Shown: positions 1 through 64,000 of the stretch, one piece after another
Layout: every line of letters starts with the position of its first letter
How positions within the stretch are numbered: position 1 is the first letter of the stretch
Assembly: GCA_041440805.1 (NCBI GenBank)
Contig: JASDVF010000050.1
Span: forward strand, 77,012 to 141,011
Direction of reading: 5' to 3'
Length of the DNA: 64,000 bases
From: Myxococcota bacterium
GTDB lineage: Bacteria; Myxococcota_A; UBA9160; UBA4427
The notes under the pieces: generated by a model
The model's database searches: none
What the model saw: the letters and a program-made list of their open reading frames with translations, nothing else
What the model was told of the DNA's origin: nothing
Program-made: the position numbers and the translations under genes

Positions 1-1
1 C

Positions 2-2008
2 GCCTGGCTTCCGGACGGGCGTCTCGGCGTGTCGACTTGGGATCCCGACGGCGCGGTCTTCGCCATCGATGGCTGGGCAGACCTGAAAGCGTCCCCGAGC
101 ATCGTTCGAATAGCAGAAGGTCTCCACGAGCCGCTCGGGCTCGCGGTCGTCGACGACGGCATCTACGTCATGCAAAAGCACGAGGTGACTCGCCTCCTCG
201 ATCACAACGGAGACGATTGGATCGATGAGTACCGAACCGTCGCGAACGATTGGCCCGTCACGTCCAACTTTCACGAATTTGGCTTCGGTCTAGAAGCCTG
301 GGACGGAGCACTCTACGGCTCCCTTTCGGCCTGTGTCCTAAACGGCGGCAAGAGCTGCCGTGAACAGACCTCGTCGCGGGGTCGCGTTTTTCGCGTGGCG
401 CTCGACGAAGATGAGAATCGACCTAACGCGATCGAGTATCTCGCCTCGGGCTTTCGCACGCCCAATGGCCTCGGCTTCTCGCCAGACGGGGAACTCTTCG
501 TGACCGACAATCAGGGCGACTGGTTACCTTCGAGCAAACTCATTCATGTCGAAAAAGGTCGGCACTACGGATGGCGCGGACCCGGCGTCGAGATCCCCGA
601 CGAAGAAGTCTCGCCCCCAGCACTCTGGCTGCCTCAAAGTGAAATCGGCAACTCCCCAACCGAGCCCCTCTTCCTCACCCGAGGCCCCTACGAGGGACAG
701 GTCATCTTCGGCGACATCTACAATGGTGGCCTTAAGCGTGCCGCTCTCGAACGAATCGACGATACTATGCAAGGAGCCGCATTCCACTTTTCTGGTGGAC
801 TCTTAGGCCCTGTCAATCGCCTGCTCGCGAAGCCCGAGGGCGACGGCTTCGTCGTCGGCCAGGTCGGCAGCCATGGCAATTGGGGCGAACCGGACAAACG
901 CCATTTCGGGATCGAAGTCGTCGACATGGGCGAAGACAAAGCCTTCGAGCCCCTCCGTATGTCGATCCGGTCGGACGGTTTTGAGATCGAATTCACAAGG
1001 CCTCTCGCAAAGGGTTTTGAACTCGCGGGTTCGGACATCGTCTTGCGCGATTGGTTCTATATCCCGTCCCAGATCTACGGCGGACCCAAATACGATCTCC
1101 GAGATCTCCCAATTACGCATGTGCGGCTTTCCGAAGATAGGAAGCAGCTCCGCCTCGTTGTGCCAGACCTGAAAATGGATCGCATCGTCTACCTGCGACT
1201 CCCCGAGTCCATTCGGTCCGAATCGGGAGAGACGCTCTGGGTTCGTGAGGCCTGGTACACCGTCAACGCCATTCCGCCTAACGATGTCTCCTCGGACCTG
1301 AATGACGAACTGCCTGCGACTGCCAACCAGCTCAGCGACGAGGAGCGAAACTCCGGTTGGCGCCTGCTATTTAATGGCAATAACTTCGAAGGGTGGAAAA
1401 TTTACGGCGCCAAGGACGATGCGACCCCGTATTGGGAGATCGACGACGAAGCGTTTCACTTCACGCGGGATGTTTCGTTCGCGGGTCTTATCTGGAACCA
1501 CATCAATCCCTTTACGCCGGGCGCGATCGATCTCATGACCCGCGAAAAATTCAGCGACTTCGAACTCGCGATCGATTGGCGCATCTCTGCTGGCGGCAAT
1601 AGCGGCATCTTCTACCTGGTCCCCAACGAGGAGAGTTCGCTCTCCTGGGATTATGCAGTCGAGATGCAGGTCTTGGATGACGACGCACATCCCGATGGTC
1701 AGATCGATTTGCATCGCGCGGGCGATCTATACGATCTGCAATCCTTAGCGCAGGCTGCGGCGCGACCAGTAGGTGAATGGAATACCGCGCGTATCCGAGT
1801 CGAAGGCGAACGCCTGCAGCATTGGCTGAATGACGTCCCCCTCGCCGACATCGTACGCGGCAGCTCAGCCTGGGACGAAGCCATAGCCGCGAGCAAATTC
1901 GATGGCACCGAAGGATTCGGACGCGCCCGGTCGGGCCACATCGTGTTGCAAGACCACGGCGACCCCGTTTGGTTTCGGAACATCAAGATTCGCGAGATCG
2001 GAAAATAG
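2..2008 (+). CDS. PQQ-dependent sugar (glucose/sorbosone) dehydrogenase-like beta-propeller fused to a C-terminal DUF1080 (3-keto-disaccharide hydrolase-like) domain; 5' end outside window
   Basis: The frame is open from nt 2, so the listed GTG at 29 is probably internal. The N-terminal part has GSDH-type propeller motifs (FRTPNGLGFSPDGELFVTDNQGDWLP, HYGWRGPG). The C-terminal ~200 aa (WKIYG..WEIDDEAFHF..GNSGIFY..EMQVLDD..GHIVLQDHGDPVWFRNIKIREI) matches the DUF1080 signature as I remember it. Confidence 0.7.
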   Translation, partial: AWLPDGRLGVSTWDPDGAVFAIDGWADLKASPSIVRIAEGLHEPLGLAVVDDGIYVMQKHEVTRLLDHNGDDWIDEYRTVANDWPVTSNFHEFGFGLEAWDGALYGSLSACVLNGGKSCREQTSSRGRVFRVALDEDENRPNAIEYLASGFRTPNGLGFSPDGELFVTDNQGDWLPSSKLIHVEKGRHYGWRGPGVEIPDEEVSPPALWLPQSEIGNSPTEPLFLTRGPYEGQVIFGDIYNGGLKRAALERIDDTMQGAAFHFSGGLLGPVNRLLAKPEGDGFVVGQVGSHGNWGEPDKRHFGIEVVDMGEDKAFEPLRMSIRSDGFEIEFTRPLAKGFELAGSDIVLRDWFYIPSQIYGGPKYDLRDLPITHVRLSEDRKQLRLVVPDLKMDRIVYLRLPESIRSESGETLWVREAWYTVNAIPPNDVSSDLNDELPATANQLSDEERNSGWRLLFNGNNFEGWKIYGAKDDATPYWEIDDEAFHFTRDVSFAGLIWNHINPFTPGAIDLMTREKFSDFELAIDWRISAGGNSGIFYLVPNEESSLSWDYAVEMQVLDDDAHPDGQIDLHRAGDLYDLQSLAQAAARPVGEWNTARIRVEGERLQHWLNDVPLADIVRGSSAWDEAIAASKFDGTEGFGRARSGHIVLQDHGDPVWFRNIKIREIGK

Positions 2009-2153
2009 CAGCCTCCGATAGACGTTGTGACCGTTTGTGAGCTCTGTCATTTCCGGTGCGAACGAGCCACTTAGTATCGAAAGAAGGTCGAAGCGAAGAA
2101 GAAGTAGGCCCAGCCTGGTCGCGGGGCCGAGTTCGCTAGACTGGTGGCCCACT

Positions 2154-3212
2154 ATGCAAGCACACTCACCCTCGATCACGACACCCACTCTCGACCTGGT
2201 CATTACCGGGGGCCTATCGATCTTCGCGATGGGAGGACTTCTGCTTTGGTCGGCAGTTTGGGACGGGTCCCTCGACTTCGTGGATGGCGACTGGATTGTG
2301 TTGATGGTGCTCATCAATGCGACCCATTTCATGGCGTCCTACCGGCTCCTCTACGTCTCTCGTGAAGAGGTGTTGGCCAATCGCTGGTCCGCAATCTTTG
2401 TCCCGGCCGGGCTGCTAGGCCTCCTCGCTATCGCGGCAGTAGGTTTCGCCCGCAACGAAATCATCCAGAATCTCGTCTTCGCGAGCTCCGTCTATCTGGC
2501 CTGGCACTACACGGGTCAGGCCTGGGGCATGGTCTCCGCCTTCAGTCGGATTCTTGGCGTCGAGTTCACCCAAATCGAGCGTTATGCGATTCGCGGCGGC
2601 CTGCGGGTCCTGCTCGCGCTGCACGTGCTCTTTTCGCTATCCGGTCGGCTTCCACCTGCAGAGTGGATCGAGCCCGCCCGCTATATCGCCGCCTACGGGG
2701 TCGTTTTCCAAGGGGTTGTCGGCATGGCCGTACTCAGCCTCTTCGCGGGGGGCTGGGCCTTTGTCTCCGCCGCACGACGGGGGCAGAGCATGTCCCCTCG
2801 CATCATCTTCCCCTGGCTCGCACTCTATATCTGGTATCCGTTCTGGTATTTCGTCCCGGGCGGATTTCTCTGGGTGCAGATCTCGCATGCGCTGCAATAC
2901 CTAACGTTCCCTCTGCGGATCGAAGCGAATCGATATTCAGCGTCAGCGGCTAACGCGCGCACGCCCTCGCAGATTGGCCGCCATGTAGCGCTCACCTTCG
3001 CTGGGATCGCTCTGGCCGGCGGGGTATTTCTTCACGGACCGCCACTCGCAGCTATGGCCCTCGGTGAAGGCTGGTATTCGAACGATACGGCACGCGTTCT
3101 GTTTCAGGGATTCATCTCCTGCGTCGCGATTCATCACTACTTCATCGACGGTGCAATCTGGAAGCTCAGCAACCCAAAGGTGCGGGGCGAACTCTTCAGC
3201 CATCTTCGCTAG
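2154..3212 (+). CDS. Multi-pass integral membrane protein, unknown function
   Basis: Repeated hydrophobic helices (LVITGGLSIFAMGGLLLW, IFVPAGLLGLLAIAAVGF, LALYIWYPFWYFVPGGFLWVQISHALQYL). ATG 2154 is preferred over the listed 2037 because the first 39 codons are Arg/Ser-rich. No family recognised. Confidence 0.5.
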   Translation: MQAHSPSITTPTLDLVITGGLSIFAMGGLLLWSAVWDGSLDFVDGDWIVLMVLINATHFMASYRLLYVSREEVLANRWSAIFVPAGLLGLLAIAAVGFARNEIIQNLVFASSVYLAWHYTGQAWGMVSAFSRILGVEFTQIERYAIRGGLRVLLALHVLFSLSGRLPPAEWIEPARYIAAYGVVFQGVVGMAVLSLFAGGWAFVSAARRGQSMSPRIIFPWLALYIWYPFWYFVPGGFLWVQISHALQYLTFPLRIEANRYSASAANARTPSQIGRHVALTFAGIALAGGVFLHGPPLAAMALGEGWYSNDTARVLFQGFISCVAIHHYFIDGAIWKLSNPKVRGELFSHLR

Positions 3213-3250
3213 CCCATAAACCCAATCATTCCAGAACTCGAGGGACCCCC

Positions 3251-4129
3251 ATGAATATCAAAGGCGAACCGGCACTCGTCGGCAAACACTGCGGCTCGAG
3301 CGTCTACACCATCGATAAAGAGACTGTCGCCTTTTATCAAAGTGCTCTCGGTGACGAACATCCGCTTCATGAGCGTTATGCGCCGCCGCTGCTTCATCAT
3401 TCTGAATGCTACGAGTTTGTCGGCGACTGGTATCTCGCGAATCTCTTCGGAAACCTCCACGGCCAGCAGGACTGGTCGATGTTCGCACCGATCCCCATAG
3501 GCTCTCGCGTCCGGACACGATCCACGATCATCGACCGTTATTCACGGCGCGGTCGCGATTGGGTTGTCAATGAAACAGACCTCATGAGCGCCGAACCCGG
3601 CGAAGAGGGAAAGCTGCTCGTGCGCGGCCGCACCTTTCAGTCCTTCCTTCCTCCGAAGGATGATCAGGAGGTCGGAGGATTCGTTGTCGACGAAAAGAGT
3701 GCCGCCAAGAAGCCCCCTCGACCGCCCTTCCCGACCACCGAAGGCCCCGACCTAGGCTCCGTCGAGAAAGTCATCGACGATCGACGCTGTTGGATGTTCT
3801 CAGGACCGGCCAAGAACTATCACACGGACCGAGAAGAGGCGAAGAAGCTTGGCTTCCCGACCATCGTCGTCCAAGGCATGATGTCTACCTGCTTCGTCTC
3901 CCAAGTCATGCAGGATCACTTCGGAATGGGCTGGCTCGCAGGCGGGCGGATGTCCGTCAAGCTCACCAACGTTCTTTGGGTCGATGAAACCGTGACGGCC
4001 CGCGCCCGCGTGCGGGACGAAACTCGCGAAGGCACCGAGACCCGTGTCCATTGTGATGTATGGGTCGAAAAGACCGATGGCACCCGCGTGATTTTAGGGG
4101 ACGCCTCAGCAATCAAGGATTCGGACTAA
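3251..4129 (+). CDS. MaoC-like (R)-hydratase/dehydratase, double hot-dog
   Basis: The C-terminal half carries a MaoC-type motif (YHTDREEAKKLGFPTIVVQGMMSTCF). The N-terminal half looks like a second hot-dog repeat. Confidence 0.7.
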   Translation: MNIKGEPALVGKHCGSSVYTIDKETVAFYQSALGDEHPLHERYAPPLLHHSECYEFVGDWYLANLFGNLHGQQDWSMFAPIPIGSRVRTRSTIIDRYSRRGRDWVVNETDLMSAEPGEEGKLLVRGRTFQSFLPPKDDQEVGGFVVDEKSAAKKPPRPPFPTTEGPDLGSVEKVIDDRRCWMFSGPAKNYHTDREEAKKLGFPTIVVQGMMSTCFVSQVMQDHFGMGWLAGGRMSVKLTNVLWVDETVTARARVRDETREGTETRVHCDVWVEKTDGTRVILGDASAIKDSD

Positions 4130-4160
4130 CAACTCGCGATCCCATCCGGCCCAAACTCAA

Positions 4161-5429
4161 TCACATTTTGCGCAAGGTCTTCCATCCAAAGACGAGTATG
4201 CAGGAGAGCAGGATCGTCGGAATCGCTCCAAAGATGCCAACCGCAACCTGATCGCCGAGCTGGTCTGCCAGGCCACCTACTATAAACCCACCCACGAAGC
4301 CAAGCTGAGCGAGGGTGAACACCATGCTCAATACACGGCCCCGCATTTCCTCGGGGACCGCGAGCTGGAACCCGATCAGGGCGCAGATATGCCACGCCTG
4401 TCCGGAAATGCCGAGCCAGAACTCGACTGCCAGGATGTATTCGAACGAGAACGCGAAGGAATACATCAGGACGCCGATCGCGTAGAGCAGCATCGTCCCC
4501 GTGATCAGCACGCCGAAATTTCGACTCGGCGGCCGCAGTGTCAGGAAAAGAGCCGCGAGCATAGTGCCGCCTCCGTGAAACACGGACATCATGCCGAACG
4601 CATCCGCACCCGCCCCAAAGACGTGCCGAGCATAGATCACTCGCATCGGGCTGATCGCTCCGTTGAAGAGCGCCATCGCACAGGCCGCGAGCGCCAATAG
4701 CAGATGCGGGCGTGCCCTAACATACGCGAGCCCCTCAACCAGATCCGATCGCAGCGAGGTGCGCTCCTTCCGTTCCGCATGCCCCGGAATCGGAATCGTG
4801 AGCAGCAATAGTGCCGCCAGAACGACGCCGACCGCGGCCGCGAAATACGTCGATACGACGCCGAGCTCCTTGATCAAGAGCCCTGCAAGCGCGGCGCCGC
4901 CTATCGTCCCAACGGAGCCTCCGATCGCGTTCAGCGAAATTGCGTGATCGGTTCGGTTGCGGCCCACAACGTCCACGACATAGGTCTGCGCCGCCGGACC
5001 TAAGAGCGCCGCCAAGGTGCCCCCAACGATCGCCATCACGAGCAAATGCCAGTATTCGATCACACCTCCATAGGCCAGCAGTCCCATGGATATTGCAACC
5101 ACGGCGACGCCTAACCGGCCGAAGATCATTAGGTTTCGCTTTGGATGGCGATCGACGATCACGCCTGCAAAGGGCGATGCGAGCGCGATCGTTCCGCCTT
5201 GCACAAACGCTAAGAAGCCGACCGCTATACGCAGATCGGTTAGCGAGGTCACCAACCACTGCATCGCCAAGAAGAGCACGTGGAAACAAATGAACTGGAT
5301 TAGGTTCGAGGACCAGAGCATCCCGTAATGCGGCAACCGGAAAGTCGCTATTGCTTGCGCGGCCCCACTTGCGGACACCTCCGTCTCGGAGACATTTTGG
5401 TCATCATTCGAATTCGGGGACAAGAACAC
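4161..5429 (-). CDS. MFS transporter
   Basis: 422 aa with a roughly 12-helix hydrophobic profile and an MFS-type cytoplasmic loop (GVIVDRHPKRNLMIFG). Confidence 0.8.
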   Translation of the reverse strand: MFLSPNSNDDQNVSETEVSASGAAQAIATFRLPHYGMLWSSNLIQFICFHVLFLAMQWLVTSLTDLRIAVGFLAFVQGGTIALASPFAGVIVDRHPKRNLMIFGRLGVAVVAISMGLLAYGGVIEYWHLLVMAIVGGTLAALLGPAAQTYVVDVVGRNRTDHAISLNAIGGSVGTIGGAALAGLLIKELGVVSTYFAAAVGVVLAALLLLTIPIPGHAERKERTSLRSDLVEGLAYVRARPHLLLALAACAMALFNGAISPMRVIYARHVFGAGADAFGMMSVFHGGGTMLAALFLTLRPPSRNFGVLITGTMLLYAIGVLMYSFAFSFEYILAVEFWLGISGQAWHICALIGFQLAVPEEMRGRVLSMVFTLAQLGFVGGFIVGGLADQLGDQVAVGIFGAIPTILLSCILVFGWKTLRKM

Positions 5430-5465
5430 TCCGGCGCAGGGGAGGCGTGAGCATAGACGCTTCGA

Positions 5466-6365
5466 CTAGCTCTCAGTAGAGCCTTCCATCGCCCGCCGAA
5501 GAGCCGGGTAGTCCTCGCATCCCGTCGCCGGAGTCACGATTTCGTTCCATCGCGACGTCCACGCCTCTCGAACGGCCGGCGTCATCTCGGCCCGGGGTCC
5601 CAAGGTTTTTCCCTCGCGAACCTTCGTGCTGCCTGCACCTTCGGGCAGGTTCATCGCGGAGTTGCGGTGCCTCTTAAGAAGGACATCCTCCCAGAGCGTC
5701 GGGTACCCCTTCATGAAATCGAGCTCGGCTTGGCGCGTCGCAAGTTCGATTCTCTCTTCATCACGAGCAAGATCCAAGAAATCGCTCACTCGTCTGACCG
5801 CAACAGTAAGATTCTCAACCACCGTCTCGTAACAAAGTGGAAGCACCTCGGGATCGTCCTTGTGCGCCCACCACGAGACGAGATGGTCCCAATAGTGATG
5901 CCGGCCATCGCGGGACAGAACGAAGTCCAGCGCGAACTCTTCGAACCCAATACTGCCGGGTTCAAAGAACCAGCCCGAAAAGAAGTGGTAGTGCGAGACG
6001 ATCACGGATTCAGGATCTCGGACAACCCAAATCGCGCGGCCTCCCTTAGGCAAAGCACCCCAGTCGAGATGGGTCTTGAAGGCACGCGGCTCGGCGCGCT
6101 GTGCAGCCGTCGCATCGATCCCTGTATCGACGGCCAACTCGATCCAAGGAACGACTTCCGAGATGTCTTCGAAGTCCATATCACCCCCCGTGCGCAGCCC
6201 ATGCACGATCTGCTGCAAGAGCGTCGTTCCGCTTTTCGCGAAGGTGGCTATGAACACATCCGTCGGCCGCGGCTGAAACGAAAGCCCCGCGAGCATGCCC
6301 TCACGCGTTGCGAAGCCCGCGAGTGCTTTCAGGAGTCCATCTACTGTTGTCGGTAAGCGGTACAT
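5466..6365 (-). CDS. PAPS-dependent sulfotransferase (Sulfotransfer_1-like)
   Basis: 5'-PSB-like motif TFAKSGTTLLQQIV and 3'-PB-like motif RDPESVIVSHYHF. Confidence 0.8.
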   Translation of the reverse strand: MYRLPTTVDGLLKALAGFATREGMLAGLSFQPRPTDVFIATFAKSGTTLLQQIVHGLRTGGDMDFEDISEVVPWIELAVDTGIDATAAQRAEPRAFKTHLDWGALPKGGRAIWVVRDPESVIVSHYHFFSGWFFEPGSIGFEEFALDFVLSRDGRHHYWDHLVSWWAHKDDPEVLPLCYETVVENLTVAVRRVSDFLDLARDEERIELATRQAELDFMKGYPTLWEDVLLKRHRNSAMNLPEGAGSTKVREGKTLGPRAEMTPAVREAWTSRWNEIVTPATGCEDYPALRRAMEGSTES

Positions 6366-6401
6366 CGAGAGATCTGGCCCTTTCGCGAATGAGTCTGCGA
6401 A

Positions 6402-7763
6402 TCAGTGGAACTCGATGCTGTCGGGAAGCGCCGATCCTGTAGCTTGATCGGCCAGAGGCTCGATCATGAAATAGGGGCGTTCAAAGACACTCCGGTCGCC
6501 ATTAGGCGCGAAGGTCGACGAGAAGGAACGAAAGACGAGGCCCTCAACGATCCCCTGGGCCAGATGCGGCGAGTAGCTGTTATTGAAAAGAATGTCGCCA
6601 GGCATGCTCTCATGCTGTTCGCCATCGACTCCGTAGATTACAGGGCCGCTTAACACATAGTAGAATTCGGGAATCACGTGACTATGCTCGACATAGGTCG
6701 ACCGCGCGCCCCACGCAGATTCAGAGAAGTTAAAATCCCAACGCCCATCGGGCCGGCTTGCTCGGAAGATCGCCTTGTGACGCGCGATCTGAATCATCTG
6801 CTCCGCGACTTCCAAGAGCGAGCCAAGATCATCCGAGAAAAAGAATCCGCCCTCCTTTAGAGTCTCGGCCGAAAGCCAAGAAATTTTGCTGTCGTGCCCA
6901 AATACGGAAACGCCGGGATAGAGCGGCTCATCCACATTGAAGGCCGCTTTCGCTGCGCGAAGACCGAAGGCCGCATCAGCGTATACCGGAACCGCTGCCG
7001 AAGGCGTGGAGTTCACAGCAGCCTCGACCGGACCATAGGCCTCGTCCACTCCGCCCCAGAAAAGATAGCCGTCTTCGAATTTCGCCTGCTCGGGCTGAAC
7101 ATGCTGATTCGCGCCTGTTAGGTAGTAGCCGGCATCAATATACGACTGGTCGCCTCCCGGAGCCCAACGGATCCACAACAAACGAAGAGGTTCCTCCGCC
7201 GAGGCTTCCAAACTTCGCACGACATAAGGCTCGAGCTTCACTGTAGATCCCGTCGTCACGCGAGCGTTTTCGTTCCCGACACGAATCTCTCCGCGTCCCG
7301 AGATCACGATATACGCACCCGGCGCACCATCGGCATGCCCCGGTAGGACGGCCTCTGGTCCAAGCACCAGCTGACTGATTTTGAGATCGGGATGATCGAA
7401 GGCCAGCCGCAAACGCATCGCGCCTTTAAGCTGCTCGACACGGTCCGGTGTCGACTCTCGAAGCCCGTCCCAATCGATTGGGAACAGATTTTCCAGATCG
7501 CCCCATGGCGTTCCCGTCGTTTGATGACGCGCGCCGTAGCGCGGAAGGGGCCGCGGCGAATCAGGATCAGCCATGTCGCGTTCGCGGCGCTCCCTGAATT
7601 CCGCGTACTTGTAGCCGTAGGGGTCATTTGGGTCATCGATCGCTGTGTAGATCGCGGGGTCCACTTCATCGGCCGCGACCCCCGCCGACATCTCAGCCTC
7701 GTCGCCAGGCTGACCGAGCATCGCGCAGCCTCCGAGAAGAAACAGAAGCGATCCGGAAGCCAT
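6402..7763 (-). CDS. Bicupin-domain lipoprotein, unknown substrate
   Basis: Lipobox LLFLLGGC directly after ATG 7763; the listed start 7859 is an alternative. Two cupin-like barrels (GHADGAPGAYIVISGRGEIRV; HSHVIPEFYYVLSGPVIYGVDGE). Confidence 0.6.
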   Translation of the reverse strand: MASGSLLFLLGGCAMLGQPGDEAEMSAGVAADEVDPAIYTAIDDPNDPYGYKYAEFRERRERDMADPDSPRPLPRYGARHQTTGTPWGDLENLFPIDWDGLRESTPDRVEQLKGAMRLRLAFDHPDLKISQLVLGPEAVLPGHADGAPGAYIVISGRGEIRVGNENARVTTGSTVKLEPYVVRSLEASAEEPLRLLWIRWAPGGDQSYIDAGYYLTGANQHVQPEQAKFEDGYLFWGGVDEAYGPVEAAVNSTPSAAVPVYADAAFGLRAAKAAFNVDEPLYPGVSVFGHDSKISWLSAETLKEGGFFFSDDLGSLLEVAEQMIQIARHKAIFRASRPDGRWDFNFSESAWGARSTYVEHSHVIPEFYYVLSGPVIYGVDGEQHESMPGDILFNNSYSPHLAQGIVEGLVFRSFSSTFAPNGDRSVFERPYFMIEPLADQATGSALPDSIEFH

Positions 7764-7942
7764 AAAGTTCGGAAATCGGCTCGTAAACGAAGTTAATGAG
7801 ATCACTAGGGCCCCGGCACCGCGGGATGCGGTCTTCGCGTCGCATCGTCGCACGAGCATCCTCTTATGTCATGCCACGACTCCCAATCCGGTACCGCTGG
7901 TCAGCTTCGCCATTTTGTGGAAAGGTCATTGATGGAGGGCCT

Positions 7943-8944
7943 ATGTCATCGACCGCACTCGCTGCACCCAGCCATAGCTACCGCAGCGAAGAAGATCTCC
8001 AAGAGCAGTACCACGCACAGGGTTGGACCGACGGTCTCCCGATCGTCGCCCCTACGCCGGATCGCGTCGAAGCCTTCCTCGCGGAAGCGGGCCTGGCCCC
8101 AGATCTCCTCCTGGGTGAAGTCCCAACCCGCGAAGTTCGGGTCACGGCTGAACACGCCGCCATCAATGCAGTGATGGCGGGTTGCCGCCCCGAATATTTC
8201 CCCGTCGTCGTGGCCGCCCTTCGCGCGCACCTCCACGAGAAGGGCAACTGCCATAGCACGACCGGCACGCTATCCGGCGCAGTACAGACCGTGTTAGTCA
8301 ATGGCCCCATTAGAACAAGAATTGGCATCGAATGCGGTGCTGGATGCATGGGCCCGGGCTTCCGCGCCAACGCCACAATCGGACGCGCACTCCGCCTCGT
8401 GATTCGCAACGTGTGTCGCGCCATCCCCGGTGTACTGGACCGCGCAAGTTTCTCGAGTCCCCATCGCTTCAGCTTCTGTTTTGGTGAGAACGAAGAAGAG
8501 AGCAACTGGACGCCTCTCCACGTCGAACGTGGCTATCAGCTTGCTCAGAGCACAGTCACTGTTCACTCCGTCATGACCGTGACTTCCACGATCGACTTCA
8601 CCTCGCGCACCCCGGAAGCCCTGCTCGATTCGATGCTCCACACTCTTAGACAAAACGGAATTGCAGGGGACGATTTCGTCGGCGACGACGCCAACGTGAT
8701 GCTCGTCGTCGGCCCCGAACATCGCCGCTATTTCGACCGCGCCGGTTGGTCCAAGGAAGACATGCGCGACTACCTCTTCCCCCGGTTCGCAGAAGACCCG
8801 GGTCCGACTGGACGAATCGTCGGGCTCCCGCGCAAGGACGGAATTCTGATTGCTGCAGCCGGCGGCGACGGCATGGCTCAGACTTGGGTGTTGTTGCCGC
8901 ATCTCGCTGTCGCCATAACAGAAGCGATCGACGTACCGAACTAA
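7943..8944 (+). CDS. Uncharacterised conserved protein, partner of UGSC selenoprotein (copy 1)
   Basis: 333 codons from ATG 7943, with GGAGG 5-9 nt upstream. Paralog of 31294-32415, sharing the blocks GW(T/G)DGLP(I/L)V.PT..RVEAFL, A(I/V)NAVMAGCRP, GPG(F/C)RANA..GRALRLV and GPEH. No family name recognised. Confidence 0.7.
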   Translation: MSSTALAAPSHSYRSEEDLQEQYHAQGWTDGLPIVAPTPDRVEAFLAEAGLAPDLLLGEVPTREVRVTAEHAAINAVMAGCRPEYFPVVVAALRAHLHEKGNCHSTTGTLSGAVQTVLVNGPIRTRIGIECGAGCMGPGFRANATIGRALRLVIRNVCRAIPGVLDRASFSSPHRFSFCFGENEEESNWTPLHVERGYQLAQSTVTVHSVMTVTSTIDFTSRTPEALLDSMLHTLRQNGIAGDDFVGDDANVMLVVGPEHRRYFDRAGWSKEDMRDYLFPRFAEDPGPTGRIVGLPRKDGILIAAAGGDGMAQTWVLLPHLAVAITEAIDVPN

Positions 8945-9005
8945 TACGCACATCAGCCGCCGCCGGAAAGCCAATATTCCCGTCAACTTCATGAAGGAAT
9001 TAGCC

Positions 9006-9554
9006 ATGGACGAAAAAACACTGATCGCCCTCGATCCTACGAGCGGCCCCCTTGAGCGCAAAGACGATCGGGCGCTTCCCGCCCGCGTCGCTTCGCTTTC
9101 GGGGCATGTACTCGGCCTCGTGGCCAATGGACTCGGTGAATCCAAGTCCTTCCTGGACGCCGTGTACGGGGAGCTCACGAGCGCAGACGACACCCTCGCC
9201 GCGGTGCGTGTCCTAAAGCCGAGTGTCTCCGTCGCGCCGGAGCGACCGGATTGGGCTCGGCTCACCTCGGAGACCTCGCTGGCGATTGCCGGCTTCGGGG
9301 GTTGAGGCAGCTGCTCTGCGCGCAGTTTGCGCGACGCGATCGAGCTCGAGTGGGCGGGAATTCCGACCGCCGCCATCATCCACAAAGCCGTCGAGGGCTC
9401 TGCCCAAGCGATGGCTCGACTATCGGGAGTGCCCGATTTCGAGTTCATCCTGATCGACTACCCGGCCATCCCGACGGCCATCTGGAATCAAGATGAAATT
9501 CGCGATCTGGCACGAGAGGTCGCTCCCAAAGTGCGTGCCCGTCTGACGAGCTGA
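9006..9554 (+). CDS. UGSC-motif selenoprotein (copy 1); TGA 9303-9305 read as selenocysteine (residue 100 of 182)
   Basis: Listed ORFs 8991-9305 and 9327-9554 are in the same frame, separated only by TGA plus 7 sense codons. Read-through gives ..GFGG-U-GSCSARSLRD... The paralog at 32484-33011 has TGA at the homologous column in the same U-G-S-C context. A SECIS-like hairpin lies downstream. AAGGA is 6 nt upstream of ATG 9006. Confidence 0.8.
9319..9333 (+). promoter_or_regulatory. SECIS-like recoding hairpin for UGA 9303-9305
   Basis: CGCGCA-GUU-UGCGCG: a 5-6 bp GC-rich stem with G-U in the apical loop, starting 13 nt after the UGA. Confidence 0.6.
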
Positions 9555-9612
9555 ACCTCCAGAAACTCCGTCTACCATTGTTCCGAGCTCCAAATAAAAT
9601 ACAGGAAGAGCC

Positions 9613-9858
9613 ATGTCAGAAGCCGTGCAACAAGTTGTCGAGCAATTCAACGAGATCGTTAAACCCGATGGCGGACAGGTTCGTCTCTGCGAATTCGACA
9701 GCGGCGTGCTGCGCGTGAGCTATCGACCTGGCGTGAACGAAGAATGCGCGGAGTGCGTAATGGAGCCGGAAGCACTCGGCGCCATGATGCATGACATGCT
9801 CAAAGGACTGAGCGACGACGTATTGCGCGTCGAAGTCGAAACTGAAAAGGAATCATGA
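9613..9858 (+). CDS. NifU/Nfu-like small CxxC protein
   Basis: 81 aa. The pattern ..VKPDGGQVRL..FDSGVLRVSY....CAEC......LGAMMHDML resembles the NifU C-terminal (Nfu) domain with one CxxC pair. AGGAAGAG precedes the ATG. Confidence 0.65.
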   Translation: MSEAVQQVVEQFNEIVKPDGGQVRLCEFDSGVLRVSYRPGVNEECAECVMEPEALGAMMHDMLKGLSDDVLRVEVETEKES

Positions 9859-10652
9859 TGCCGATCCCATCTCCGACCATCGATCTCACCGACCGCGTCG
9901 CGCTCGTCACAGGAGCGGCCTCCGGTATTGGCCGTGCGGCCGCGCGCCGTTATGCCGAAGCGGGAGCCCGCGTCATGTGCGCGGACATCGACGCCGACGG
10001 CGCAAAGCAAACAAGCGAGTCGATTCTTGCCGATGGCGGGAACGCCGCCTCCCTAGGACTCGACGTGACCGACGAAAGCGCGGTCGAGAAGAGCCTCACA
10101 CAAACCATCGACGCCCTCGGTGGGTTCGACATCCTCTTCAATAATGCGGGCGTCGGCGGCGGCGACTATCAACAGACCATCGAAGTCAATCAGAACGGCG
10201 TCTACTACGGCCTCAAGCACGGAGCGGCTCTCTTAGCGGAGCGTGGCGGAGGTGCGATCGTCAACACCGCCTCGATCGCCGGCTTACAGGGCCTCGTCTC
10301 ACCCCTTTCCGACCATTCAGGAGGCGGACCCGCTTCTATGACCGAAGGCGGGGGCATCGCTTATGTCGCCTCAAAGCATGCTGTCGTCGGCATGACGGCT
10401 CAGTTCGCGATTTCGTACGCCAAGCTTGGCGTTCGCGTAAACGCCGTCGCCCCCGGCTATATCGAAACGCCTATGACCTCATTGTTGCGCGAGGATCTGC
10501 AGGTCCAGCACGAATACGAGCAGCTCCATCCGATGGGGCGTCTCGGCCAAGCGGATGAAATCGCAACGGCAGCGGTATTCCTATCGAGCGATGCCGCATC
10601 CTTCATCACGGGACACACGCTTCCCGTCGACGGCGGGTACTCGTGCCGTTAG
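9855..10652 (+). CDS. SDR family oxidoreductase
   Basis: TGAASGIGRA Rossmann motif and YxxxK (YVASKHAV). ATG 9855 overlaps the stop of the upstream gene (ATGA). Confidence 0.85.
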   Translation: MMPIPSPTIDLTDRVALVTGAASGIGRAAARRYAEAGARVMCADIDADGAKQTSESILADGGNAASLGLDVTDESAVEKSLTQTIDALGGFDILFNNAGVGGGDYQQTIEVNQNGVYYGLKHGAALLAERGGGAIVNTASIAGLQGLVSPLSDHSGGGPASMTEGGGIAYVASKHAVVGMTAQFAISYAKLGVRVNAVAPGYIETPMTSLLREDLQVQHEYEQLHPMGRLGQADEIATAAVFLSSDAASFITGHTLPVDGGYSCR

Positions 10653-10972
10653 GCGCGTCGAGCTAGAAGACTCGCACGCGCGCGCACAATCATGATCTCA
10701 AGCGCAAGCCAGCTCGCAAACAATAGTGAAAAGCACACCATCACGATATCGCCGGTCGCTTGCACACAGGAATGAGTGATCCGTAACAGCGTGAATGCCC
10801 ATGCGCAGGTAACGAAGAGCGAATCAGCTTCGCCGAGCACAGCAATCATCAAGACAACCACGTAGAAGAGCGTCGGTTATTCAAAGAGATGATTGTAAGT
10901 GTTGGCAACTCTCTCGATCTCTCCCGGAAGAAGATCGCGCAAGCGTGATAGGATCGAGCCGGAGGTACAAAC

Positions 10973-11893
10973 ATGTCCCGCGCCCATGAACTGCTCCCGA
11001 TTCCCGACCGCAGCTTGCCCGAAGAGCCTATGCCTGGCCTCGAGCTCACGGATAGGCACCGCTCCGAGCTCGAAATCGGCGAACGCTTCGTCCCGGGTCC
11101 TGCGGGCGAGCCCGACGTACGCGTCGTCGTCTATCGACCTCGCGCCCTCGAAGGGCGACTACCGATCCTGCTTCACATTCACGGCGGCGCGTTCTGCATC
11201 CTGCACCCCGAGTCCTTTGCTGGCATGGAAGCCAACTGGGCTCTGGGCCATGGCTGCGTTGTCGTTTCCGTCGACTATCGATTGGCGCCAGAACATCCCT
11301 TCCCCGCGGCACCGGACGATTGTTATGCCGCTCTGCAATGGGTCGGGAAGAACGCGGATGACCTAGGCATCGACCTCAACCGCCTGGTCGTCACCGGAGG
11401 CAGTGCCGGAGGTGCCCTCACCGCCGCACTCGCCATGATGGTGCGCGATCGCGGGGGCCCCAAAATTGCCTACCAAGCGCTTCTTATCCCGGTGACCGAC
11501 GACCGCATGACGACGCCTTCTATGGCCCAAGCCGGTGCGGAAACGCCGGGCTTCAATTCCGTGGGCGCGGTAGGGATGTGGCTTCACTATCTCGGCGAGG
11601 ACTACGATCGGTCTTCAACTTCGCCCTATGCCGCCCCGGCGAGGGCGGAGAACTTCGCGGATCTCCCCCCGGCCTTCATCCAGACGAACGGTCTCGATCC
11701 GCTTCGAGACGAAGGGATCGAGTACGGTTTGAAGCTGCTTGCCGCGGGCATCCCCGTCGAGCTCTACAACTGCCCGGGCGCCTATCATGGTGCGCCGCCC
11801 CTGGATTCACGCACAGCGGGTCTCTCCTTCCAGATCTACAACGCAGCACTCGGAGCCGCGCTTAATCCCGACGAACCCACAAGCGGGCTCTAA
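10973..11893 (+). CDS. Alpha/beta hydrolase, hormone-sensitive-lipase-like esterase
   Basis: Oxyanion motif LLHIHGGAF and nucleophile elbow GGSAGG. Confidence 0.85.
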   Translation: MSRAHELLPIPDRSLPEEPMPGLELTDRHRSELEIGERFVPGPAGEPDVRVVVYRPRALEGRLPILLHIHGGAFCILHPESFAGMEANWALGHGCVVVSVDYRLAPEHPFPAAPDDCYAALQWVGKNADDLGIDLNRLVVTGGSAGGALTAALAMMVRDRGGPKIAYQALLIPVTDDRMTTPSMAQAGAETPGFNSVGAVGMWLHYLGEDYDRSSTSPYAAPARAENFADLPPAFIQTNGLDPLRDEGIEYGLKLLAAGIPVELYNCPGAYHGAPPLDSRTAGLSFQIYNAALGAALNPDEPTSGL

Positions 11894-11975
11894 GAACCGC
11901 GCCTCGACCTACAACACCGTAACGCCCCATCGCCAATTTAATCCACAAAATAATGGCTACCACGAAAGACAAGAC

Positions 11976-13025
11976 ATGACCGAACTCAGAGGTCTCGACG
12001 CCCCTTCCGTCACAGACTGGCTCCACACAAATGTTCCTCAAGCCCAAGGTCCACTCACCTTCGAGTTAGTCGCCGCCGGCGGCTCTAATCTCACTTATAT
12101 CGTGACGCGGGAAGACGGCACGCGATGGGCCCTGCGGCGACCGCCTGAACGAGCGCGAATTGCGACCGCCCACGAGATGAGTCGCGAATGGAAAATCATC
12201 TCGGCGCTCGCCGCGCATCCAGAATGCGGCATTCCCGTTCCGGAAGCGGTTGCGTTCTGCGACGACGACGCGGTCAATGGGGCCGAATTCTACGTGATGG
12301 GCTTTGCGGACGGACTCATCTTACGCGGCCCCGAGGAAGCAAAGGGACTCGACGAGTCTCAGTGTCGACGCGCCGCCGAATCCTTGATCGATGTTCAGGT
12401 CGCGATGGCAAAGCTCGACGTAGATGCCGTGGGACTCGGCGACCTCGGTCGCAAGGAAGCCTATGTAGAGCGGCAACTCGCGCGCTGGCTCAGGCAATTC
12501 GAAGCGTCGATTCCTGAAGGCCAAGCGGGAACACCGCAAATCTACGAACTCCACGAACAGCTCTTGAAATCCGTACCCCCGCAACAAGCCTGCGGCCTGG
12601 TCCACGGCGACTACCGCTTCGACAATACGGTCCTCGGACCCGACCAGCGAATCATCGCCGTGCTCGACTGGGAACTTTGCACCTTAGGAGATCCCGTCGC
12701 CGACTTCGTATGGTCTGTCCTCTACTGGACGAATCCCGACGAAGAACACGATTTCGGCTCGCCCTCCCCGACTCGCCACCCCGCCTTCCCCCGACGAGAA
12801 GAGGCGATCGCACTCTACACGGAGCGGTCAGGCTTCGATCTTTCGACCCTCGCCTACTACGAAACGTTCAGCTGGTGGAAGATGGCGTGTCTCCTAGAAG
12901 GCGTCGCCGCGCGGCTTCGAGCAGGTGCGGGCGGAGGACTTGCCGGCGGAGGCCAGGGCGACATCGTTCGCCAGCGAATCGACACCATGCTCAAACAGGC
13001 CACAGCCCGCGCAAGAGATCTTTAG
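11976..13025 (+). CDS. Phosphotransferase family protein (APH/ChoK-like kinase)
   Basis: Catalytic loop VHGDYRFDN and VLDWELCTLGDP. ATG 11976 is chosen because the listed upstream codons overlap the esterase gene and are low complexity. Confidence 0.8.
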   Translation: MTELRGLDAPSVTDWLHTNVPQAQGPLTFELVAAGGSNLTYIVTREDGTRWALRRPPERARIATAHEMSREWKIISALAAHPECGIPVPEAVAFCDDDAVNGAEFYVMGFADGLILRGPEEAKGLDESQCRRAAESLIDVQVAMAKLDVDAVGLGDLGRKEAYVERQLARWLRQFEASIPEGQAGTPQIYELHEQLLKSVPPQQACGLVHGDYRFDNTVLGPDQRIIAVLDWELCTLGDPVADFVWSVLYWTNPDEEHDFGSPSPTRHPAFPRREEAIALYTERSGFDLSTLAYYETFSWWKMACLLEGVAARLRAGAGGGLAGGGQGDIVRQRIDTMLKQATARARDL

Positions 13026-13052
13026 CTATCTATTAGGCCACTCATGAGGTGC

Positions 13053-13493
13053 CTATCGAACGGGGCCCGAACGATCTTCCGGATCGAGCAGGATTTCGAT
13101 CAACGTTCCGAATCCAGGAACCGCATCGGGGCGGAGTCTCGTGAAGACATCCTTCGTGTAAGTCGAGTCGTCGAGCACGGCGCGAGCGCGCCCCGCGAAC
13201 GACTCTCCCAAGACGAAAACTTTGACCGTATGTGGCCCGCCTTCGAGTTCTTTCCACCATCGCCCGTCGGCCCCCGCGTAAACGCGACCGTCCTCGAGCA
13301 AGAAATTGACAGGGATCATCCGAGCGCTCGGCAGGGTTAACAACATGACCTTCGCCGCGCGCTCTCCCGTAGGATTCGCACGCACTTCCTGCGCCACGTC
13401 GGGATTCGTCATTCGCGCATGAACCGACATCAGTAGCGGCAGGCCGAGAGCAAGGCCGACTACGACAGCTACAGCAATCCCAAGTCTCTTCAT
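13053..13493 (-). CDS. Signal-anchored hypothetical protein (weak split-barrel/DUF385-like resemblance)
   Basis: ATG 13493 is preceded by AAGGAG. N-terminal MKRLGIAVAVVVGLALGLPLLM. The longer listed ORF (to 13904) is Arg-rich and overlaps the next gene. Confidence 0.5.
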   Translation of the reverse strand: MKRLGIAVAVVVGLALGLPLLMSVHARMTNPDVAQEVRANPTGERAAKVMLLTLPSARMIPVNFLLEDGRVYAGADGRWWKELEGGPHTVKVFVLGESFAGRARAVLDDSTYTKDVFTRLRPDAVPGFGTLIEILLDPEDRSGPVR

Positions 13494-13603
13494 TTGCTCT
13501 CCTTCGCCGGCTCCATAGACACGGAACTGGCGGATGCAGTCAAGTCTGACGCCCGTCTCGCGAGAAGCCAGCCTTGGCCCGCAAGCGCCTTCGCCGAAGT
13601 GGC

Positions 13604-13975
13604 CTAATACCAGGCCCTGAGACTTTCGATTTTCCCATCCGCAGCAAAGCGGATGACATAAATCACGTCCATCGCTGGAGGACTCCCCGGCGCGTCCAAC
13701 GAAGCACGCACATGTGCGACTAATTCGTCGCCGCCTACGAGCGCTGGGCCTACAGGATCGACCCGCATCGTCCCGTTTCGGAGATAGGTCCCCGAATAGA
13801 AAGACCGGATTGCCGCAAGACCCGTCCAGGCCGGCGTGCCCACGGGATCTTCGACCACGGCGGATGATGAGAAAAGCTCGAGGACGCCCTCCAGATCGTT
13901 GCATGCATGGCGCTTCCGATAGGCTGCGAACGCTGCCTCAGACGCATCTCTCAGATCTCTGCTGTCCACACCCAA
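13604..13975 (-). CDS. SnoaL/NTF2-like (ketosteroid-isomerase-like) protein
   Basis: 123 aa with the typical pattern ..DLEGVLELFSSSAVVEDPVG...IRSFY.. of the NTF2-like fold. Confidence 0.7.
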   Translation of the reverse strand: MGVDSRDLRDASEAAFAAYRKRHACNDLEGVLELFSSSAVVEDPVGTPAWTGLAAIRSFYSGTYLRNGTMRVDPVGPALVGGDELVAHVRASLDAPGSPPAMDVIYVIRFAADGKIESLRAWY

Positions 13976-14092
13976 ACTCCCTGCGGATTGACTTCCGGAA
14001 TGCCACTCGATCGGTCTAGAATAGAAGACCGGAGCCCTTTGGCGGGATCCTGTTTCGCTTTTCAGTCAATCCCATTAGGAGATCATCGAATC

Positions 14093-15907
14093 ATGGACGC
14101 CAGGACCTTCGGACGCGACATCGCTCATATCAATCTCTCCGCGGGAACCGTCGAGAATCGGCCCGCCCCGCCTGAGTGGGTTGAGAAATATATCGGCGCA
14201 CGCGGGCTCGGTGTACGTTATGTCCTCGAGAACGGCCCCAACGTCGAGCCGCTCTCCCCGGAAAATATTCTCTGCTTCATGAACGGCCCGCTCTCCGGAA
14301 GCGAGATGAGCATGAGTGGCCGATGGGCCGCGGTCACCAAGAGTCCGCTCACGAATACAGTGACGGATAGCCATCAGGGTGGCTGGAGCGCGGCGCGGGT
14401 CCGCTGGGCTGGATTCGATGGCCTCATTTTTGAAGGTCGAGCCGATGCACCCGTCTATGTGTTCATCGAAGACGGCGAAATTTCGATTCGTGATGCCAGT
14501 GACACCTGGGGCATGGGCATTCATGAAACTGTTGCCTTCTATCAGGAGCGCTACGGGAAAAAGAATCTCTCCGTCAACGCCATAGGTCAGGCCGGCGAAA
14601 ATCTCTCCCGCTTCGCCGTTTGGGTCAACGAAGATGATCGCGCCTTCGGTCGCGGCGGCACCGGTGCCGTCGGTGGCAGCAAGAACCTCAAGGCGATCAT
14701 CGTTCGCGCAGCCAACAAGAAGAGCGATGTCCCGGACAAAGATGCCTGGCAGGCCGCTCGAAAATTGGCACTCAACACAATCCGCGACGAGAAAAATATC
14801 ACGAGCCCCAAAAAAGGCGGGCTTTCGGTCTACGGCACGAATGTGCTCATGAACGTAACGAATAGTATCGGCGCGTTAGGCGTCCGAAATAGCCAGCTCA
14901 CTTCTTTCGGCGAGCGCGCAGAGTCCCTCTCCGGCGAGTACGTCGAGGAAAATATTCTTGTAGGAAACCCGACGTGTCACGCCTGCCCCGTCGCCTGCAA
15001 GAAGGAAGTCGAAATCAAGGACGGCCCGTGGAAGGGCCTGAAGATGGAAAGTGTCGAATACGAGCCGGCCTGGGCGCTGGGCTCGAATTGCGACGTCGAC
15101 GATATTCGCTCGGTCGCGAAGCTGATCGATCAATGCAACGACTACGGCCTCGACCCGATCGAACTCGGCAATGTCTACTCCGTCTTCATGGAATGCACCG
15201 AAGAAGGCCTAACGAACGGGGAATCTCTCGCTTGGGGCGACGATGCGGCTATGGTGGCGCTGACTGAAAAACTCGCGCTCCGAGAAGGCATCGGGGACAA
15301 GCTCGCGGACGGGGCCGTCATCACGGCTCAGAATTTCGGACGTCCCGAAGCGGCGATGGCCTGCAAGGGCCAAGCGGTCGCGGCCTATGATCCGCGGGGA
15401 CTCAAGGGTATGGGACTGGGTTATGCGACGAGTAATCGCGGCGCCTGCCATCTGCGGGCGTATGTCGCGGCGGCGGAACTCGGGGTGATCGGCATCGAAG
15501 CGGACCCGCTTGAATGGAGAGGCAAAGGAGAACTAGTCATGACCTTCCAGGATCTCGCAGCCTTCTCCGACAGCCTAGACCTCTGCAAGTTCAGCGCATT
15601 CGCGCAGGGCGCGGACGAGTATGCCGCTCAGTGGAGCGGCGCCATGGGGATTGAGTGCACCGCCGAAGACGTCATGAAGGCGGGGGAGCGCGTCTACAAT
15701 CTCGAGCGCTACTACAACAACTTGGCTGGCTTCGGCGAAGGCAGCGACACCTTGCCAAAGCGCTTCACCGAGGAAGCTTCGACGCTCTCCGGCTCCAAGG
15801 GCCATGTTTCGGAGCTCGACCAGATGCTCGTCGAGTACTACGACGTCCGCGGCTGGAAGAACGGCGTCGTTCCCCAGGCGAAACTCGATGAGCTTCAAAT
15901 TCCCTAA
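14093..15907 (+). CDS. aor: Aldehyde:ferredoxin oxidoreductase family (tungsto-/molybdopterin enzyme)
   Basis: 604 aa from ATG 14093. 4Fe-4S ligand motif CHACPVAC plus a distal Cys in GLGYATSNRGACHLR, and a pterin-binding-type DSLDLCKF motif. The N-terminal MDARTFGRDIAHINLSAGTVE is typical of AOR. Confidence 0.9.
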   Translation: MDARTFGRDIAHINLSAGTVENRPAPPEWVEKYIGARGLGVRYVLENGPNVEPLSPENILCFMNGPLSGSEMSMSGRWAAVTKSPLTNTVTDSHQGGWSAARVRWAGFDGLIFEGRADAPVYVFIEDGEISIRDASDTWGMGIHETVAFYQERYGKKNLSVNAIGQAGENLSRFAVWVNEDDRAFGRGGTGAVGGSKNLKAIIVRAANKKSDVPDKDAWQAARKLALNTIRDEKNITSPKKGGLSVYGTNVLMNVTNSIGALGVRNSQLTSFGERAESLSGEYVEENILVGNPTCHACPVACKKEVEIKDGPWKGLKMESVEYEPAWALGSNCDVDDIRSVAKLIDQCNDYGLDPIELGNVYSVFMECTEEGLTNGESLAWGDDAAMVALTEKLALREGIGDKLADGAVITAQNFGRPEAAMACKGQAVAAYDPRGLKGMGLGYATSNRGACHLRAYVAAAELGVIGIEADPLEWRGKGELVMTFQDLAAFSDSLDLCKFSAFAQGADEYAAQWSGAMGIECTAEDVMKAGERVYNLERYYNNLAGFGEGSDTLPKRFTEEASTLSGSKGHVSELDQMLVEYYDVRGWKNGVVPQAKLDELQIP

Positions 15908-15922
15908 CGTCGTCGCGATCGC

Positions 15923-16201
15923 CTAACCACCTGCGACAGCGGGGAAGAACTCGATCGTACGGGATGCGTCGACTTGGGTCGCCATTCCATCCGGAAGAAA
16001 CTTCGAACTACGCCCATCCACAAAAAGATGGATGTAGCGGTCGAGCTTTCCATCCTCGTCGAGGACCTCTTCTCGCAGGTCTGGATAGGCTGCGACCACA
16101 GCCTCGAGAATCTGCTCAAGCGTGCACGTTTCGGGTAAATCGATCTCGACATGTTTCTGTCCGACGATTTTTCGGAGCGTCGCGTAGAAGCTGATCCGCA
16201 T
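15923..16201 (-). CDS. MoaD/ThiS-family beta-grasp protein with C-terminal Gly-Gly
   Basis: 92 aa ending ..IEFFPAVAGG, with MoaD-like sequence. Start at ATG 16201 (alternative 16222). The listed 163-aa ORF has an implausible N-terminal extension. Confidence 0.7.
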   Translation of the reverse strand: MRISFYATLRKIVGQKHVEIDLPETCTLEQILEAVVAAYPDLREEVLDEDGKLDRYIHLFVDGRSSKFLPDGMATQVDASRTIEFFPAVAGG

Positions 16202-16258
16202 CGAGGAAGTGTAGAGTCTCATCCGAGAGCAAGCGAACCCCAGCACACAGGAGCTCCT

Positions 16259-17110
16259 ATGAAGGTCGGTATGAATCTTTTCCTCTGGACCGATGACCCG
16301 GTCGATGAGGCCCATCTGCCGCTCTACGCTCGTTTGAAGGATATGGGCTTCGATGGCATCGAGTTGCCGATCTTCAATCCGGATCCAGAGAAATTCGCGC
16401 AGCTCGGCGCACAACTAGACAACCTCGGACTCGAGCGAACCGCGATCACCATCTGCAATCCCGAGAACGATCCAATTTCCCCAGACGCCTCCATCCGGAA
16501 AGCTGCGAGCGAGCGACTCGAGCGCGTCGTCGACAGCTGCGAAGCCGTCGGATCCTCGCTCCTTGGCGGGCCACTTTACGCCGCGATCGGGCAATTCAGT
16601 GGCGCCGGCGCAACGGAAGCTGAATGGGAGCGCAGCCTCTCCGTGATACGCGGCGTCGCCGATTACGCTGCCCGCGCGAACATTAAGCTGAGTTTCGAAT
16701 TCCTCAATCGATTCGAGATCTATCTGCTCAATTCAACCGAAGACACCGCTAAGTACGTGAAGGAGTTGGACCGGCCTAACGTCGGGATCCACTATGACAC
16801 GTTCCACGCCCACATCGAAGAAAAAGATTCACCCCACGCAATCCGCGCTCATGCGGACGCGATCACACACGTACACATTTCAGAGAATGATCGAAGTACC
16901 CCCGGGCGTGGCCAGGTTGCCTGGGACAGCACCTTCGACGCCCTCGCCCAGAGCGGCTACGACGGCTGGCTGACCATCGAAGCATTTGGCGGCACCCTGC
17001 CCTCCCTGGCCGCTGCGACCAAAATTTGGCGTAAGATGTTCGAAGACGAAGAGACGCTTGCCCGCGAGGGCCACGATTTCATTCGCCGCGAATGGGCGAA
17101 GCGCACCTGA
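16259..17110 (+). CDS. Sugar phosphate isomerase/epimerase (xylose-isomerase-like TIM barrel)
   Basis: MKVGMNLFLW.., FEFLNRFE and HVHISENDR..PGRG motifs. CAGGAG precedes ATG 16259. Confidence 0.85.
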   Translation: MKVGMNLFLWTDDPVDEAHLPLYARLKDMGFDGIELPIFNPDPEKFAQLGAQLDNLGLERTAITICNPENDPISPDASIRKAASERLERVVDSCEAVGSSLLGGPLYAAIGQFSGAGATEAEWERSLSVIRGVADYAARANIKLSFEFLNRFEIYLLNSTEDTAKYVKELDRPNVGIHYDTFHAHIEEKDSPHAIRAHADAITHVHISENDRSTPGRGQVAWDSTFDALAQSGYDGWLTIEAFGGTLPSLAAATKIWRKMFEDEETLAREGHDFIRREWAKRT

Positions 17111-17197
17111 TCGCGGGTCCTAAACGACACCCCGGAGCCTAACCCGCGCTACCCAGGCCGACTTCGATCGGCACGCGCGCGAAAGGAAGATGAATTC

Positions 17198-18400
17198 ATG
17201 TCCGGCTTCATCCGAAAAGCGCCCGTTGGCTCTGCCGTGTCCGAGCTCGACTTCTACGGGCAGCCTGCCGTCGACACGCCCCATCTCGCGTACCGCGAAC
17301 TCTTAGATGCCGGGCCCGTCGTCTGGCTTCCGCGCCACAAAGTGCTCGCAGTCGCCCGCTTTGCCCCCCTCCGCGCGATGCTCAAAGCGGACAAGGACTT
17401 TGTTAGTTCACAGGGCGTGACTATGAATCCGATCTTCAACTGGGCTGCGAAAAAATCGGACACCGTGCTCGTAAGCGACGGCGATAAACATGATCGCTTG
17501 CGACGCATACTCATGGCCCCCATGCGCCCCCGCGCCCTCGAGAGCCTGCGCGACAGAATCCGCGAACAAGCACAGGAATGCGTCGATGACGTCGTCGGTC
17601 GCGGAAAATTCGAGGCGATGGAATCCCTGGCCAGCCATCTCCCCGTTTCAATCGTGGCGGATCTCGTGGGACTACCGGACGCCCAGCGAGAAAAAATGAT
17701 CTCGTGGTCGAAGGCGACCTTCAACTTGATCGGACCGATCAATCGACGATCCGTCGGCTCGCTGCCTGCGGTCGCGAACATGTTCAAGGCACAGCGCGGC
17801 CTGGACATCGACCGCGTTCGCCCAGGAACCTGGGCTCATCGCCTCTTCCAGCTGCGAGACGAGGGCGAGATCCGACATAGCGAAGCCCTCGGTATGATGA
17901 TCGACTACATAGCCCCGAGCCTCGATACGACCATCTTCGCGACCGGACATTTGCTTCGCCGCCTCGCCGACCATCCCGATCAATGGCGGATTCTTCGCGA
18001 CGATCCGAGATTGATTCCGAATGCCGTAAATGAATCACTCCGAATCGATTCGGTGATTCGCGCCTTTACGCGAGTCGCGGCACGTGACATCGAATTTGAG
18101 GGGACACCGATTCCAAAGGGACAGCGCATTTTGGCCGTCTACGGCGCGGCGAACCGAGATAACCGTCACTTTGAAAACCCCGACGTTTTCGACATCACCC
18201 GTGATGCGCGAGATCATATGGCCTTTGGGCACGGACCTCACGCTTGTGCCGGAACGCGGCTCGCAAAGGTCGAGATGGAGGCACTCCTCGAGGCCATCCT
18301 CGAGCGGGTCGATCGAATCGACGTTGGCAAGCCCATCATTTCAAACAACAACACGCTTTACGGATTCGATGCACTTCCCGCAGAACTTCATCCCAGTTAG
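17198..18400 (+). CDS. Cytochrome P450
   Basis: Heme loop FGHGPHACAGTRLA and ExxR (ESLRIDS). Confidence 0.9.
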   Translation: MSGFIRKAPVGSAVSELDFYGQPAVDTPHLAYRELLDAGPVVWLPRHKVLAVARFAPLRAMLKADKDFVSSQGVTMNPIFNWAAKKSDTVLVSDGDKHDRLRRILMAPMRPRALESLRDRIREQAQECVDDVVGRGKFEAMESLASHLPVSIVADLVGLPDAQREKMISWSKATFNLIGPINRRSVGSLPAVANMFKAQRGLDIDRVRPGTWAHRLFQLRDEGEIRHSEALGMMIDYIAPSLDTTIFATGHLLRRLADHPDQWRILRDDPRLIPNAVNESLRIDSVIRAFTRVAARDIEFEGTPIPKGQRILAVYGAANRDNRHFENPDVFDITRDARDHMAFGHGPHACAGTRLAKVEMEALLEAILERVDRIDVGKPIISNNNTLYGFDALPAELHPS

Positions 18401-18416
18401 ACGCTAGGCGGAACGA

Positions 18417-18698
18417 CTACTCGTAGGTGCAGAGATAGGCGGTCGCCGTCGCGACTCGAAGCTGAAAGCTCTGATTGGCTTCCACTTCAAAGCTGGCCCC
18501 AGCGCCGTAGGCCCGAAACTCAGATTCGCCGGGCAAGCAAACTACGAGCTCGCCTGCGACAACGGTCATCACTTCCTTCTGGCTCGTTCCGAATTCGTAT
18601 TCCCCCGGCGCCATAACACCGACCGAGGAAGCGAGGGCGGCACCTTGGAAGCCGATCGACTTGACGTTGCCGTCGAAATATTCGTTGACCTTAAGCAT
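18417..18698 (-). CDS. ppnP: Pyrimidine/purine nucleoside phosphorylase PpnP (YaiE/DUF1255)
   Basis: 93 aa, collinear with E. coli PpnP as I remember it ([17 protein letters not shown]...GVM.PGEY.F.T...E.MTVV.G.L...LP......Y.AG..F.V....F.L.V....YLC.Y). Confidence 0.85.
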
Positions 18699-18784
18699 GT
18701 TGTTTTTCCTTGATCGATCAGCTGAAGGGAGCGATCAGTTAGAAGGAGCAATCAGGTAGAGATGATGAGAGAGACGGGGAGCGA

Positions 18785-19864
18785 TCAGTTAGGCGCGGTC
18801 GGGAATCGACCCTCTGCACGCACAATCGGGAGATCGAGGGAGGTTCGAATTCCGGGTTCCGCCATGCACACCGGGCGCAGCGCATTTACGCAATTCATTG
18901 CGGTCCACACAAGCCCCGGCTCTGACGTATCCGAGCCGATCGGGGACAAAGTGCAGCGTACCGACGGGTCACCTTCAACGTCGACGGTGTATTCGAGCGG
19001 CGCATCGTAAGGCCAGTCCTGATCGATGTCACGAGTCATCTTCCAGTAGGTCTGAAACTCGATGACGCGGCGATCACCGACCTTCCCGATGTACTCGAAA
19101 TGCTGTCCAGCGACGTGATCTTTCTTGATCGTGCCCGCGTGGATCTCGACATCACGCGTCGCGAGTGCGAATTCGTGATGATGCTCGTAGCCGTCGAGTT
19201 CGAAACCGAGACCCGCCGCGATCATGTCCATCGATTCGTTGAAAATCGTGCTCATCACTTCCATGAGCGCCGGCGGCGACGCGGACGCGTCTTCGGCAGA
19301 CATCCCAAATCCGAGCTGATCCATCACCATCTCAGGGCTCTCGCTGCCCTGCGAAAGATCGCAGACCTCGGTCACGGTCACCTTGTCGATTCGCCGACAC
19401 AGGGCGCTCACCACGAGCGGCAATCGATCTCCGGCGAAACCCGGATGGATTCCACTTCCGTGGAAAGAGCTACCGCCCTTTTTACAGGCCGCATCAATCC
19501 GTCCTGCGAGCGAGGGGTCCTTCACGAAAGAGAATCCCGTCGGCGTCACTACATTTTTTCCCGACTCAAGAATGCGGCACATCTCATCAACGTCGGAAAG
19601 CAGCGGCGCATAGAGCACGCAATCCGCGTCGCACTCAAGAATTTCATTCACGTCCGTTGTCGCAGCCACGCCTAGCTTCTCGATTCCTGCGAGCGTCCCG
19701 GCATCGATCCCATGCTTCGTGGCACTATGAACCCAAACGCCTGCCAGCTCGAGGGCAGGATCCTCGGCGATCGCTCCGATCGCATAACGACCGATGCTGC
19801 CCGTTGCCCACTGTACGATTCGGAGTGGACGAGATGAACCCGTCGCCTTTGCACTCGATGTCAT
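18785..19864 (-). CDS. DapB-like NAD(P)-binding oxidoreductase (dihydrodipicolinate-reductase/amine-dehydrogenase-like)
   Basis: N-terminal LRIVQWATGSIGRYAIGAI..LELAGVWV dinucleotide fold. Start at ATG 19864. Confidence 0.7.
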   Translation of the reverse strand: MTSSAKATGSSRPLRIVQWATGSIGRYAIGAIAEDPALELAGVWVHSATKHGIDAGTLAGIEKLGVAATTDVNEILECDADCVLYAPLLSDVDEMCRILESGKNVVTPTGFSFVKDPSLAGRIDAACKKGGSSFHGSGIHPGFAGDRLPLVVSALCRRIDKVTVTEVCDLSQGSESPEMVMDQLGFGMSAEDASASPPALMEVMSTIFNESMDMIAAGLGFELDGYEHHHEFALATRDVEIHAGTIKKDHVAGQHFEYIGKVGDRRVIEFQTYWKMTRDIDQDWPYDAPLEYTVDVEGDPSVRCTLSPIGSDTSEPGLVWTAMNCVNALRPVCMAEPGIRTSLDLPIVRAEGRFPTAPN

Positions 19865-19987
19865 GTCGAATTCAACCTCTCTTGTTCTCGGGCTCTGAAT
19901 ACCGCGAGCAGCACTCACGAGCCAGCAAGCCTAGACTCTCACGTCATCCCTCGCATCGATGGATCGATCGAAAAAGCCGGAGCCCCG

Positions 19988-20581
19988 ATGACCCTCCCGT
20001 ATCGCTTCTGCGCCGCGAAACGCCCGCCCGAGATACCAGGGGGGCGACGTCCGAGCGCCCGCCGCTTCGTAGTCTTTTTATTGACGAGCGCGTTCGCTTT
20101 CTCGCTTGGATGCGTCGAACAAAATACCGAAGCCACCACAGCCACATCTACATCCGTCCGGCAGCCGTACGCCGTTCCGCTTCGTTCGAATGCAGAGCTC
20201 GCCAACGAGCTCCAGAACCTCTGCACCAAGGCAGAAGCAAGCGAACGTGGACTCGCCCTTGTGGAGTTCTCAGCCTCGTGGTGCAGCGACTGCCAAAAGC
20301 TCCACGGCATGAAACAAACGTCGCCTCTCTCTGAAACACTCGACGCGCTGCCGCACCTCACAGTTAATGTCGGCCGCTTCGACCAACATCGCTCTCTGCT
20401 CGACGCACTCCAAATCGAGAAAATTGCGCACTGGTCTATCTTTGCGCCTACGAACTGCACAGAACCGATTACGCGGTGGACCCGCCTTTCACGTCGCACT
20501 CTCGAAGTCTCGAGCGGCGCGGCACGCAATCTCTCTCCCGCGGATCTAGCGGCCTGGCTGGCGCCACTGCGGAAGTCCTAG
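19988..20581 (+). CDS. Thioredoxin-fold lipoprotein
   Basis: Lipobox LTSAFAFSLGC and active-site-like ALVEFSASWCSDCQKL (CxxC). Confidence 0.65.
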   Translation: MTLPYRFCAAKRPPEIPGGRRPSARRFVVFLLTSAFAFSLGCVEQNTEATTATSTSVRQPYAVPLRSNAELANELQNLCTKAEASERGLALVEFSASWCSDCQKLHGMKQTSPLSETLDALPHLTVNVGRFDQHRSLLDALQIEKIAHWSIFAPTNCTEPITRWTRLSRRTLEVSSGAARNLSPADLAAWLAPLRKS

Positions 20582-20583
20582 CT

Positions 20584-21375
20584 CTACCAGAGCTGATCCG
20601 CGTATTTGTCCGTACCGACGACGGTCTTATGAAAGGGACCGACGAAGCAGACCCGACCGAGACCCGAAGCGTCGATCGCGTCCGCATAACGCGACACGTC
20701 CGACCACGCCGCCTCGACATCCCCTTCGAGAAACGCGAGCTGCATGGTGCGCTCCGGACCTCCGGTTCCAGTCCCCAGATCCATCGGGGCATTCGCCGTA
20801 ATTTCGTCGCGCGGCTGCGCGCGCCATGTCGAGATATTGGCCATCGCACTTCCCGCCAGGACGTCGCACGTTTCCGTCCAGTCCGAGAAATCGTCTTCGC
20901 TGACGCCGGCCGCTCGATCTGTCGCAATCATCGCCACCCCCACATAGCCATGATCAAGTGCGAGCTGGATCGGCACCGGGTCGGCATCGCGATACGCGGT
21001 TGTCAGATAATCGAAGAGCACCGTGTGCACGTGGCGCCGCTCGGAGAACCCGCGGCCCTTTTCGTAGAGCCAATGAACCTGCTCCCCAGCCCATGCCCAA
21101 TGCTCGCGATCCTTGCCCGCATGCACCCAATAGATTGCAACATAAGACCCCGCATCAACAGGATTCGCGACTTCCCCGCGACCATCGGAGCGCCGAAGCG
21201 ATTTGAGCGCTCGCGTCGCGACGAAACGTCCCCCCGAAAAGAGCCACGGCCCAACCATGCAGCCGGCATAGAAGTGGTCGCGCTCGTACCAACGGTTATA
21301 GGCAACCTCGTGCCCGGGCTCGGGGTCGACCAAAGTCAGCAACATGCTTCCAATTTCGATCGGGACATCTTTCAT
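20584..21375 (-). CDS. Hypothetical protein (ferredoxin-like/EthD-like N-terminus?)
   Basis: 263 aa with normal composition. Its N-terminus (LLTLVDPEPGHEVAYNRWYERDH) resembles that of 40849-41190. The overlapping plus-strand ORF is Arg-rich antisense noise. Confidence 0.6.
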   Translation of the reverse strand: MKDVPIEIGSMLLTLVDPEPGHEVAYNRWYERDHFYAGCMVGPWLFSGGRFVATRALKSLRRSDGRGEVANPVDAGSYVAIYWVHAGKDREHWAWAGEQVHWLYEKGRGFSERRHVHTVLFDYLTTAYRDADPVPIQLALDHGYVGVAMIATDRAAGVSEDDFSDWTETCDVLAGSAMANISTWRAQPRDEITANAPMDLGTGTGGPERTMQLAFLEGDVEAAWSDVSRYADAIDASGLGRVCFVGPFHKTVVGTDKYADQLW

Positions 21376-21572
21376 CGCTCGTGCTCCCTATTCATGCTTC
21401 CCGGACGACCGTAGCAACCGAATTGCTCTTTAGAGACGGGCATATTTTTAGAACTTTTTGCGCCTCGCCCCACGCGTCGGCGGGGCTAGAATCAAAGGCT
21501 CAACTTCACGCCGATTGGGCGTTTGCCGCCCACCACTTATTCAACCCGCCCGTATCCTGGAGATCCAGACAC

Positions 21573-22655
21573 ATGAAGGCAGCCGTACTTCGCGAATACA
21601 ACGCCCCGCTCGAAATCGAAGAGATCCAAATCGACAAACCTGGGCCCTACGAAGTACTGACCCGGACCGCCGCCTCGGGCATCTGTCACAGCGACCTTCA
21701 CGTCATCGAAGGCGGAATTCCGATGCCGACGCCCTGCGTGCTAGGCCACGAGCCCGCCGGAATCGTCGAAGCCGTTGGATCCGAGGTGACGGATTTCAAG
21801 CCCGGTGATCATGTGATCGGCTGTTTGAATGCATGGTGCGGGAAGTGCAACTACTGCCTAACAGGACGGCCACATCTCTGCATGCCTCCCGAAATGCTGG
21901 CACGCCTCGACGGAAGTTCTCGACTCACCAAAGATGGCGATCCTATCATGCAGTTCGCACTGTCTTCCTTCGCAGAGCAAATGCTCACGCATGAGCGCTC
22001 GCTCGTGAAAATTCGCGACGATATGCCGCTGGACCGCGCATCACTGATCGGCTGTGGCGTAACAACCGGCATCGGCGCGGTGCTTCGAACGGCCAAGGTA
22101 GAGCCCGGTGCGGTCTGTGCCGTCATAGGCTGTGGCGGCGTTGGTCTGTCGGCGCTTCAGGGATGCCGAATCGCGGGTGCCAGTCGGATCATCGCAGTTG
22201 ATACGATGGACTGGAAGCTCGAGCTCGCCCGAGAGCTCGGTGCCACCGACGTCATTAATGCATCGAATGGAGATCCCGTCGCGCAAGTCCAGGAACTAAC
22301 GGGCGGCGGAGTCGACTACGCGTTCGAATGCATTGGGCTTAAGCCGACGATCCAGCAAGCAGTTGGAATGGCCGCCAAAGGGGGGGCTGCGGTCCTCGTC
22401 GGCGTCCTAGCAGTGACCGAGACCGTCGAGCTCAGCGCAGCCGACATCACGCTGCAAGAAAAGCGCATCCTTGGATCGTTCATGGGCTCGAACGCGTTCC
22501 GACGCGACATGCCCCAATACGTCGACTACTACCTCGACGGTCGCTTGCGGCTCGACGAAATGATCTCCAAGCGCATTCCGCTCGAGGAAATCAATCCGGC
22601 CTTCGATGCGATGAAGGCGGGCGAGGTGGCTCGCTCAGTCATCGTCTTCGACTGA
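21573..22655 (+). CDS. Zinc-dependent alcohol dehydrogenase
   Basis: GICHSDLH, GHEPAGIVEAVG and Rossmann GCGGVGLSA motifs. Start at ATG 21573 (MKAAVLREY). Confidence 0.9.
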   Translation: MKAAVLREYNAPLEIEEIQIDKPGPYEVLTRTAASGICHSDLHVIEGGIPMPTPCVLGHEPAGIVEAVGSEVTDFKPGDHVIGCLNAWCGKCNYCLTGRPHLCMPPEMLARLDGSSRLTKDGDPIMQFALSSFAEQMLTHERSLVKIRDDMPLDRASLIGCGVTTGIGAVLRTAKVEPGAVCAVIGCGGVGLSALQGCRIAGASRIIAVDTMDWKLELARELGATDVINASNGDPVAQVQELTGGGVDYAFECIGLKPTIQQAVGMAAKGGAAVLVGVLAVTETVELSAADITLQEKRILGSFMGSNAFRRDMPQYVDYYLDGRLRLDEMISKRIPLEEINPAFDAMKAGEVARSVIVFD

Positions 22656-22777
22656 TCGCCGGCGATCGCCAAAGCGCAATTGCGAAGACTCTCGTCCCTT
22701 ACGGCTGCGAAGCGCAGCCGTAAGGGCCGTCTTCGCGCGGCGATCGACCTCGCACCGCTCGGCGCTAGACTGTTTCG

Positions 22778-23389
22778 ATGCTCACGATTTACCATTCGAA
22801 ACAGTCGCGCTCCATGCGCGTGGTTTGGCTCTGCGAAGAGCTCCGTCTCGATTACACGCTTTCGCATCTCGCGATGTTCACGCCCGAGATGAAGACGAAG
22901 GACTACCTACAAATTCACCCGCTCGGGAAAGTTCCGGCGATCGACGACGACGGTTTCATTCTATGGGAGACCCATGCGATCTTCGAATATCTCGTCGGCA
23001 AACACGGCGACCCTGAACTCATCCCCCCGCGTGAGACGAAGCAGGGAGCACGAGCCTCCCAGTGGATGGCCTACGGCGAGAACCCGCTGACAATCATCAT
23101 GGGCGAAGTCGCAGCACACGGCGGACCTATGCCCGAAGAAATGCGGATCCCGGCCCTCGTAGATCGAGGGAAAGAAATCGCTCCGGCCCTGGTCAGCGTC
23201 GTAGAGCGCGCACTCGGAGACGAACCGTATATCCTCGGCAGTAAATTCAGCGCCGCCGACATCATGCTCGCCTTTGGCTTGAATATCGGACGCTATCTTG
23301 GCTTTGTCGGACCAGACACACCGAGGTGCGATGCCTATCTCGACCGGCTCGCCGCACGTCCCGCCTATCAAAAGGCGGCATCGGCCTAG
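22778..23389 (+). CDS. Glutathione S-transferase
   Basis: N-terminal GST fold HPLGKVPAIDDDGFILWETHAIFEYL and a helical C-terminal domain. Confidence 0.85.
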   Translation: MLTIYHSKQSRSMRVVWLCEELRLDYTLSHLAMFTPEMKTKDYLQIHPLGKVPAIDDDGFILWETHAIFEYLVGKHGDPELIPPRETKQGARASQWMAYGENPLTIIMGEVAAHGGPMPEEMRIPALVDRGKEIAPALVSVVERALGDEPYILGSKFSAADIMLAFGLNIGRYLGFVGPDTPRCDAYLDRLAARPAYQKAASA

Positions 23390-23401
23390 CCTAGACTTCG
23401 C

Positions 23402-24007
23402 CTAACGAGCCCGGTACAGCGAAGTATCTACGGCCGCGGCCATGCCTGCGAGCGCGTCGGTCTCACTGGATGTTCCGAGAAATTCGGCGACGCGACGAGC
23501 GACTTGAAGAGGCTCGCAGAGCGCTTCGCCATGCTCGATTTCGAGACCGAGCGTATTCGGATCGTTTTCAATCCAAGCGCGTGCCTGTGCCATCGACTTC
23601 GTGAATGCCGCGCGGAGAATGCCGTCCTCTCCTTCGCGCTCGGCAGGGGAGTTCGCCGCGGCGCCCCCCATCATCCGCGCCTGCGAACGCAGCACCTCAT
23701 CCAGATCTCGTTTCATCAGGACAATGCGGTAATGCGGCCCGGAGGGCAGCCTCGGAAGCAGGGGCGAGACAACCTTGAGCGCCATGCCACTCGCGCTGCT
23801 TACGAAACCGCTCTCCCGCGCAAGACGCTTCACCGCTTCGTGCTCGAAGTAGCCCCGCGGATTACTTCGATCCGGCACGCGCGCGTCGTCCGTGAGAATC
23901 GGCAGCCCCGAAGCCGCGATCATCTGCATCATCATCGACGTACCGGAACGCGGCAGTCCCGAAACAACCGTCACGAAGGCCGGCTCGCTCGCTGATCCCG
24001 TAGTCAC
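23402..24007 (-). CDS. Sulfotransferase family protein (P-loop type)
   Basis: PAPS-binding-like P-loop VVSGLPRSGTSMMMQM; size and layout fit small bacterial sulfotransferases. Confidence 0.7.
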   Translation of the reverse strand: MTTGSASEPAFVTVVSGLPRSGTSMMMQMIAASGLPILTDDARVPDRSNPRGYFEHEAVKRLARESGFVSSASGMALKVVSPLLPRLPSGPHYRIVLMKRDLDEVLRSQARMMGGAAANSPAEREGEDGILRAAFTKSMAQARAWIENDPNTLGLEIEHGEALCEPLQVARRVAEFLGTSSETDALAGMAAAVDTSLYRAR

Positions 24008-24058
24008 GACTCAGTACTCACAACTCGGTACCACGATTCAGTACTCACGATTCCGCAC

Positions 24059-24910
24059 TCACGCAGTCGATTCGACATCCGCAGCCAAGAACGCGTCTCC
24101 CAGCACTTCCTTTCCGTCGAGGCTATGAACTTTGCGAGCCGCATAATGAACGATGTCGCGACTCGCGATCACGCGTCCCACGTGGCGACCGCTGCAGAGT
24201 TCCAGCGCTCCCTCCGCCATCATTTCGACCGGCTCGACCCAATCGGGGTTCTTGCGCGCGATATCTCTCACATAATCGGCGCCGCTCGTGAGCACGATCG
24301 CAGTGGGCATCATGCAATTCACGAAGATCTCGTACTCCTGGACTTCGTGCGCCAGGGCTTCCGTGTAGCGGTCGAGCGCAGCTTTGGTCGCACCGTAGGC
24401 GCCGATGACCCAGGCAGACATCTTCGAATCGCGGTACGGGATTTCAGGCTGCGATGACGTCGCGCTGCCGATATTTAGAATCCACCCCCCGCCGTTTTCC
24501 TTCATGGCGGGAATGCATTGCTGTGCCAGGTCGACCGGGGCATTCACATTCAGCTCGAACATGAAGGAGCGGTCGGCGTTCGTCGTTTGGCTCGGGAGTT
24601 TCATGATCCCTGAGGCGGCGTTATTCACGAGGATGTCGATCGGTCCGAAAAACTCGCTCGCGCGCTCAACTAACCCTTCGCGCGCCGCCGGGTCTGCGAG
24701 ATCACATGCGATCGCTGCAGCATCCCCCCCTGCCGCCTGAATATCTGCAGCGACTGCTTCAAGCGTTCCGGGCAGTGGCCCGTGCGCGCCCATGCGCGAA
24801 GCGTTTACGATGACCGAAGCCCCTTCGGAAACCAAGCGCTGTGCGATTGCTTTTCCAATTCCGCGGCTCGCGCCCGTTACTAGAGCCACCTTGCCTTCAC
24901 ATCGACCCAT
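24059..24910 (-). CDS. SDR family oxidoreductase
   Basis: TGASRGIGKAIA and YGATKAAL motifs. Confidence 0.85.
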   Translation of the reverse strand: MGRCEGKVALVTGASRGIGKAIAQRLVSEGASVIVNASRMGAHGPLPGTLEAVAADIQAAGGDAAAIACDLADPAAREGLVERASEFFGPIDILVNNAASGIMKLPSQTTNADRSFMFELNVNAPVDLAQQCIPAMKENGGGWILNIGSATSSQPEIPYRDSKMSAWVIGAYGATKAALDRYTEALAHEVQEYEIFVNCMMPTAIVLTSGADYVRDIARKNPDWVEPVEMMAEGALELCSGRHVGRVIASRDIVHYAARKVHSLDGKEVLGDAFLAADVESTA

Positions 24911-25010
24911 TCATCCGTCCTCCTAGAGAGGCCGCACTAGAAAATCGCGCGGCCGAGTTCTTCAGGTATACACCCGCGCGCCCGCAGGATCCATCTCCAG
25001 AAGTTCGCCC

Positions 25011-25874
25011 TCAGGTGCAGCGAATCCCTTCGAGCCCCAGTGTCCTATGTGCATCCTGCATCAGATCGAGCTGTTCACGAGCGGAAAGCGCCCCGCCCAG
25101 GGTGCGCAGACAAAGATGGGAGGCGCCAGCAGATTCCCAATCGCGCAGCCGCCCCAACCACTCTCCCGTCGACTTCCCAGCCATGCCACAGCCGCCTTCC
25201 ATCCCAATGACGTCGGGATCGCGATTAATAGCGCGGGCATAACCTTCAATTTCTTCTCGCATCGCGAAGGTCGCTTCAATCGGAACAACCGCGAACCATC
25301 CATCGGAGCGCTCCCCTATTCGACGCAGCAAAGCGTCCTTCGAGCGCGCCTTCATGAATCCCGAGCCCCCGCCAATCCAAATCGGAATGGGGCGCTGGAT
25401 CGGAAGCGGATCGAGACCGAATCCCGACACGGAATCGAAGCGGCCTTCGAATACCGGCGCCTCTTCCGTCCAAAGCGCGCGTAAGAGATCGATCTGTTCA
25501 TCGCATCGTGCGCCTCGCTGATGATAGTCGTGGCCCTGGACCTGATATTCCTCACGACTCCCTCCGACCCCTACACCGATTCGAACACGCCCACCGGAGA
25601 GCAAATCGAGCTCCGCCGCCTGCTTCGCAAAGAGTGGCGTCTGACGCGAAGGCAGGACAATCACTGAAGGAACGAGCTCGATCCGTTTCGTGAATCCCGC
25701 AACCCAAGAAAGCAACGTCATCGGCTCGTGCAAATGGCCACTCTTCGGCCGCATCACGAGATCCGGCACCCGGAGATGCGCGAGACCCAGGTCGTCCGCC
25801 GCCTCCGCGAATTCTCGGATCGCCCCGAGATCATTCGCAAGCTCTCGTACGGGTAGCGAGATTCCGATTCGCAT
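25011..25874 (-). CDS. LLM-class (luciferase-like) flavin/F420-dependent oxidoreductase
   Basis: 287 aa luciferase-like TIM-barrel sequence (MRIGISLPVRE..., ..GGRVRIGVGVGG..). Confidence 0.85.
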   Translation of the reverse strand: MRIGISLPVRELANDLGAIREFAEAADDLGLAHLRVPDLVMRPKSGHLHEPMTLLSWVAGFTKRIELVPSVIVLPSRQTPLFAKQAAELDLLSGGRVRIGVGVGGSREEYQVQGHDYHQRGARCDEQIDLLRALWTEEAPVFEGRFDSVSGFGLDPLPIQRPIPIWIGGGSGFMKARSKDALLRRIGERSDGWFAVVPIEATFAMREEIEGYARAINRDPDVIGMEGGCGMAGKSTGEWLGRLRDWESAGASHLCLRTLGGALSAREQLDLMQDAHRTLGLEGIRCT

Positions 25875-26015
25875 TGTTTCCGTTCCTTACCTCACCCGCA
25901 TTGCGCAAACGCGAGTCGAAATGAGTGTTCTCGATCGCCCGACGGACTCGGCCTTGGCCGACGCGGACGCCCGAGCAATTGGTTAGCGTTTGGACTCTAG
26001 ACTAGGAGGCATGAC

Positions 26016-26762
26016 ATGTTCGATCTCACAGGCCGATCGGCCCTGATTACCGGCGCTGGCCAAGGCGTTGGAGCAGGAATCGCTCGCGCGCTCGCAGATC
26101 TCGGTGCGAGTGTGGCAATCAATGATCTTCGCGAGGAGCGCGCAGCGGAAACCGTCGCCGCAATCGAGGCGGCCGGCGGCAAAGCCGTCACAGCCGCTTT
26201 CGATGTCTGTGATTATGACGCGACTGTCGCAGGAATCGCCCGCGCCGAAGCGACCCTCGGCCCACTCGATATTTTGGTCAATAACGCGGGTGTGCCGCCG
26301 GGCATGGGCGTGACACAGTTTCGTGACACAAAGCCCGAAGACTGGCGGCCCTTCATCGACCTTAACACCTACGGCGTGATGAACTGCGTGCATGCCGTTG
26401 TCGACGGGATGTGCAACCGCGGCAAGGGGCGAATCATAACGATTTCCTCCGGCGCTGGAACGGTTGGCATTCCTCTTGGCATCTCCGCCTATGGCGCAGG
26501 CAAGGGCGGCGGCATCGCCTTCATGCGCCATCTTGCGATGGAAGTCGCAAAGACGGGCGTCACTGCGAATACGATCGCGATCGGCCTCATCGACAATCAT
26601 TCCGAGCCCGAAATCACGGCCCATATGGCGAAGACGGTTCCCGTCGGTGCACTCGGACAACCCGAAGACATCGCGGCCCTTGTCGTCTACCTCGCCTCGG
26701 ATGAAGCCAAGTGGATGACTGGCCAAACGCTGCAGCTGAATGGCGGCAACGTCACGACCTAA
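26016..26762 (+). CDS. SDR family oxidoreductase (FabG-like)
   Basis: TGAGQGVGAGIA, NNAG and YGAGKGG motifs. Confidence 0.9.
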   Translation: MFDLTGRSALITGAGQGVGAGIARALADLGASVAINDLREERAAETVAAIEAAGGKAVTAAFDVCDYDATVAGIARAEATLGPLDILVNNAGVPPGMGVTQFRDTKPEDWRPFIDLNTYGVMNCVHAVVDGMCNRGKGRIITISSGAGTVGIPLGISAYGAGKGGGIAFMRHLAMEVAKTGVTANTIAIGLIDNHSEPEITAHMAKTVPVGALGQPEDIAALVVYLASDEAKWMTGQTLQLNGGNVTT

Positions 26763-26853
26763 GGCTGGGCTCGCCCACAGGCGAGCCCCCGTTTCGTTCG
26801 GCCGGACACCGATCCGCTAACAACACTCAGCCCCTAGCAGCAAAGGAAATGCC

Positions 26854-28191
26854 ATGAGCCTGGCCGATGTCGGTGGTACCCGGGAAGATCTTCTCGGAAC
26901 CGCAATTAGCTCAGTCGGAAATTCACAGGGAACCCCCTTTCGAATTCCCGCGGACCGCTATCGCAGCGAAGCCTTCGCCGAACGCGAACACGAGCATGTA
27001 TGGCAGAAAGCGTGGGTCGTCGCGTGCAGCATCGACCATGTCGCTGCGCCCGGCGATCTCTATGAAGTGCGGATCGGCCGCTATTCAGTGCTCGTCGTGC
27101 GCGGGCGCGACGGAGAGCTGCGTGCGTTCCAAAACGCCTGTAAACACCGCGGAATAGCGCTCTGCAGCGGATCGGCTCAGGGACTTAAACATCTCCGATG
27201 TCCCTATCACGGCTGGATGTACGATTTACGGGGCCAGCTCACGGGGATGCCCTCACATAAGGGCCTTGGCAAGAACGTCGACAAATCCGAGCTCGGCCTC
27301 ACCCCCGTCCAAGTCGACACCTGGGGACCGATCGTCTTCGTGAACCTCGATCCCGAAGCGATGCCCCTCTCCGAATTTCTAGAAGTGGTTCCGGAAGATG
27401 CGAAGGCTCTGCAAGTCGACGACTTTCGATGTTATGCAAAGATCCGAACTGAGATGCCGGCCAATTGGAAACTCGTCGCCGACAGTTTCTCTGAGACCTA
27501 CCACGTCCAGACCTTGCATCGCGAAATGCTCGGATCGATTGATGACATCAACTCGGGCCAGGAAATATGGGGTCGTACCGGCGTCTCCCGACAGCTCTAC
27601 GGTGTTGCCAGCCCGCGTCTCATTAAGAGTGACAATCAACTGATCTGGGACTCGTTCATAGTCACCCAGGGTGAGCGAATGGGGATTACGGAAAGTTGCC
27701 CGGCGCCTATGCCCGCCGAAGGCGAGACCATGGTCGACGTGATCGGCGAACGAATTCGCGCCTACCAAAAGGATGAGAAGGGAATCGATCTCTCGGGCTT
27801 CAGCAACCATGAGATGTTGCTCCTTCATCAATACAACATCTTCCCGAACCTCACGGTGCTCATCTCCGCAGACCTACTCCAAGTGTTATCCGCACGCCCC
27901 GGCGCGACCGCTGACACTTCGGAGTTGATCGGGATGAGTTTCGAGAGAGAGATCAAAGATGTTCCAAGGGCGAGACCCTTCGATCTCGATATGCCTGCGG
28001 ATCAAGCTGGCTTTGGCTTCGTACTCAACCAGGACGTCGACATCCTTAAAAATGCACAGCGCGGCGTAAATCAGCCGGGCCTCACACATATCAACTTGTC
28101 ATGCGAAGAAGCGCGTGTCGTGAATACCCACAGAAATCTCGAGCACTACCTAGGAATCGAGCCCAGCGAAATAACTGGCGGACCCGCCTAA
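26854..28191 (+). CDS. Rieske [2Fe-2S] aromatic-ring-hydroxylating oxygenase, alpha subunit
   Basis: Rieske motif CKHRGIALC...CPYHGW. The C-terminal catalytic domain has ETYHVQTLH. Confidence 0.85.
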   Translation: MSLADVGGTREDLLGTAISSVGNSQGTPFRIPADRYRSEAFAEREHEHVWQKAWVVACSIDHVAAPGDLYEVRIGRYSVLVVRGRDGELRAFQNACKHRGIALCSGSAQGLKHLRCPYHGWMYDLRGQLTGMPSHKGLGKNVDKSELGLTPVQVDTWGPIVFVNLDPEAMPLSEFLEVVPEDAKALQVDDFRCYAKIRTEMPANWKLVADSFSETYHVQTLHREMLGSIDDINSGQEIWGRTGVSRQLYGVASPRLIKSDNQLIWDSFIVTQGERMGITESCPAPMPAEGETMVDVIGERIRAYQKDEKGIDLSGFSNHEMLLLHQYNIFPNLTVLISADLLQVLSARPGATADTSELIGMSFEREIKDVPRARPFDLDMPADQAGFGFVLNQDVDILKNAQRGVNQPGLTHINLSCEEARVVNTHRNLEHYLGIEPSEITGGPA

Positions 28192-28216
28192 CATGGTCGA
28201 GTGAGAGGGAAACGGA

Positions 28217-29143
28217 ATGATCGAGATAGAGCCCCTCACGAACGGCATCGCCGCTCGGGTACATGGCATTGACCTGGCCTCGGAGCTAGCGGGCAGCCTC
28301 GAGAAGCAAGCCGGCGCACAGATCGAGGCTGCGTGGCAACAACATCCGATCCTCGTCTTCGGGGATCAAAATGCACTCACCACGGAAGCCCAGGTCGCGT
28401 TCGTCGAGGGTTTTGCGAAGGTGATCGAAGAGCGCCTCCCCGGGGACCAGCATTCCTTCGTGTCGAATCAAGATGGCCACGGTCTCGATAACATGACCGA
28501 GGGCTACCGCGAGGGCCCTCTCACGCCGCATATGGACTACACCTACACGCCCTTTCCGGCAGACGTGATTTCGCTCTTCGCCGTCGACGTCCCCGAGAAC
28601 GGAACGGCGACGCGTTTCTATGACAACGCCCGGCCTCTCAAAGTAATGCCGCGGGCACTCAGGGCTCAGATCGAGGCCTACACGATCTTTTGCGCCCATG
28701 ATCTGGCCGCCATGAAACCCGACGCTCGCCCGGCCTTCGAAGGCCGAACGAATCCGGCGGCGCCAACGCAAAGCCACATCTGGCCGATGGTCCGCTCACA
28801 CCCGAAGCGCCGCGACTACGAGACCCTTGTGTGCACGCTGCAACAGACAGAACGCATCATGGAACTCTCGGACGAAGAGCGCGGCGATCCGAAAAGTCGG
28901 GCGATGCTCACGAGAATCTTCGACGAATATTTGTATGTCCCTGAGAACGAATACGTCCACCAATGGGAAGTGGGCGACTTGGTTGTATGGGACAACCTCG
29001 GCGTCCAGCACGCGCGCGACGCATGTCCTCCGTCCGAAGGCGCACGAAATTTCAGGCGCGTCGCGGGCTGCGATGCCGGAAATGCAATCGAAGATACGGT
29101 TGCATTTCTCGGCCTCGCAGCCGCGTCCGACGCGTTCTCTTAG
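28217..29143 (+). CDS. TauD/TfdA-family Fe(II)/2-oxoglutarate dioxygenase
   Basis: TauD-like layout with HMDYTY (HxD) and a distal His region (VVWDNLGVQHAR). Confidence 0.8.
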   Translation: MIEIEPLTNGIAARVHGIDLASELAGSLEKQAGAQIEAAWQQHPILVFGDQNALTTEAQVAFVEGFAKVIEERLPGDQHSFVSNQDGHGLDNMTEGYREGPLTPHMDYTYTPFPADVISLFAVDVPENGTATRFYDNARPLKVMPRALRAQIEAYTIFCAHDLAAMKPDARPAFEGRTNPAAPTQSHIWPMVRSHPKRRDYETLVCTLQQTERIMELSDEERGDPKSRAMLTRIFDEYLYVPENEYVHQWEVGDLVVWDNLGVQHARDACPPSEGARNFRRVAGCDAGNAIEDTVAFLGLAAASDAFS

Positions 29144-29197
29144 CAGTACAGGGGCGGTACGAGCGTAGTGCTCGGCAACCGCGTACCTGTTAGGCTG

Positions 29198-29644
29198 CTA
29201 TTCGACAGGCTCGAGGACCACGACGGGGATCACCCGATCCCCCGCGCTCACCTTGTAAGCCGCGTAGGGCGGATAGATTTCTTGGAGTTCTGCCCAAAGT
29301 CGTTCGCGCTCGTCGCCCTCGGCGATTCGCGCACGAGCAGAGACGGGCTTCGCCCCAACCATCAATTCGCAAGCGGGATTCGCTTCGAGGTTTAGGAACC
29401 AGATCGGGTGGTTCGGCATGCCGCCCTTCGAGGCGATGATCACGTAATTGCCGTCGATCGCTTTGTAGATCAACGGAATCGACCGCGGCTCGCCACTCTT
29501 CCGTCCGGTTGTGGTGATCAGAAGCGTGGGCAGCATTCCCTCGCCCCCGGCCTCCGCCGAATCCCACATATGCGCCTTTTCCGGGTCTGTGCGATAGAGC
29601 TCGATGTGCTTTGCGATCCAAGGTACTTCGGCGAAAGTGGCCAT
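29198..29644 (-). CDS. Nitroreductase-family deazaflavin (F420)-dependent oxidoreductase (DUF385)
   Basis: LLITTTGRKSGEPRSIPLIY..GNYVIIASKGGMPNHPIWFLNLEANP is the family signature as I remember it. Confidence 0.8.
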   Translation of the reverse strand: MATFAEVPWIAKHIELYRTDPEKAHMWDSAEAGGEGMLPTLLITTTGRKSGEPRSIPLIYKAIDGNYVIIASKGGMPNHPIWFLNLEANPACELMVGAKPVSARARIAEGDERERLWAELQEIYPPYAAYKVSAGDRVIPVVVLEPVE

Positions 29645-29962
29645 TTTGTCGGGGTCCTTTTGGGATTGATGAGAGGGTTAGCTGGGCGCCTAGGTTCGCC
29701 GGCCCAGAGCGATCGCGCCAGCCTTGAGAATCGCTTCGCGAAGGGCTCCGAAGGGCGCATTTTCCCGTCCTGCGAATGACGACAATCGGAGCTGACTAAG
29801 TGCTCTGAATTTGACACAATCGGCTCAGCCGATTGCGGTTCAGCCCCGGCAGCCCCATCCCAAATGCCGGCGCGTCGGGTGCATCCGAGAGCACCCACCA
29901 TCATTCGAAGGAACTCTTCGAACTCAACCGCAAGCGCATACTTACGAAACGAAAGGCATTTC

Positions 29963-31168
29963 ATGAGCGATCCGATCATCGTCATTTCCTCCGACACCCA
30001 CGCCGGCAACTCCGTCGAGGGCTACCGCGAATACCTCGACACAAAACATCAGGCGCTCTTCGACGAATGGCGCGGTTCGTACAAGAACCCGCAGAAGAAG
30101 CACATAGGATCCAAGAAGCACAAGAACTGGGACGATGCCGAGCGCATGGGCGACATGCAGACCGAAGGCGTCGTCGGCGAGATCGTCTTCCCGAATACGG
30201 TTCCGCCCTTCTTCCGCTCGAGCGTGCTCATCTGCGGCAACCCCCGCCCCGAAGACTATTTGATGCGCCTCGAAGGTATTCGCGCGCATAACAGATGGCT
30301 CAGCGAATGGTGCGGCGAATTCCCAGCCCAGCGCGCCGGCATCGGCCTCGTCTATCTGAACGACATCGACGAAGCGATTAAAGACATCGAGTGGATCGCC
30401 AAGAACAACTTGCGCGGCGGTGTCCTGCTCCCGCACGTTCCCGACGACTGCACGGGCTACATCAAGCCGCTCTATCACCCCGACTACGACCCTATGTGGG
30501 CACTTCTCGAAGAGACGGGCCTCGTCGTGAATCACCACGGCGGCACGGGCTCCCCAGACTACGGACGCCTCCCCGTCTCCCTTCCGATTCGACTGATCGA
30601 AACCGGCTTCTTCTCAACCCGAAGCTATAGCCAGCTACTTCTGTCCGGCGTCTTCCACCGCTTCCCGAAGCTCAAGTACATCATCACCGAGTCCGGATGC
30701 GCCTGGGTACCGGAAACCCTGCAGCGCCTCGACATGGCCTGGAAGCGCATCTCTTCAGGCGCGGTCGGCGAGTTCCAGTTCGCGGAGGGTGTCACGACGC
30801 CCGAGCCGCCGAGCTTCTACGCAAAGCAGAACTGCTACTACGGTGCGAGTTCGGCCTCCCCGCCGGAGCTCAAGGATCGCGACGTGATCGGCACAGAGCG
30901 TATTCTCTGGGGCAGCGATTATCCCCACTACGAAGGCACCTACCCCGATACCCGCTTGGCGTTGCGGCACACGTTCAACACGTGCGGCGAGGACGATACG
31001 CGGGCGATGCTCGGGCTGAATGCCGCCAAGCTCTACGATTTCGATCTCGAAGCCCTCAAGCCAATCTCGGATAAGTGCGGACCGACTTGGGACGAACTGA
31101 GCGTGCCGCTCGCGCCCGAAGAGTTTCCCACGGACACCCACACGAACGCGTTCCGCACACTCGACTGA
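29963..31168 (+). CDS. Amidohydrolase-2 (ACMSD-like metal-dependent hydrolase/decarboxylase)
   Basis: VISSDTHAG metal motif near the N-terminus and ILWGSDYPHYEG near the C-terminus. Start at ATG 29963. Confidence 0.85.
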   Translation: MSDPIIVISSDTHAGNSVEGYREYLDTKHQALFDEWRGSYKNPQKKHIGSKKHKNWDDAERMGDMQTEGVVGEIVFPNTVPPFFRSSVLICGNPRPEDYLMRLEGIRAHNRWLSEWCGEFPAQRAGIGLVYLNDIDEAIKDIEWIAKNNLRGGVLLPHVPDDCTGYIKPLYHPDYDPMWALLEETGLVVNHHGGTGSPDYGRLPVSLPIRLIETGFFSTRSYSQLLLSGVFHRFPKLKYIITESGCAWVPETLQRLDMAWKRISSGAVGEFQFAEGVTTPEPPSFYAKQNCYYGASSASPPELKDRDVIGTERILWGSDYPHYEGTYPDTRLALRHTFNTCGEDDTRAMLGLNAAKLYDFDLEALKPISDKCGPTWDELSVPLAPEEFPTDTHTNAFRTLD

Positions 31169-31293
31169 GGTCTCTCGCCTCTTTTTTTAGGGGCGGTGCC
31201 TCAACTGAGGACGCACAGTAGTAAAATGTTAGGCGGTCGCGTCGACGTGAATGCACGTCGGCGCGCATGCACATAGTCGACCAAGGAGATGGC

Positions 31294-32415
31294 ATGGCCG
31301 ATTCGGGCGAAATCGAATGTGAAGACGATGTTTGCGCCCTTCCGGGTGCGACCCTCGAATCCTTCGAATCGGCGCGGGTCTCGCCGGACGTTAAAATTCC
31401 CGAAGGTGATTTCGAGGCGTGGATGGATCTCGCCGACACACGCGGCTGGGGGGACGGCCTTCCGCTCGTGCCTCCGACCGAGGCTCGGGTCGAAGCCTTC
31501 CTCGAAAAGCTGCCCCGTCAGATTGATCCTGATGCAGTCGTCGCAGTCCTGCCGCCCCGCGGCGGACTCGTCACGCGACGACTCCTCGCAGTCAACGCCG
31601 TAATGGCTGGCTGTCGCCCCAACATGCTCCCAGTTCTCACGACCGCCGTCCGCGGACTCGCCTTCCCGGAAATCAATCTTCGCGGCATCAACGCGACGAC
31701 TCATCCGGTGGCTCCCCTCATCCTGGTTCATGGCGCCGCGACGGACGAGCTCGGCTTCAATGCCGGGCTAGGCGCCTTCGGCCCCGGCTGTCGCGCGAAT
31801 GCCTCCGTCGGCCGAGCTCTTAGACTCGTCCTCATGAACATCGCGGGCGCGCGCCCAGGAGCCGGCGATGCCGCAACTCAAGGACAGCCCTCGAAATACA
31901 GCTACTGCGCCGCCGAGAATTGCGCCGAGAGCCCCTGGGAAAGCTATCCGGAAAGCCTCGGCCTTCGAGCCCCGAGCGCTGTCACCGTCGCTTGCGGTGA
32001 GAATCCGCATAACGTCCAGGATCACGATGTTCGCTCGCCAATTCATACGCTCGAGCAAATCGCGAGCACGATGCTGACCCTGGGCTCGAATAACGCTCCG
32101 GTCTCGAGTGCCGAATGGTTCGTTTTTCTCGGCCCCGAGCACGCCGAGGCAATCGCAGCCGACGGCTTTTCACGAAAAGACGTGCAGGATTTCCTCTTCG
32201 AAAATGCGCGGCTTCCCATGTCGCGATTCCGGCGCGCCTTCGAAGTCACTCAATACGCTGAATGGGAAGACGCGCTCCCGGATGACGGTATGAAGCCGAT
32301 CATGCGCGATCGCGACCTCATCAAAGTGATGGTCGTAGGCGGCGCTGGAAAACACTCTTGCGTAGTGCCGAGCTGGGGCATGACCGAAAGCGCCACACTG
32401 CCCCTAGAGCCCTAA
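31294..32415 (+). CDS. Uncharacterised conserved protein, partner of UGSC selenoprotein (copy 2)
   Basis: 373 codons from ATG 31294, with AAGGAG 6 nt upstream. Paralog of 7943-8944 (GWGDGLPLVPPTEARVEAFL, AVNAVMAGCRP, GPGCRANASVGRALRLV, GPEHA). Confidence 0.7.
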   Translation: MADSGEIECEDDVCALPGATLESFESARVSPDVKIPEGDFEAWMDLADTRGWGDGLPLVPPTEARVEAFLEKLPRQIDPDAVVAVLPPRGGLVTRRLLAVNAVMAGCRPNMLPVLTTAVRGLAFPEINLRGINATTHPVAPLILVHGAATDELGFNAGLGAFGPGCRANASVGRALRLVLMNIAGARPGAGDAATQGQPSKYSYCAAENCAESPWESYPESLGLRAPSAVTVACGENPHNVQDHDVRSPIHTLEQIASTMLTLGSNNAPVSSAEWFVFLGPEHAEAIAADGFSRKDVQDFLFENARLPMSRFRRAFEVTQYAEWEDALPDDGMKPIMRDRDLIKVMVVGGAGKHSCVVPSWGMTESATLPLEP

Positions 32416-32483
32416 AAGGGCGCTACATCCTCCCCGTCCCGGGCACCGGCACCCGGCGCGTGGGCGAAGAAAGAGACCAAAGC

Positions 32484-33011
32484 ATGTCGTCGACCTTGAT
32501 CTACTCTCCCGAGGGACATACGGACGCACTCCTCGAACGCACACCGCGAACCTCTATCAAAAAGCTCGCAGGTCTTCGCATTGGCGTCCTCGACAACGGC
32601 AAGGCAGGCGCGGATCACCTGCTAGGCAGGATGGGCGCAGAGCTCGCAAAGAAGACCGGTGGAATTTACGTTGGCTGCTTCCGCAAGCAGACCGCCGCCA
32701 CGCCCTGTGAGACCGAGCTGATCGATCGCCTCGCCAAGGAAGTCGAGGTCGTCCTCACGGGTACCGCTGATTGAGGGAGCTGCACGTCGTGGAGTCTCCA
32801 CGACACGAAATCCCTTGAAGCCCGAGGCGTCGCCACGGTCGTCGTCGCGAGCGAAGCCTTTCGCGATCTCGCAGATCAGATGGCGAGGGAGCTACTCTTT
32901 CCTGATGCGCGCCGAATCATCGTCCCGCACCCGATCGGCGGCACACCCGGCGCAACCCTGGATGCATGGGCAGACGCGGCACTGGACGCGATCCTCGAAC
33001 AGCTCCGTTAG
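32484..33011 (+). CDS. UGSC-motif selenoprotein (copy 2); TGA 32772-32774 read as selenocysteine (residue 97 of 175)
   Basis: ORF 32358-32774 ends ..LTGTAD at the TGA. The same frame stays open to TAG 33009-33011 and encodes GSCTSWSLHDTKSLEARGVATVVVASEAF...ILEQLR, which is homologous to the C-terminal half of copy 1. That half is absent from the ORF track because it has no Met. A SECIS-like hairpin starts 11 nt after the UGA. Confidence 0.8.
32786..32804 (+). promoter_or_regulatory. SECIS-like recoding hairpin for UGA 32772-32774
   Basis: GUCGUGG-AGUCU-CCACGAC: a perfect 7-bp stem and 5-nt loop containing G-U, with an 11-nt spacer after the UGA. Confidence 0.65.
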
Positions 33012-33096
33012 TTCGCCCTCGCCCAAAACCAAAATCCCTAAGCAGCCCCAAAACTCCCGTGGCAGCGCCCCGGAATGCTCGAAGCCCAAAACGCGA

Positions 33097-33138
33097 AAGG
33101 GCCGCTCTCTCTTACGAGAAAGCGGCCCTTCGATTTTT
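33097..33138. terminator. Rho-independent terminator between convergent genes
   Basis: 10-bp stem AAGGGCCGCT / AGCGGCCCTT (33097-33106 / 33121-33130) followed by CGATTTTT. Confidence 0.6.
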
Positions 33139-33210
33139 GACGGGCTCGGGCTCTATTACAGTTACAGAAGCCGAAAAGGATCCCGTGCCCGTCTGCCGTG
33201 CTAGTCAGGT

Positions 33211-33918
33211 CTAGCGTCGGCGAACCGTGGCCAGGCCAGCGAGACCGAGGCCCATCAGCAGGGCGGTGCCCGGCTCCGGGACGACCGTCAGCGCGAAGGT
33301 GTCGCCGGTTGAGGCGATCTCGTTTCCCTGGAAGTCCAGAGCGAGAACCGAGAACTGCAGGTTCGCGACGGCGCCTTGGTCCGCATACGCGAACACGTTT
33401 TGGAGCGTGATCTGGAAGTGGATGTCGCCACCCGTGACGAGGCTGCCACCGATACCGTAGTCGGTCAGGCCATCGCCATCCGCACCGGAAGGACTAATCC
33501 CGTCGAACATGTTGACGGTGTACGCCTGCGGGTTGAGGTGGTTGATGGAGAAGCGTTCAACCGCATTCGTACCATTGTTATTGTCGATCGAGCCAGAGAT
33601 GATAGTTCCGTCGCTAAGGGGATCAATACCGAGAGACTCTGCGACAACGTTGCTGGCCCCCAGTTGAAGGCCAAAATCGCGGACGCCGGTCGCGTCCGCC
33701 AGGTCCATACCCGTCAAGTCGGCCGAGAGGCCGAAGATCTGGGGCTCCGTTCCGTCGAAGGTCATGCGAAGGTCGAACGTGACCGTGTCGCCGACGGCAA
33801 GAGTGCCACCAGCACCGCCACCGGTTGCCTGGACGACTTCAATGCCTAGAGCGGATGCCATTGACGGTATGGCCAAGAGGGTCGCGGCCAGCGCGAGTGC
33901 CTTGGTGAATCGAATCAT
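33211..33918 (-). CDS. PEP-CTERM sorting-domain secreted protein
   Basis: Signal peptide MIRFTKALALAATLLAIPSMASA and C-terminal VPEPGTALLMGLGLAGLATVRRR (PEP motif, TM helix, Arg cluster). Confidence 0.85.
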   Translation of the reverse strand: MIRFTKALALAATLLAIPSMASALGIEVVQATGGGAGGTLAVGDTVTFDLRMTFDGTEPQIFGLSADLTGMDLADATGVRDFGLQLGASNVVAESLGIDPLSDGTIISGSIDNNNGTNAVERFSINHLNPQAYTVNMFDGISPSGADGDGLTDYGIGGSLVTGGDIHFQITLQNVFAYADQGAVANLQFSVLALDFQGNEIASTGDTFALTVVPEPGTALLMGLGLAGLATVRRR

Positions 33919-35240
33919 TTTAATCTACCTCTACTTCAGTAGTGCCACAGCGAAAATGCCGAGCGTCGCCACCGCTATTGCGAGGCGCAGCACTCCCGAG
34001 TCACCACTACTTGTGGTCCACTCGATTCGTGCCAACTGTCTGATCTGGTAGAGGGAAAAGGCGTCAATCCAAGAACGAACTATGCACAAGGCATGTTGCA
34101 GTCCGTGTTCGAAATTCGTGTTTGCTGACAATGATTCAGACTCAGCTGCGAATCTGAAATACTGCAGCGACTAGAGCGCTTCCCAACGCTCCGCGATTCT
34201 CAAACTTGATTTGGATGATTTGGCTCGAACGAGCCCTGCCTTGCCGATATCCTCCCGTGCGCTCGAAGCTGCTGCCCCGGCGCGCGACCTTCCCAGATCT
34301 TGTTCACCCTACTACGAACAGCCCAATGTGTGGGGGGAAATTATCAGTTGTTTTCGTATAAAGTACAGAACCCCCATCCCCCGGGGCAAAGGGCTCGGGA
34401 TGAGAAGGCTTCAAAAACGTAGTCAGGACGCCATAATTTAGAATTCGAGCGAGCCTGCAGCGGAGCCGGAGGGAATAATGGCCGCTTGGGCTGCGTGCCT
34501 GCAATCGACGGCGAAAAGCGGTAACAGCGCGATCAGTGTGCCCCCCTGCTCAGCATCACTCTGCCGCACAGTGGATTCGACGAAGTCCGCCGGACGTCCC
34601 GTGTTCTCGACTCCGCCGCCCAGAGCCTCTAGCCGCCTGGCGGCGGCGAGCGCTTCGGAAAAGCGGCCAACTGGAGCTCCGACCGGCTCGCAGACCGCCC
34701 GGGCTCACCCGCTGCTCCCCGGTAGAAGGGGCATGTCGCAGTCCAATCATTCGCCTGCATTCTTTTGGCTGCTCGGCCTTCTCCTTGCCTGCTTCGCCGG
34801 CCCCTCCATTGCCTCAGCGGAATCCGCCGCAATAAAGGGCCGAGTAAGTCACCGAGTGGAATTGCCAAGAGCAAGTCTGCACGCGCACGAGCGATTCTGA
34901 AAGCGATAACCGCGTCGTGCTTGAGCATCGCGATGGCAACTTCTCTACTACGCACATCCTCGACACGGCGGTCGAGCCTATATCGGTCAGCCCGTTAAGT
35001 CCGGGGACCTCATTGGGCTCTCTGGCGACACAGGGGTTCCCACTGGCCCGCATCTTCACTTCTCTGTTTATAAAATTAATCGCAAGAACTAGCGAGTGCC
35101 CCTTCCCGTAAGGTTTCCCAATGAAAGCACGAGAGGCTTCACCCCTATCGCAGGGCTCGTCTATAAACCGAGATGCCCTCACAGCGGAAGCAGCATGTGT
35201 ATGGCCGGATAGATCGCATTCGTCGAGAGACTTCTCAGCC

Positions 35241-36494
35241 TTAGCTAATCGGACCGCTCGGAGTGAACCGGATCGGGAGCGTGGCGAGCCCGGCGACATT
35301 CCCCGCGTGCACAACACTCACGCCTAACTCATCAACTTCGTAGTCCGGAAGTCGCTTGTGAATCTCTTCCATCGCGACCCGCGCTTCCAACCGCGCGAGA
35401 CGAGCCCCCAGACAAAAGTGAACGCCAAAACCGAAGGCTAGGTGCTGGCTCATCACACGATTGATATCGAAGCGGCCCGGATCCTCGAAGCGCCTGGGAT
35501 CATGATTCGCAGCGCCAATCGAAAGTAAGACGCGATCCCCTTCTGGAATCGTCACACCGTGCCGCTCGACGTCACGGGTCGTTGCGCGAACCATATATTG
35601 CGTCGGGCTCCGAAAACGAAGGGACTCTTCGATCGCCCCGGGAATCTTGCTTGGGTCCAAGATGATCTCGGCGCGCTGATCGGGATGCCTCGACAGCTGG
35701 TGAATGGTGTTCGCAATCAGCTTTTCAGTTGTCTCGTTCCCGCCGGAGATCAACAGAAAACAGAAGCCCAAGATCTCGCTGTCCTCGAGTCGTCGCCCGT
35801 CGAGTTCCGCTCCGATGAGTGCTGAGACCAGATCCTCCGCCGGTTGCTTTCGCTTCGCCTTGATAAGGCCTGCGAAGTAGCGGAGAAGATTCCCCGAGGC
35901 TTCGCTCGCGGCAGGCGAAATCGCCGACACGCCGTCTTCGCGGTGCATCATGGTCTCGGTCCAAATTCGAAGCGAACTGTGATCTTCCTGCGGCACGCCT
36001 AGCAAAGTTGAAATCACATCCGAGGGAAGGAGTGCCGCGAACCGCTCGATCAAATCACATTCACCTTCCTCGACCAGTTGGTCAAGGAAGCCAGTCGTGA
36101 GGGCTCGCACTCGCGGCTCAAGCGCCCCCACACGCTTCGGATTGAAAGCACGGACGATGAGCTTGCGGAGTTTCGTTTGCCGCGGCGGATCCATTCCGAT
36201 CATAGACGGCGCGCTCCCGCGCCCAACCTCTTCCAAAGCGATTCCGCGAGTCGAAGTGAAGTTCTCCCAATCTCGGTACCCCTCGAGAACGTCGTCGAAA
36301 CGCGACAAAGTCCAGAAGCCCATCTCTTCATTGTGGTAGCAGGGTGCTTCTTCGCGAAGGCGCGCGTAGGTCGGATAGGGATCCTCATGCATCTCGTAGG
36401 CGAAAGGATTAAACGAGAGCAGCTCAGACATCGATCGAATCTCCGTATATTTCTCGAAGAGAGGGGATCCTCGAGTGTAGTCCTTCGAATCCAA
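35241..36494 (-). CDS. Cytochrome P450
   Basis: Heme loop FGFGVHFCLGARLA and ExxR (EESLRFRS). Confidence 0.9.
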   Translation of the reverse strand: MDSKDYTRGSPLFEKYTEIRSMSELLSFNPFAYEMHEDPYPTYARLREEAPCYHNEEMGFWTLSRFDDVLEGYRDWENFTSTRGIALEEVGRGSAPSMIGMDPPRQTKLRKLIVRAFNPKRVGALEPRVRALTTGFLDQLVEEGECDLIERFAALLPSDVISTLLGVPQEDHSSLRIWTETMMHREDGVSAISPAASEASGNLLRYFAGLIKAKRKQPAEDLVSALIGAELDGRRLEDSEILGFCFLLISGGNETTEKLIANTIHQLSRHPDQRAEIILDPSKIPGAIEESLRFRSPTQYMVRATTRDVERHGVTIPEGDRVLLSIGAANHDPRRFEDPGRFDINRVMSQHLAFGFGVHFCLGARLARLEARVAMEEIHKRLPDYEVDELGVSVVHAGNVAGLATLPIRFTPSGPIS

Positions 36495-36577
36495 TTCGCA
36501 GATGCCACGAGGGTTGCTTCCGTGTCTGTAATCCGCTGGACTCCATTCCTAAATCCTCATAAGGAGCGCGCTCGCCA

Positions 36578-36826
36578 ATGTCCAAACGCACCTACTGGCA
36601 GGACAATTTGCGCCTCGTCGCTTTTTGTTTGGCGATCTGGTTTCTCGTCTCCTTCGGCTTCGGAATCATCGGCCTCGATTGGCTGAACCAAATCCAGATC
36701 GGTGGATTTCAGCTCGGGTTTTTCTTCGCACAACAGGGCTCGATCTACGTCTTTGTCGCGCTGATCTTCTTCTATGCCCGCCGTATGGCCGCACTCGACC
36801 GTAAACACGGCGTGAGCGAAGACTAG
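36578..36826 (+). CDS. DUF4212 small membrane subunit of a sodium:solute symporter
   Basis: 82 aa with two TM helices. YWQDNLRL...GFQLGFFFAQQGSIYVFVALIFFYARRM is typical of DUF4212, and the gene sits directly upstream of an SSS gene. Confidence 0.85.
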   Translation: MSKRTYWQDNLRLVAFCLAIWFLVSFGFGIIGLDWLNQIQIGGFQLGFFFAQQGSIYVFVALIFFYARRMAALDRKHGVSED

Positions 36827-36842
36827 GCGCGGGAGTAAATAC

Positions 36843-38588
36843 GTGGAACTCCAGACGCTCACCTACATCGTCGTCGGCGCCTCCTTCGCCCTCTACATCG
36901 GAATCGCAATCGCCACTCGCGCCAGCAGTACGGGCGAGTTCTATGTCGCCGGCGGAGGCGTTCACCCGATCGCCAACGGCCTAGCTACTGCCGCAGATTG
37001 GATGTCCGCTGCCTCGTTTATCTCGATGGCGGGCTTGATTGCGTTCCTTGGGTACGACGGATCCGTCTATCTGATGGGCTGGACCGGCGGCTACGTGCTG
37101 CTTGCTCTGCTCCTCGCACCCTATCTTCGAAAGTTTGGGAAATTCACGGTCCCCGAGTTTATTGGCGACCGGTATGAGTCGCAGGCCGCCCGCATAGTGG
37201 CGGTGGTCTGCCTAATTCTCATCTCCTTTACCTATGTCGCAGGACAGATGCGCGGCGTAGGCATCGTCTTTTCGAGGTTCCTGAACGTCGACATTACGAC
37301 CGGCCTAATGATCGGCATGGCGGTCGTCTTCGTCTATGCAGTATTAGGCGGCATGAAAGGCATCACTTACACCCAAGTCGCGCAGTACTGCGTTCTTATC
37401 TTCGCTTATACGGTCCCTGCGGTGTTCATCTCTTTCCAGGTCACAGGCGTTCCCATTCCTCAACTCGCCATGGCGAGTACCGTCGAAGGAACGGATGGCA
37501 TTCCCCTCCTAATGCGTCTCGACCAGGTTGTGACTGAACTCGGCTTCTCTCCCTACACCGCCGGCACAAAGAGTCGTATCGACATCTTCTTCATCACGAT
37601 GGCCTTGATGATCGGAACCGCAGGACTCCCGCATGTGATCGTCCGCTTCTTCACCGTTCCGAAAGTCCGCGACGCGCGGATGTCCGCGGGATGGGCGCTG
37701 CTCTTTATTGCGCTGCTCTACACAACTGCCCCCGCGGTCGGCGCGCTCGCAAGACTCAACCTAACGAACACGATTCAACCGGGACCCGTCGGATCCGCCG
37801 AAGGTAATCTCGCCTACGCCGAACGACCGGACTGGTTTCGAACCTGGGAAGACACGGGTCTATTGCAGTTCGAGGACAAGAACGGCGACGGGCGAATCCA
37901 GTACTACAACGATGCCAATTCGGCGTTCACAAAAACTGCCGACGAATACGGATGGGCGGGCAACGAACTCTCCGTCGACCGCGACATCATTGTGCTCGCT
38001 AATCCTGAGATCGCCGGACTCCCGAATTGGGTAATTGCACTCGTGGCTGCCGGCGGCATCGCAGCTGCATTGTCGACCGCAGCGGGACTTCTCCTGGTCA
38101 TCTCCGCCGCCGTCTCTCACGACCTTCTCAAAGGCATCTTCGCCCGCGAAATCAGCGAGAAGAACGAGCTCATGGCGGGTCGCATGAGTGCAGCCTTCGC
38201 CATCCTTTGCGCCGGGTACCTTGGCTACAACCCACCCGGCTTCGTCGCGGAAGTCGTCGCATTGGCCTTCGGACTGGCCGCGGCTTCCCTCTTCCCTGTC
38301 ACGCTGCTCGGAATTTTCTCGCTACGCGTCAACAAATACGGTGCGATCGCCGGCATGCTGACCGGCCTGCTCTTCACCCTCGGCTACATAGTCTGGTTCA
38401 AGGGCATATTCTTCGAAAGCATGGCCGCCAACGTCGCAGACAACTGGCTCTTCGGCATTTCGCCCGAAGGAATCGGAACAGTCGGCGCGGGGCTCAACTT
38501 CGCGGTGGCCCTCGGCGTGAGCGCACTCACGCCGCCGCCCTCACAAGAGGTGCGAGACCTCGTCGAACGCATTCGCGTCCCCAACTAA
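36843..38588 (+). CDS. Sodium:solute symporter family transporter (VC_2705/ActP-like)
   Basis: 581 aa with about 13 TM helices and SSS-family sequence (..YVAGGGVHPIANGLATAADWMSAASFISMAG..). GTG start 16 nt after the DUF4212 stop. Confidence 0.9.
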   Translation: MELQTLTYIVVGASFALYIGIAIATRASSTGEFYVAGGGVHPIANGLATAADWMSAASFISMAGLIAFLGYDGSVYLMGWTGGYVLLALLLAPYLRKFGKFTVPEFIGDRYESQAARIVAVVCLILISFTYVAGQMRGVGIVFSRFLNVDITTGLMIGMAVVFVYAVLGGMKGITYTQVAQYCVLIFAYTVPAVFISFQVTGVPIPQLAMASTVEGTDGIPLLMRLDQVVTELGFSPYTAGTKSRIDIFFITMALMIGTAGLPHVIVRFFTVPKVRDARMSAGWALLFIALLYTTAPAVGALARLNLTNTIQPGPVGSAEGNLAYAERPDWFRTWEDTGLLQFEDKNGDGRIQYYNDANSAFTKTADEYGWAGNELSVDRDIIVLANPEIAGLPNWVIALVAAGGIAAALSTAAGLLLVISAAVSHDLLKGIFAREISEKNELMAGRMSAAFAILCAGYLGYNPPGFVAEVVALAFGLAAASLFPVTLLGIFSLRVNKYGAIAGMLTGLLFTLGYIVWFKGIFFESMAANVADNWLFGISPEGIGTVGAGLNFAVALGVSALTPPPSQEVRDLVERIRVPN

Positions 38589-38685
38589 CGTTCGGATTCC
38601 TACCCGCCGAATTCAGCCGACGCTCGGAGATCCCCCTGCTCTACGCCATTGGCCAGCGAGGCGAGGCCTCCGCCACAAGCCCACG

Positions 38686-39843
38686 TCATTGCGACACGGG
38701 CAGGGTCAAAATCGGCCCACCGGCCGGAAGCTCCCCGGCTTGGAGAGCCAGCACCAGGTTTAACATCGAAAACGTCGATTTTGAATCGAGGTCGCCATCG
38801 TCGATCGAAAACTCGTGGCCGCGGTACACCACCTTCGCGTAGGCCGGAAATTCAAGCTCGTCCGAGGTCACGCGGAGAAGCGACCCTGTGACCGCACTCC
38901 AATCGAAGACGCCGCCATCCTTGGCGATCGTCGTGGTCACGCGGCCCGCCGCAAGGTCTTCCGCGGGAACCGAGATCCCGTGCGACGCGTAAAACATGGC
39001 GGACAACACCGAGCGCAAAACGACATTGATCCGCCCCGGAGCTCGCGCTCCGATTCCTGTTACGAGCTGGAAGAGCAGTCGGCCTTGCTCCAGTCCCAGT
39101 CGCTCGCGCAGCTCGCGGTATGCCTCGGTTTCGAGAGCATCCTGTGTGAAGCGCAACAGAACTCCGTCGGCGGACTGGACGACCGTCGTCGCGGATCGCC
39201 CACGTAGAGAGCCGCGCACAAGCGAAACCTGACGCTCCGATTGCAGGGTCCGAAAGAGCTCGGCCACGCGTTGAAAATCTTCGAATACAGGTTGTTCGCG
39301 CGGCGTCGGCCCCGAAGCGGTCGGCGCGTTCGGCACGCCTCCCATCTCCTGCACAAAGAGACGAAGAAAGCGGTCCATCGACCAGCCTGCGTGAGAAAGC
39401 AGAACCAGAATTTCAGGCTCGACGGGTTCGAGGAGCTGACTCACAAAGCGATCCCCCACGAGCGGCGTATACGCGACCGTCGGCGACTCTTCGATACTGA
39501 GGCTCGCACTCACGCCTCCAAAATCCGCTCCTCGCGTGAGGAACCTGCCTTCGCCGCCGATGCCGGCGCGCCGCCGCATGTTGGTCGAGAGCGAAGCGAT
39601 CTGAAGGAAGTAGGGCGTATCGCGATACCGAAGGCGAACCAAGTTCAGCAGGAGCTCCTGTGCACTCGTCTCCTGCGCCGCCACGTTGTAGTGCGTGCGC
39701 GTCAAAGAAACCGTGGAGGGTCCTAGTCGGCCCCAGCAGCCGAGGGTGATGCTCAACAGGAAAACGAGCGTGGCCGCAGCGAGACCGCGTGACGGCGAAC
39801 CGCTTCGAGCTGTCCGCGCGCGGAGTGGGTTCAGCAACTGCAT
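38686..39843 (-). CDS. Hypothetical lipoprotein
   Basis: Lipobox FLLSITLGC after ATG 39843. No family recognised. Confidence 0.55.
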   Translation of the reverse strand: MQLLNPLRARTARSGSPSRGLAAATLVFLLSITLGCWGRLGPSTVSLTRTHYNVAAQETSAQELLLNLVRLRYRDTPYFLQIASLSTNMRRRAGIGGEGRFLTRGADFGGVSASLSIEESPTVAYTPLVGDRFVSQLLEPVEPEILVLLSHAGWSMDRFLRLFVQEMGGVPNAPTASGPTPREQPVFEDFQRVAELFRTLQSERQVSLVRGSLRGRSATTVVQSADGVLLRFTQDALETEAYRELRERLGLEQGRLLFQLVTGIGARAPGRINVVLRSVLSAMFYASHGISVPAEDLAAGRVTTTIAKDGGVFDWSAVTGSLLRVTSDELEFPAYAKVVYRGHEFSIDDGDLDSKSTFSMLNLVLALQAGELPAGGPILTLPVSQ

Positions 39844-40028
39844 GCGTAAAACGATCCCCTCAGAATCTGGATCGCAACCATAACCCATCACCAAGACCGC
39901 CCCACCTCGCGCGCCGCGCCTCATCAGAATCCGCAAAATCCAGGCCAAGCGGGAAGCTTTCGATTGCGTCATGCTCGGATAGATCAAAGCAAAGAGCGCC
40001 CTAGAAAGGGACTCGTTAGGAGTGATCG

Positions 40029-40835
40029 ATGACTCGACTATCGGGAAATGTTGCCATCGTCACGGGTGCATCCCGCGGCACCGGCGAAGCGATTGCGCGG
40101 CGACTCGTCGAAGACGGATCCTCTGTGATCCTAGTGGATATCCTCGATGAACTCGGCGAGGCCGTTGCGAAGGATCTCGGCGAGCGCGCCCGTTATGTCC
40201 GCTGCGACATCACGAGCGAAGTCGATTGGATAAGCGCGATCGACATAGCGCGGTCCATCTTCGGTCCGCTTACGACCCTCGTAAACAACGCAGCCATCCT
40301 TCATATCGCCCCAATCGAGCACACCTCCGCCGAGGACTATCTGCGCGTCTCGCGTGTGAACGAACTAGGCACCTTTCTCGGCATTCGGTCCGCGATCGCA
40401 CCACTTCGAGAAGCGGGCGGCGGGTCCATCATCAATATCGCTTCCATCGACGCACATCATGCCGCGGGCGGAACCTCGGCCTACTGCGCCAGTAAATTCG
40501 CGGTCCGAGGACTCACGAAGGTGGCCGCTCTCGAACTTGGCCGGTACGGCATTCGCGTCAACTGTGTGAATCCCGCAGCCGGGAGCAACGAGATGGTCGA
40601 ACCGCTCTTGCCCGGGATCGACATCGCCGCGATGCGCGCCGCACAAGACAAGCACGATCCCCCGCCCATCGGTCGTCGTGGCCGGGTGGAAGATGTCGCC
40701 GCGACAATTTCATTTCTCGCGTCGGACGACAGCGCCTTCTACACCGGTGCCGACTTCAATTTGGATGGTGGAATCACCGCCGGTATGAAGATCAAAGGGC
40801 CCATTCCCGGCGACCCGACCGTCGGATCCAACTAA
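40029..40835 (+). CDS. SDR family oxidoreductase (hydroxysteroid-dehydrogenase-like)
   Basis: TGASRGTGEAIA, NNAA and YCASKFAV motifs. Confidence 0.9.
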   Translation: MTRLSGNVAIVTGASRGTGEAIARRLVEDGSSVILVDILDELGEAVAKDLGERARYVRCDITSEVDWISAIDIARSIFGPLTTLVNNAAILHIAPIEHTSAEDYLRVSRVNELGTFLGIRSAIAPLREAGGGSIINIASIDAHHAAGGTSAYCASKFAVRGLTKVAALELGRYGIRVNCVNPAAGSNEMVEPLLPGIDIAAMRAAQDKHDPPPIGRRGRVEDVAATISFLASDDSAFYTGADFNLDGGITAGMKIKGPIPGDPTVGSN

Positions 40836-40848
40836 ACAAGGAGTCCCC

Positions 40849-41190
40849 ATGCCTCGAGCCATAATGTTAGTCGTCGCGAACGCGACGGATGAAGCACGCG
40901 TCGACGAATTCAACGCTTGGTACGCGCAGCACGTTCAGGAGCTCCTTTCCCTCGAAGGCATCGTGTCTGCCTCTCGCTGGCATGCTTCGCCCCACACTCT
41001 GATTCCCGGACTCGATTCGATCGATGGACGCCGATTCCTCGCCATCTATCAAATTGAATGCGATGACCTCGAAGCCATGCGAGATCGCATCAACCAGACC
41101 TCTGGCGAGCGGACCCATAGCGACACCCTTGAGCTTTCCCCTCTCCCGATCACACTCCTTTTTGAACACATCGGAGAATGGACCGCATGA
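40849..41190 (+). CDS. Small hypothetical protein (ferredoxin-like/EthD-like?)
   Basis: 113 aa. The N-terminal AIMLVVANATDEARVDEFNAWYAQHV resembles the N-terminus of 20584-21375. Confidence 0.5.
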   Translation: MPRAIMLVVANATDEARVDEFNAWYAQHVQELLSLEGIVSASRWHASPHTLIPGLDSIDGRRFLAIYQIECDDLEAMRDRINQTSGERTHSDTLELSPLPITLLFEHIGEWTA

Positions 41191-42845
41191 TATCCAGCAA
41201 GCCCACCAGCCACGAATCCAATTCCATGCTCACCGCCTATTCAAGAACGTCTCATGGCCCCTCGTCGCGACACTTCATCCTCGCCGCTCTGGCCCTCTGC
41301 GCGCTTGTTACGCTGGCTTGCCATGCGGGCACGTTCGGCGGAGCGACTAACGAAGACGAAGGGGATCCCGGTCGAGACGCATGGGTCCTTCCCGATGAAA
41401 TGGGCGGCATCTACAAGGCGCAATGCGGGGTCTGCCACGGCGCAAATCAGGAAGGCTCCTCGCTCGGTCCGGCGCTCGTCGGCCGCCCGCTCGAACATGG
41501 AGAAGGCGTCGATGATCTCATCAGCACCCTTGAACGAGGAGTCCCCGATAAGGGGATGCCAGGCTGGAAAGGCATCCTCCCAGATCACGAAATCCGGGGC
41601 CTCGTCATCTATCTCCTCGAAAAACGCGAAGGCGACCGTGGCGCCGACGGGCAAGGCGTCGGCGATCCCCCGACGATTCCCACCGAGCCGATTGAGACCA
41701 AGCATCACGCGTTCTTGATCGAGCCGGTCTACACAGGCCTCGTCGAACCCTATTCGATCGCACCCCTTCCCGACGGGCGATTCCTCGTTACAGAAAAGAT
41801 GCGCGGCGTATCTTTGATCGAAGCAGATGGGAGCGCGGCCACACTCATCACGGGAACGCCTCGATTCTGGGATGACAGCGTGCTGCGCGGCACGGCCTAT
41901 ACGGGATCGGGGTGGGCGCACGAAGTCGCCTTACATCCGAACTACGAAGAGAACGGCTGGATCTATCTCTCCTTCGGCGACCGATGCAGCGACTGCAACT
42001 CCGAGAGTCGCGCAACGAGCTCTCCAGTCACCATGTTGAAGCTCGTGCGGGGCCGACTCGATGAGGGGACCACGTGGGTCGACGAGGAATTAATTTGGGA
42101 AGCGCCTAAGGAAACCTACTTAGTCGGAGCCGAAAATGGCGCCTCCGCGCGCATCGCTTTCGACGACGCGGGATACGTCTACATGACCATCGGCTCCTTT
42201 GCCGAGTACCGCTTTGTTCAAGACCTAAGTCGGCCCGATGGCAAGACGATTCGCATGCACGATGACGGACGCGTTCCGGCGGACAACCCATTCGTCGATG
42301 TCGAAAATGCACTGCCGGGGATTTGGACTCTCGGACATCGCAACGCTCAGGGCCTCGACTTCGATCCCTCAAGCGGCCAGCTCTGGGCGAGCGAACACGG
42401 GCCACGCGGCGGCGACGAGGCAAATCTCCTGCTGCCCGGGCGGAACTACGGATGGCCACTCGTGAGTCTTGGTGTCGACTACGATGGTCGTCCCGTTCCA
42501 TATGCGAAGAAATACGGCATCGAGTTCGATCCCGAGGAGCTCACTCCGACAGCCATCGATTGGACCCCTTCCCCGGGCGTCTCGAGTATCGTCTTCTATC
42601 GCGGCGACGCCTTCCCCGCTTGGCGCGATCACATGATCGTCGCAACCCTCGCCAAGAATGAGTTGTGGCGATACGTCGTCGATGCCACGGGAGAACTCGA
42701 ACGTGAGACTCTGATCAAGGCCCTCGGCCGGTTCCGTGACGTAGAGGTCGGTTCGAATGGGGAACTGATCGTGCTCCTCGAGCATCGTTCAGGAAGTCAG
42801 ATTCTTCGCCTCATTCCCGCGAGCGACGAATCGCCTACGCTTTGA
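41178..42845 (+). CDS. PQQ-dependent sugar dehydrogenase with N-terminal cytochrome c domain
   Basis: Heme-c motif CGVCHG and GSDH-type propeller (HRNAQGLDFDPSSGQLWASEHGPRGGDEANLLLPGRNYGWP). The start could instead be ATG 41226, giving a VTLAC lipobox. Confidence 0.8.
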   Translation: MDRMISSKPTSHESNSMLTAYSRTSHGPSSRHFILAALALCALVTLACHAGTFGGATNEDEGDPGRDAWVLPDEMGGIYKAQCGVCHGANQEGSSLGPALVGRPLEHGEGVDDLISTLERGVPDKGMPGWKGILPDHEIRGLVIYLLEKREGDRGADGQGVGDPPTIPTEPIETKHHAFLIEPVYTGLVEPYSIAPLPDGRFLVTEKMRGVSLIEADGSAATLITGTPRFWDDSVLRGTAYTGSGWAHEVALHPNYEENGWIYLSFGDRCSDCNSESRATSSPVTMLKLVRGRLDEGTTWVDEELIWEAPKETYLVGAENGASARIAFDDAGYVYMTIGSFAEYRFVQDLSRPDGKTIRMHDDGRVPADNPFVDVENALPGIWTLGHRNAQGLDFDPSSGQLWASEHGPRGGDEANLLLPGRNYGWPLVSLGVDYDGRPVPYAKKYGIEFDPEELTPTAIDWTPSPGVSSIVFYRGDAFPAWRDHMIVATLAKNELWRYVVDATGELERETLIKALGRFRDVEVGSNGELIVLLEHRSGSQILRLIPASDESPTL

Positions 42846-42967
42846 TCCCCCTCACCCATCTATCCCCGAGCATGCTGTGCTGAATCGTTGATTTCGTTGA
42901 ACCGTTCCATCACGAACGAACATGAGATCCGCTGTCCCCTGCCTTAGTCAAACCCGAGGTACCTTGA

Positions 42968-43396
42968 ATGTCCCTGCGAATGATCATTCTCCTGATCGCC
43001 ATTTCTTTCCCAGCCTTCGCCTCCATCGCTACCGCTGATGATCTTCGCATAGCGAACGGTCGCATCAGCATGCCTATCGGCGGAGAAGACCCGACGGTCT
43101 TTTTCGTCATTCAAAGCAAAAGCAAAGAGACAAGGACGATCGTCGGCGCGAGCAGCCCCCGTTCTGAATCCGTTGCGATCCGGCGGACAGCGATCGTCGA
43201 GGGCCAATGGGGTTCAGAGGCCATGCCCGACGGCATGGCGATCCCGCCTGGTGGCGCCGTCGCCTTTGCACCTCGCGGTCTCTTCCTTCGAATGATGTCC
43301 GCGGAGAAACTCGCCGCAGGCGACGTCGTTCCGATCACCCTTCAGTTCGCGAACGGCGAGAGCGTTTCCTTCGACGCTGTGGCCACAGACGAGTAG
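42968..43396 (+). CDS. PCu(A)C-like (DUF461) periplasmic protein, divergent
   Basis: Signal peptide present. Collinear with PCuAC (..FFVIQSKS..IVGASSP.SESV.....IVEG...M..DGMAIPPGGAVAF.P.G..L.MM....L..GD.VPITL.F.NGESV), but the canonical His ligand positions are not His. Confidence 0.65.
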   Translation: MSLRMIILLIAISFPAFASIATADDLRIANGRISMPIGGEDPTVFFVIQSKSKETRTIVGASSPRSESVAIRRTAIVEGQWGSEAMPDGMAIPPGGAVAFAPRGLFLRMMSAEKLAAGDVVPITLQFANGESVSFDAVATDE

Positions 43397-43442
43397 TCCG
43401 CGCCTGCCCCGCTCCCTTCAAAAAAGGAAATGGGCGCCAAGA

Positions 43443-44588
43443 CTAACGACCACCTTCGAGACTCACGCTCTTCACCAACACGAAGACACGTCGCCCCGGC
43501 GCGAGGCCGAGTTCTTCCACCGCAGCCAACGTCAGCCGCGCACGGACATGGGCGGACCTGAGCTGCACTCGGGCTTCGACTTCACCACTTCCGGGGGTGC
43601 GGATTAAGTCTGTGATTTCGCCCGGCAATATATTTCGAATACTGAGCCCTGAGGGCCGCTCCGTCGCCAGTGCCACGTCACGCGCGCGCACACGCAGGCG
43701 CAACGTATCTCCGATCGACGAACCTTCGGCCAATGGAATCGTGAGCGCATCGCCGTCGAGATCAACGGTCGTGAGATGAAGCCGCGTGTCGTGGCGCAAA
43801 ACTCTTCCTTCGACGAGCACCCCAGCCTCAAAGCGACCCGCTATCGGTTCAAGGTCAAGACGTTCGAGAATCTCCGCCGTCCCGCCGTACATCTGAACCT
43901 GCCCTTCGGAAAGCACCATCATTCTATCCGCGAGGCGGGCCACTTCATCAAGGTCGTGGCTCACGAAGAGCGTCGGAATCATAAAGCGCCGGGTCACGTC
44001 TTCTAGATAGGGAAGAATCTCCGCCTTCCTCTCGCGATCCAACGCCGCAAGAGGCTCGTCTAGCAGCAGGAGGTCCGGGCTCGTAAGCAGCGTTCGCGCC
44101 AGCGCGACCCTCTGCTGCTCGCCACCTGATAGCGAAGTAACGTTTCGGCCTAACATCATGCCTAGGTCGAGCGCCTCGATGACTTCATCACGCGCGATGC
44201 CCTGCTGCATTCCCGCCTTCGCCGCCCGCGTATTTCGCCGCTTCCACGCAAAGTCTAGATTTCCGCGTACGTCGAGGTGCGGAAAGAGTCGAACGTCCTG
44301 AAAGAGCATTCCAATCGAACGTCGATTCGGGGGCTCAAAGATCCCGGCCTCCGCGTCGAACCAAACCTGGTTGCCTAAGGCGATGCGGCCTCGAACGGGC
44401 TTCTCGAATCCAGCAATCGCGCGCAGGAGAGTCGTCTTCCCACTCCCACTTCTTCCGAAAACTGCGGTGACACCGCTCGGCGTCAGACTTTCGTCGAGCT
44501 CAAGGGTAAATTCGGCCAGTACGACGCGTAGACACAGCGCAAACGCCTCGCCATCCTCTCTCTCTTCGATGCGATCGCTATCCGACAC
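43443..44588 (-). CDS. modC: Molybdate ABC transporter ATP-binding protein
   Basis: Walker A GRSGSGKTT, signature LSGGEQQRV, Walker B LLLLDEP, and a C-terminal TOBE/Mop-like domain. GTG 44588 overlaps the modB stop (GTGTCGGATAG). Confidence 0.85.
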   Translation of the reverse strand: MSDSDRIEEREDGEAFALCLRVVLAEFTLELDESLTPSGVTAVFGRSGSGKTTLLRAIAGFEKPVRGRIALGNQVWFDAEAGIFEPPNRRSIGMLFQDVRLFPHLDVRGNLDFAWKRRNTRAAKAGMQQGIARDEVIEALDLGMMLGRNVTSLSGGEQQRVALARTLLTSPDLLLLDEPLAALDRERKAEILPYLEDVTRRFMIPTLFVSHDLDEVARLADRMMVLSEGQVQMYGGTAEILERLDLEPIAGRFEAGVLVEGRVLRHDTRLHLTTVDLDGDALTIPLAEGSSIGDTLRLRVRARDVALATERPSGLSIRNILPGEITDLIRTPGSGEVEARVQLRSAHVRARLTLAAVEELGLAPGRRVFVLVKSVSLEGGR

Positions 44589-45255
44589 GTACGCGCGCCT
44601 TTCGATCGAAGGTGTATACGAGCAGTAGAACGATGAAAGAAAAGGCGAGCAGCCCAGCAGACAAAGCGTGCGCCTCCGCATATTGAAGCGTTTCGACATG
44701 GTCGTAGATCGCGATGGAAAGCACGCGGGTTTCGCCCGGGATATTCCCACCAACCATCAGCACCACGCCGAATTCGCCGAGGGTGTGGGCGAAGGTCAGA
44801 ACGCCGGCCGTAATAAAGCCACGCGCAGAGAGCGGCGCCACGACCCGAAAGAACGCGTCGACCGGCGAGGCCCCCAAACTTGCTGCCGCTTCGATCGGTC
44901 CTCTACCGACGGCCTCGAACGCACTCGTGAGCGGCTGCACCATGAACGGCAGCGAGTAGAGAATCGACGCAAAAACCAGACCCGTAAATGAGAAGGTCAG
45001 CGTCTCGCCGGAGACTTTTACCCAAAAGGCGCCCAGGGGAGAGCGGGGACTCATCACTAACAAGAGATAGAAACCCAAGACGGTCGGAGGGAGTACTAGG
45101 GGCAAGGCCGTCACGGCTTCCACAAAAGGCCTGAGCCTTGACTTCGTACTCGTCAGCCACCACGCGAGCGGCGTTCCGACGACGAACAAAATCACCGTCG
45201 TCAGGCTCGCGAGTTTGATCGTCAGCCAGATCGGGGAAGCATCAGCCATCGTCAT
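44578..45255 (-). CDS. modB: Molybdate ABC transporter permease
   Basis: 225 aa MetI-type permease with EAA-like loop EAAASLGASPVDAFFRVVAP. Overlaps the modA stop by 4 nt. Confidence 0.9.
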   Translation of the reverse strand: MTMADASPIWLTIKLASLTTVILFVVGTPLAWWLTSTKSRLRPFVEAVTALPLVLPPTVLGFYLLLVMSPRSPLGAFWVKVSGETLTFSFTGLVFASILYSLPFMVQPLTSAFEAVGRGPIEAAASLGASPVDAFFRVVAPLSARGFITAGVLTFAHTLGEFGVVLMVGGNIPGETRVLSIAIYDHVETLQYAEAHALSAGLLAFSFIVLLLVYTFDRKARVRVG

Positions 45256-46040
45256 TCGACTTCGTACCCCGCCTTCCTAATAAATTCCTTCGCAACGTCA
45301 CTCGCTAAATAGGCGACGAATGCCGTGGCGGCTGCATTCTCTTTTGCGCGCGAGAGCTGGACGACACCTTGCTCAATCGGTGAATGGAGCGCCAACGGGA
45401 TCTCCCAAACCGTTCCGTCCAGCGGGTCCGAAGCAGGTAGCTGCGCCCTCGCTATGAATCCAACCGTCGCATTGCCCGTGGCGACCATCGCGTAGGTCTG
45501 TCCGATATTTTCGCCGAACACCATTCGAGCTCGGACCTCATCCATTAGGTTGAGGCCCTCGAGCACTTCACGCGAAGCCTGACCGTAGGGTGCTAGTTCC
45601 GGGTTCGCGAGAGCCACGTGGCGAGACCGGTTTTTGCTCAGCCATCCGGGCCCCGGGGACGAGTTCAGCTCTGATCGCCCGCCGGCTGCCCCCACCTCCG
45701 GCCGCCACAAAAGAAGTCTCCCAAGGGCATAGACCCGAAGCGTTTCTCCCAAGGCGACCGACTCGGCCACCAGCCGTTCCGGGCGCGCCATATCCGCAGA
45801 GAGAAAAACATCAAAGGGCGCACCGTTTTGAATCTGCGCGTAGAGCTTGCCGCTTGAGCCCGTCGCCACTCGAATCTCGTGAATATTCTGCGCTTCGAAG
45901 ACTTCGACGAGTCCTCTCGCTGTCGCCGCGAAGTTGGTGGAGACGGCGACCGTGGCGGACTCGGCGAATGCGATACCGGGCAACGTCCCAAGGAACGCGA
46001 CCGCTGCCCAAATCCATCTCTTTGAATGCGCTCTAGCCAC
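45252..46040 (-). CDS. modA: Molybdate ABC transporter periplasmic binding protein
   Basis: ModA-like sequence (VAVSTNFAA...GSSGKLYAQIQNGAPFDVFLSAD...ANPELAPYG). GTG 46040 gives a normal signal peptide (ARAHSKRWIWAAVAFLGTLPGIAFA). The listed ATG 46175 would add about 45 atypical residues and overlap the divergent gene, so the start is uncertain. Confidence 0.75.
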   Translation of the reverse strand: MARAHSKRWIWAAVAFLGTLPGIAFAESATVAVSTNFAATARGLVEVFEAQNIHEIRVATGSSGKLYAQIQNGAPFDVFLSADMARPERLVAESVALGETLRVYALGRLLLWRPEVGAAGGRSELNSSPGPGWLSKNRSRHVALANPELAPYGQASREVLEGLNLMDEVRARMVFGENIGQTYAMVATGNATVGFIARAQLPASDPLDGTVWEIPLALHSPIEQGVVQLSRAKENAAATAFVAYLASDVAKEFIRKAGYEVE

Positions 46041-46173
46041 AAGCGAGAAGCTAGCAGCGAAGAAGATCGTGGTGCGGCTCAGGGAAGTTTCAGCGTTAGA
46101 GTATGGACTCTTACTGACCGGGCCAGCCACGGCCCGGTGGATGCGATTCATGCCCGAATCGTTGGAGTTGCCC

Positions 46174-46530
46174 ATGCCCCTATCTCATCTCGAGCGGAGC
46201 GAACTCTCAGCTGCACTAGGCGACCTCATACAAGACCTTGAAACGTCTTTGGCGGAGACCGCGGCGGCGGCGCGGCCCGTCGAACTCGACCAACCTGCTA
46301 TGGGACGCGTCTCTCGGATCGATGCAATCCAGCAGCAGAAAATGCTCGAAGCAAATCGCTTAGCCCAACAAGCACAACTTCAGCTGGCACGCTCTGCACG
46401 CCACCGATTCGGCGAAGACGAGTACGGAGACTGCATGGCCTGCGGTGAAGAAATCGGGGTCGCGCGACTCCGCGCCCGCCCCGAGTCTCTCTACTGCATA
46501 GAGTGTCAGACTGCGCGCGAGCGATCCTGA
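46174..46530 (+). CDS. DksA/TraR-family C4 zinc-finger protein
   Basis: 118 aa from ATG 46174 with GGAG upstream. Coiled-coil region plus CMACGEEI...YCIECQ zinc finger. Confidence 0.75.
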   Translation: MPLSHLERSELSAALGDLIQDLETSLAETAAAARPVELDQPAMGRVSRIDAIQQQKMLEANRLAQQAQLQLARSARHRFGEDEYGDCMACGEEIGVARLRARPESLYCIECQTARERS

Positions 46531-46648
46531 GAGCATCGACGCTTGGTGCGTCGCAACCGAATGAGTCTGCTCTCGCCTCAGCTCGGTCCCTCTCACCCGC
46601 AAGCCAATTCGAACGCATCGCGACAGCAGTCTGCGACACGTCCCCGGG

Positions 46649-47023
46649 CTACCAGCCAGGCGCGCGGAGTGCGTAGGCGATCGATTCGTGGAGCGAAGAT
46701 GCGTTTCGCATGTCGTGGAGCAGCTCAACAAATTCTCCGAAATGCACATCACAGAAGCTCCCGTCGTCGACGGGACGCGTGATGCCAAACTCGACGGGCT
46801 CATCCGCCCGAAGCGGCTCCAGCGTTCCAAAGACTGCGTCCAAGAAGAGCGTGATCGAGTTGTAATTGCGATCCATGTATCGCGGGTTCTTCGCGTGATG
46901 GATTCGGTGATGTGCGGGGGTCTGCATGAAGCGACCGATTATTTCGTAGCGCCCTCTACTCACATAACGATTACTAATGTGCTGAAAACTTCCCCAACAG
47001 CTGTCGATCACGTTAATCGCCAC
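46649..47023 (-). pseudogene. C-terminal remnant of a fatty-acid hydroxylase/sterol desaturase family gene
   Basis: Only the last histidine-box region is present (WGSFQHISN...TPAHHRIHHAKN). The frame is closed by a TAG just upstream, and the N-terminal TM and His-box region is absent. Confidence 0.5.
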
Positions 47024-47353
47024 AGCAACTAGCGGATCGACCTAGGATGCGGCGAACCCCAAGTTGCACTCGGCGAAGGAAAGGTCGATCTCCCCGCTTG
47101 CATTAGAGCCGCCCGGGCCACGGAATGGCATCTCGTAGAACTAGACGAATGCGCCACTGACATCTTCGAAGCACTAGAAAAAAGTGCGGCTTACCTCACT
47201 GAAGGCGGTTTCGCGCAAGGCCGATAGGGTGTGCGACATTCGTCCCACGCGGTTCCGGTAGCGACTTGTTATCATTTAGCCTCGGTCGCGAATACGCTCT
47301 TTGCGCTTTGCGACACGCCCACACTCCGTGGCAGTTGGAGCCTGTCACTCTCC

Positions 47354-48154
47354 ATGACGAATTCGAACTCAATGCACGACGTGGATCACAAGACCGAAAC
47401 AGTACGCGCCGGACGGCGAGTCGCCGCCCTGATGCGGCACGGTCATTTCCCACGGCCAGAGAACACAGCCAGTGCACACCTCGCCCTGTCTCTGAGCGAC
47501 GAGGGACGCGAGCAATCCGAAGCAGCTGCGGATGTACTGCTTGGATTTGCATCCGCAAACGGCCTAGTCATCGATCCCTACGTCGAGTCATCTCCGCTCT
47601 TGCGCGCGTACGAAACCGCAACGGTCGTCGTGGATGCGCTCAAGCGCCGAACCGATACGGCGTTCGACATTACGAATCGGGACGAACTCATTGAACGCGG
47701 GCTCGGCAGTTGCGCAAATCTACGCTTCGACGAAATAGAGTCGCTCCTGGCACGGGATCCCCGGATCGGGCCACTCCCCTCTGGATGGTGGCGGATTCCA
47801 GACTTCCAACTTCCCGTTCCAGGCGCAGAATCTCTCCGAATGGCTGGCGAACGAACGGCGGCCCGTATCGACGAAAGCCTAGCCTCGATTGATCTAAACG
47901 AACCCACCAGTCGCCTAAGGCTCTTCGTCGCTCACGCCGGCTGCCTGCGCCACGCCGCCTTTGTACGCGGAGTGTTGTCCCTCGAAAATGCAGTGAACGT
48001 CTCTATGGAATTCGCACAGATCGTACTCTTCGAAATCAACAGCGACGGCCAATGGGTTCAGCTCGCGGGTAACTGGAAGAAGCGCATTACAGCGGCGCAG
48101 GACCCGAAATCGAAAGCCCCAATCGACCGGGCGAATCAGGAACCGGCTCTTTAA
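47354..48154 (+). CDS. Histidine phosphatase (phosphoglycerate-mutase-like) family protein
   Basis: Catalytic RHG motif (AALMRHGHFPRP) and SSPLLRAYETA. Start uncertain (ATG 47354 vs listed 47231). Confidence 0.6.
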   Translation: MTNSNSMHDVDHKTETVRAGRRVAALMRHGHFPRPENTASAHLALSLSDEGREQSEAAADVLLGFASANGLVIDPYVESSPLLRAYETATVVVDALKRRTDTAFDITNRDELIERGLGSCANLRFDEIESLLARDPRIGPLPSGWWRIPDFQLPVPGAESLRMAGERTAARIDESLASIDLNEPTSRLRLFVAHAGCLRHAAFVRGVLSLENAVNVSMEFAQIVLFEINSDGQWVQLAGNWKKRITAAQDPKSKAPIDRANQEPAL

Positions 48155-48293
48155 GCCGCGCTCTTGGCCGGTCTCTTGCCCAGGCTTAAGCCTCCCTTGT
48201 CCCTCCCTTAGTCCGCCCCTGAGCCGCGGACCTCAACACTCTTCGGGCGGGGATGAGAGTGATCAAGCCAAGGACTGGCCTTTCGCGAGCATG

Positions 48294-49169
48294 TTAGGGA
48301 CGCGCCTTTTCCCACTCTCGCAAAACTTCGTCATGACGGCTGATGTCCGTCTCCCCGCCTCCCGAGGCAAAGGCGGGCCAGCGCGGCTCGGATGCCCCTT
48401 CGACGCGGTCCCCCATCACCGTGACTCTCTGAATCACGCGCTCCTCATCAAAATCGTTCAACACGAAATGTTGCGTCACGCGGTTGTCCCAAATCGCCAG
48501 CGTGCCCTCCGCCCATCGGTAGCGAACCGTAAATCGCGGCTCTGACACCCAACTCGTCAAATGCGCCAATAGGAGTGCGCTCTCCTTATAGGAAAGTTCA
48601 ACGATTCGGCGAGTGAAATGTTCATTCACGTAGAGAATGCGGCGTCCAGTGACGGGATGTAGCCGTACCACGGGATGAACCATCTGTTCATCGGGCACAT
48701 CATTCGCCGCTCCGTCATGAAGCGCGCTCAACCCCTCGCATAACGCCTGGATTGGTGGGGAAAGTTCGTCATAGGCCATCGCCAGATTCGACCACATCGT
48801 GTCGCCACCCACCGAAGGCACCCGCTTCATATGCAAAATCGAGTACAGCGCAGGGCGTTCTAGATAGGTGAGGTCCGTGTGCCACTCATCCGCCACACCG
48901 CCATGCGTCGCTGAGAGCTCGAAGAGTTTGTCGGGCAATCCAGGCGTGGGATTTTCGAGATGCGGGTGGCTTTCGAGCGTCCCGAAATGCTCTCCGAATT
49001 TGATGTGCGTTTCCGCGCTCGGGTGCTGGTCGGGGAAAAAGAGCACGTGATGCTCGATCAAAAGTGCTTCGATCTGACTCGCCGCTTCTGCATCCACGTC
49101 AGCCAGGTCAAGACCGCGAACCTCCGCGCCAAGCGCACCCGCGATCCGTGTCACCTTCCATTCGCCCAT
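48294..49169 (-). CDS. TauD/TfdA-family Fe(II)/2-oxoglutarate dioxygenase
   Basis: 291 aa with WHTDLTY (HxD), a distal His (LYVNEHFTRRI) and WDNRVTQH, consistent with a taurine-dioxygenase-like protein. Confidence 0.85.
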   Translation of the reverse strand: MGEWKVTRIAGALGAEVRGLDLADVDAEAASQIEALLIEHHVLFFPDQHPSAETHIKFGEHFGTLESHPHLENPTPGLPDKLFELSATHGGVADEWHTDLTYLERPALYSILHMKRVPSVGGDTMWSNLAMAYDELSPPIQALCEGLSALHDGAANDVPDEQMVHPVVRLHPVTGRRILYVNEHFTRRIVELSYKESALLLAHLTSWVSEPRFTVRYRWAEGTLAIWDNRVTQHFVLNDFDEERVIQRVTVMGDRVEGASEPRWPAFASGGGETDISRHDEVLREWEKARP

Positions 49170-49336
49170 TGCTCGACTCCTGATTCCCCTATGACTCGCC
49201 GTCTAGTATGGCCCATCGGGCTACCCAATCACCAATTCGTCGGTGGTATGCCCCAGCTAGAGCGGCCCCAATCCGGGCTTCACTTGAACTGTCTTACCTA
49301 CGCCGTCTCCGCATGACTGCGGATCAGGAGCCTCTC

Positions 49337-49637
49337 ATGAAGGTCGATGTCCTCCAATTTTTCGGTTGGCGAGATCGCACGCAAAGAAGCGCTCTACGAA
49401 TCCCGCTATGCGGCGGCCCAAAGCCACCGTTGCTGGCTGCCGCGCGGACAAGAAACCGACCGAAGCCGCGGCCATTATATGGATGGCGTGATCATTCACG
49501 GCTCTCCTGCACGCGTCGTCGATGAACTCAAGCGGCTCGAGGAAGAGCTGCCCCTCGACTATCTATTGCTCTCGCCCTTGAGCGAGAAGACCTTCGATCT
49601 CTTCACCGAGCACGTGCTTCCTAAGGTTCTCGGCTGA
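49337..49637 (+). pseudogene. Remnant of an LLM-class oxidoreductase gene (N-terminal tip plus C-terminal tail, frame-shifted)
   Basis: CAGGAG then ATG 49337 encodes an LLM-like MKVDVLQFFGW, after which that frame degenerates. Another frame (ORF 49347-49637) ends with a typical LLM C-terminus (IHGSPARVVDELKRLEEELPLDYLLLSP...FTEHVLPKV). The total of about 100 codons compares with about 330 expected. Confidence 0.45.
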
Positions 49638-49721
49638 ACCAAAACCGTGCTCGCGCGAAGCCTCGTGGATTCGTTACGCTTCGCAGTCCTTTCCAACCAC
49701 TAAACTGCCGGAGCCCCACCC

Positions 49722-50759
49722 ATGCCCGATGTAAATCACGAACTGGGCTTCTATGCCCTCGCCGGCCAACCGAAGTCGCCACGGGACCTGATAGAAGAGC
49801 TTCAGCAGGGCGAGGCTATGGGCCTGGGGACCGCTTTCCTCTCCGAGCGGTACAACTCAAAAGAGATCTGCACTTTGAGTGGTGCTGCCGGCGCTGTTAC
49901 CGATTCGATTCGTATCGCTACGGCAGCCACGAATCACAATACGCGGCACCCTATCGTCACGGCTGGCTACGCGCTGACGATGCATGGCCTAACGGGTGGT
50001 CGGTTCGTTCTCGGGATCGGGCGCGGCATCGTCCCCATGCAAAAGGCTTATGGCATCCCGCCGATCACGACGGCCCAGATGGAGGATTTCGTAGGCGTCA
50101 CGCGGAGACTCCTCGCCGGCGAAGCGGTCATGGGACACGAGGGTCCGATCGGGTCGTACCCCTTTCTTCATCTCGGACCGAACGTGATCGATGACATCCC
50201 CATGATGCTCGTTGCCTTTGGCCCAAACTCGCTCGCATTAGGTGGACGTGCTTTCGACGAAGTTGTACTGCACACTTATTTCAGCGACGAAACGACCGAG
50301 AATGCGGTCAAGACCGTCAAGCGGGCGGCTCTCGAAGCCGGCCGAAACCCCGATGACGTCAAAGTCTGGTCGTGCTTCGCAACGATCGGCGACCACCTCT
50401 CCGAAGAGAAGCAACTCATGAAAAGCGTGGGGCGTCTTGCCACATACCTTCAAGGCTACGGAGATCTCCTGGTCGACACCAATGGCTGGGACAAGAGCGT
50501 CCTCGAACGCTTCCGGGCCGACGACCTCGTATCGAACTTTCGAGGCGGCATCGATACCGCTGCGAGCCCCAGCGAACTCGAACATATCGCCACGCTGATT
50601 CCCGACGAATGGCTGTCCTACTCGGCAACGGGCTCCCCCGACCGATGCGTCGATTCGATCCGACATCAGCTCGACCTCGGGTGTGACGGCGTCATCATGC
50701 ACGGCGCCACGCCCACAGAACTCGAACCAATCGTCTCGGCCTACAGAAAACGGGCCTAA
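49722..50759 (+). CDS. LLM-class (luciferase-like) flavin/F420-dependent oxidoreductase
   Basis: 345 aa luciferase-like TIM-barrel sequence (..LGFYALAG....GLGTAFLSERYN..GRFVLGIGRG..). Confidence 0.85.
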   Translation: MPDVNHELGFYALAGQPKSPRDLIEELQQGEAMGLGTAFLSERYNSKEICTLSGAAGAVTDSIRIATAATNHNTRHPIVTAGYALTMHGLTGGRFVLGIGRGIVPMQKAYGIPPITTAQMEDFVGVTRRLLAGEAVMGHEGPIGSYPFLHLGPNVIDDIPMMLVAFGPNSLALGGRAFDEVVLHTYFSDETTENAVKTVKRAALEAGRNPDDVKVWSCFATIGDHLSEEKQLMKSVGRLATYLQGYGDLLVDTNGWDKSVLERFRADDLVSNFRGGIDTAASPSELEHIATLIPDEWLSYSATGSPDRCVDSIRHQLDLGCDGVIMHGATPTELEPIVSAYRKRA

Positions 50760-50785
50760 GCCCGAGCGTTCCCTATCTTCACAGT

Positions 50786-51493
50786 ATGATGAGCTTTCTA
50801 CGAACAATCGCGCACCGTGACGAAGGGACCGGTGCGCTCGGACGCCATGGCACCCTCCTCACCTCGTTGATCCTCCTGCTCGTGGCGCTTCCAATCGCCC
50901 AAATGTTCTCGGGCTCGACCCCGCGGTTCACAATTTTGCTCACGCTCGTCTTGGTTTCGGCGATCGTTGTGAACAGCCACCAGCGGTGGATTTTTACCGT
51001 CGCTGGAGTCGTGGGCGTCGCAGCGATCGCTGTGATCTTCGTTGCCGAGCTTACGAATTCCGCGCCTGCGCGGATTGCCTCAGACGTCCTGGCGCTCGGC
51101 CTACTCTCTTTCACGACGCTTGTTATGCTGAATAGCCTGATCCAGACGGAGGAGGTCTCGAACGACACCATCGTCGGAGGGATCTGCGTCTATCTCCTCT
51201 TCGGAATGTGCTTTACGATGGTCTTTGTCCTGCTCACTGAGATCCAGCCGGGCACATTTATCGACGTCGGAGAAGCCATCGCGCGCTCCGATGCAGATCC
51301 AAGCCTCCACTCGACACGCCTGCTCTATTTCAGCTTCGTCACGCTCACGACTTTAGGCTACGGGGACATCACGCCGAACTCTGACATCGCGCAAATGTTT
51401 GTAGTGGCCGAAGCGCTCATAGGTCAGCTCTACTTGACGATTTTCGTCGCGCGGCTCGTCGGGCTCTACGTAGGAAAACGTCACATCGCCTAG
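50786..51493 (+). CDS. Two-TM-type potassium channel family protein
   Basis: Selectivity filter TLTTLGYGDI flanked by hydrophobic helices. Confidence 0.8.
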   Translation: MMSFLRTIAHRDEGTGALGRHGTLLTSLILLLVALPIAQMFSGSTPRFTILLTLVLVSAIVVNSHQRWIFTVAGVVGVAAIAVIFVAELTNSAPARIASDVLALGLLSFTTLVMLNSLIQTEEVSNDTIVGGICVYLLFGMCFTMVFVLLTEIQPGTFIDVGEAIARSDADPSLHSTRLLYFSFVTLTTLGYGDITPNSDIAQMFVVAEALIGQLYLTIFVARLVGLYVGKRHIA

Positions 51494-51967
51494 CATCTAC
51501 TCACCCACCGCCCCCAGTCATGGTCCACGGCCGATGCCAGCACGCCCGCTAGTTGGCTCAGACTTTCGAGTCATCCTCGAGAAATGCGGCGAGCGAAGTT
51601 CCTAACGATTCTAATGCATCGATCATGAGCGACGACGCCGATCCCCAGGACAGCCGGATCAAGAACAAGTTCATAGAGTCCATCCAGCCGCTTGTAATTC
51701 GAACGCATCGAGTCGCCAGGACCCGACCAAAGCAGTTTGATCAATCATTGCCCCCCATTGAATGCGAAGCGCAGCCTATGAAGGCGTCGTGCAGGATTCA
51801 AAGCCAGTCGTCGCACTGAGCGGGACCTAAGGTCCGAGATCTGACTTCGAATTGCTTGGCATCGATCTCTTTCCATGCGAAGTGCACTCCATCGCGATTC
51901 TTTCCGATCTCATCCCAAAGTCGCAAGCAAGCCGCGAGCCACTCCAACAAGCGACTACGATCTCGTC

Positions 51968-53311
51968 ATGCTCCAATCAAGACCCCTCGAACATTCGCCC
52001 GTTATGGCCGCGATCCTGTTGGTGATCGCCGGCACATTGACCGGATGCTTTGCGCACAGCACGCGGCCGACCGATTCGACGACGACCGAAAAAGGCCCTC
52101 TCTTTTCGCCTCTCTTTTCGCCTCCCTCGTCGCCCCTCGGATCCCCCGCGTGCCAGGTTCACTTCCCCGATCAAGACGGCTGGTACGGTGGCGATGCGGC
52201 GTACTCAGTTCCTCTTCCTCAGTCATCCGCCCCCGAAAGCCGCAGTCGAAGCGTCTGGCTGTTCGGCGATACGTTCGTCGAACGAGTGGATCAGCCGGGG
52301 CGGAGGGCATACCCATACGTTCATAATTCGATGGGTATCTCTCGATGTGCTGCAAACGGAGATTGGTCACTGGAAACGTTCTGGAAATCTGAAGACGGAG
52401 CAACTGCAAGGTCGTTCTTCGAGCCAAACCCTGAATCCGGCTGGGCAACGGAAGCGCGCGCGAAAACGGGGAGACCGCCCTACTACTGGCCCATGGACGG
52501 CTTCGTCGTCAATGGCACCTTATTCATTGGCCTTCTCCGTGTCGCACACAGCGAGCCGCGCGGCCCATTCTCTTTGCCGTTCCGCATCATCGGAACGGAC
52601 CTAGCACGCATTGAAAATCCGAATGACTCGCCCCAGAACTGGCGTGTCCGCATCTCAATGCTGTCCGAAGATCCAGTATTTTTCCCGGGCACGGCTTTCG
52701 CGGTCCAAGGCGAACACGTCTATGCATTCGCATTCTTCGACCGTGATGACGGGCATGCACCGCGCGGACTGATTCGTCTTCCAATCGAAGCGCTATTGGA
52801 CTCCGAAAACGTGTTGTCCGAACGGATCGAAACCTTCGAAGTGAACGGGTCGTGGAAACGGGGCCTCCACGCGCAATCGGCGGCGATCGTGATCCCATCG
52901 GACGCATCTGAAATGAGCGTTCATTGGAACTCAGGCCGCAATCGATGGATCGCCGTAGAAACGAGCCCGTCCCATACTGCGAGCGACCCCGGGGAGCGCG
53001 GACTCATCCGTTTTCGCGAGTCTGAGAAACTCGAGGGACCTTGGTCAACGGCACGCCCTCTGCTCCAAATCCCTGAGCTGCAGCAGAGCCGCCGCGATAC
53101 GACCGCCACCAACACCTTCTGCTACGCGGCCAAAGCCCACTCTCAATACTCGAAGACGGATGAACTCATCATCACTTACGTCTGCAATCTATATGCTCGA
53201 TCACCAGAAGAAGGATATATGGTGCTCGAAGAACTCACTCATCGACCAGATCTTTATCGCCCAAGAGTGGTCCGAGTGTCCCTACCACCAGTCGATCGTG
53301 GAAGTCACTAG
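51968..53311 (+). CDS. Hypothetical lipoprotein (possible beta-propeller)
   Basis: Lipobox IAGTLTGC followed by a Pro/Ser-rich linker containing a 12-bp tandem duplication. No family confidently recognised. Confidence 0.6.
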   Translation: MLQSRPLEHSPVMAAILLVIAGTLTGCFAHSTRPTDSTTTEKGPLFSPLFSPPSSPLGSPACQVHFPDQDGWYGGDAAYSVPLPQSSAPESRSRSVWLFGDTFVERVDQPGRRAYPYVHNSMGISRCAANGDWSLETFWKSEDGATARSFFEPNPESGWATEARAKTGRPPYYWPMDGFVVNGTLFIGLLRVAHSEPRGPFSLPFRIIGTDLARIENPNDSPQNWRVRISMLSEDPVFFPGTAFAVQGEHVYAFAFFDRDDGHAPRGLIRLPIEALLDSENVLSERIETFEVNGSWKRGLHAQSAAIVIPSDASEMSVHWNSGRNRWIAVETSPSHTASDPGERGLIRFRESEKLEGPWSTARPLLQIPELQQSRRDTTATNTFCYAAKAHSQYSKTDELIITYVCNLYARSPEEGYMVLEELTHRPDLYRPRVVRVSLPPVDRGSH

Positions 53312-53365
53312 ACAAATCAGAGCCTCACCCAGCGCCACCCATTGCGCCGGAGAAATCGGACAGTG

Positions 53366-54358
53366 TTATGCGTGATTTCGCAACATCATCTCTCGTGGAT
53401 GCGGCTCCAAGTAAAGTTGCCCCTGAACATATTCGACTTCTTTCGATTCAACGAGAAAGCGTAGAATCGAGATAGGAACGACGAGAGGAACTCGTCCGGC
53501 CCGATAGTCGTCGATCGCAAGGCCGATCTGTTTCTTCTCAGCTGGCCCTATCATTCGCTTCAAGTGCCCGAACAAGTGCTCCAGCACATTGATGTGTCGG
53601 TTTCGGGCCGTGGGCCGGTTAAAGGCAGCGATGAAGCCCTCTTTATAACGAGAAAAGATTCCCGCATCGTCTTCACGCCCGAAGCTCGCGACGATGCGAC
53701 CCAATTTTCGGTAGATGGGTTCATCGTGCGACAGAATCAACATTTTGTGGGCTTCATGAAATGCGACGAGGCCAGAGCGAGTGAGCCCGCGCCGCTCAAA
53801 GACCCGCCAACGATTGTGACAAAAGATCGCTTCAATAAACTGCTCCCGAAGCCCCGCGTCATTCAGCCTCCCCTCCTCTTCGACTGGAAGTCCAGGGAAC
53901 TCATTGACTACACGACGAGAAAAATGTCCGATGCCGGATCGAAGGGGCATCTCTCCTTCATCGGGGTACACGCGAACCCGAGCCAAACCGCAAGAAGGAG
54001 AGCCCTTCTTGAAAATGAAGCCATCAAGCCCCATCGCTTTGAGCTCAGACACCCTGGACTGGCTGTAGTCGGCCATTTGCGCCGAGAGGTCTGTTCCAGC
54101 TTCCCGTAGCACGAAACGGTCTCCCGAAGTTCCCCCTCGAAGCTGAATCACGGGGCGAGGAATCCCTAGACCGATTTCCAACTCGGGACAAACCGGGAGC
54201 CATTCGACGTCCCCTGCCAACACATCCGTCAAGTAGCGGTCCCGTTTGTGACCGCCATCGAAACGGACTTCCGCGCCGAGCAGGCATGCGGAAACGCCTA
54301 TCCGAATCGGCTCAGCGGGATCATGCCAGCGTTGCCACACAGGCTTTGCTTCATTCAT
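53366..54358 (-). CDS. ybgA: YbgA family protein (DUF523 + DUF1722)
   Basis: N-terminal IGVSACLLGAEVRFDGGHK...PVCPE (DUF523) and a C-terminal DUF1722-like half. As in E. coli ybgA-phr, it lies beside a photolyase gene. Confidence 0.85.
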   Translation of the reverse strand: MNEAKPVWQRWHDPAEPIRIGVSACLLGAEVRFDGGHKRDRYLTDVLAGDVEWLPVCPELEIGLGIPRPVIQLRGGTSGDRFVLREAGTDLSAQMADYSQSRVSELKAMGLDGFIFKKGSPSCGLARVRVYPDEGEMPLRSGIGHFSRRVVNEFPGLPVEEEGRLNDAGLREQFIEAIFCHNRWRVFERRGLTRSGLVAFHEAHKMLILSHDEPIYRKLGRIVASFGREDDAGIFSRYKEGFIAAFNRPTARNRHINVLEHLFGHLKRMIGPAEKKQIGLAIDDYRAGRVPLVVPISILRFLVESKEVEYVQGQLYLEPHPREMMLRNHA

Positions 54359-54494
54359 GTCAAGATCCGTTTCTTGGAGAACTTCGTTCGAGAAGCTGCG
54401 CTGAAGGGGAATTCTTTTGCGTTGGATTGCCTCGGTGATCTCGAAACCTAAGGTTCAGAGAACCTAATAATCAAATCTGCCCCCGGGACTTCCT

Positions 54495-54944
54495 ATGACC
54501 TATAAAATATCCACAGACCTAACAATCCCCAGGCCACTCGATGAGGTTTTCGAGTTCTTCGCCGACGCATCGAACCTCGAGGCGATCACACCCCCAGAGC
54601 TTAAATTCCGCATCGTCACCCCTATGCCCATCGAAATGCGAACCGGGGCGCTCATCGAATATCGACTGAGCCTATTCGGCATACCTTTTTCGTGGCTTAC
54701 CGAGATTTCGGTGTGGGAGGAAGGGCGGCGATTCGTCGACCGTCAAATTAGCGGCCCCTTTCGGGTTTGGCATCATGAGCATTGTTTCCAAGCGATCGAT
54801 GAGCGCACATCGAGAATCACCGATTCGGTCCACTACTCCTTGCCGCTTCCCCCAGTTGGCAGGCTGGTTCATCCGATCGTTCGCCCTCAACTCAACCGGA
54901 TCTTTTCCTATCGAAGCGAATGCGTTCGCGAGTTGTTGGCATAA
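54495..54944 (+). CDS. SRPBCC (START/cyclase-dehydrase-like) family protein
   Basis: 149 aa. The pattern ..PRPLDEVFEFFADASNLEAITP...F...SGPFRVWHHEH.F is typical of the SRPBCC fold. Confidence 0.75.
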   Translation: MTYKISTDLTIPRPLDEVFEFFADASNLEAITPPELKFRIVTPMPIEMRTGALIEYRLSLFGIPFSWLTEISVWEEGRRFVDRQISGPFRVWHHEHCFQAIDERTSRITDSVHYSLPLPPVGRLVHPIVRPQLNRIFSYRSECVRELLA

Positions 54945-55010
54945 ACCTCATTGGCAGATCGTTCATGGTCTACTCGCCCTCTAAATCGGGGCGCACACGA
55001 GGCCCTGCGA

Positions 55011-56435
55011 CTATCCACTCTTCGCACGTGCCGAACGGTATGCATCAAGTGCCCGTTCGCGTTGAATCGAATGATCGACAATCGGGCTCGGGTAGTCGAT
55101 CGGAGGCTCTTTAGCCTTCCACGGCACGTGGATAAAACGGGTCTCAACCCCTCGAAGCTCGGGAATAAACCGGCGAACGTAAATACCCTCAGGGTCCCAT
55201 TTCTGGCCTTGAAGCGTCGGATTGAAAATTCGGAAATAGGGCTGGCTATCCGTCCCCGTCGATGCTGCCCACTGCCAGCCACCGCTATTCGAGGCGGGGT
55301 CTCCATCGACCAGCAAATCAAAGAAGTGCCGGGCCCCTCTCCGCCAATCGATCAGAAGATCTTTCGTAAGAAAGCTCGCAACGATCATGCGAACGCGATT
55401 GTGCATCCAGCCTGTCTGCGCGAGTTGCCGCATACCCGCATCAACGATCGGGTACCCCGTCTTCCCCAAACGCCATGCTTCGAATTCGGCATCGCTCCCG
55501 GACCATTCCAGTTGATCGTATTCACGCCGGAAATTTTGCGTCAGTACCCGTGGCGAATTCGCCAGTACCATCGCGTAGAACTCACGCCAGACAAGCTCGT
55601 CGAGCCATTTCCGAACCCCCCCCATCGCAGCTGGCTGCGCTTCACCTAACGCGAGTGCCTCGTCGAAGCATCTTCGAGGCGAGATGACGCCAAATCTCAA
55701 ATACGGAGAGAGCCTCGAAGTTCCGTCAACGTCCGGGAAGTCGCGACTCACCTCATAGCCCGAAACGCTATCCGTGAGGAATGATTTCAGTCGACGAGCG
55801 GCCGCTGTCTCACCTCCTGCCGGGAGTCCAACCTTCGATGTCGAAGATGTCGAAGACAAGAGAGCAATCTCCTGATTGTCGGACTTGAGTTCGAGAGGGG
55901 TCGCGGGGAGACGAACGCGCTTCGCCGCATGACGAGGAGCCTCGAACCATCGGGTCCACCATGCATTTTTGTAAGGCGTATAGACGGAATAAACACCGTC
56001 CTGCTTCGTGCGAATCTCGTCGGGACCGAAGACCGTGTGATCCCGGATCACGAGTGCGCGCGCCCCAACCTTTTTAATTGCAGCTCCGACCGCTTCGTCC
56101 CTGCGCCGTGCAAGCGGAGTATCCGCTTCCCCGAACGACACGATTTCAGATCGAGTTTCTTCGACGAGCCTCGCAAGAACCTCAGCCGGATCACCCTCTC
56201 GAATGCAAAGAGAGACGCCTCTGCTGTCCAGATCATCTCTAAGTCGTGAAACGCAGTCCTTCAGAAAACGAACTCTCGGCAGATCAGGGTCGTCGCCGAG
56301 GAAATCGGGATCGAAAATAAAGACGGGAAGCCACTCATCTACTCGATCAGCGAGTGCCAAGAGGGTGGTGTTGTCACGAAGCCGGAGATCATTCCGGAAC
56401 CAATGCAGACCGCGGACAGGACTCACGAGGCACAC
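55011..56435 (-). CDS. phrB: Deoxyribodipyrimidine photolyase (class I CPD type)
   Basis: N-terminal LHWFRNDLRLRDN. FAD-binding C-terminus TGYPIVDAGMRQL..TGWMHNRVRMIVASFL..GDPASNSGGWQWAASTG. Confidence 0.9.
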   Translation of the reverse strand: MCLVSPVRGLHWFRNDLRLRDNTTLLALADRVDEWLPVFIFDPDFLGDDPDLPRVRFLKDCVSRLRDDLDSRGVSLCIREGDPAEVLARLVEETRSEIVSFGEADTPLARRRDEAVGAAIKKVGARALVIRDHTVFGPDEIRTKQDGVYSVYTPYKNAWWTRWFEAPRHAAKRVRLPATPLELKSDNQEIALLSSTSSTSKVGLPAGGETAAARRLKSFLTDSVSGYEVSRDFPDVDGTSRLSPYLRFGVISPRRCFDEALALGEAQPAAMGGVRKWLDELVWREFYAMVLANSPRVLTQNFRREYDQLEWSGSDAEFEAWRLGKTGYPIVDAGMRQLAQTGWMHNRVRMIVASFLTKDLLIDWRRGARHFFDLLVDGDPASNSGGWQWAASTGTDSQPYFRIFNPTLQGQKWDPEGIYVRRFIPELRGVETRFIHVPWKAKEPPIDYPSPIVDHSIQRERALDAYRSARAKSG

Positions 56436-57427
56436 TTATCGTCGAGGATTCGACGCACGAGTCGAGACGCGCTCATATATCCATCTTCTACGCGATCGCC
56501 GAGGGTCCAATCGCCACACACTCCCAAGCTTTGTTCGGCATCCCAGAGCGGACCCGATCGCAGGGGGTGCAAAGCGCGGGACAAAAGCCATCGATGCATC
56601 GCGGAAAAATCAGTCGGAGGGAGCGCGCTTCCGACGGCCTCTTGGAACGTCAACAGCAGTGATCTCGTCACGTCACTTGCATCGGCGTCAAGATTCGAGG
56701 CGCTCCATTCGACGGTTGAATGCAGTACCCAGCAAGCCTCCGGCCCTCGCCCCGGCTTCGAGCTATTTCGCGCGACCCAAGACAAGGTGTCAGAATCAAC
56801 GAAGGCCGCGTCGAATTCTGGATCATAGGATTCCTTGAATCGAACCATCACCGCGTGACAAGGTGCCATGTTCACGAGCCGCACCTCGCGATCGAACTCC
56901 GGAACGCTCGAGAGAAACGGTACAGCCTGTGGTGCTGGGACGGCAATAACAAGCAAATCGAAATCAGGAAATTCAGATCCATCGTGAGCAGTCAGAGTCC
57001 ACCGCTCCCCAACCCGCTTCACTGATTCGATACGCACTCCGAGCGATATATTGAGATCACCGCGAAGGTCTCGCGCAACCGCGCTCATACCGGGACACCC
57101 AACATAACGTTCGACCGGCGATCTTTCAGTTGACTCTCCTCCTCCCGAGAGGCGAACGATTCGACCGGCCCATTTCTCCACAACCCCGTCGGCAAGCCAT
57201 GCTTCAACTTGGTTGCGGAATTCTTCATCGCGTGCCGTGAAGTACTGGGCGCCGTGGTCGAATGCACCGAAATCAGAACGGCGCGTTGAGAGTCGTCCGG
57301 AGGCCCCACGCGCCTTTTCGAATAGCACGACCTCCATCCCTGCGGCTTCGAGTTGTCGTCCGGCGTTTAGGCCGGCTATTCCCGCGCCAATCACCGCGAC
57401 CCTCATGACGTGCCTCCCTTCACCCAT
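56423..57427 (-). CDS. NAD(P)/FAD-dependent oxidoreductase (renalase/amine-oxidase-like)
   Basis: Dinucleotide fold VAVIGAGIAGLNAG..EVVLFEK. Overlaps both neighbouring genes, indicating an operon. Confidence 0.8.
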   Translation of the reverse strand: MGEGRHVMRVAVIGAGIAGLNAGRQLEAAGMEVVLFEKARGASGRLSTRRSDFGAFDHGAQYFTARDEEFRNQVEAWLADGVVEKWAGRIVRLSGGGESTERSPVERYVGCPGMSAVARDLRGDLNISLGVRIESVKRVGERWTLTAHDGSEFPDFDLLVIAVPAPQAVPFLSSVPEFDREVRLVNMAPCHAVMVRFKESYDPEFDAAFVDSDTLSWVARNSSKPGRGPEACWVLHSTVEWSASNLDADASDVTRSLLLTFQEAVGSALPPTDFSAMHRWLLSRALHPLRSGPLWDAEQSLGVCGDWTLGDRVEDGYMSASRLVRRILDDKCAS

Positions 57428-58353
57428 GGCTGCTGGGTAGACGCGTAGTCGTTTCCTCGTAGCTCAAGCACAAGCCCCTGAAGGCGATCAACATATTCGA
57501 TGCGGTCACCGCACGAAATGGATTCAACCCTCGTCATCCCGCGGCTCCCGCCCCAGAGAGTAACTCGCTGGTCGCGCCTTTGCCTAACATTCTTTAAGCA
57601 GCCCGCTACATCGTTCGAATCTTCGGTCACGAATCCCAAATCAAGCACGTTTGCTCGGCTTCCTTCCACTGCGAGAGTCAAGTCTTCTAACGGAACTTCA
57701 GCACCCATGAAAACCACTTCGGCTCCTTTGCTTGCCGCGACCAGGCTCGCGACGAGAAGCCCCAGATCGTGACGCTCGCCACTCGGCGTCGCGAAAATAA
57801 TCCGAGGTCCAACGCCATCCGAACTCCGGATTGAGTCGAGTCGATCAAGGAGTAGAGACCTAAGTATTCCCGTGGCCATATACTCGGAGGAGATCGGCAG
57901 CAGCCCAGCCTCCCAGCGGGAGCCAATCTCATGCGCGAGAGCCATCGCATCATTGCGGGCGAAGGTCATCGTCCCCATGCGTTCGACAAGTTCGGCAAAT
58001 AGGGATCGAACTTTTGAGGCGTCGAGAGCCTCGATCGCTGCTCGAGCCACCATAAAGAGCGACGAATCCGCATCCCAGTCGTGCTCGGATCCTTCCCTTA
58101 ACAGATCCGTCAACGCCGCATCATCCAGCGTCGCGATGTCTCCAATACGATGACCAGACGCAACTGCTCTCCCGAGCAGTCGGAGGCGCTCTAGATCGGC
58201 GGCTGAACACTGACTAGTTCCTCCGCCGCTGCGAGCGGGCAAGACGGCAGCGTGACGCGTCTCCCAGGACCGAATCCTCTCTGCCGCGATCCCTGAGAGC
58301 CGAGCGGCGACGCGAATGGGGAACCGTCCTTGTTCATCTTGCTCATCGCTCAT
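57403..58353 (-). CDS. MerR-family regulator with C-terminal B12-binding domain (LitR/CarH-like photoreceptor regulator)
   Basis: MerR HTH (FPIRVAARLSGIAAERIRSWE). The C-terminal PSGERHDLGLLVASLVAASKGAEVVFMGAEVPLEDL carries an ExHxxG-type cobalamin-binding motif. ATG 58353 is preceded by GGGAGG at 6 nt. Confidence 0.75.
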   Translation of the reverse strand: MSDEQDEQGRFPIRVAARLSGIAAERIRSWETRHAAVLPARSGGGTSQCSAADLERLRLLGRAVASGHRIGDIATLDDAALTDLLREGSEHDWDADSSLFMVARAAIEALDASKVRSLFAELVERMGTMTFARNDAMALAHEIGSRWEAGLLPISSEYMATGILRSLLLDRLDSIRSSDGVGPRIIFATPSGERHDLGLLVASLVAASKGAEVVFMGAEVPLEDLTLAVEGSRANVLDLGFVTEDSNDVAGCLKNVRQRRDQRVTLWGGSRGMTRVESISCGDRIEYVDRLQGLVLELRGNDYASTQQPWVKGGTS

Positions 58354-58439
58354 TGCTCGCCTCCCTCTGCGGATATTCGGGCCGCCGACTCTAGGGTCTC
58401 GTTCATCAGTGTGAAGTTCTCCTGGGCCATCGAGATTGG

Positions 58440-58545
58440 ACAAATTAATAATTACCCGGGGGGATTAATTATCTCGACAATATATAGACTTTGTACAGAT
58501 TTTATCTTTACATAATTACTTTTATAGACCATTATACTGAAACGC
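58440..58545. promoter_or_regulatory. AT-rich divergent promoter/operator region between the LitR-like operon and the sigma factor gene
   Basis: Sharp local AT enrichment in a GC-rich genome (AATTAATAATTACCCGGGGGGATTAATTAT...TTGTACAGATTTTATCTTTACATAATTACTTTTATAGACCATTATACT), with several -10/-35-like hexamers and a TGTACA palindrome. Confidence 0.4.
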
Positions 58546-58567
58546 TGACCACACGGAGACAGAAACT

Positions 58568-59836
58568 ATGTCCGCGAAGAACTCCACGAAAGCCCAAGCC
58601 GCCCACCTCGAGCCCAGGGACCGGCAGATCCTCCAGAACTACCTCGACGATATTTACGACACCCCGGTCCTTGAGACAGAAGAGCAAAACCGCCTCTTCG
58701 TGAATATGGAAGTTGCGGAAGTCAGTCTGCGCGAGGCGCTCGCCCAAATTCCAGCTGTCGCGCAACACCTCATCGAGCGCTGGAACGACCGCCGGGGTCG
58801 CGGACTCGTCACAGGAGCCCTTTCAAAGTTCCACCGAGACGGAACGACGAAGAACATCAACGAACGAGTCGATGCAGACCTGGGACGGATAGAGGTCCTC
58901 CTCCGCCGACTTTCGGCAGCCAGACAAGGTAAATCCGAACGCCAGCGCAAAGCGCTTGCTCAGGAACTTTTGGCTGCGGACATTTCGCTTCCGATTTTCC
59001 TCGCCATCCAGGACGAACTCAACGTTTCCAACCGGAGACGACGTGGACGCCTGCCTCTAGAAGACCAACCTCATCTTCGAGCCGCGAACGAAGCACTCGC
59101 TCGCCTAACCGATTCCAAGAATCGTTTTATCCAGCACAATCTTCGGCTCGTCGTTGTCTGTGCCAAGGATTTCCGAAATCGAGGCGTTGCCTTCATCGAT
59201 CTGATCCAAGAAGGCAATGTCGGGCTTATCCGAGCCGTGGAAAAGTTTGACTTTCGGCGTGGTTACACATTTTCGACTTACGCCATCTGGTGGATCGAAC
59301 AAGCACTCGTACGAGCGGTCGCAAACGACTCTCGAACGATTCGAATCCCGAGTCCGATTCAGGATCAGCAACGAGCATTCCGACGGCTTGAAGAGTTGCA
59401 TCGCACTACATCCTCCTCGGAACCCACCCCATTCGAGCTCATCGAAACAATGGGGCTTGATGACGCACTGGGAGACGATCTTCGACGCAGCTTAAGTCCC
59501 GAAATTTCCAGCCACAGTATTGTCGGCGGAACCGAAAACCTCACGATTGAGGACACTTTCGCAGCGGAGGCCGACCCCGATCCCGACGCAAAATTCGACA
59601 ACGAAGCGATTGGCCGACGAGTGGAGGAAATGCTTCCCATCCTCGATGACCGTGCGAAGCTGGTCATAAGAGCCCGTTTTGGTCTTAACGGCGAAGAACC
59701 CGCGTCACTTGCCCAAATAGGGGATCGGATTGGCGTCAGCCGAGAACGCATCCGACAGATCGAGCGCCGTGCGCTAGAAGACCTGCACCAGTCCGAGGTT
59801 GCACTAGACCTCGGCCGCGAGCTCGGCTGTTGTTAG
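58568..59836 (+). CDS. Sigma-70 family RNA polymerase sigma factor (RpoD/RpoS-like, regions 1.2-4)
   Basis: Region 2 DLIQEGNVGLIRAVEKFDFRRGYTFSTYAIWWIEQAL and region 4 LAQIGDRIGVSRERIRQIERRAL. Confidence 0.85.
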   Translation: MSAKNSTKAQAAHLEPRDRQILQNYLDDIYDTPVLETEEQNRLFVNMEVAEVSLREALAQIPAVAQHLIERWNDRRGRGLVTGALSKFHRDGTTKNINERVDADLGRIEVLLRRLSAARQGKSERQRKALAQELLAADISLPIFLAIQDELNVSNRRRRGRLPLEDQPHLRAANEALARLTDSKNRFIQHNLRLVVVCAKDFRNRGVAFIDLIQEGNVGLIRAVEKFDFRRGYTFSTYAIWWIEQALVRAVANDSRTIRIPSPIQDQQRAFRRLEELHRTTSSSEPTPFELIETMGLDDALGDDLRRSLSPEISSHSIVGGTENLTIEDTFAAEADPDPDAKFDNEAIGRRVEEMLPILDDRAKLVIRARFGLNGEEPASLAQIGDRIGVSRERIRQIERRALEDLHQSEVALDLGRELGCC

Positions 59837-59849
59837 GAAGGAAATGTAA

Positions 59850-60263
59850 ATGTCGTCCAGCGATAATCATTGGGATTTTCGAGTCTTCTATGACGCCGAA
59901 TGCCCGCTTTGCGCCCGCGAAATCCAGCTGATTAGGCGCCTGGATCGTAAAAACGGCCGTGTCGACCTGATCGATCTATCCGCACCAGACTTCGACGCCT
60001 CTATCTTCGGACTCGAACAAGCTGCCATCGAAGCGAGAATCCACGGCCAGCTTCCGAGCGGCGAAATCATCGAAGGAGTGGATGTGTTCATCCATTTATA
60101 TCGAGCGGTCGGACTCGGTTGGCTCGCGGCGCCGGCTGGCTGGCCCGGATTCCGAACGCTCATCGACCTAGCCTACGTCTGGTTCGCAAATAATCGATTG
60201 CGACTCACCGGGCGTGCCCCGAAGGTTTGCGCGCTGCCCCAAGAGCCCCCGAAGGCCAACTAA
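59850..60263 (+). CDS. DCC-family (DUF393) thiol-disulfide oxidoreductase
   Basis: N-terminal FYDAECPLCAREI motif. Confidence 0.8.
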   Translation: MSSSDNHWDFRVFYDAECPLCAREIQLIRRLDRKNGRVDLIDLSAPDFDASIFGLEQAAIEARIHGQLPSGEIIEGVDVFIHLYRAVGLGWLAAPAGWPGFRTLIDLAYVWFANNRLRLTGRAPKVCALPQEPPKAN

Positions 60264-60309
60264 TCACGCGGCCCGGTTTATTAGCACGCTCGGCTGTCGC
60301 CGAACCCGT

Positions 60310-60870
60310 TCAGGTCTCGCGGCTGAACACCTCTCGCAGCCCTGCGAAATCGGGGTGATCCGCAGCATGAGATGGCGAGTGAGACCAGACGATATCCAAG
60401 CTCTCTACCGCGAAGATTCCGGGCATGCGCCAAATATCCCCGGACCGAGGTCCGTTAGAATGCCCTTTGGACTTTGCCCGGCGAGTCGCGCGAAGCACTT
60501 GGGGGCCGAGCCCTTCGAGCAAACTGGCACGCCCGACACCGAAGGCGTCGTACAATTCGAGCTCTGGGTCGGCGACCGCGCGAGCTCTCGGCCAATAGCG
60601 CCGCAAAAAAACACGCCCCTCCGTGGCGCTCCCCTGAAAGAAGAAGAGTACGTCGGGATAATCTGGATCAGCCTCCTCGGCGGCCCGGATATCAGCAATC
60701 GCCTCTCGGCAGAAAATGCATCCAAAATGGCGAAGAAATACGAATAGCGTGCGCTCAGAAACGATTTGGTCCGCCAGCGTCCCGGGGCTTAAACCGACTC
60801 CAAACACGGGCCGAACAAGCACGGCCTCTGGAATTCTGGTTCGCTCGTCTGATTCTGAAATTCTGGACAA
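60310..60870 (-). CDS. Peroxiredoxin-like (AhpC/TSA-related) thioredoxin-fold protein
   Basis: TLFVFLRHFGCIFCRE (CxxC) in a thioredoxin-fold context. Confidence 0.75.
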   Translation of the reverse strand: MSRISESDERTRIPEAVLVRPVFGVGLSPGTLADQIVSERTLFVFLRHFGCIFCREAIADIRAAEEADPDYPDVLFFFQGSATEGRVFLRRYWPRARAVADPELELYDAFGVGRASLLEGLGPQVLRATRRAKSKGHSNGPRSGDIWRMPGIFAVESLDIVWSHSPSHAADHPDFAGLREVFSRET

Positions 60871-61057
60871 TCAAGACCTCGGTCTACGGGATGATAGATG
60901 CTAGCGCCTGATCACTTGGCGCCCATCGCGGAGATACGTTCTATCGTCTGCCGCGAGCCGCAACGCCCGGGCATTGCTCCGCGTCCACGCTCCACGAAGG
61001 CTCGCTCGCCTTCATCAACCCGCGACACATGTCGCTAAATAATTCAGGAAGAACAAC

Positions 61058-62503
61058 ATGTCGACGGCTGACAACACACCCGATGCGATCGTCATCGGCT
61101 CAGGTCCCAACGGCCTCGCCGCAGCAATCGAGCTTGCGCGAAATGGCGTCTCCGTTCGGGTTATCGAAGCCGCTGATGAAATCGGTGGAGGAACGAGAAG
61201 TGCGGAGCTCACGCTTCCGGGCTTCGTTCACGATATCTGCTCCGCAGTTCATCCTATGGGCATACTCTCGCCGTTCTATCGACAACTTCCGCTCGATGAA
61301 TTCGGGCTCGAATGGGTCGTGCCCCCGGCCTCCGTCGCTCATCCCCTCGATGATGGGGATGCAATCATGCTCTACAAATCGCTTGAGCGGACAGCGGAAG
61401 GCCTCGGCAGGGACGAACGAAACTATATCCGGCTCATTAAGCCACTCATGCATGACGTGCACGGGTTACTCGCCGACGCCCTGGCGCCGCTCGGAATTCC
61501 CAAACATCCGATTCAGATGGCGCGCTTCGGTCTTCGTGCCGCATTCTCGGCCAATCGACTCGCAAAGATCATCTTCAGAGAAGAACGAGCGCGCGCCCTA
61601 TTAGGCGGATGCGGCGGACATTCAGTCCTGCCCCTGAGTCAGCCGCTCACCGCGGCTCTCGGAACGCTATTCCTACTCACGGCCCACGTCGAGAATTGGC
61701 CGGTCGCTCGCGGCGGTTCTCAATCGATCGCGCTCGCACTCGGCCGATATTTCGAAAGCCTCGGCGGCACGATCGAAACAGGGAACCGCGTCGACCGACT
61801 GGATGCTTTGCCTAACGCCCCAGTCGTGATATTCGACACGTCTCCTGAACAGCTCTCGACGATCGCCGGTGACGCACTTCCCGCAGGCTATCGGCGCCGA
61901 CTCGGCCGCTATCGCTACGGCCCAGGGGTCTTCAAGATCGACTGGGCACTCGATGGTCCGATTCCTTGGCGGGATCCGAACTGCCTCGAAGCCTCCACAG
62001 TTCATGTCGGCGGCACACTCGATGAAATAGCCGCCTCCGAACGAGCCATGTATCGCGGCCAACATAGCGACCGGCCCTATCTCATCTTGTGCCAACAAAG
62101 TCAGTTTGATTCGACGCGCGCGCCGGAAGGGAAACATACAGGGTACGCCTACTGCCATGTTCCCCATGGATCGACGGTCGACCGAACCGAAGCGATCGAA
62201 GCGCAAGTCGAGCGATTCGCGCCGGGCTTCCGAGACCTCATTTTGGCTAGACATACTATGAATACGGTCGAATTCGAAGCTCACAATCCGAACTACAAAG
62301 GTGGCGCGATCACCGGCGGCGTCGCCGATGCGCTGCAGCTCTTCAATCGCCCGGTCACGCGAATCGACCCGTACGCCACGCCAAACCCAAGGCTCTTCAT
62401 ATGCTCAGCCGCTACGCCACCAGGCGGAGGCGTACACGGACAAGGCGGCTATCACGCTGCGCAGTCCGCTCTCAAGCGTCTCGGACGGAACTCCCGCACA
62501 TGA
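61058..62503 (+). CDS. Phytoene-desaturase-family (CrtI-like) NAD(P)/FAD-dependent oxidoreductase
   Basis: AIVIGSGPNGLAAAIELARNGVSVRVIEA dinucleotide fold. 481 aa with a C-terminal ..PPGGGVHG.. region typical of the family. Confidence 0.8.
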   Translation: MSTADNTPDAIVIGSGPNGLAAAIELARNGVSVRVIEAADEIGGGTRSAELTLPGFVHDICSAVHPMGILSPFYRQLPLDEFGLEWVVPPASVAHPLDDGDAIMLYKSLERTAEGLGRDERNYIRLIKPLMHDVHGLLADALAPLGIPKHPIQMARFGLRAAFSANRLAKIIFREERARALLGGCGGHSVLPLSQPLTAALGTLFLLTAHVENWPVARGGSQSIALALGRYFESLGGTIETGNRVDRLDALPNAPVVIFDTSPEQLSTIAGDALPAGYRRRLGRYRYGPGVFKIDWALDGPIPWRDPNCLEASTVHVGGTLDEIAASERAMYRGQHSDRPYLILCQQSQFDSTRAPEGKHTGYAYCHVPHGSTVDRTEAIEAQVERFAPGFRDLILARHTMNTVEFEAHNPNYKGGAITGGVADALQLFNRPVTRIDPYATPNPRLFICSAATPPGGGVHGQGGYHAAQSALKRLGRNSRT

Positions 62504-62732
62504 ACCCGTTCGGCCCTCGACGAATCTGCGCGACGGGGCAAGAGTCTCAGCGAGAAAAGAAGCTCACGCATCGTCCCTATTTGCACCACCACGGAAATCG
62601 AGCTCGCTTGCGAAACGCCGTAACTCGACCGCTGGAAGCGAACCCGAACGGCTCCTAAACTTCGTAAATATTTCGAATGCGCTTCTTCGACAATGCAAAG
62701 CCCCGTCACTCCTTAAAAGGAACCTTGGAACC

Positions 62733-63605
62733 ATGCGGATCGTACTCTTCCTTCTGACGAACCTCGCGGTCGTCCTTGTGGTCTCGGTCGTTTTTTCCGT
62801 CTTCGGAATCGGCGGCGTGCTCGACGAACAAGGAATCGATCTCGACCTTCAGGGATTGATGGCCTACTCCGCCGTTATCGGCTTCACGGGCTCCTTCATT
62901 TCCCTCGCCATGTCCAAGTTCATGGCGAAGCGTTCGACGCGCTGTCAAAACATCGAGGATTCACGCGACCCCGAGGCGCAGTGGATCGTAAGCCGAGTGC
63001 GGGCGCACTCCGAAGCCGCCGGCATCAGTATGCCTGAGGTCTGCATCTTTCCGGCGAGCGGGCCTAATGCCTTTGCGACAGGAATGCGACGCAACGCAGC
63101 GCTCGTCGCCGTCTCGAGCGGCCTTCTCGAAAGCATGAGCCGCAACGAAGTCGATGCGGTCATCGGCCATGAGATCGCCCACATCGCAAACGGCGACATG
63201 ATCACCCTCACGCTAATCCAAGGCGTCCTGAACACCTTCGTCGTCTTTTTCTCCCGAGTCATCGGTCATTTCGTTGACCGCCTCATATTCAAGACCGAAC
63301 GTGGTCATGGACCGGGCTATTGGATCGTCTCTATCCTTGCCCAAATCATGCTAGGCGTCCTCGCCTCCATCATCGTCGCGTGGTTTTCGCGGCGCCGCGA
63401 GTTCCGAGCCGATATCGGCGGAGCACTATACGCCGGCAGTGAAAACATGATCGCAGCGCTCGAACGCCTAAAGGGCGGAACTGCGGAGCTCCCGGACGGC
63501 ATGGCAGCCTTTGGCATCGCGGGCGGCGGCGTGGCCGCGCTCTTCTCGACGCACCCGCCACTTGATGAACGCATCGCGGCCTTACGCGCCCACCGGGCCG
63601 GTTAG
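62733..63605 (+). CDS. htpX: Zinc metalloprotease HtpX (M48)
   Basis: N-terminal TM helices (MRIVLFLLTNLAVVLVV), HEIAHIANGDM (HExxH) and C-terminal ..THPPLDERIAAL. The listed ORF start 62301 is an out-of-context extension. Confidence 0.9.
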   Translation: MRIVLFLLTNLAVVLVVSVVFSVFGIGGVLDEQGIDLDLQGLMAYSAVIGFTGSFISLAMSKFMAKRSTRCQNIEDSRDPEAQWIVSRVRAHSEAAGISMPEVCIFPASGPNAFATGMRRNAALVAVSSGLLESMSRNEVDAVIGHEIAHIANGDMITLTLIQGVLNTFVVFFSRVIGHFVDRLIFKTERGHGPGYWIVSILAQIMLGVLASIIVAWFSRRREFRADIGGALYAGSENMIAALERLKGGTAELPDGMAAFGIAGGGVAALFSTHPPLDERIAALRAHRAG

Positions 63606-63659
63606 ATCACCAGCCCTTAAAACTTTCTCATCGCATTCCGAAATCCGAAGGAGCACTCC

Positions 63660-64000
63660 ATGCCTGCCCACTACTCGGGAACGTCATTCGCTAAACAGTT
63701 CGGAGCCTGGGCGGTCATAGCGGGCGGATCCGATGGCATCGGTGGGGCTTTCGCAAAAGACGCGGCAGCACGTGGGTTGAACGTCGCCATTATTGCGAGG
63801 CGGGCTGAGCCCCTTGAAAAGCTGGCAAGCCAAATTGCTTCAGAGTACGCCGTTGAAACCCGAACGATTCAAGCAGATCTCACTAGCCAAGACATGGTTG
63901 CGCAGATCGCCGCCGCAACAGACGATCTCGACGTCGGCCTCTTCGTCTACAACGCAGGTTCGAGCCTACACACCGCGGGCTTCCTTGATCAATCGGTTGA
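63660..64000 (+). CDS. SDR family oxidoreductase, 3' end outside window
   Basis: GAAGGAG then ATG 63660. Translation MPAHYSGTSFAKQFGAWAVIAGGSDGIGGAFAKDAAARGLNVAIIARR... contains the GGSDGIG Rossmann motif and ..YNAG... The frame is open to the window end. Confidence 0.75.
   Translation, partial: MPAHYSGTSFAKQFGAWAVIAGGSDGIGGAFAKDAAARGLNVAIIARRAEPLEKLASQIASEYAVETRTIQADLTSQDMVAQIAAATDDLDVGLFVYNAGSSLHTAGFLDQSV

What the first reader, a model, noticed from the sequence alone, without database searches (positions are those of the whole stretch)
32484..33011. Hidden selenoprotein 2: TGA 32772-32774 with a textbook-spaced SECIS-like hairpin; the C-terminal half is missing from the ORF track
ORF 32358-32774 ends ..VVLTGTAD at the TGA, but the same frame stays open for 78 more codons to TAG 33009-33011. 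It encodes GSCTSWSLHDTKSLEARGVATVVVASEAFRDLADQMARELLFPDARRIIVPHPIGG...ILEQLR. This aligns with the post-UGA half of copy 1 (UGSC..SL.D...LE..G..T). Exactly 11 nt after the UGA there is a perfect 7-bp hairpin, GUCGUGG-AGUCU-CCACGAC (32786-32804), with GU in a 5-nt loop. The only listed ORF here (32815-33204) is out of frame and Ser/Arg-rich. A gene caller would truncate this protein at residue 96.
Basis: partly seen in the sequence, partly recalled or inferred. Interest (0 to 1): 0.85.

Follow-up and report, generated by a model that had tools for sequence, protein, structure and literature searches.

The report
Truncated UGSC-family selenoprotein gene

Summary

The read-through protein passes the curated cut-offs of NCBIfam NF041046 "UGSC family (seleno)protein" and Pfam PF24696. 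The TGA aligns with an invariant Cys (ADCGSC) in full-length Cys homologs.

Orthologs from independent metagenomes all keep the TGA. Downstream of it they change mostly at third codon positions.

In 36 of 36 distinct Sec-form genes from Myxococcota and Acidimicrobiia, codons +4 to +10 are frozen as ACG TCG TGG AGT [C/G]TC CAC GAC, apart from one GAT at +10 that still pairs as G·U. That stretch is the hairpin. In 52 Cys-form genes the same codons vary freely and none uses AGU. The hairpin meets all four criteria of the published bacterial SECIS model.

The family has been a known selenoprotein of unknown function since about 2007, so novelty is low.

One side observation may be new. Every UGSC gene examined (80 of 80 genome loci) lies directly downstream of a ~350-390-aa gene that has no Pfam or NCBIfam model. 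The selenocysteine machinery of the source genome could not be checked.

The parts
32484..33011 (+). Complete coding sequence of a 175-residue UGSC-family selenoprotein (ATG 32484, Sec codon 97, TAG 33009-33011).
   Evidence: Translation. NF041046 scores 127.1 bits against a cut-off of 125, and PF24696 scores 141.3 bits. Full-length Cys homologs align end to end. The frame is conserved in orthologs.
32772..32774 (+). UGA read as selenocysteine (U97 of the U-G-S-C motif).
   Evidence: It aligns with an invariant Cys in 17 Cys homologs. TGA is kept in all 11 orthologous loci and in 36 distinct Sec-form genes. TGA is an ordinary stop for 13 of 44 window genes, so there is no global reassignment.
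32786..32804 (+). Bacterial SECIS upper stem-loop: GUCGUGG / AGUCU / CCACGAC, 11 nt after the UGA. The loop GU lies 20-21 nt after the UGA.
   Evidence: It is essentially invariant in 36 of 36 Sec-form genes and not maintained in Cys forms: 2 of 57 have all 7 pairs and none uses AGU. It meets all four constraints of the bSECIS model in PMC13188914.
32771..32818 (+). Possible extended lower helix (UUGAGGGA with UCCCUUGA) that encloses the UGA. This part is optional and weakly supported.
   Evidence: It is predicted in the MFE fold and kept in close orthologs, but it is not conserved in more distant Sec forms.
31267..32415 (+). Upstream partner gene (382 aa as an ORF; gene callers start it at 31294, giving 373 aa). 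It belongs to an uncharacterised family that is always found directly upstream of UGSC genes.
   Evidence: No Pfam or NCBIfam hit. At least 3681 homologs. A partner homolog lies directly upstream on the same strand in 80 of 80 genome loci. In the reverse direction, all four partner homologs looked up are followed by a UGSC gene.
33099..33138 (+). Intrinsic-terminator-like hairpin (GGGCCGCU.CUCU/AGAG.AGCGGCCC) followed by UUCGAUUUUU. It probably marks the end of the two-gene operon.
   Evidence: Fold of 33085-33145: -31.5 kcal/mol, z = -5.14, 0 of 200 shuffles fold as well. The simple scanner missed it.
9006..9554 (+). Paralogous UGSC selenoprotein ('copy 1'). Its TGA is at 9303-9305. Its own hairpin CGCGCA/GUU/UGCGCG (9319-9333) is in the same register as the copy 2 hairpin.
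   Evidence: The loop GU is 20 nt after the UGA in both copies, and two stem pairs differ by compensatory changes (read directly).
7796..8944 (+). Paralog of the partner gene, directly upstream of copy 1.
   Evidence: 36% identity to 31267-32415, E = 5e-47.

Best explanation
The region 32484-33011 is one gene for a 175-residue selenoprotein of the UGSC family.

How it is made: during translation the UGA at 32772 is read as selenocysteine. The mRNA hairpin 11 nt downstream (32786-32804, with GU in its apical loop) acts as a bacterial SECIS element. By the established bacterial mechanism, it recruits SelB carrying Sec-tRNA(Sec) to the ribosome. This step is inferred.

What the protein looks like: it carries a U97-G-S-C100 pair at the N-terminus of a helix in a five-fold beta-alpha (flavodoxin-like) fold. 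That is the typical position of a redox-active CxxC-type centre that cycles through a selenenylsulfide. This step is also inferred.

Context: the gene is co-transcribed with, and most likely works with, the uncharacterised ~380-aa protein encoded directly upstream. The biochemical reaction of the pair is unknown. Gene callers end the protein at residue 96 because they read the UGA as a stop.
For: Family membership: NF041046 scores 127.1 bits against a cut-off of 125, and PF24696 scores 141.3 bits.

The UGA column is an invariant Cys in the motif ADCGSCTSWS across 17 Cys homologs, which align with the window protein over 97-99% of its length.

The TGA and the open downstream frame are kept in 11 loci from independent metagenomes. 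Downstream substitutions are 27 synonymous to 5 non-synonymous against L006, distributed 3/3/30 by codon position.

Among species-representative genomes, TGA and TGC/TGT forms coexist in Myxococcota and Acidimicrobiia.

In 36 of 36 distinct Sec forms, all 7 stem pairs are present and the loop serine codon is AGU. In Cys forms 2 of 57 have all 7 pairs and 0 of 57 use AGU. Fisher p is about 1e-23 to 1e-26, not corrected for relatedness.

Synonymous variation in Sec forms is essentially zero at codons +4 to +10 only, the one exception being a single GAT at +10 that still pairs.

The hairpin meets the published bSECIS constraints (PMC13188914): a 5-nt loop of the form N1-G-U-N-N2, a 7-bp stem, 18 nt from the UGA to the loop, and an MFE of -18.2 kcal/mol.

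Copy 1 has a hairpin of different sequence in the same register, with two compensatory pair changes.

TGA is a normal stop for 13 of 44 genes in the window.

The AF2 model of Cys homolog P0006 has pLDDT 91 and shows five beta-alpha units, with the motif at the N-terminus of helix 98-113.

Partner linkage holds in 80 of 80 loci.
Against: No selA, selB, selD or tRNA-Sec lies in the 64-kb window. The rest of the genome could not be searched.

No Rfam family matches. This is expected, because SECIS elements embedded in bacterial coding sequence are too varied to model as one family.

Within the main clade the hairpin is invariant, so it shows no covariation. Part of its conservation overlaps a conserved peptide (TSWS[LV]HD). 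The Sec-versus-Cys codon contrast is what separates RNA-level from protein-level constraint.

The NF041046 score is only 2 bits above the cut-off.

There is no experimental evidence here for Sec insertion or for any function. The redox role and the partnership are inferences from the motif and from gene order.
Confidence: 0.93

Rival explanations
1. The TGA is a genuine stop. The gene encodes only the 96-residue N-terminal half, and the downstream sequence is untranslated.
For: Public gene calls give 96-aa or 138-aa products. TGA is a normal stop elsewhere in the window.
Against: The downstream 78 codons show purifying selection in the same frame: 27 synonymous to 5 non-synonymous differences, mostly at third positions. 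They align with the C-terminal half of full-length Cys homologs. The frame stays open to a second stop in every ortholog long enough to reach it.
Confidence: 0.01
2. The gene is a pseudogene, or the TGA is a sequencing or assembly error in a gene that normally has Cys (TGC/TGT) there.
For: Cys-form homologs with TGC or TGT are common. TGC to TGA is a single-base change.
Against: TGA is present in 11 independently assembled loci and in 36 distinct Sec-form sequences from two phyla. These also share a Sec-specific hairpin and codon choice that Cys forms lack. The downstream frame is not degraded.
Confidence: 0.01
3. The UGA is recoded, but to an amino acid other than selenocysteine. One route would be Cys inserted by a tRNA-Sec-like tRNA. 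Another would be near-cognate read-through stimulated by the hairpin.
For: The genome's Sec machinery was not observed. The aligned residue in homologs is Cys.
Against: The hairpin fits the SelB-type bSECIS model, including the loop G-U. The family has been classified as a selenoprotein in several independent surveys (PMC2398784, PMC1976440, PMC13188914). There is no global UGA reassignment.
Confidence: 0.03

Closest known systems
UGSC family (seleno)protein (NCBIfam NF041046, Pfam PF24696). This is the 'UGSC-containing protein' of the Zhang and Gladyshev selenoproteome surveys, with Hyphomonas neptunium ABI76733.1 as the listed example.
   Same: The HMM scores are above the curated cut-offs. 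The U-G-S-C motif is in the same column. The length is the same (about 175 aa). Sec and Cys forms coexist. A SECIS lies directly downstream of the UGA. The function is unknown.
   Different: Nothing essential differs. This copy belongs to an uncultured Myxococcota-like ('Deltaproteobacteria bacterium UBA4427'-related) lineage and is truncated in public protein sets. The literature guesses a thioredoxin-like fold, whereas the AF2 model is a five-fold beta-alpha flavodoxin-like sandwich.
Consensus bacterial SECIS element (the bSECISearch model; the prototype is E. coli fdhF).
   Same: It is a stem-loop in the coding sequence just after the UGA. It has a small apical loop with G-U in the N1-G-U-N-N2 pattern, a 7-8 bp upper stem, 18 nt from the UGA to the loop, and an MFE well below -7.5 kcal/mol. 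The 11-nt spacer matches the spacing of the minimal E. coli element (from my own knowledge of Liu et al. 1998, not checked here).
   Different: It has no bulged U in the stem, unlike fdhF (from memory). The sequence is family-specific and essentially invariant across two phyla, so it is supported by the Sec-versus-Cys contrast and by comparison with the paralog, not by covariation within the clade.
Other UxxC/CxxU thiol-oxidoreductase-like bacterial selenoproteins (Trx-like, Prx-like, DsbA-like, PrdB).
   Same: Sec replaces the first Cys of a two-residue redox motif at the start of a helix, and Cys homologs exist (PMC2398784).
   Different: There is no sequence or confident structural relationship to these families. 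Pfam finds only PF24696. A PDB profile search finds nothing below E = 0.5. Foldseek gives only generic flavodoxin-like matches at TM about 0.5.

Membership tests
UGSC family (seleno)protein (NF041046 / PF24696) | Whole-protein HMM score at or above the curated cut-off. | tested here: met
   NF041046 scores 127.1 bits against a cut-off of 125 (residues 30-175, profile positions 2-147 of 147). PF24696 scores 141.3 bits against 25. The query had U replaced by C.
UGSC family (seleno)protein (NF041046 / PF24696) | A U/C-G-S-C motif at the conserved position. | tested here: met
   The TGA column is an invariant Cys, followed by invariant G, S and C in alignment A1. The motif TG[STA]AD[U/C]GSC is present in all loci.
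UGSC family (seleno)protein (NF041046 / PF24696) | Homology continues through the C-terminal half, after the U. | tested here: met
   Cys homologs cover 97-99% of the query. Conserved positions downstream include L111, E112 and P150 (invariant) and H149, G152 and G153 (nearly invariant).
Bacterial SECIS (bSECIS consensus model, PMC13188914 Fig. 2A) | An apical loop of 3-9 nt and an upper stem of 4-16 bp. | tested here: met
   A 5-nt loop (AGUCU) on a 7-bp stem, or a 3-nt loop on an 8-bp stem.
Bacterial SECIS (bSECIS consensus model, PMC13188914 Fig. 2A) | G in one of the first two loop positions, usually as N1-G-[G/U]-N-N2. | tested here: met
   The loop is A-G-U-C-U. AGU is fixed in 36 of 36 Sec forms and absent from 57 of 57 Cys forms.
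Bacterial SECIS (bSECIS consensus model, PMC13188914 Fig. 2A) | 16-37 nt between the UGA and the apical loop. | tested here: met
   18 nt (32775-32792).
Bacterial SECIS (bSECIS consensus model, PMC13188914 Fig. 2A) | MFE of -7.5 kcal/mol or lower. | tested here: met
   -18.2 kcal/mol for 32775-32815.
Bacterial SECIS (bSECIS consensus model, PMC13188914 Fig. 2A) | Binds SelB and directs Sec insertion. | not testable with these tools
   This needs a reporter assay, a binding assay or 75Se labelling.
Sec-decoding organism | selA, selB, selC (tRNA-Sec) and selD are present in the genome. | tested here: inconclusive
   None lies in the 64-kb window: there are no tRNAs and no Sel domains among 48 window ORFs scanned.
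Thioredoxin-fold oxidoreductases (the fold suggested in the literature) | A thioredoxin fold. | tested here: not met
   The AF2 model of Cys homolog P0006 (pLDDT 91) has five beta-alpha units. The best PDB matches are flavodoxin-like proteins (7qw4, 3fni, flavodiiron flavodoxin domains) at TM about 0.5. No thioredoxin-fold protein appears in the top 50.

The most novel reading that the evidence does not exclude
The UGSC (seleno)protein and the ~350-390-aa protein always encoded directly upstream may form a so far undescribed two-component redox enzyme.

What is known about the upstream protein:
- It has at least 3681 homologs but no Pfam or NCBIfam model.
- It has no confident structural relative in the PDB.
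- It has four conserved Cys residues.

In some lineages the pair is joined by a NifU-like third module, either fused to UGSC or encoded as an 81-aa ORF. The pair recurs beside amidohydrolase, TauD and P450 catabolic genes. On this reading the selenoprotein would be the redox-active small subunit. The gene pairing has not, as far as I could find, been reported.
Probability: 0.5. Interest if true: 0.45.

Novelty: new member of a known kind. Interest (0 to 1): 0.25.

Why it matters
For annotation: the gene, its paralog at 9006-9554 and many orthologs in public metagenome protein sets are stored as 94-96-aa or 138-aa fragments. In one locus (L097) the C-terminal part is also called as a separate 61-aa fragment. 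Recognising the Sec codon restores the 175-residue protein.

For biology: the result adds nothing fundamental about selenocysteine decoding. It is a clean example of a family-specific SECIS that is frozen at the nucleotide level across two phyla and relaxed in the Cys forms.

The more useful lead is the obligatory pairing with an unmodelled partner family. It offers a handle on the function of one of the most abundant aquatic selenoprotein families, which has been listed as 'function unknown' since 2007.

Tried and rejected
- Rfam at gathering threshold on the whole window: no hit. This is not informative for SECIS elements embedded in coding sequence.
- tRNA scan of the window: no tRNA genes, so no tRNA-Sec here.
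- PDB sequence and profile searches for UGSC and for the partner: nothing below E = 0.5.
I modelled Cys homolog P0006 (49% identical) instead.
- Foldseek for UGSC: only generic flavodoxin-like matches at TM about 0.5.
- Foldseek for the partner: only weak matches at TM 0.2-0.26 to class I fumarate hydratases and Toblerone-fold cyclic amide hydrolases. I do not treat these as homology.
- Lenient Pfam and NCBIfam scans of 40 partner homologs: nothing consistent.
- I tried to check whether the 'Unknown_1' domain that the GOS paper reports as fused to UGSC is the partner or the NifU-like module. The supplementary figure is held only as an image.
- Pfam scan of 48 window ORFs for SelA, SelB or SelD: none.
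- The lower helix 32771-32818 was considered as part of the SECIS. It is not conserved beyond close relatives, so I list it only as possible.
- Folding energy alone does not support the copy 1 hairpin (z = +1.46). Its support comes from sharing the register and loop with copy 2.

Full report
**1. The observation**

The sequence is as described.
- ATG at 32484-32486, preceded by a purine-rich stretch (GAAGAAAGAGA, 32467-32477).
- TGA at 32772-32774, after ...VVLTGTAD.
- The same frame stays open for 78 more codons to TAG 33009-33011.
- GTCGTGG (32786-32792) and CCACGAC (32798-32804) form a perfect 7-bp stem around AGTCT. ViennaRNA closes one more A-U pair, giving 8 bp and a GUC triloop.
- Exactly 11 nt separate the TGA from the stem.

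The mechanical ORF list shows only 32358-32774 and the out-of-frame, Ser/Arg-rich 32815-33204. The first of these uses a TTG start that overlaps the upstream gene.

As a chance estimate, 11 of 1724 TGA trinucleotides in the window (0.6%) are followed by a perfect hairpin of 7 bp or more that fits the bSECIS model. The 41-nt segment folds better than all 200 shuffles (z = -3.15).

**2. What the protein is**

With U replaced by C, the 175-residue read-through protein scores as follows:
- 127.1 bits on NCBIfam NF041046 "UGSC family (seleno)protein" (cut-off 125).
- 141.3 bits on Pfam PF24696 "UGSC family".

A search of 5.8 billion proteins found 274 homologs. The closest ones (82-100% identity) are 96-aa or 138-aa fragments that end at the TGA. 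Many Cys-form proteins of about 175-180 aa, mostly from Acidimicrobiia MAGs and some named "UGSC family (seleno)protein", cover 97-99% of the query.

In the alignment, the TGA column is an invariant Cys within ADCGSCTSWS. Conservation continues to the C-terminus: L111, E112 and P150 are invariant, and H149, G152 and G153 nearly so.

**3. Orthologous loci**

Eleven loci from independent metagenome assemblies (L001-L011, 82-100% protein identity) all have TGA at the same codon. Every one that is long enough keeps the frame open to a second stop.

Against L006 the counts are:
- Upstream half: 35 synonymous and 17 non-synonymous codon differences.
- Downstream half: 27 synonymous and 5 non-synonymous codon differences, with nucleotide differences distributed 3/3/30 over codon positions.

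The part after the TGA is therefore translated and under purifying selection.

**4. The hairpin is specific to Sec forms**

One scan of species-representative genomes returned 80 further loci. TGA and TGC/TGT forms both occur in Myxococcota/"Deltaproteobacteria" MAGs and in Acidimicrobiia. Cultured Streptodolium and Yinghuangia have Cys forms.

| | All 7 stem pairs | Loop serine codon is AGU |
|---|---|---|
| Distinct Sec-form genes of this clade | 36 of 36 | 36 of 36 |
| Distinct Cys-form sequences | 2 of 57 | 0 of 57 |

Cys forms use AGC, TCG or TCC for that serine, even when the peptide is the same TSWSVHD. Fisher p is about 1e-23 and 1e-26. These values are inflated by shared ancestry.

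- In Sec forms, codons +4 to +10 use a single codon each: ACG TCG TGG AGT [C/G]TC CAC GAC, apart from one GAT at +10, which still pairs as G·U.
- Codons -12 to +3 and +12 to +26 show ordinary synonymous variation.
- In Cys forms, positions +4 to +10 vary (ACC/ACG, AGC/TCG/TCC, GTG/GTC, CAC/CAT).

This separates RNA-level constraint from the peptide constraint.

The element meets all four constraints of the published bSECIS model (PMC13188914):
- Loop of 3-9 nt and stem of 4-16 bp.
- G in the first two loop positions. The A-G-U-C-U loop fits N1-G-[G/U]-N-N2.
- 16-37 nt from the UGA to the loop (18 nt here).
- MFE of -7.5 kcal/mol or lower (-18.2 here).

The paralog at 9006-9554 (27% identity; TGA at 9303) has a hairpin of different sequence, CGCGCA-GUU-UGCGCG. 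Its loop GU is again 20 nt after the UGA. Two stem pairs differ from copy 2 by compensatory changes (U-A to C-G, and G-C to C-G), as read.

**5. Alternatives**

- Global UGA reassignment is excluded, because 13 of 44 window genes end in TGA.
- A real stop, a pseudogene and a sequencing error are each contradicted by sections 3 and 4.
- Recoding to something other than Sec cannot be formally excluded.

The window is about 94% identical in DNA to a contig of "Deltaproteobacteria bacterium UBA4427", and 99.3-99.9% identical to five metagenome contigs.

**6. Context and likely working**

The gene lies 68 nt downstream of a 382-aa ORF (31267-32415). It is followed by a strong terminator-like hairpin plus a U-run (33099-33138; z = -5.1).

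The upstream protein:
- It has a paralog (36% identity) directly upstream of copy 1.
- It has at least 3681 homologs.
- It has no Pfam or NCBIfam model, and 40 members scanned leniently gave nothing consistent.
- Its AF2 model (pLDDT 84) has no confident PDB relative (TM 0.26 or lower).

A partner homolog lies directly upstream on the same strand in 80 of 80 genome loci. All four partner homologs looked up are followed by a UGSC gene. Some Acidimicrobiia carry two such pairs.

The AF2 model of Cys homolog P0006 (pLDDT 91) is a five-fold beta-alpha sandwich. The U/CxxC motif sits at the N-terminus of the third helix. Foldseek finds only generic flavodoxin-like matches.

My reading has three steps:
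- Sec insertion directed by the SECIS. The sequence evidence is strong, and the mechanism is inferred from the established bacterial pathway.
- A selenenylsulfide redox centre (inferred from the motif).
- Function together with the partner protein (inferred from gene order).

**7. Comparison with what is known**

The "UGSC-containing protein" has been listed as a selenoprotein of unknown function since at least 2007 (PMC1976440). In the GOS data it is one of the most abundant aquatic selenoprotein families, with 255 Sec forms and 21 Cys forms (PMC2398784). The 2026 review lists it with NF041046 (PMC13188914).

The finding is therefore correct, but it is a new member of a known kind. The partner linkage and the Sec-specific frozen SECIS are, as far as I could find, not described. 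They are modest additions.

**Verdict**

Novelty is low and interest is 0.25.

Noticed in passing
window 7796-9858 (+): Copy 1 sits in a three-gene arrangement. The partner paralog is at 7796-8944. The UGSC selenoprotein is at 9006-9554, with its TGA at 9303. An 81-aa ORF at 9613-9858 carries a NifU-like domain (PF01106, E = 1.5e-5, 25.5 bits, just under the gathering score of 27). The same NifU-like module is fused to the C-terminus of UGSC in P0092 and P0113 (Ilumatobacteraceae and others). It may be the 'Unknown_1' fusion domain of the GOS paper.
   Followed up: partly
window 31267-32415 and 7796-8944; L012-L097: A large protein family (at least 3681 homologs, about 350-390 aa) is always found directly upstream of UGSC genes. 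It has a conserved GWGDGLP motif and four conserved Cys residues. It has no Pfam or NCBIfam model and no confident PDB structural relative.
   Followed up: partly
P0187 (654 aa); window 29864-31168; L096; L097: One database protein is an Amidohydro_2-partner fusion. Amidohydrolase genes (Amidohydro_2 or Amidohydro_3) recur immediately next to the partner-UGSC pair, together with TauD-type dioxygenase, Rieske oxygenase, P450 and F420H2-quinone-reductase-like genes. This suggests a catabolic context. The fusion could also be a gene-calling artefact.
   Followed up: no
L012, L022, L044, L049, L056 (Acidimicrobiia): A second, divergent UGSC paralog (motif VGLGTCGSCTSFS) lies on the opposite strand. 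In L012, where gene calls were available, it has its own upstream ~350-aa gene and the two pairs are divergently arranged.
   Followed up: no
codon -1 relative to the UGA (window 32769-32771): The Asp codon just before the Sec codon is GAU in 32 of 36 Sec forms but GAC in 42 of 52 Cys forms. This may be a context preference (U before the UGA) for Sec decoding, or a phylogenetic signal.
   Followed up: no
window 32880-33011; L007, L011, L096, L097: Gene callers sometimes call the C-terminal part of the selenoprotein as a separate small ORF. In L097 the 61-aa call carries a PF24696 hit. In L007, L011 and L096 the 41-43-aa calls lie at the matching position but carry no Pfam hit. So the family appears in databases as two fragments.
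   Followed up: partly
window 31167-31181 (+): A terminator-like hairpin plus a T-run (GAGGTCTCTCGCCTC TTTTTTT) overlaps the stop codon of the amidohydrolase gene. This suggests that the partner-UGSC pair is its own transcription unit. The scan expects about 2 such sites by chance in this region.
   Followed up: no
window 13907-15907 (+) and 43443-46175 (-): The window carries an aldehyde:ferredoxin oxidoreductase (AFOR_N and AFOR_C), a family known (from my own knowledge, not checked here) to use a tungsten or molybdenum cofactor. Elsewhere it carries an ABC transporter with a TOBE domain and an SBP_bac_11 binding protein, which resembles a molybdate/tungstate uptake system.
   Followed up: no
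window 33211-33918 (-): A PEP-CTERM-anchored protein is encoded convergently just downstream of the UGSC gene. This neighbour is conserved in L002, L006, L014 and L096.
   Followed up: no
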